Source: Candidatus Thalassarchaeum betae (GTDB lineage: Archaea > Thermoplasmatota > Poseidoniia > Poseidoniales > Thalassarchaeaceae). Taken from it: 12,357 bases of DNA. Numbering within the stretch: position 1 is the stretch's first letter; every line of letters begins with the position of its first letter. The stretch lies in NCBI GenBank assembly GCA_003193925.1, contig PSPG01000017.1, positions 1 through 12,357 of the forward strand, in the 5' to 3' direction. The notes under the pieces were generated by a model, which was not told the DNA's origin, ran no database searches, and worked only from the letters and a program-made list of their open reading frames with translations. The translations under genes and the position numbers were made by a program. Of this stretch, positions 1 through 12,357 are shown one piece after another.

Positions 1-2
1 TC

Positions 3-3000
3 GGGAGACTCGGAGGGAGGGGGTGGAGTTGGTGGCTTTCCGTCGGCGATGTCCCACAGGTCATCGATAGACGTCTCCGAGGGCGCGCTCTCAAGCTCCT
101 CTAAGATTTCCTCTGCGCGCTCGGTTTCGCCCGGGCCTGAGTCTGGGGGTTCCGGTTCGTCGGCGGCTGGCTTGGTCGGTTTGGCAGTCTTGGGATGCGC
201 CTTCCGACTCCTACTCTTTGGTGGGGCCGGATCCTTCTCATCCAGCAGCGCCCACGACTCGTTGGGTAGCTGGGGTCTGGGCTTGCGCTTGCGGCCCTTC
301 AACAGCGAGCCATCCCCAGAGGCTCCTCCGGATTTCGACAGGGCCAGCAATGCCAACATAACGATTGCAGCCACGAACAGCATCGTCAGTGCGGTGCTGC
401 TGCGGATGGTCTCGAGAATGTTAAACGGCACGTCGTCGTCTTCCAGCGCGTCGTTGCAGCCGTCTGCGTCCCTGTCATTAGAGGAGTCAGAGACCCATCC
501 GACCACTCCGGTGGGGCACAAGTCGAGTTCGTCCGGGACGCCGTCGTTGTCGTCGTCGTCATCCTCCGAGAAATCCATGCATCCGTCGTTGTCGTAATCG
601 GGCTCAATCCCGGGCAGGGGACTGAGGGGGCAGGGGTCGAGGTCGTCGGGTATGCCGTCGTTGTCGTCGTCATCGTCTGCGAGGTCGTCGGCGCAGCCAT
701 CGCCGTCGCGGTCGTTGAACGGAGTCGACACCCAGTTCGTGAGCGGGCTGTCCTCACATGAGTCCAAGTCGGAGATGATGCCGTCGTTATCGAGGTCGTC
801 ATCCTCGAGCCTGTCATCGCAGCCGTCCCTGTCGAGGTCGACGCTGGCCGCGGTGACCTCTGGGCTCCGGATACAATCGTCGTCCACGTCTAGATGGCCG
901 TCGTTGTCGTCGTCCCCGTCCTCGCTGATGTCTCGGCAGCCGTCGCCGTCCCAGTCGTTGAAGGGCGAGGAGACCCATCCCACCTCGCCGTGGGGACACT
1001 CGTCGAGGTCGTTGTGCACTCCATCGTTGTCGATGTCCTCGTCCTCCACGAAGTCCTTGCAGCCGTCGCCGTCCCAGTCCAAGGCGTCTGAGGAGACCCA
1101 GTCGATGGCCCCTACAGGGCACAGATCGTCGGCGTCGCTCACGCCATCGTTGTCGTCGTCATCATCCTCCTGCAGGTCGTGGCAGCCGTCGCCGTCGTAG
1201 TCGAAGCTTGGATCATCCCACCAGGTCACGCCTGACGGGCAGTCGTCCTCGTCGTCGAGGTACGGGTCGCCGTCGTCGTTGTCGTCCTCGTCCCAGTCTC
1301 GGCAGCCGTCGCCGTCGTGGTCCTCGGACGAGTCCCAGTGCATGGCCCCGTCTGGGCAGTCGTCGAGGTGGTTCTCCACGCCGTCGCCGTCGTTGTCGGA
1401 ATCCTCGTAGCGGTCGTCGCAGCCGTCGCCGTCGCGGTCAACCGTGTCGTTGCCCATGTAGCCGGTGGGGCACAAGTCGAGCTCGTCCGGGACGCCGTCG
1501 TTGTCGTCGTCATCGTCCTCGGTGGAGTCCCTGCAGCCGTCGCCGTCATGGTCGGTCGTCTCATCGGAGAACCAGTCGGAGTTGCCCCACTGGCAGTCGT
1601 CCTCGGCATCCGGGACGCCGTCGGCGTCGTCATCGTCCCAATCGCCCTGGTTGACCATTTCCACGTGCAACAATATGCTGGTAATGGCCAGCTCGAAGCT
1701 GGCCGATGACACTGTCACCCAGAGGTCGAACGACTGGTTCTCGTTGACCTGCCTGAGGTTGGGCGCGCGCAGGAACAGGCTGATCGAGACGGATTCGCCT
1801 TCCATCAGGCTGACTGACGGTTGGTACGTGAAGCCGTGGCCGACCGTCGACACCCAGTAATCGGGGGTCTCGCTGGCGCTGAGATGGACGGTGTCGCCAC
1901 CTCCGGGGAGGGTGACTCCGATCAGTGTCATCGCCACATTCGCAGAGGCGTCGGGAGCGAGCGTCAAGTTGTCCGTTTGGCCGGGCTCGAGGACCAGATC
2001 TATCGAATAATCGGTCTGGGTCCAGAAGCAGAGCTGGGTCTCGAGATCGTTGTCTGGATAGGAGGTGGAGCAGTCTTCCGAGGTCCACAGGACGCTCCGG
2101 TACGGCCAGTCGAAGCCCACGATGGGCGGGGCCCCTGACCTAGTCTCGCCTGAATCGACGCCCATCAGGCTGGAGGCCCCGGAGGCAAGGACCTGGGTCT
2201 CGACCAACCCGTATGCCTGGTTGAGGGTCTGATCCAGGTCCAGATCGCCGTTGGAATCGCGCTGTGGCAACTGCAAACGGGTCCATCTGAGGTCGTTGCG
2301 GTAGTTGTCGGTCTCGAACCAGGTCATATGCACCGAGTCGTCCGAGTCAGAGGTGACCGTGGGGTACGCTCCCCACGTTAGATTTGAGTCGGCAATAGCC
2401 GTGTTGAGGACAGTGGTGGTCAGGTCGAGGTCGAGGCCGTCGAACTCGCCGTCGAGGTCGCCTTCGCGGTCCAGATCGATCTGCATGTAGTGGAGCTGGG
2501 ACGGGCCCTGGCGTTCTGTGACACCGAAGCGCCCGTCCGCCCAGACTACGTGCACGTTTCCGTAGTCGTCGATGTCGACGTCTGGGCTGGAGCTCCAGCC
2601 ATCTCCGTTCGTCAGACGGGTGTCGTTGGCGATTACGAGGTTGCCGTATCCCGAGAATGGGTCTATGGACGGGCCGATGTACTCGGCATACTGGTCATTG
2701 GTCGTGTCGGTGATGCTGCCAGGGGCGCCCAGCTCCCAGGTGACGGGGGGGTTGTTGATGAACGAGTACGGGTCCATCACAGTCAGGAATATCTCGGTGG
2801 AGCCCCCTGTTGAGAGATGCAACAAGCCGGAGACCATCAACTCCAACTCGGCCGAGTTCGATGCCGATGTCGGGAAACTGTACATCTGGCCCCCCGCGTC
2901 GGTGAGTCTTGTAGTCGAGCCGTTGCAGGTCCTGATGTTCAGGCCGGTGCCGTTCGGGCACTGGGCGAGGTCCATCATGTGCGATCCGACATCGGTGGAG

Positions 3001-4421
3001 CCGGAGCCGAAGCCAGCAGCCAGGAGGGGGACTGGGATGATGCCGGCGATGACGCAGGCGTCGTGGGCCTCGTTGATGCTCTGTGTGTCGTCCGACTGCT
3101 GGGCGGGGTCGCCGCCGTAGGGGCCCTCGTCAGAGATCGGGATCATGAATTTTAGTGCGCTTGAGTTCCAGTGGTGGTCAAGCTGAGTGGGTGGGTCGCC
3201 CGGGCTGATGCCGCTGCTGTCGTGCCACGACAGGCAGGCCCATGTCGAGCCCGGGCCCCACATCTCGCTGTAGTAGCCACCGTCCATAGGCAGGTCGATT
3301 GCGCCGCCGTCGTACATTACCTCGGTGAGTTCCCTGATGCCGCCCGAATCGTCTCCGGCTGAGAGGGGGGTGGTCCGGGGCCCTTGGCTGCCGGAGCCAC
3401 CGGTCTGGTAGGCCTCTGCGCAGTTGCCGCTTGTCGCAGCGCTGGGCCAGTTGCCGCTGAGCGCGTAAAGGGTCTCCATAACGGTGATGTCGGGATACTG
3501 CAGCAGCGGCTTCAGTCCGGCGAAGTAGCCACCGCTAGAGAAATAGCCGCCATAGAAGACTACGCACATGTCGGCCCACTCCGTGTCCATCGATCCGGAG
3601 GTGTCGATTGGCATGACCATCTCGATCGCGCTGCCTCGAGTGTCCTCCCACACCACCACGACGGTGTCGTCATCTCCCACTGAGATTGCCGGATGGCCCG
3701 CTTGGGAAATGATGGGTGTCACCAGTGTATGGCCTATCATCGTCATGAACCCGGAGGAGGTGTCGAATGCAACCATGGTGTAGTAGAGGTTAGGGGTGCT
3801 GTAGTACATGTCCAGCGAATCGTAGGTGTCGACCCAGACGATGTGCGCCGCGTCGTAGGAGTCCACTGCGATATCGGGGTCGGTTCTCGTGCCTGCTCCG
3901 TCCGCCAGCACGGTGGAGGGTTGGAGCGTCATGTTGGTGATGTCGCCCGCAGAGCCGTCATGGTCGTCTAAACCGGGGTCAATCAGGACGTACCTGATCT
4001 CCGTGCCGATGGACTCCCAGACGATGTGCGCCTTGGCTTGCGAGTCGACCACCATGACCGGATTGGTGATTGTCAGAGACGAGTTCGCGGGTATTTCGGT
4101 GGTGGATATCAGTGGATGCCCCGCGAGATTGAACAGGGCGTAGTTCAACGAGCCTGAGTAGGCGTCCTCCACCCACACCACGTGCACCCTGTTCAGGTGG
4201 TCAACGGCCCCCGTGACCTCGGCCGGGTCATCCATGTTGAGATTAGAGATCAGGGTCTGTATGGTGCTGTCGTTCGCGGTGTTGTTTGCCGTGAAATGGC
4301 GCTCGCCGGGGGTGTCAAGGACGGTATGCTGAGTGATGTGAATAGGGGCTGCGATGGAAAACAGGAGAATTGCTACCAGTATCACCGATTGGCGGTACGA
4401 ATTGAATGGCCCCCTAGTCAT
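3..4421 (-). CDS. Large secreted/membrane-anchored surface protein (signal peptide, beta-propeller with inserted vWA domain, Ig-like domain, thrombospondin type-3-like repeats, TM anchor, Pro/acidic tail); 3' end lies outside the window
   Basis: Manual translation from ATG at 4421 (MTRGPFNSYRQSVILVAILLFSIAAP...) stays open to the left edge (...DLWDIADGKPPTPPPPSESP), 1473 codons. The Ser-rich + strand ORFs in the track are its antisense shadows, all in one register. Hydrophobic N-terminus; D-x-x-x-x-x-H-[VI]-V-W blade motifs; IDTSGSM and ISDEG vWA motifs; DxDxDGC repeats; TM segment ALTMLFVAAIVMLALLAL (~339-392) followed by KGRKRKPR. Confidence 0.93.
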   Translation of the reverse strand, partial: MTRGPFNSYRQSVILVAILLFSIAAPIHITQHTVLDTPGERHFTANNTANDSTIQTLISNLNMDDPAEVTGAVDHLNRVHVVWVEDAYSGSLNYALFNLAGHPLISTTEIPANSSLTITNPVMVVDSQAKAHIVWESIGTEIRYVLIDPGLDDHDGSAGDITNMTLQPSTVLADGAGTRTDPDIAVDSYDAAHIVWVDTYDSLDMYYSTPNLYYTMVAFDTSSGFMTMIGHTLVTPIISQAGHPAISVGDDDTVVVVWEDTRGSAIEMVMPIDTSGSMDTEWADMCVVFYGGYFSSGGYFAGLKPLLQYPDITVMETLYALSGNWPSAATSGNCAEAYQTGGSGSQGPRTTPLSAGDDSGGIRELTEVMYDGGAIDLPMDGGYYSEMWGPGSTWACLSWHDSSGISPGDPPTQLDHHWNSSALKFMIPISDEGPYGGDPAQQSDDTQSINEAHDACVIAGIIPVPLLAAGFGSGSTDVGSHMMDLAQCPNGTGLNIRTCNGSTTRLTDAGGQMYSFPTSASNSAELELMVSGLLHLSTGGSTEIFLTVMDPYSFINNPPVTWELGAPGSITDTTNDQYAEYIGPSIDPFSGYGNLVIANDTRLTNGDGWSSSPDVDIDDYGNVHVVWADGRFGVTERQGPSQLHYMQIDLDREGDLDGEFDGLDLDLTTTVLNTAIADSNLTWGAYPTVTSDSDDSVHMTWFETDNYRNDLRWTRLQLPQRDSNGDLDLDQTLNQAYGLVETQVLASGASSLMGVDSGETRSGAPPIVGFDWPYRSVLWTSEDCSTSYPDNDLETQLCFWTQTDYSIDLVLEPGQTDNLTLAPDASANVAMTLIGVTLPGGGDTVHLSASETPDYWVSTVGHGFTYQPSVSLMEGESVSISLFLRAPNLRQVNENQSFDLWVTVSSASFELAITSILLHVEMVNQGDWDDDDADGVPDAEDDCQWGNSDWFSDETTDHDGDGCRDSTEDDDDDNDGVPDELDLCPTGYMGNDTVDRDGDGCDDRYEDSDNDGDGVENHLDDCPDGAMHWDSSEDHDGDGCRDWDEDDNDDGDPYLDDEDDCPSGVTWWDDPSFDYDGDGCHDLQEDDDDDNDGVSDADDLCPVGAIDWVSSDALDWDGDGCKDFVEDEDIDNDGVHNDLDECPHGEVGWVSSPFNDWDGDGCRDISEDGDDDNDGHLDVDDDCIRSPEVTAASVDLDRDGCDDRLEDDDLDNDGIISDLDSCEDSPLTNWVSTPFNDRDGDGCADDLADDDDDNDGIPDDLDPCPLSPLPGIEPDYDNDGCMDFSEDDDDDNDGVPDELDLCPTGVVGWVSDSSNDRDADGCNDALEDDDVPFNILETIRSSTALTMLFVAAIVMLALLALSKSGGASGDGSLLKGRKRKPRPQLPNESWALLDEKDPAPPKSRSRKAHPKTAKPTKPAADEPEPPDSGPGETERAEEILEELESAPSETSIDDLWDIADGKPPTPPPPSESP
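430..1645 (-). repeat. Ten tandem thrombospondin type-3-like Ca2+-binding units within the surface protein
   Basis: Ten ~38-41-aa units of the form DDDDNDGVPDxxDxCP-x(10-14)-DxDGDGCxDxxED, each with two Cys. Produces the gtcgtcgtc-rich DNA on the + strand. Confidence 0.9.
2810..3629 (-). other. von Willebrand factor A (vWA) domain inserted in the propeller of the surface protein
   Basis: AIEMVMPIDTSGSM (MIDAS DxSxS at 3605-3591), later WNSSALKFMIPISDEGP (beta4 with the conserved Asp), AHDACVIAGIIPVPL, MMDLA and GGQMYSF, in the usual vWA order. Confidence 0.8.
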
Positions 4422-4568
4422 CGGTAGCCTACCAGCGTATTTCTCTAAAGATTGATTCGGTTTCAGGTCAGAACCCGTATTAGCAGTATCGCTTACCTAC
4501 GGTTCCTACAATCAATCGCATGGGGGCCCCTTCCGCTCGTATATGGTCGGATGGGTACCCTCTGATTC

Positions 4569-4589
4569 GGTTTGGATCCTCGTGAGTCC
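4569..4589 (-). repeat. Partial/hybrid copy (E) of the intergenic repeat
   Basis: Reverse complement GGACTCACGAGGATCCAAACC. ATCCTCGTGAGT (4576-4587) is identical to 11640-11651. Confidence 0.55.
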
Positions 4590-4642
4590 ACTCTCTGGAG
4601 TTGTCCGGTTGGTTTTTGACCACCGAACCTCTACTCATCCCG

Positions 4643-5104
4643 ATGAGAATCGAGCGACTCTCCCCCAATGAGTGGGAGCGACTCCAATCCATCCGACTGC
4701 GTTCGTTGCTAGAATCGCCTGAGTCATTTAGCACCACGCACGAGCAGGCATCGCTATTCCCACATGAGTCCTGGGTAAAGCAACTCGAAGACCTTCCTAC
4801 ATTCGTGGCCGTCCTCGATGGCGGGGACGCAGGAATTGTACGCGGGGAGCATGATGAGGAAAAGGACGAGGTTTGGCTAATCTCGCTTTGGGTGGCCCCC
4901 GAGGCACGCGGACTTGGCATAGGTGAAACCCTTGCCAGAGAGGTCATCGACTGGGTGAAATCGATAGGAAATCAAACTCTCGTGCTCGAAGTCCGCGAGG
5001 GAAATAAGCATGCTCGAGATCTATACGCTAGGATGGGATTCCTACCCAACGGTGCAGTGCCTACAGACTGCTGTGAGATTCAACTAGAGCTGGTTCTGGA
5101 ATGA
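4643..5104 (+). CDS. GNAT family N-acetyltransferase
   Basis: MRIERL...W start (ATG 4643 preferred over TTG 4601). Motif A LWVAPEARGLGIGETL and motif B LEVREGNKHARDLYARMGF. Confidence 0.9.
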   Translation: MRIERLSPNEWERLQSIRLRSLLESPESFSTTHEQASLFPHESWVKQLEDLPTFVAVLDGGDAGIVRGEHDEEKDEVWLISLWVAPEARGLGIGETLAREVIDWVKSIGNQTLVLEVREGNKHARDLYARMGFLPNGAVPTDCCEIQLELVLE

Positions 5105-5120
5105 GCCTCCGATGACCATG

Positions 5121-5167
5121 TCCTCGTGGATCTAAACCCCTGAGCTTCCGGACTCAAGAGGATTTAC
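5121..5167 (+). repeat. Intergenic palindromic repeat, copy A (longest)
   Basis: TCCTCGTGGATCTAAACCCCTGAGCTTCCGGACTCAAGAGGATTTAC, 16 nt after the GNAT stop. Imperfect terminal inverted repeat TCCTCGTG...CAAGAGGA and inner TGAG...CTCA. Confidence 0.9.
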
Positions 5168-5231
5168 TCTGCACATATGCCAATTAAATTCCATAGGAAT
5201 AACCATTGTTAGTTGGTGACTTCAGCGAATA

Positions 5232-5960
5232 ATGGAGCTCCTCCTCCTCGCTTGCCTCGGGGCATTCTTCGCTGCGGCTCTCACCGTGCCCGCAGGTTTC
5301 GGCCTCTCGACCATGCTGACTCCGATCGTCCTCCTCCTAATGGGCCCTCACGAAGCGGTGGCTGTCGTTGCAGTGGTGCACGGTGCACACAATGCGGGGA
5401 AATATCTGGCGTTGCGTGAGAGCGTCGATGTCTCCGCCTTCAAACACTACGGCATCTGGTTGGTCATCGGTGCCATCGTCGGTGCCTTATTGCAAAATCA
5501 GGTACCGCAGGACCCACTTCTTGCCATAATCGGCCTCTTCCTCGTTCTCCTACCACTCTTGTCTCTAAGCGAATCGTGGACAGGGCATAGGATTCCAGAG
5601 GCCAACGATCGAGTTGGGGGCTTCGCGTCCGGATTCATGGGGGGTCTCTCTGGGCATCAGGGTGCCCTGCGGGCAATGTTCCTTACCAGACGATTGACGG
5701 ACAAGATGGCCTACGCTGCAACAGCGAGCGTGCTCGCGCTGTGCGTGGACGCCTCGCGGATTCCAGTCTACCTCATTTTCCGTTTCGACGAAACCGTAGC
5801 ACATGCACAACTCACAGCGTTCCTCGTAGTTGCCGCCTTGCTTGGCGTTCGGGTGGGGAAGCGATGGTTGGAGTCCATGAAATCGGAATGGATACACAAC
5901 TTCGTGACCGTTGGAGTCGTTGCCAGTGGGATCTTCTATCTCTATGAGGCACTTACGTGA
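5232..5960 (+). CDS. Sulfite exporter TauE/SafE (TSUP) family membrane protein
   Basis: 242 aa, about 8 hydrophobic segments. Twofold repeated family motifs AGFGLSTMLTP and GFMGGLSGHQGALRAMFL. Confidence 0.85.
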   Translation: MELLLLACLGAFFAAALTVPAGFGLSTMLTPIVLLLMGPHEAVAVVAVVHGAHNAGKYLALRESVDVSAFKHYGIWLVIGAIVGALLQNQVPQDPLLAIIGLFLVLLPLLSLSESWTGHRIPEANDRVGGFASGFMGGLSGHQGALRAMFLTRRLTDKMAYAATASVLALCVDASRIPVYLIFRFDETVAHAQLTAFLVVAALLGVRVGKRWLESMKSEWIHNFVTVGVVASGIFYLYEALT

Positions 5961-5972
5961 CAGTAGAATGGG

Positions 5973-6019
5973 ACGAGGGTCTGAACCCTCGTGGATCTAA
6001 ACCCCTGAGCTTCCGGACT
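5973..6019 (+). repeat. Intergenic palindromic repeat, copy B, preceded by an overlapping perfect hairpin
   Basis: 5987-6019 is identical over 33 bp to 5122-5154. 5973-5992 is ACGAGGGT-CTGA-ACCCTCGT (8-bp stem, 4-nt loop). Confidence 0.9.
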
Positions 6020-6056
6020 TGTTTTCTGAACTTTGAGAGATTCTACAGGTGAGCGA

Positions 6057-7275
6057 ATGACAACAGTGCAATTCAATGTCGACAATCGTCAAGCTAAGCG
6101 AAATGTCGCTGTCTTGTTCTACGCACAGGCGATTCTCGGCTCGCAACAATCGATCAATATCATCCTCGGCGGGCTAGCAGGATTCGCTCTCGCCGGCAAC
6201 AAAGCATTGGCGACATTGCCGATCTCGGTCATGCTTCTCGCTTCGATGCTTTCGGCAGGTCCAGTTTCGTTATTCATGGGACGGTTTGGACGTAGGGCAG
6301 GATTTCTGCTCGGAGCAGCAGCAGGACTGCTTGGAGGAGGTTGCAGTGCATTGGCATTGTATGTCGGGCGATTCGACTTGCTTTTGCTAGGAGCGGGCTT
6401 GACTGGAATCTTCCGCTCGACCCACGGGTATTTCCGCTTCGCGGCAGCCGATACGGCTTCTGAAGAATTCAAACCGAAGGCGATTTCTCTGGTTTTGGCC
6501 GGCGGATTGCTGAGTGCATGTTCGCTCGACAACCGATGCAATAGATTCAACCCCTTATGCTGGCGCTTATCTCGCAGTAATCGCAATCAATGTGATCGGC
6601 TCACTCGGACTATTATTCCTCGATATCCCAACACCACCACGAAAAAAGAAAGGAGAAAAATCAGGTCGAGATCTCAAAGAAATCTTCACTCAACCAAAAA
6701 CGGTTGTCGCAGTTATCTGCGCCATGGTTTCCTACGCGATGATGACGCTTGTGATGACTTCTACAACGCTGGCGATGACAGCGACTGGATTCACCACCGC
6801 GGGGGCTGCAGACGTGATTCGCTGGCATATCATCGCGATGTTCGCGCCGAGTTTCTTCACCGGCGCGATAATCTCTCGAATCGGTCAATTACGGGTGATC
6901 ATGATTGGCCTTACACTACTTGGAATCGCGGCGTTCATCAGTGTCAGTGGGGATGAGGTCGAAAACTTCTACTTTGCATTAATCGCATTGGGGCTCGGAT
7001 GGAATTTCGGTTTCATCGGAGCAACAAGTCTGCTGACGACGACACACACAAGTGAGGAACAGGCGAAGGTGCAAGGACTGAATGATGTGCTGGTGTCAGG
7101 CCTCGTGACGATTGCCTCATTTGGCTCGGGCGCTATCCTGCAAATTTACGGTTGGGAATATGTGCAATATGCGATGATCCCAGCTCTTTCCTTGGCTGCC
7201 CTGGCCATTCTCTGGTTGGCGATCAAAACCAGACGTGCACGGAGCATAGAACCGAACTTCGGAGGTATGCGGTGA
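6057..7275 (+). pseudogene. MFS transporter, frameshifted near 6519
   Basis: ATG 6057 follows AGGTGA. The N-half has MFS motif A (MGRFGRRAGF) and YFRFAAAD...KAISLVLAGGLLSA. The C-half (HIIAMFAPSFFTG, GLGWNFGFIGAT, KVQGLND) is in a different frame (ORF 6514..7275). Confidence 0.85.
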
Positions 7276-7338
7276 TAGAAACAGTGAATGCAGTGGAATA
7301 GAGGTCTAGGAAATCCGTGGTCCCCCGTGAGCCTTGAA

Positions 7339-7376
7339 TCCTCGTGGATCTAAACCCCTGAGTCTGAACCCACAGG
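7339..7376 (+). repeat. Intergenic palindromic repeat, copy C (truncated, joined to a GTCTGAACCC module)
   Basis: 7339-7362 (TCCTCGTGGATCTAAACCCCTGAG) is identical to 5121-5144. GTCTGAACCC (7362-7371) also occurs at 5979-5988. Confidence 0.88.
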
Positions 7377-7440
7377 AACCACTACCCTCACAGGAGGCAC
7401 ATCCCTTCCTCCGTTTCAGCTATGATGGCTACCTGAATTC

Positions 7441-7468
7441 AATTTCACGTTAGCCTCGCCCTGCCTGC
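7441..7468 (+). promoter_or_regulatory. Putative regulatory motif upstream of the PolB2 operon
   Basis: AATTTCAC-N8-CGCCCTGCCTGC ends 37 nt before ATG 7506. It resembles the motif upstream of the RadA-like gene. Confidence 0.45.
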
Positions 7469-7505
7469 AAAGTTCATCATACCCTCTCGGTAATCTCGGT
7501 CGCCC

Positions 7506-7757
7506 ATGGGCAGGACAGTAGCGACTTGGAGGAACCGGATTGAATGCCGGGTTGAGAGGTGGACGGGTTTCCGGCGCGTGTTGAGAATGGCGGAGCGTGC
7601 CGAGTTCGATCGCATGTTGAGAGCGGCTCGCGAGCGGGCGGCGGCATGTGGGATGGTCCCCTCCTCCGACGTCTTCGAGCCGGCTGTACTAGCGATGCTG
7701 GTCGATGTCAACTCTAGGCTGACTGCCTTGGAGACTCGCGGTGACGAGGATGATTGA
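7506..7757 (+). CDS. Small alpha-helical PolB2-associated protein (arCOG07300-like)
   Basis: MGRTVATWR...WTGFRRVLRMAERAEFDRML..AR matches the MGRTxPT..W..FRRALR..D...FD.L pattern I recall for the small gene adjacent to archaeal polB2. Its stop overlaps the polB start by 8 nt. Confidence 0.8.
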   Translation: MGRTVATWRNRIECRVERWTGFRRVLRMAERAEFDRMLRAARERAAACGMVPSSDVFEPAVLAMLVDVNSRLTALETRGDEDD

Positions 7758-10137
7758 AGGATGGGTTCTGGACACCCATCTGGACTACGCATCGGAGCGC
7801 ATGGTACTGTGGGTTAAGAATGACGATGGCAGCGTCTCCAGCCACTCGTTCGAATGGAGCCCAGTGCTGCACGTACACGGCCAGTCGCAGCACATGGAGG
7901 AGTTGCGAAACGCACTGCTCCGTCCCGAGTACCAAGTGCCGTTCGGCAACCTGATCATCGGCCAGGAGCGTCAGCGAATTCGTCATGAGGATGCGGGACC
8001 CGTCGAGGTCCTGACCGTGGGGGTCTCTCGCCCTTCGAAGATACTCAGAGTCGCCGAGATGCTCTCTGCGAATGGGGCCTGGAGGAACTTTGAGCTGTTC
8101 TCTGTCGACCCTAAGATCGCGCAGAGATTCCTGCTCGACCTCGGAACGTTCCCGTTCGGTCGAGTGCGTGTCGAGGGGGGTGGTATCGTGCCACTCGACT
8201 CACGCACCGACGTGGATTGCCCCCTGCCACCGCTTCGTCAGGTGAAGTTGCACGTGGCATGCCATGATCTGCATGGCAAGCGGTGCGCGGGAGCCGAGAT
8301 AACGAGCGTGACCCTAATCGACATCGGCTGCATGGGATCGGAGGCCGAAGACGAGGTCTGGCACGCACGCGCGGAAGACTACGAGGAACCCGCTGCCTTC
8401 CTCGAGGCATTCGCAAGCGAGTTCGACCGCTTGGACCCGGATGTCGTGATTACGGACTACGGCGACAGCGTGGACTTCCCCGCGCTGCGAACTCTCGCCG
8501 AGAAAGAGGGTAAGCCGCTGCAGTTGAGCCGAAACGCGCACGACTGCACCCCCCGCCGCGAGGCGACCACGTCCTGGAGTTACGGCAGACTGCTGCGCTC
8601 CGACGCATATCATGCCCTCCAAGGGCGGCTGCACATCGACATGGGCACTTCGTTCATGGGCAAGGAGGGTGGCATGGAGGGTTTGTGCGAGCTCGCTCGC
8701 GTCTCCGGGCTCCCCGCCCAGGATCTCTCTAGGCTCTCCCCCGGCTCGGCCATTTCGGCTATGCAAATCCGCCAGTCGATGGAGGACGGCGTGCTGATTC
8801 CATGGAAGAAGAACCGCCCCGAGGACATGAAAACCGCCACGCAGATGCTATTCGCCGATCGGGGCGGGCTCTATCTCGACCCAAGACCGGGTGTCCACGA
8901 AGACGTATACGAACTAGACTACGCGAGCCTGTTTCCGAGCATCATCGCGACTAGGAACATCAGCCCGGAGACAATGAGTTGCGAGTGCTGTAACCCCGCT
9001 GGCACGGAGGATCGGCGCGATGGGCGCCTGCCTCTGGAGGCCGAGCGTGCCGCGAGGGAGATCGAGCGACGGTCGGAGGAGGGCGAGGTGCGCAAGCTGG
9101 TGGTCCCGGAGCTTGGTCTGCACGTCTGCACGAGGAGACATGGGTTCCTCGGTCGGGTGGTGGCTCCTATAATAGAGAGGAGGACCTACCTTAAGTCGAA
9201 GCGTAAGGAGAAGGGGGATGTCTGGGACAGGCGCCAGAACGTGCTCAAGTGGATTCTGGTCTGCTGCTTCGGATACACTGGGTACCGCAACGCGCGCTTT
9301 GGCAGGATTGAGTGCCACGAGGCGATTTGCGCATGGTCACGCGACATACTGCTAGATACCATCGAGGAGGCCGAACTCGATGGCTGGGAGTGCCTGCACG
9401 CAATCGTCGACTCGATATGGATCGCCGACACGCGGGGCCGCAACGAGGAGGAGAGGGCAGAGTCAATCTCCCGCCTGATCTCACGCATCGAGGCGAGGAT
9501 CGGCATCCCGCTGGAGCTTGAGGAGGTCTACGAGTGGATCGCCTTCGTCCCAAACCGTACCACCGGCGTGGGCGCCCTAACGAAGTACTTCGCTTACGGG
9601 CGCGAGGGCTGGAAGGTGAGGGGGATCGAGCTGCGGCAGCACTCCACCTGCAATTGGGTCCGCGACCTGCAGGAGTCGATCATGGAGATCCTGCGACAGG
9701 ACCCGCCCGGAGAGGCCCCCGCGAGGGGCGTCGAGCACCTGCACTACGAGCTGGCCCGCCTCCGAGGGGGCAAGGTCCCCCTGGCTGACTTGGTGGTGGG
9801 GCGTCGCGTCAGGAACGAGGTCGGCACCCATCGCGTCCTCAACCTCACGGCCGCTGCACTGTTGCGAGAACGGAGCTTGGGGCAGCGCACGCCACCCGGG
9901 CGCAAGGTGCGCTTCGCCGTGGTCGGCTGGGAGCGTCCCGACGCTGCGGATAGAATCAGGATGGAGTCTGAGGTCGAGGCGAGGACCCCCCCGACCTCCG
10001 GGCAGAGTGGCGACTGCGACTTCTACGAGCCCCTCGCCATCCGAGCCGCAACGGCGCTTCTAGCGCCGTTCGGCTGGTCCGAGGATGGGATCAGGGGGGG
10101 CAGGTCAGTGCAGACCTCACTGACGATGTGGGCGTGA
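7750..10137 (+). CDS. polB2: Family B DNA polymerase, archaeal PolB2 (Dpo2-like) subfamily
   Basis: Motif A LDYASLFPSIIATRNISPET; motif B variant RQNVLKWILVCCFGYTGY; motif C variant HAIVDS instead of YGDTDS, typical of PolB2; KVRGIELRQ. ExoI acidic residues not recognisable. C-terminal PIP-like QTSLTMW. ATG 7750 has GGTGA 5 nt upstream. Confidence 0.92.
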   Translation: MIEGWVLDTHLDYASERMVLWVKNDDGSVSSHSFEWSPVLHVHGQSQHMEELRNALLRPEYQVPFGNLIIGQERQRIRHEDAGPVEVLTVGVSRPSKILRVAEMLSANGAWRNFELFSVDPKIAQRFLLDLGTFPFGRVRVEGGGIVPLDSRTDVDCPLPPLRQVKLHVACHDLHGKRCAGAEITSVTLIDIGCMGSEAEDEVWHARAEDYEEPAAFLEAFASEFDRLDPDVVITDYGDSVDFPALRTLAEKEGKPLQLSRNAHDCTPRREATTSWSYGRLLRSDAYHALQGRLHIDMGTSFMGKEGGMEGLCELARVSGLPAQDLSRLSPGSAISAMQIRQSMEDGVLIPWKKNRPEDMKTATQMLFADRGGLYLDPRPGVHEDVYELDYASLFPSIIATRNISPETMSCECCNPAGTEDRRDGRLPLEAERAAREIERRSEEGEVRKLVVPELGLHVCTRRHGFLGRVVAPIIERRTYLKSKRKEKGDVWDRRQNVLKWILVCCFGYTGYRNARFGRIECHEAICAWSRDILLDTIEEAELDGWECLHAIVDSIWIADTRGRNEEERAESISRLISRIEARIGIPLELEEVYEWIAFVPNRTTGVGALTKYFAYGREGWKVRGIELRQHSTCNWVRDLQESIMEILRQDPPGEAPARGVEHLHYELARLRGGKVPLADLVVGRRVRNEVGTHRVLNLTAAALLRERSLGQRTPPGRKVRFAVVGWERPDAADRIRMESEVEARTPPTSGQSGDCDFYEPLAIRAATALLAPFGWSEDGIRGGRSVQTSLTMWA

Positions 10138-10853
10138 GGCCGGAATTCAAGCAGGGAGGTCTGGCCCTCGGCGAGCTCCGCCCATGGGACTGTCAGGCCA
10201 ATCGAGGCCAGATGCAGTAGGGATGTCGACCTCCCCCCTCGCCTCCCGCCCCGTCCGGCTCTGAATGCCCTCAGACAATCGTCTGCGGCATGCTCTAGGT
10301 TCGCCCGCAGGGCTTTCGGCAGGATCGGAGAGGTTCGTCGGCGTGTGGTGATGACCACCAGCGAGTCGGACGTCTCGGCAGTCGTGCGCAGGCCCTCCAG
10401 TGTCTTGCGGAGGAGCGCTCTGCCCTCGGCCCGGTTGATCTGTGGGTCTGCGAACATCCGCGCTAGGTCGGAGGCTACGACGAGCCGTCCTCCGGAGAGG
10501 CGTTCTGGAGGTGATTCCTCCGTTGCCTCGGCTGCCAGTCGCTCGACGATGGCCGTGGTCTGGTGTGCCGTGAAACCCCTGCACGCGTGCAGTCTGTCCA
10601 TGGCATCGCCAGGGCAGTCGCGCCAGAGTAGGAGCGAGAGGATGTCGGAGGGGTCGAACCTCATCCCTCCGTCTATCCAGTGAACGGGCCTGCCCTCGGC
10701 CAGCTCGTCGCAGACCATGCCATGCACGAGTGGCATCATCTCCCTCCTCTCCTGCTCGAGCAGGAGCAGAGTCCCGGTCCTCGGGCGGGGGAGTTGCAGA
10801 TCCAACAAGCGGTCCCCCCACGATATCCCGTGTCGTTCGGAAGCGGTAGCCAC
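10023..10853 (-). CDS. RadA/RecA-fold protein with degenerate Walker A (PolB2-associated type)
   Basis: PRTGTLLLLE (beta1, no GxxxxGKT), VHWIDGGMRFDP, LHACRGFTAHQ (the RAFTxYQ-type motif), LVVASD Walker-B-like strand, LVVITT. PIP-like QTSLLEF near the C-terminus. GTG start and true 3' end are uncertain. Confidence 0.75.
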   Translation of the reverse strand: MATASERHGISWGDRLLDLQLPRPRTGTLLLLEQERREMMPLVHGMVCDELAEGRPVHWIDGGMRFDPSDILSLLLWRDCPGDAMDRLHACRGFTAHQTTAIVERLAAEATEESPPERLSGGRLVVASDLARMFADPQINRAEGRALLRKTLEGLRTTAETSDSLVVITTRRRTSPILPKALRANLEHAADDCLRAFRAGRGGRRGGRSTSLLHLASIGLTVPWAELAEGQTSLLEFRPHAHIVSEVCTDLPPLIPSSDQPNGARSAVAARMARGS

Positions 10854-10894
10854 GGGCTATCGACTCGGCTTTCCATTTAGAGTGAGTCCAAGAG

Positions 10895-10921
10895 GCGGGC
10901 AGGACGTCTGAAAGTGAAAAT
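10895..10921 (-). promoter_or_regulatory. Putative regulatory motif in the divergent RadA-like/SRAP intergenic region
   Basis: Minus strand ATTTTCAC-N7-CGTCCTGCCCGC ends 41 nt before GTG 10853. A TCTAAAT TATA-like element lies ~22-28 nt before the start. Confidence 0.45.
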
Positions 10922-10943
10922 AGTGGGAGAAGCTTCGGGGAGC

Positions 10944-11579
10944 ATGTGCGGGCGTTTTGCGTTGGGCGCTGACCCAGAGTTGGTCGCACTTGTCTTCGAT
11001 GCCAAACTCGTCGCCCTACCTGTCCGTCCTAGTTGGAACATCGCACCAACGGATCCCGCCAACATCGTATACGACGATGGCGAGGGGAAGGTAATCGGTC
11101 CGATGCGCTGGGGCTTCGACCTCAGCAGCAGCCGGAAGGCGTTCAACGCCCGTCTGGAGACGATTCTGGACAAGTGGCGCTTCAAGAGGTCCGCGCAGTG
11201 GCACAGGTGCTTAGTCCCGGCCACGGGTTGGTACGAGTGGACGAAGTCCGAGGACGGCGGCAGGGACCCTCACTTCCTCACTTCGCCCGAGTCCGACTTG
11301 ATTGCCCTCGGTGGTCTATGGGAGAAGGACGCCGACGATGCCCGATTCACCATCATCACGAGGCCCGCCCTCGACGGCTTGCAGCACCTTCACGATCGGA
11401 TGCCTTTGGTCCTCCCCTCTGATAAGTGGGATATCTGGCTCAACCCCGACGGTTCTGAGGTTGCCGGAGATGAAAGTGTAAAGGTGGCTACCGATCGAAT
11501 CAATTTCTCCTATCACAGGGTTTCAAGGGAGGTGAACAACTCTCTCTCCGAGGGACCTGAGCTCGTGGATTCAATCTGA
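10944..11579 (+). CDS. SOS response-associated peptidase (SRAP/HMCES/YedK) family abasic-site protection protein
   Basis: The start must be ATG 10944 (MCGRF, catalytic Cys2) rather than 10914. Conserved WNIAPT, MRWG, FNARLET, RCLVPATGWYEW (Glu), HDRMP (His) and VSREVN. Confidence 0.95.
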   Translation: MCGRFALGADPELVALVFDAKLVALPVRPSWNIAPTDPANIVYDDGEGKVIGPMRWGFDLSSSRKAFNARLETILDKWRFKRSAQWHRCLVPATGWYEWTKSEDGGRDPHFLTSPESDLIALGGLWEKDADDARFTIITRPALDGLQHLHDRMPLVLPSDKWDIWLNPDGSEVAGDESVKVATDRINFSYHRVSREVNNSLSEGPELVDSI

Positions 11580-11635
11580 TCCCGATTGGGCGTTGCCCTT
11601 GCCCTCACACTCAGCAAGGTGATACCACACTGAAG

Positions 11636-11671
11636 GTAAATCCTCGTGAGTACGGAAGCTCAGGGGTTTAG
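11636..11671 (-). repeat. Intergenic palindromic repeat, copy D
   Basis: Reverse complement CTAAACCCCTGAGCTTCCGTACTCACGAGGATTTAC matches 5132-5167 at 34/36. It starts 22 nt past the marC stop, in marC's orientation. Confidence 0.9.
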
Positions 11672-11693
11672 GTTTCAGAATGGCGAAGCGGAA

Positions 11694-12323
11694 TCATGCG
11701 CCGAGAGTCGCGTGCCACACGGCCAATCCATCGAACAAATACTGGGCCGCAATGACGACGGTGAGCAGCCCCATGATTCGAGTGATGATGCGAACCACAT
11801 TGTCGCTGAGGAAGTTGGACATCGAGGAGACGAGTATGAATATCAGCAGCGAGAGGGTCATCACCGCAATGGTTGCCATGGCGACCATGTTTGTAGAGAA
11901 TTCGGGGTTCGTCCCAAGGAGAATCACCAGACTGATCGAGCCCGGCCCCGCCAACATCGGCATGCCCAATGGGACGAGAGAGAAATCGACTGGCGTTTCG
12001 TGAACGACAGATGGAATGAGTGCGGGCTCATAACTCGGCTTCTCGCCCTCTTTGAGCATACTCACCCCGATGAGCCCGAGCAGCAGGCCACCCGCGGCCT
12101 GGAGACTGTACATCTCGACGTGCATGAAAGTCAGCAGTGCTTCACCACTGAAGACAAAGAAGAGCAGTACCATTGTCGCGAATGCACACGCTCGAAAGGC
12201 GATTCTGCGAAGCGCAGCTGTGCTGCGCTCCGAGCCAAGGGTCAGGAAGAAGGCGATCGATGCAGGCGGGTCGACGACTACCAGCAGTGGGATGATTGCG
12301 AGTACCAGCGTACCAAGGTCCAT
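11694..12323 (-). CDS. marC: MarC family integral membrane protein
   Basis: LLVVVDPPASIAFF, FSGEALL, AAGGLLL, VPLGMPMLAGPGSI and ITRIMGLL are family hallmarks; six hydrophobic segments. Confidence 0.92.
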   Translation of the reverse strand: MDLGTLVLAIIPLLVVVDPPASIAFFLTLGSERSTAALRRIAFRACAFATMVLLFFVFSGEALLTFMHVEMYSLQAAGGLLLGLIGVSMLKEGEKPSYEPALIPSVVHETPVDFSLVPLGMPMLAGPGSISLVILLGTNPEFSTNMVAMATIAVMTLSLLIFILVSSMSNFLSDNVVRIITRIMGLLTVVIAAQYLFDGLAVWHATLGA

Positions 12324-12357
12324 AGAATGCGAGCGCCATGCGCCCCATATTTGAATC

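Follow-up and report, generated by a model that had tools for sequence, protein, structure and literature searches.

A 40-nt repeat at the joints of gene-sized modules in a flexible island of a Marine Group II archaeon

Among uncultured plankton, Marine Group II archaea rank with the most abundant, and recognizable mobile elements are few in them. Here, we discuss a stretch of 12,357 nt from one such archaeon, Candidatus Thalassarchaeum betae (“the window”, i.e., the whole stretch of DNA that was analysed), in which three co-oriented genes are each followed by a copy of the same short repeat. An earlier note, made from the sequence alone, read this layout as what a site-specific gene-capture system would leave. 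What, then, is the repeat, and does it take part in bringing these genes together? The genes encode a GNAT acetyltransferase (4601–5104, + strand; Pfam PF00583, 4e-18; in-frame ATG at 4643; GC 54%), a TauE/SafE-family transporter (5232–5960, + strand; PF01925; GC 57.5%), and an MFS transporter (6058–7275, + strand), and Pfam agrees with the identities first given to them. The MFS gene occupies two frames in this assembly, with the Pfam match at 6514–7275, due to a 17-nt deletion after position 6519. All four public runs that were aligned have contigs with the missing 17 nt, and the gene is intact (436 aa) in a metagenome contig, L065 (MFS_1, 1.6e-22).

The three genes belong to an island that begins with an inverted repeat end at 4578 and continues past them through a family-B DNA polymerase (PolB; 7741–10137, + strand), an SOS-response associated peptidase (SRAP; 10914–11579, + strand), and a MarC-family membrane protein (11694–12356, − strand), all three assigned by Pfam, into contig C6, which overlaps the end of the present contig by 91 nt. 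In 20 other genomes of the genus, PolB has no match at E ≤ 1e-50 and the SRAP gene no DNA-level match. The MFS gene had been described as lower in GC than PolB, and this is the case (51–54% vs 63%). Indeed, all three genes lie below PolB and the surface-protein gene (62%), and module genes are atypical in both GC and codon scores.

The 23-mer CCTCGTGGATCTAAACCCCTGAG has exact + strand matches at 5122, 5987, and 7340, as first reported, and was matched in none of 200 dinucleotide shuffles. The full unit is 40 nt long, comprising CCTCGTG, a 26-nt asymmetric centre, and CACGAGG, or 46 nt when extended ends are counted. Copy 1 (5122–5161, + strand) is full length with a single mismatch (A at 5157, where all covering contigs of the four public runs have C), and its extended end, ATTTAC, reaches 5167. 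Copy 2 (5987–6019, + strand) consists of the first 33 nt, without the tail end, and copy 3 (7340–7362, + strand) of the first 23 nt. The exact matches of 33 and 24 bp that had been claimed were found again: copies 1 and 2 are identical across 33 nt (5122–5154 = 5987–6019), and copies 1 and 3 have 24 nt in common if the preceding T is included. Each of the three genes is followed by a copy, although the gaps after the stop codons (ORF ends 5104, 5960, and 7275) measure 17, 26, and 64 nt rather than the 16–63 nt given before. A fourth copy had been overlooked. It is inverted (11636–11671, − strand), lies 22 nt past the MarC stop codon, has 94% identity over 36 nt, and comprises positions 11–40 plus ATTTAC, the first 10 nt being absent. 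A further truncated, inverted copy is located on C6 just upstream of the MarC start. Lastly, the half-copy that had been noticed upstream of the GNAT gene is the 12-nt tail end of the repeat (CCTCGTGAGTCC) in inverted orientation (4578–4589, − strand), and marks the left boundary of both the GNAT+TauE block and the island. Other genomes have a full inverted copy beside the flank that adjoins it here. It is preceded by an “arm” motif (4556–4577, − strand), the reverse complement of GTCCAAACCGAATCAGAGGGTA with one mismatch. This arm, arm A, has no other match in the genome at ≤3 mismatches, and the motif adjoins many repeat copies in other contigs, on both sides.

One explanation for a repeat that follows genes is a 3′-UTR or terminator-type RNA element, or a small RNA, with no role in DNA rearrangement. 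Copies are indeed intergenic, often 1–50 nt from a stop codon, and the repeat has 24-nt relatives that form perfect hairpins between convergent genes. These relatives have a 9-6-9 layout with inverted arms around TCCGAA, and the 40-nt copy starts with an arm and spacer similar to that layout. The 40-nt repeat itself had been called palindromic, which holds for its 7- to 10-nt ends but not for its centre. As RNA, none of the three direct copies folds better than shuffles (z −0.3 to −0.5), and the inverted copy, alone among the window copies, reaches z = −2.2. An Rfam scan of the window at E ≤ 1 returned two chance-level matches, both unrelated to the repeat, and a tRNA search of the window returned none. 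Moreover, the orientation of copies to genes is inconsistent, and an RNA role leaves the breakpoints, module reassortment, and patchy distribution described below unexplained. We consider it highly improbable.

Several other candidate structures were considered and rejected. A CRISPR array requires regular spacers of 25–50 nt; the direct copies in the window are 865 and 1353 nt apart, and copies elsewhere 287–5385 nt. A long hairpin formed by the arms, of the MITE or attC kind, is contradicted by the complementarity of arms from the same copy (7.9 of 26, vs 8.3 for random pairs). The arm motif occurs 14 times vs 2–6 times in shuffles, and GGTACC-centred palindromes, tried as a genome-wide REP family, occur once in the genome. 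A 24-nt palindrome at C1:54881 was tried as the chromosomal dif site and is found in just 6 of 151 family genomes. A tRNA-like string next to a copy on contig C18 is not a tRNA by ARAGORN.

The window itself, with three co-oriented single genes and a site after each, resembles an integron cassette array without an integrase (CALIN), in this case with unusual attC sites. The module genes are foreign in composition, as cassettes would be, and archaeal metagenome-assembled genomes do carry integrons (PMC9668308). However, gene-then-site polarity is limited to the window. Among non-redundant flanks, the head side of the repeat faces 30 gene 3′ ends and 20 gene 5′ ends (p = 0.2), and the tail side 20 and 17, respectively; neighboring copies form 15 direct and 14 inverted pairs. 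An integron-type capture system would not leave such non-polar flanks and mixed pair orientations. The RYYYAAC and GTTRRRY ends of attC, as had been pointed out, are absent on both strands of the 40- to 47-nt element, and the site is conserved in its centre with variable surroundings, the opposite of attC. IntI was not found: the single Phage_integrase match in the genome scores 92 bits on TIGR02249 integrase_gron (cut-off 265) and best fits XerC/XerA models, although the genome is 92% complete, so the absence of IntI is not proven. The archaeal integrons that have been described have canonical attC sites and IntI, and the main text of that work does not feature Thermoplasmatota or Marine Group II (PMC9668308). 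A canonical integron is thus an extremely improbable source of the array.

Only a few lineages, all of them Thalassarchaeaceae (marine Group II-b archaea), have this repeat family. A 22-mer of the repeat is present in 6 of 226 family genomes, representing 4 of 13 genera, and this 22-mer occurs in 3 of 21 genomes of the genus, 9 stretches of the species collection, and 101 metagenome stretches. The earlier note had named two observations that would speak against gene capture, namely synteny of the three genes in relatives lacking the repeat, and spread of the repeat genome-wide after core genes. Neither was seen: the three genes are not syntenic in relatives, and in this genome the repeat is not spread genome-wide, with ~12 sites within three contig regions. 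Some copies in metagenome contigs adjoin core genes (rpS10/EF-1alpha, pyrI, and purH). Across 100 distinct copies, positions 2–39 are at least 90% invariant, while the flanking genes in some carriers are just 73–86% identical to those of this genome. A viral carrier was sought with a 20-mer of the repeat, which had no match in viral contigs. The four public runs come from four studies; each has 2–15 contigs that cover the repeat, with many different loose ends that begin at 5118–5124 and 5155–5167. Depth differs between module contigs, and in run X11 a single bin over the GNAT gene is uncovered; since the data of all four runs are contigs, depth and holes are not evidence. Run X1 has joints 4577>5122 and 5164>7326 with sides of just 21–22 nt at 90% likeness, which are hints only.

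Comparison of contigs shows that modules have been exchanged, inserted, deleted, and inverted, and that the breakpoints of these changes lie at the repeat. The GNAT+TauE block (4579–6004) is found in a different context in metagenome contig L064 at 96–99% identity, with homology beginning at 4579. The MFS block (5985–7362) is found in L110 and L065, also at 96–99% identity; a full copy comes next there, and then a GST-like gene where this genome has PolB. A third module, an SDR unit (C20:2912–3821), recurs in L036 at 96–99% identity. There it separates two genes that are direct neighbors in this genome (at C4:~52750), where the corresponding place lacks a copy. Homology stops at the outer edges of the repeat, and the unit has perfect 25-nt inverted ends. 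Haplotypes of the form “copy” and “copy-segment-copy” exist (e.g., L118 vs L032 and L041), and segments between neighboring copies are gene-sized (287–5385 nt, most of them 400–1800 nt). More broadly, 217 of 645 internal homology breakpoints between contigs fall between −30 and +70 nt from a copy; their numbers peak at the edges and at positions 7 and 34. Homology often ends at the inner edge of the 7-nt ends, and the assembly graph of this genome branches exactly at CACGAGG. Truncated copies stop at many different positions, and hence no single crossover point emerges. Flanks are promiscuous: more than one partner was seen for 14 of the 74 head flanks and 19 of the 64 tail flanks, and a single head-side flank pairs with 10 different flanks on the tail side. 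Together, these observations uphold the part of the gene-capture reading that concerns gene-sized units, which recur elsewhere with the repeat at their boundaries.

The TauE gene documents the origin of a module. In six relatives, TauE occupies a conserved locus between a gene of 350 aa and one of 158 aa. In this genome, the latter two are 7 nt apart on contig C16, and the sole TauE ortholog (77–80% aa identity to the gene of the six relatives) is the array copy. TauE has therefore moved from its ancestral chromosomal locus into the array.

Could the repeat be the end of a transposon? According to this explanation, up to 25 nt at the tail of the repeat would serve as the terminal inverted repeat of a MITE-like, non-autonomous element; paired ends would mobilize the intervening DNA through a candidate transposase, unassembled or unrecognized, acting in trans, and the 40-nt and 24-nt forms would be cargo-less mini-elements. 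The SDR unit, with its inverted ends at a site that is copy-free in this genome, fits well, as does the 12-nt inverted tail end that opens the GNAT+TauE block. The 24-nt tail-to-tail palindromes resemble end-to-end mini-elements, and identical sequence recurs in a patchy set of genera. Either orientation of the repeat is seen against one same flank. However, a target-site duplication of 2–8 nt was not enriched at any offset from 0 to 31 among 90 copies, and none of eight transposase families in the genome, and no transposase among 112 neighbor-gene clusters, was found. Roughly half of the neighboring pairs (15 of 29) are direct, not inverted. A clean presence/absence polymorphism of a solo copy was not found among metagenome contigs; L033 vs L060, tried as such a case, in fact differ in their arrangement of partial copies. 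The only “empty” site, that of the SDR unit, is a rearrangement hotspot in relatives: it coincides with a synteny breakpoint there, so the “empty” state need not be ancestral. A DNA-level search of the genus with the C20 flank returned nothing, the species being too divergent. On this evidence, a transposon end is unlikely, though it merits serious consideration.

Alternatively, the repeat may be passive, having spread once by any means and now providing 40–90 nt of identity (with arms) for ordinary homologous recombination or gene conversion, including with DNA of related cells. Direct and inverted arrangements, deletions between direct copies, and inversions all occur, and a dedicated enzyme was not found in profile searches of the genome. 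The arms and the 7- to 10-nt ends form a mosaic of short shared modules that could explain flanks that switch sides, and an arm-like motif marks a synteny breakpoint even in genus members that lack the repeat. Yet homologous recombination cannot put the SDR unit at a copy-less locus, nor can it cleanly extract TauE from a locus free of repeats. For frequent homologous exchange, 40 nt is a short substrate. Furthermore, 38 near-invariant positions across genera with 15–30% gene divergence call for selection or ongoing transfer. We judge a purely passive role to be quite unlikely.

In light of these comparisons, we favor a reading in which the repeat is the joining site of gene-sized accessory modules in a flexible island, used by a candidate recombinase in trans that is probably of the tyrosine type; we give this a probability of roughly 40%. 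The 40-nt repeat marks the joints of modules in differing genomic places, and so resembles a site at which a gene-shuffling system, as yet undescribed, joins its modules. A conservative site-specific recombinase, provided in trans, would act on the repeat; most likely it would be a tyrosine recombinase, either the single XerA-like enzyme of the host or an integrase encoded on an unlinked element. The many identical copies may then undergo homologous recombination as well, which would add to the shuffling. Clues to such an enzyme are the lack of an enriched target-site duplication, the 9-6-9 layout of the 24-nt relatives, a repeat copy that adjoins tRNA-Ala, and an integrase gene next to a truncated copy in L054 (see below). 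Several observations count against this reading. With an asymmetric site, a conservative recombinase should not let flanks change sides; 20 of 73 head-side flanks are also seen, inverted, on the tail side. The frequent end of homology at the inner edge of the 7-nt ends, the scattered ends of truncated copies, and the rarity of the 24-nt palindrome in the family, which does not fit a conserved dif-like site, speak against it as well, as does the lack of a recombinase found to co-occur with the repeat (see below). In addition, an SDR unit with inverted copies at a copy-less place is not the product of copy-by-copy recombination.

The enzyme search leaves two candidates. As had been said, the window encodes no recombinase by Pfam, and the sole recombinase in the genome among 10 families tested is the housekeeping XerA-like enzyme, which is present in 20 of 21 genus genomes vs 3 of 21 for the repeat. 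Y1_Tnp, DDE_Tnp_1, TnpB, IS110, rve, DDE_3, DDE_Tnp_4, and Cas1 have no match in the genome. The proposal to look for a tyrosine recombinase or HUH/RAYT gene that co-occurs with the repeat led to a single integrase gene in 449 kb of repeat-bearing contigs: in metagenome contig L054, a truncated copy adjoins a gene for a 337-aa tyrosine recombinase. Its relatives occur in 6 of 301 order genomes, none of them a repeat-positive genome of this genus and none with the repeat beside the integrase gene, and no recombinase was found to co-occur with the repeat among genus genomes.

A broader version of the favored reading is tentative and, on balance, doubtful. Marine Group II archaea may have an unrecognized gene-cassette system whose 40-nt site, with sub-sites resembling those of tyrosine recombinases, would be used in trans by the housekeeping XerA or a rare-element integrase. 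The system would excise chromosomal genes (such as TauE), package each as a single-gene module, and integrate the modules into flexible islands across genera. Such a system, if real, would be the functional equivalent, in archaea, of integrons and pdif modules, with a site chemistry of its own. A literature search limited to main texts found no description of this repeat in Marine Group II; supplements might list repeats or integron hits. In any case, a near-invariant site at module joints, with a native gene drawn in, provides a testable handle on gene flow in Marine Group II, since a defined 40-nt DNA substrate, two candidate enzymes, and public samples with alternative junctions are available.

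How does the repeat compare with known systems? Like REP/BIME elements with RAYT, the repeat is extragenic, has hairpin-capable ends, and combines with a second motif, the arms, into a mosaic of alternating orientation; it differs in its low copy number (~12), its clustering in islands rather than genome-wide, and a genome in which no Y1/RAYT gene was found. With MITEs and composite transposons it shares terminal inverted repeats (7–10 nt), cargo units with 12- to 25-nt inverted ends (GNAT+TauE and SDR), and cargo-free mini forms, but target-site duplications and a matching transposase were not found, and direct arrangements are frequent. Neisserial dRS3 is a 20-bp repeat with hundreds of copies, and RS segments are non-coding repeats of 50–150 bp (PMC1797815). 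There, too, short repeats with inverted ends form arrays with variable segments near surface-protein genes and have been proposed as recombinase binding sites that promote exchange of neighboring genes, and minimal mobile elements are small gene clusters that alternate between conserved flanks (PMC1797815). The present repeat differs in having ~12 copies per genome, segments that are whole genes, an unrelated sequence, and a host from another domain of life.

Further parallels are with integrons and Xer-site modules. As in integrons (PMC9668308), the window has single promoter-poor genes of foreign composition with a recombination-site-like repeat after each, and, as in CALINs, no adjacent integrase. 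It differs in that the R″/R′ consensus ends are absent (TCTAAAC and GTTTAGA come nearest but do not fit the consensus as given in the earlier note), in conserving sequence where attC conserves structure, and in lacking a detected IntI, with direct and inverted pairs in near-equal number and flanks on both sides of the repeat. In the pdif/xrs modules of Acinetobacter plasmids, genes are flanked by Xer recombination sites (PMC11705084). The likenesses are several: modules of one or a few adaptive genes have copies of a short site at their boundaries; a given module recurs in different backbones, as do the SDR, GNAT+TauE, and MFS blocks here; there is no linked, dedicated recombinase, the housekeeping Xer being the candidate; site pairs are both inverted and direct; and there is no target duplication (PMC11705084). 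By contrast, the repeat has 40 nt with a 26-nt asymmetric centre, vs a 28-bp, 11-6-11 dif mimic; its 24-nt palindromic relative is not conserved in the family; and the modules are chromosomal and archaeal. If the housekeeping Xer enzyme does the work, the principle of pdif modules would extend from bacterial plasmids to archaeal chromosomes. On the favored reading, the repeat system works like Xer-site modules or integron cassettes, and belongs to neither.

The window is one entire contig (C13, 12,357 bp) of an assembly comprising 1.48 Mb in 23 contigs, with 92% completeness. The earlier note had described a cassette-like array in which three unrelated genes are each followed by the same repeat. 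Direct copies of the 23-mer CCTCGTGGATCTAAACCCCTGAG are indeed present at 5122, 5987 and 7340, with matches in 0 of 200 shuffles, and the first two copies are identical across 33 nt. They lie 17 nt beyond the stop codon of the GNAT gene (4601–5104), 26 nt beyond that of TauE (5232–5960) and 64 nt beyond that of MFS (6058–7275). What had been called a half copy is also real, positions 4578–4589 being the final 12 nt of the repeat in inverted orientation. A fourth, inverted copy at 11636–11671, 22 nt past the MarC stop codon, had been overlooked. GC content is lower in GNAT, TauE and MFS (51–57.5%) than in their neighbors (62–63%), and all three genes score low under a codon model trained on the study genome. 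MFS is split into two frames because of a 17-nt deletion after 6519. The 17 nt are present, in two sequence variants, in contigs from all four public runs compared, and MFS is intact (436 aa) in the compared stretch L065; the deletion could be a rare variant or could stem from faulty assembly. In MarC, contigs from three of the four runs have 9 additional nt relative to the window at 12007.

The right end of the window (12267–12357) and the end of contig C6 (59615–59705), read in reverse, share an overlap of exactly 91 nt. C13 therefore runs on into C6, which has a truncated inverted copy (59526–59557) ahead of core genes. The repeat-bounded island also contains a family-B DNA polymerase (PolB; 7741–10137) together with SRAP (10914–11579); given this location, the polymerase may be a mobile-element gene. 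No NCBIfam PolB model scores the polymerase above its cut-off (best 410 versus 692 bits), and none like it was found in the 20 other genomes of the genus at E ≤ 1e-50. Between these two genes, a 280-aa ORF on the minus strand (10147–10989) has a high GC3 (0.74), overlaps the start of SRAP by 76 nt, and has no match in Pfam or NCBIfam. At the opposite end of the window, a 1473-aa open frame (3–4421, minus strand) has nine tandem units of 114–126 nt that are rich in GAC/GGC codons and zero Pfam matches at 1e-3; it is predicted to encode an aspartate/cysteine-rich repeat protein. A related gene neighboring the repeat in L059 matches thrombospondin type-3 repeats.

Blocks bounded by the repeat recur with different neighbors. 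The GNAT+TauE block (4579–6004) is 99.4% identical in L064, where its neighbors differ; homology extends from the inverted 12-nt end to 18 nt inside copy 2. The MFS block (5985–7362) occurs at 96–98% identity in L110 and L065 with a different left flank, and is followed there by a full copy and a GST-like gene that replace PolB. In an SDR unit on contig C20 of the study genome, the gene is preceded by a partial inverted copy and followed by a full one, and the unit has perfect inverted ends of 25 nt. In L036, the same unit, at 98–99% identity, separates a DUF255 gene from a malic-enzyme gene; these two genes are adjacent in the study genome (C4:~52750). Homology between the two units stops at the repeat's outer edges. 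Because this place is a hotspot that is also broken in relatives, where its two sides lie on separate contigs with an arm-like motif at the break, the “empty” state need not be ancestral. In all genus genomes examined (L171, i.e., C4 ~52739 of the study genome, and L174–L192), a GAATCA..CCCTA/GGGTA motif lies downstream of the malic-enzyme gene, and synteny breaks directly after it, whether or not the genome carries the 40-nt repeat. Of the two, the arm motif may be the older, recombination-prone element.

One aldo/keto-reductase gene has three downstream haplotypes, whose flanks are 99–100% identical and which differ only past the repeat: nothing, a segment of 957 nt carrying a 219-aa gene, or a 1.8-kb segment ended by a second direct copy. 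In total, this head flank has 10 distinct partners on the tail side. In six relatives within the genus that do not carry the repeat, a TauE ortholog (77–80% identical) lies between a 350-aa gene and a 158-aa gene; these two genes are separated by 7 nt, with no gene between them, on contig C16 of the study genome, whose sole TauE ortholog is the array copy. TauE has been relocated into the array. For GNAT and MFS, DNA-level matches are absent from the 20 other genomes of the genus. Among 645 internal homology breakpoints between contigs, 217 fall within −30 to +70 nt of a copy; they peak at its outer edges and where the 7-nt ends border the center (positions 7 and 34). All comparisons come from metagenome contigs and MAGs, in which chimeric assembly at repeats is possible; however, the same junction types were seen again among independent contigs and across four studies. 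It is well supported that a conserved, horizontally patchy repeat marks the junctions between movable modules of gene size. Passive homologous recombination between copies would account for much of the shuffling, but it fails for arrival at copy-free loci and for the extraction of TauE; as the only process at work, we consider it improbable.

Alignment of all copies gives the consensus unit CCTCGTGGATCTAAACCCCTGAGCTTCCGGACTCACGAGG, in which 7-nt inverted ends flank an asymmetric 26-nt center; we refer to the CCTCGTGGATC side as the head and the GGACTCACGAGG side as the tail. Positions 2–39 are at least 90% invariant among 100 distinct copies, and each end continues into a weaker 8-nt stretch resembling RTTCAAAC. 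Relatives of the repeat share its ends and differ in their centers. They include 24-nt palindromes arranged 9-6-9 and centered on TCCGAA (C1:54881, C9:1252 and L054:168) and a form at the right end of contig C5 with its own 44-nt center between GCTCGTG and CACGAGG. C5 and C20 (compared over 1–1637) both terminate in a shared 91 nt, the two sequences parting exactly at CACGAGG; the C5 form represents either a second haplotype or another version of the element. A second, GGTA-ending “arm” motif adjoins the repeat in 28 of 92 flanks on the head side and 36 of 81 on the tail side, pointing away from the repeat in both cases. Complementarity between the arms of one copy is not above that of random pairs (7.9 versus 8.3 of 26); hence, the element with its arms was not inherited whole as a long hairpin. 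Units with inverted ends, together with mini forms, would also fit a model in which the repeat is a transposon end, but target duplication and a transposase are both lacking, and this model seems unlikely.

Genes neighboring the copies form 112 clusters, a mixture of accessory genes (aldo/keto reductase, MORN, GNAT, TauE, MFS, SDR, methyladenine glycosylase, restriction-type nucleases, GIY-YIG and NYN) and core genes (rpS10/EF-1alpha, pyrI, purH and malic enzyme), none of them a recombinase or transposase by Pfam. The gene-then-site polarity proposed from the window does not extend to these neighborhoods. With duplicate flanks removed, the ratio of gene 3′ ends to gene 5′ ends is 30 to 20 on the head side (p = 0.2) and 20 to 17 on the tail side, counts that rest on crude gene calls, with many flanks having no call inside 150 nt. 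Neighboring copies (15 pairs direct, 9 heads-inward and 5 tails-inward) are 287–5385 nt apart, mostly with one gene between them.

The roughly 12 sites in the study genome fall into three regions: C13 plus the adjacent end of C6, the initial 8.4 kb of C18, and the initial 3.8 kb of C20. Three short contigs (C2, C15 and C22; 4–7 kb) have a GC content of 45–46%, versus ~62% for the remaining assembly, and may be foreign, mis-binned or rRNA-bearing. The repeat was found in 3 of 21 genomes of the genus and, with an identical 22-mer, in 6 of 226 genomes of the family (4 of 13 genera); 9 stretches from a one-genome-per-species collection and 101 from metagenome contigs carry it, and the viral contigs searched do not. 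Because copies were collected by an exact 20-mer, divergent copies are under-sampled in these counts. Of 138 copies, 50 lie ≤150 nt from a locus end, and one assembly-graph branch of the study genome falls exactly at CACGAGG. Twenty runs from 11 studies contain half or more of the words sampled from window 4400–7500; in the four runs compared in detail, 2–15 contigs per run span the repeat, and contigs break at copies.

Of ten recombinase/transposase families searched in the study genome, only Phage_integrase matched, in one 378-aa XerA/XerC-like gene on C4; this gene is single-copy in 20 of 21 genomes of the genus and therefore does not track the repeat. The repeat-bearing contigs (449 kb) contain one more tyrosine recombinase (337 aa), the only one seen adjoining a copy. 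It is in L054 (1–2492), a short metagenome contig. There, a GNAT-like gene, present as its 3′ end, is followed in order by arm motifs, one of the 24-nt palindromic relatives, an ORF of 222 aa that matches no Pfam family (E ≤ 1e-4), a truncated copy, and the convergent recombinase gene, whose 3′ end is about 60 nt from that copy. Relatives of this recombinase occur in 6 of 301 genomes of the order, with no repeat beside them. In L029, a copy begins 3 nt past tRNA-Ala, and tRNA-Ala in the study genome is the end point of synteny with L029. Strings that look like the T-arm and acceptor at the 3′ end of a tRNA adjoin copies in L001 (5785–5815; contig C18) and L071 (~1090–1110); ARAGORN predicts no tRNA at either, and the strings may be remnants of an integration site.

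The repeat may be acted on by a conservative recombinase supplied in trans, which would join modules at the repeat; we put the probability of this at about 0.4. The near-invariant site, the absence of target duplication, sub-sites of arm-spacer-arm form, copy-segment-copy polymorphisms, and the tRNA and integrase adjoining copies are all consistent with such an enzyme. On the other hand, 20 of 73 flanks switch sides, truncation points are scattered, and no enzyme co-occurring with the repeat was found.

In a literature search of main article texts, no account of a repeat of this kind in Marine Group II was found. On the features tested, a canonical integron can be excluded, and the likeness to integron cassettes (PMC9668308) is confined to the study window. 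Because site length, layout and sequence differ, the repeat belongs neither to this system nor to two others that it resembles. Neisseria dRS3/NIME arrays and minimal mobile elements are also alike (PMC1797815). Closest in their working are the pdif/xrs Xer-site modules of Acinetobacter plasmids (PMC11705084).

Follow-up and report, generated by a model that had tools for sequence, protein, structure and literature searches.

Does an abasic-site crosslinking protein encoded beside an error-prone DNA polymerase belong to the same system as the polymerase? The question arises from a 12,357-nucleotide contig of Candidatus Thalassarchaeum betae (PSPG01000017.1, analyzed in full and called the window here), in which four genes lie side by side at positions 7506–11579: PPB2, PolB2, iRadA and SRAP. 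Profile searches, alignments and AlphaFold2/Foldseek comparisons upheld the identities and positions given to these genes in an initial annotation. We consider it probable that the locus is a PolB2 translesion-synthesis cassette of Thalassarchaeaceae (marine group IIb, MGIIb) in which SRAP is a lineage-specific fourth gene. Operons of PolB2, PPB2 and iRadA were reportedly described by Makarova et al. in 2014. Timinskas, Timinskas and Venclovas (2025; PMC11791011) call the three proteins a mutasome and liken it to Pol V, and the available parts of that paper give a heteropentamer model, an MGRT arm and clamp motifs and report an enrichment of SRAP and DUF72 genes near polB2 in archaea and bacteria. 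The link between SRAP and PolB2, which the initial annotation took to be undescribed, is therefore already in print along with the three-gene set; what we add is its distribution among lineages and a box shared between the genes.

The first two genes are on the forward strand. PPB2 ("partner of PolB2", arCOG07300-type; 83 residues, 7506–7757) gave no match in either Pfam or NCBIfam; its residues M1, G2, R3, T4 and R9 are invariant in 26 sequences, in agreement with the published MGRT arm. PolB2, an error-prone B-family polymerase of the Dpo2 type (798 residues, 7741–10137, with the likely start at ATG 7750), matches PF00136 at 5e-18 and NCBIfam NF004418 at 1e-122, the latter yet below that model's cut-off. 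In an alignment with Deep Vent PolB, the protein retains motif A (LDYASLFPS), motif C reads I-V-D versus D-T-D in the Deep Vent enzyme, with loss of the first aspartate, and exonuclease motif I could not be aligned. The C-terminal QTSLTMWA aligns with QTGLTAW of Deep Vent PolB and looks like a PCNA-binding (PIP-like) motif.

The replaced aspartate and the unalignable exonuclease motif would fit an older view of PolB2 as a catalytically dead relic, with a role for the cassette other than polymerization. We regard this as very improbable, since PolB2 proteins typically carry this substitution, the motif A and B residues and D557 are invariant (D393 and D557 are among the residues invariant over 20 sequences), and the gene is under strong purifying selection. 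For pairs with dS below 1, dN/dS is 0.03–0.12 across all four genes (PPB2, 0.03–0.12; PolB2, 0.06–0.12; iRadA, 0.09–0.12; SRAP, 0.08–0.12), all indicating purifying selection; the relaxed selection on PolB2 that the initial annotation named as evidence against its own reading is not what we find. In addition, targeted mutagenesis requires PolB2 in S. islandicus and PolB2 operons are damage-induced in expression, both as cited in the available text of PMC11791011, and archaeal PolB2 is cited as an error-prone extender in the portion of PMC12926913 available to us.

The third gene, iRadA (276 residues, 10023–10853), is on the reverse strand and has no Pfam match. Its AlphaFold2 model (pLDDT 82.7) finds its best Foldseek matches in RAD51, RadA and DMC1 (E about 1e-12), and in a 28-sequence alignment GxxxxGK[ST] is absent at the position of the P-loop (Walker A). 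The predicted structure, taken with the alignment, shows iRadA to be a RadA fold without a P-loop. It also carries a PIP-like motif, Q231-x-x-L234-x-x-F237, with L234 and F237 conserved to 90% or more, and its tail is predicted to be disordered in the same model.

The 8-nt overlap of the PPB2 stop codon with the PolB2 ATG at 7750 shows these two genes to be a single predicted transcription unit, with iRadA a separate, convergent one. iRadA runs opposite to polB2, and the 3′ ends of the two genes overlap by 115 nt (10023–10137), a convergence that the initial annotation had left unmentioned. The PolB2–iRadA arrangement is not due to chance, because it recurs in all 29 PolB2 loci of Thalassarchaeaceae. 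Of 80 further Poseidoniales loci, 79 contain iRadA, in every case on the opposite strand from PolB2; it adjoins the PolB2 3′ end in 78 and lies ∼2.2 kb off in L112. The exception is L082, whose sequence stops shortly after PolB2 and yielded no iRadA. Altogether 108 of the 109 Poseidoniales loci examined contain iRadA, always in opposite orientation to PolB2. The 3′ overlap is ∼50–140 nt in most MGIIb loci and little or none in MGIIa.

The window proteins resemble the published mutasome in the MGRT arm, the loss of the first aspartate of DxD, the RadA fold lacking an ATPase site and the clamp-binding motifs (PMC11791011). In the available parts of that paper the three genes are for the most part neighbors reading in one direction, whereas iRadA of Poseidoniales is on the opposite strand, has its own promoter and often overlaps polB2 at the 3′ end; this convergent layout may already be listed among the groups of its Fig. 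2 or in its supplements. PIP-like motifs occur here on both PolB2 and iRadA, a combination that the same paper calls rare. Bacterial SOS mutagenesis cassettes (umuDC/Pol V; imuA-imuB-dnaE2) likewise pair an error-prone polymerase with a RecA-fold protein and a small subunit that has an N-terminal arm, although the proteins are unrelated (Y- or C-family there, B-family here). SRAP is a frequent neighbor of the bacterial cassettes as well, an association reportedly described by Aravind et al. in 2013. The analogy that the initial annotation saw between a PolB2 "mutasome" and these cassettes agrees with the in silico model of PMC11791011, as far as its available text goes.

The open reading frame of the fourth gene spans 10914–11579 on the forward strand; its true start is the ATG at 10944, so that SRAP (10944–11579, 211 residues, YedK/HMCES family) begins MCGRF. 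It matches PF02586 at 1e-48 (166 bits; cut-off 27.1) and aligns over its full length with the YedK and BB2244 structures, as it does with E. coli YedK and human HMCES (6KBS, 6NUA, 5KO9 and others). C2, N68, E98 and H150 are invariant in eight orthologues, and C2, E98 and H150 align with the catalytic positions of E. coli YedK; the full Cys2/Glu/His set of an abasic-site crosslinking protein is intact, as first annotated. Human HMCES bears a C-terminal PCNA-binding extension, which is absent from the window protein (ending ...ELVDSI). The window SRAP further differs from YedK and HMCES in being encoded within a polymerase cassette.

How closely SRAP is tied to this cassette can be judged from its distribution. 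Among 101 Thalassarchaeaceae genomes, PolB2 is present in 29 and SRAP in eight, and all eight SRAP genes adjoin iRadA in a PolB2 cassette, 810–1094 nt past the polB2 3′ end and on the same strand. Presence and absence of SRAP fall at a single site, between iRadA and the gene for an M6 peptidase. SRAP also lies next to polB2 in 9 of 80 loci of a further set, and in a second Thermoplasmatota family (f16) it lies 0.1–4.4 kb from a co-directional iRadA-PPB2-PolB2 operon in nine loci with three arrangements. In f16 both SRAP and DUF72 genes are found as polB2 neighbors, matching the neighbors reported in PMC11791011. The linkage that the initial annotation proposed to survey thus extends beyond this genome, but it is not general: SRAP is missing from 21 of the 29 Thalassarchaeaceae cassettes and from all 34 Poseidoniaceae PolB2 cassettes. 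SRAP is dispensable for the PolB2 cassette. As the genomes are related rather than independent samples, these counts overstate the number of events. In the PolB2 phylogeny, cassettes with SRAP branch off early within each MGIIb subclade, and the distribution of SRAP requires 4 changes against a shuffled mean of 9.5.

The absences bring up the possibility that the PolB2 cassette is real and that SRAP is adjacent to it only through shared history in a variable region, with neither coupling nor co-regulation. Of the 58 Poseidoniaceae genomes, 34 have SRAP, which in all 17 SRAP loci examined begins 8–12 nt behind another gene (PheRS beta, pheT, in the one locus scanned) and has no TTTCAC box, of the kind discussed below, within 300 nt. 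This is a housekeeping position. The window, moreover, is the entire 12-kb contig, its flanking genes are patchy within the genus (MarC in 3/12 and TauE in 4/12 other genomes), and its box is positioned for iRadA rather than SRAP. Nonetheless, we think mere adjacency unlikely: all eight SRAP genes of the 101 family genomes share one site, and the four genes stay joined in two genomic contexts, that of the window differing from the other. The f16 adjacency occurs in three other arrangements, where a separate copy of the motif found before the iRadA operon and radA belongs to SRAP, and the link is independently reported in the parts of PMC11791011 available to us.

SRAP and iRadA are divergent across a spacer of exactly 90 nt (10854–10943), as initially annotated. 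A/T-rich stretches about 20–29 nt ahead of each start codon are, on our reading, putative TATA-like elements. Using a position weight matrix (PWM) built on 73 unique PPB2 upstream regions, we found a TTTCAC-type box, TTCAATTTCACGTTAG, before PPB2 (7438–7453, forward strand), with its 5′ end 68 nt upstream of the ATG, and two overlapping boxes, ACTATTTTCACTTTCAGACGTC, in the spacer (10903–10924, reverse strand). The 5′ end of this cluster is 71 nt upstream of the iRadA GTG, the same spacing as before PPB2, which places it inside the spacer; its near end is 19 nt ahead of the SRAP ATG, and it is the only cluster before SRAP in the window. From there the box would more easily repress SRAP than activate it.

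In the 1.48-Mb genome to which the window belongs (G000), the matrix gives four strong matches (18 bits or more): PPB2, the iRadA–SRAP spacer (18.2 bits, rank 2–3 of the four), radA and one site of unknown function. The enrichment is modest, as two such matches remain after shuffling; the exact box 10-mer has 11–27 copies per genome versus 4–10 for a reversed control. The tandem box lies about 55–70 nt upstream of PPB2, iRadA and radA. Upstream of PPB2 it holds the same position in 38/42 MGIIb and 33/34 MGIIa loci; upstream of iRadA it is found in 30/32 MGIIa and 20/45 MGIIb loci, and the remaining 25 of the 45 have no box there. It precedes radA in 43 of 50 Poseidoniales loci, versus 8.3% of background 350-nt windows. 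Eight of the ten SRAP loci have it in the iRadA–SRAP spacer, and in seven of these eight a copy ends 36–62 nt before the SRAP ATG. Since cassette and radA have this upstream box in common, it suggests that the genes are switched on together and is possibly a new regulatory lead. Bacterial SOS cassettes, too, have a short operator, the LexA box, in common with the recombinase gene (recA there, radA here), but no LexA is present here, and the Poseidoniales operator, whose hexamers repeat in tandem ahead of the core promoter, resembles an activator's binding site more than a repressor's.

The box contains ACTTTC or AATTTC, the core of the ANTTTC damage element of Sulfolobus, where Orc1-2 binds AATAGTTTCRG... 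in damage-induced promoters (Sun et al. 2018; PMC6061795, in its available parts). As in that regulon, the element stands upstream of damage-related genes, and the f16 motif ATA[CG]TTTC[AG] fits AATAGTTTCRG. The Sulfolobales regulon belongs to a different phylum, however, and the Poseidoniales box is a two- to three-fold tandem repeat whose 5′ end is 66–83 nt ahead of the ATG, compared with −23 to −55 for the Sulfolobus element (PMC6061795). The likeness could be coincidental and the box the site of another regulator, for example one of the cell cycle, replication or day–night rhythm, that happens to govern radA and the cassette. This is doubtful, though it deserves serious weight: the motif, short and rich in T, is modestly enriched across the genome, further strong sites fall close to small ORFs with no possible annotation (in two genomes the strongest sites do), and neither of the two Orc1/Cdc6 paralogues of G000 has a box upstream. 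Against it, DNA-damage genes account for every recognizable target (radA, the PolB2 cassette, and spacers shared with SRAP or a Y-family polymerase), and position and orientation of the box are kept across two families of the order. In f16 the motif reads ATAGTTTCAG or ATACTTTCA ahead of a TATA-like stretch and agrees with the footprinted element of Sulfolobus over 9–10 bases; ATA[CG]TTTC[AG] occurs 18 times in 111.6 kb versus twice for a reversed control, with all copies directly upstream of a TATA-like stretch, and precedes the iRadA operon in 8/9, SRAP in 5/9 and radA in 4/5 loci.

In the reading we favor, of a PolB2 cassette with SRAP as fourth gene, a PPB2 trimer, PolB2 and iRadA would assemble as in the published complex and dock on PCNA. 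A single regulator, for which the Sulfolobus case suggests an Orc1/Cdc6 paralogue as a candidate, would bind the TTTCAC box and, after DNA damage, raise radA, the polymerase complex and SRAP together. Cys2 of SRAP would crosslink to abasic sites in exposed single-stranded template, keeping the strand intact, and the PolB2 complex would then extend from or bypass at those stalled primer ends. UV light, which the initial annotation invoked, may drive the response. Damage induction, cooperation of SRAP with PolB2 and the identity of the regulator are what we infer from these patterns. Alternatively, the regulon may be shared but SRAP opposed to the polymerase, shielding abasic sites from the PolB2 complex in favor of error-free repair and less mutagenesis. 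HMCES crosslinks have been described as guarding abasic sites against error-prone translesion polymerases and endonucleases, and the window's box overlaps with the region of the SRAP core promoter, so that opposite regulation of SRAP and iRadA is conceivable. We judge this opposition rather unlikely, as the position of the motif before SRAP in seven of the ten SRAP loci and in five f16 loci is much like that before the polymerase genes, which argues for parallel regulation.

The window is the complete contig C13 (12,357 bases) of a parent genome of 1.48 Mb that is 92% complete. Open reading frames, Pfam matches, motifs and fold bear out the four-gene cassette that the initial annotation placed at 7506–11579, both in the identities of its genes and in their coordinates. 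The first gene (7506–7757, + strand) encodes an 83-residue candidate for PPB2, the small partner of PolB2, for which searches of Pfam and NCBIfam gave no match. Its N terminus reads MGRTVATWR, and M1, G2, R3, T4 and R9 are invariant among 26 orthologues from three families, including the Thermoplasmatota family coded f16 and the Poseidoniaceae (MGIIa). An MGRT N-terminal arm with arginine at positions 3 and 9 is the hallmark of PPB2 (arCOG07300) given by Timinskas, Timinskas and Venclovas (Comput Struct Biotechnol J 2025; PMC11791011). PolB2 itself lies at 7741–10137 (+, 798 aa) and matches PF00136 at 5e-18 and NCBIfam NF004418 at 1e-122, the latter below its cut-off; the orthologue alignment suggests ATG 7750 as the likely start, with an 8-nt overlap with the PPB2 stop codon. 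Motif A (LDYASLFPS) is intact and matches LDFRSLYPS of Deep Vent PolB (5h12), and D393 is invariant among the aligned orthologues. In motif C, I555-V556-D557 stands opposite the D-T-D of Deep Vent PolB, so that the first aspartate is replaced, a loss typical of PolB2 (PMC11791011). In this comparison with the solved PolB, the Exo I region (approximately residues 140–218) could not be aligned, and an Exo II-like GDSVDFP is kept. The C-terminal QTSLTMW aligns opposite QTGLTAW at the extreme C terminus of Deep Vent polymerase, which we take to be the PCNA-binding motif of that enzyme.

The third gene, iRadA (10023–10853, − strand, 276 aa), has the fold of RadA with the Walker A motif lost, and no Pfam match was obtained for it. 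An AlphaFold2 model built from a 28-row alignment (pLDDT 82.7, pTM 0.78) finds RAD51, RadA and DMC1 as its best Foldseek matches, with E values of about 1e-12, a probability of 1.00 and 17–20% identity. The GxxxxGK[ST] P-loop occurs in none of the 28 aligned iRadA sequences, which carry LLxEGxxRxx after strand 1 instead. Residues 231–237 form a conserved Q-x-S-L-x-D/E-F, and the 39 residues that follow are predicted to be disordered. SRAP, a protein of the YedK/HMCES family, runs from ATG 10944 to 11579 (+) and matches PF02586 at 1e-48 (166.1 bits, with the cut-off at 27.1; positions 1–213 of the 214 in the model are matched). As annotated initially, its Cys2/Glu/His set is intact: C2, E98 and H150, together with N68, are invariant in the orthologue alignment. 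The three residues fall opposite the MCGRF, GWFEW and IHDRRP of YedK, whose structures align over the full length; the matching presumes the YedK catalytic residue numbering. A predicted complex of iRadA with SRAP scored 0.00 and was informative neither way. For orthologue pairs with dS below 1, dN/dS is 0.03–0.12 for PPB2, 0.06–0.12 for PolB2, 0.09–0.12 for iRadA and ~0.08–0.12 for SRAP, and there is thus no sign of the relaxed selection on PolB2 that the initial annotation had named as an objection to its own proposal.

Convergence of iRadA on polB2, a detail absent from the initial annotation, brings the 3' ends of the two genes into an overlap of 115 nt (10023–10137) in which the third codon positions coincide. 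Overlaps of ~50–140 nt are found in most loci of MGIIb (Thalassarchaeaceae), and antisense transcription of the polB2 and iRadA units through them is possible. The conserved iRadA tail (SS..PNG..AR.AS) is probably not itself a target of selection: it mirrors the invariant PFG region of PolB2, and its conservation need not reflect selection on iRadA. In this antisense frame, stops could arise only from Tyr, His or Gln codons of PolB2. The arrangement recurs widely. iRadA stands beside PolB2 in 29/29 family loci and PPB2 in 26/29, the other three (L011, L021 and L028) being truncated by the contig end; among 80 further Poseidoniales loci, iRadA is present in 79 and PPB2 in 74, most of the misses lying at contig ends. 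From this gene order, a separately transcribed, convergent iRadA appears to be a Poseidoniales-wide variant architecture. PIP-like motifs are conserved in both proteins, QTSLTMW in PolB2 (10114–10134) and QTSLLEF in iRadA (~10143–10163), and are encoded no more than ~50 nt apart on opposite strands. The published survey describes clamp-binding motifs in iRadA or PolB2 but "rarely in both"; the iRadA motif of the window lies 39 residues from the end of the open reading frame, beyond the 30-residue limit of that survey (PMC11791011).

The initial reading of these genes as a PolB2 mutasome is correct, and the same three-protein complex has already been modeled. Timinskas and colleagues name PPB2 and iRadA and propose an assembly of three PPB2, one PolB2 and one iRadA, which they term a mutasome and liken to Pol V (PMC11791011). 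According to that paper, polB2 neighborhoods show an excess of orc1/cdc6 in archaea and of lexA in bacteria, and genes for SRAP and DUF72 are enriched near polB2 "to some degree" in archaea and bacteria alike. The link between SRAP and PolB2, which had been thought undescribed, is therefore in print. In a 2026 survey (PMC12926913), the role cited for archaeal PolB2 in translesion synthesis is that of an error-prone extender, and SRAP-like proteins appear among the putative partners of certain bacterial Y-family polymerases. The cassette is a further member of the described PolB2 mutasome class and by itself adds little.

What is gained here is, first, that the SRAP link is both facultative and bound to a lineage. 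Among 101 genomes of the family, 29 have PolB2 and eight have SRAP. All eight SRAP genes lie 810–1094 nt past the 3' end of polB2 on the same strand, next after iRadA and divergent from it, and SRAP is absent from the other 21 of the 29 cassettes. The initial annotation had allowed that SRAP might adjoin polB2 in this genome alone; with eight such cassettes, it does not. Within the 101-genome sample, then, Thalassarchaeaceae SRAP exists solely in the PolB2 cassette. The 80 further Poseidoniales loci have SRAP at the same site in nine cases, all of them MGIIb-like; the 34 Poseidoniaceae loci are all without it there. On a PolB2 tree rooted with MGIIa, each MGIIb subclade has its SRAP-bearing cassettes as early branches, and SRAP presence requires four changes versus a mean of 9.5 after shuffling, a distribution compatible with a single gain and some three losses within MGIIb. 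The synteny of the group agrees with this tree-based history. Many MGIIb loci share the order tRNA-intron endonuclease, PPB2, PolB2, iRadA, SRAP or nothing, and M6 peptidase, and of the 17 loci that show iRadA as well as the M6 peptidase, eight have SRAP and nine lack it. The window cassette differs in its flanks, which are an MFS transporter and MarC; the same four genes stand between different neighbors, and the block has therefore been kept together in two contexts. Linkage of SRAP to the cassette is genuine; it recurs and, within MGIIb, is of long standing, though it is facultative.

Poseidoniaceae also carry SRAP commonly (at least 34 of 58 genomes), in a different place. We fetched 20 such loci (L165–L184, e.g. 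L167:743–3172) and dropped three without a detectable start; in all 17 that were counted, SRAP lies 8–12 nt behind another gene, which is pheT (PheRS beta) in the one locus scanned. SRAP thus occupies a housekeeping position in Poseidoniaceae, as against a damage-cassette position in Thalassarchaeaceae. Family f16 provides nine loci in which a co-directional iRadA-PPB2-PolB2 operon has SRAP nearby: divergent and upstream in five (with a DUF72 gene between in four), directly upstream on the same strand in one, and downstream in three. Ten genomes with SRAP and polB2 less than 5 kb apart were chosen by eye among the matches listed, and they give no adjacency rate. Among those matches, the two genes are also ~43–45 kb apart in several genomes (e.g. 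G283, G422, G268 and G271) and on separate contigs in many. A short contig from family f34 (L193, 1–3188) carries three to four tandem SRAP-domain open reading frames beside a PolB2-like gene, one of them a 558-residue fusion in which only the C-terminal half is SRAP.

The second gain is a single upstream box common to the polymerase genes, iRadA, radA and the SRAP spacer. Alignment of upstream regions yields a tandem hexamer of TTTCAC type before PPB2, with consensus TTCACTTTCACTTTCA and its 5' end 66–83 nt before the ATG. Scored with a position weight matrix (PWM) made from these regions, and counted as present at a forward match of at least 11 bits, the box precedes PPB2 in 38/42 MGIIb and 33/34 MGIIa loci, and it recurs with equal spacing and orientation before iRadA in 20/45 MGIIb and 30/32 MGIIa loci. 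Within the window, the PPB2 box is the PWM match at 7438–7453 (+). Two overlapping boxes at 10903–10924 (−) lie in the spacer between the divergent iRadA and SRAP genes, which measures 90 nt as initially annotated; they start 71 nt before the iRadA GTG and end 19 nt before the SRAP ATG. At so short a distance from the box, SRAP of the window could be either activated or repressed by it. Seven SRAP loci have a copy that ends 36–62 nt before the SRAP ATG, near the 53 nt seen for PPB2, in the opposite orientation, and the box of MGIIb radA has this same opposite orientation. The spacer box occurs in eight of ten SRAP-bearing loci, with one more partial match and one locus unresolved. No box was found within 300 nt upstream of Poseidoniaceae SRAP in any of 17 loci.

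Across the parent genome of the window, a PWM scan returned four matches of at least 18 bits, versus two after shuffling. The four are the PPB2 site, the iRadA-SRAP spacer, a site 66–81 nt upstream of radA, the true recombinase gene (PF08423 at 4e-86), and one beside a small open reading frame next to a DUF3860 gene. This last box is the strongest in the genome (C16:48168–48183, 23.5 bits, TTCACTTTCACCTTCA) and lies ~68 nt before a 91-residue open reading frame without a family match, followed by the DUF3860 gene (PF12976 at 8.5e-16); it may mark a further member of the same regulon. radA is present in 61/61 genomes of the order, and the box lies upstream of it in 43 of 50 loci examined, including genomes without PolB2; as a background, 8.3% of all 350-nt windows in the fetched loci contain such a match. 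An exact 10-mer search of four genomes gave 11–27 matches against 4–10 for a reversed control, and 15 of the 30 sites returned as loci fall inside a long open frame. At the strong intergenic 10-mer sites beyond the cassette and radA, the adjoining open reading frames gave no usable Pfam matches; one such strong site directly follows the 3' end of a gene that, from its sequence alone, reads as replication factor C. A literature search of limited coverage returned the box strings in no archaeal paper and no paper linking Poseidoniales, radA and damage promoters.

One iRadA-SRAP spacer (L062:11095–11449) measures 353 nt and contains three tandem copies of a ~70-nt unit (…CGCACACTGTATGTGAGGGTGTGCGGGTGATG…). 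Five Poseidoniaceae loci (L089, L091, L093, L105 and L108) have a gene for a Y-family polymerase (IMS, 2e-37) that diverges from iRadA, with a box-bearing spacer of at most ~120 nt between the two, so that this polymerase (e.g. L093:11247–12410) takes the slot held by SRAP in MGIIb. Nine Poseidoniaceae loci (among L079–L086, L094 and L103; e.g. L094:3528–5501) have a photolyase-domain gene whose end lies less than 80 nt before PPB2, and a gene with a weak likeness to the membrane protein YdjM follows iRadA in six loci.

The tandem box is absent from the f16 loci, which have a single-copy motif, ATA[CG]TTTC[AG]. It occurs 18 times in 111.6 kb versus twice for the reversed control, and all 18 copies are promoter-like, with a TATA-like stretch ~15–20 nt beyond the 3' end of the motif. 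Copies precede the iRadA operon in 8/9 cases, SRAP in 5/9 and radA in 4/5 (L185–L192 and L227–L230), and in L187 two stand back to back in the spacer between SRAP and iRadA. In Sulfolobus, Orc1-2 gives footprints on AATAGTTTCRGWDTACTCWS, which has ANTTTC inside, at damage-induced promoters 23–55 nt before the ATG (PMC6061795). The f16 motif matches this element over 9–10 bases, better than does the Poseidoniales box, which includes ACTTTC or AATTTC, and hence the ANTTTC core, but differs in being a tandem repeat and in being sited further upstream. The parent genome of the window has two Orc1/Cdc6 paralogues, and no box was found upstream of either gene. It is possible, if somewhat short of probable, that the TTTCAC box and its f16 relative are the Thermoplasmatota counterpart of the Orc1-2 damage element, governing a compact SOS-like regulon of radA, PPB2-polB2 and iRadA that has been joined, through bidirectional spacers, by SRAP or by the Y-family polymerase of some Poseidoniaceae.

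Beyond the gene content, motifs, fold, selection, linkage pattern and shared box demonstrated here, a mechanism can be sketched. Following the published model, three PPB2, one PolB2 and one iRadA would assemble and dock on PCNA through the PIP-like motifs of PolB2, iRadA or both, and the complex would act as an error-prone extender at lesions; iRadA would be bound by way of a Rad51-like oligomerization motif in PolB2. Judging from its family, SRAP would crosslink abasic sites in the single-stranded template through Cys2, and in so doing it could either prepare lesions for PolB2 or shield them from it. A single regulator recognizing TTTCAC/ANTTTC might turn on radA, the polymerase genes and, where the spacer is shared, SRAP.

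Few archaea of the sunlit ocean are more common than those of marine group II; as these are uncultured, their DNA damage tolerance is known from sequence only. The box includes the core of the sole experimentally defined archaeal damage-response element, and, conserved as it is and tying the cassette to radA, it may be the first cis-regulatory entry point to how these organisms respond to damage. If the correspondence is true, ANTTTC would be an ancient damage operator common to two archaeal phyla and the box a marker by which damage-inducible genes of uncultured marine group II archaea could be recognized from their DNA. Should the box be what it seems, damage regulons would be readable straight from metagenomes, and one could test with four defined proteins whether error-prone bypass is aided or held back by the shielding of abasic sites.

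The contig as a whole looks like flexible genome, because PolB2 was not found elsewhere in the genus of the window (0/9 other genomes and, among the matches listed, 0/4) and the flanking genes are patchy there, with MarC in 3/12 and TauE in 4/12 genomes. Since MarC and TauE are patchy and on different contigs, no insertion boundary can be drawn from the comparison within the genus. The MFS transporter upstream of the cassette (6033–7275) is divided between two overlapping open reading frames in different frames (6033–6956 and 6514–7275), the first of low complexity past approximately residue 160; on this reading, the split probably reflects a frameshift, a pseudogene or an assembly error. Further upstream, an open reading frame at 3–4421 (−) runs off the contig and encodes a protein of more than 1473 residues with an N-terminal hydrophobic segment, a C-terminal membrane anchor and ~15 acidic repeats of the form DxDGDGCxDxxEDDDDDNDG, which look like those of the calcium-binding thrombospondin-type-3 kind.
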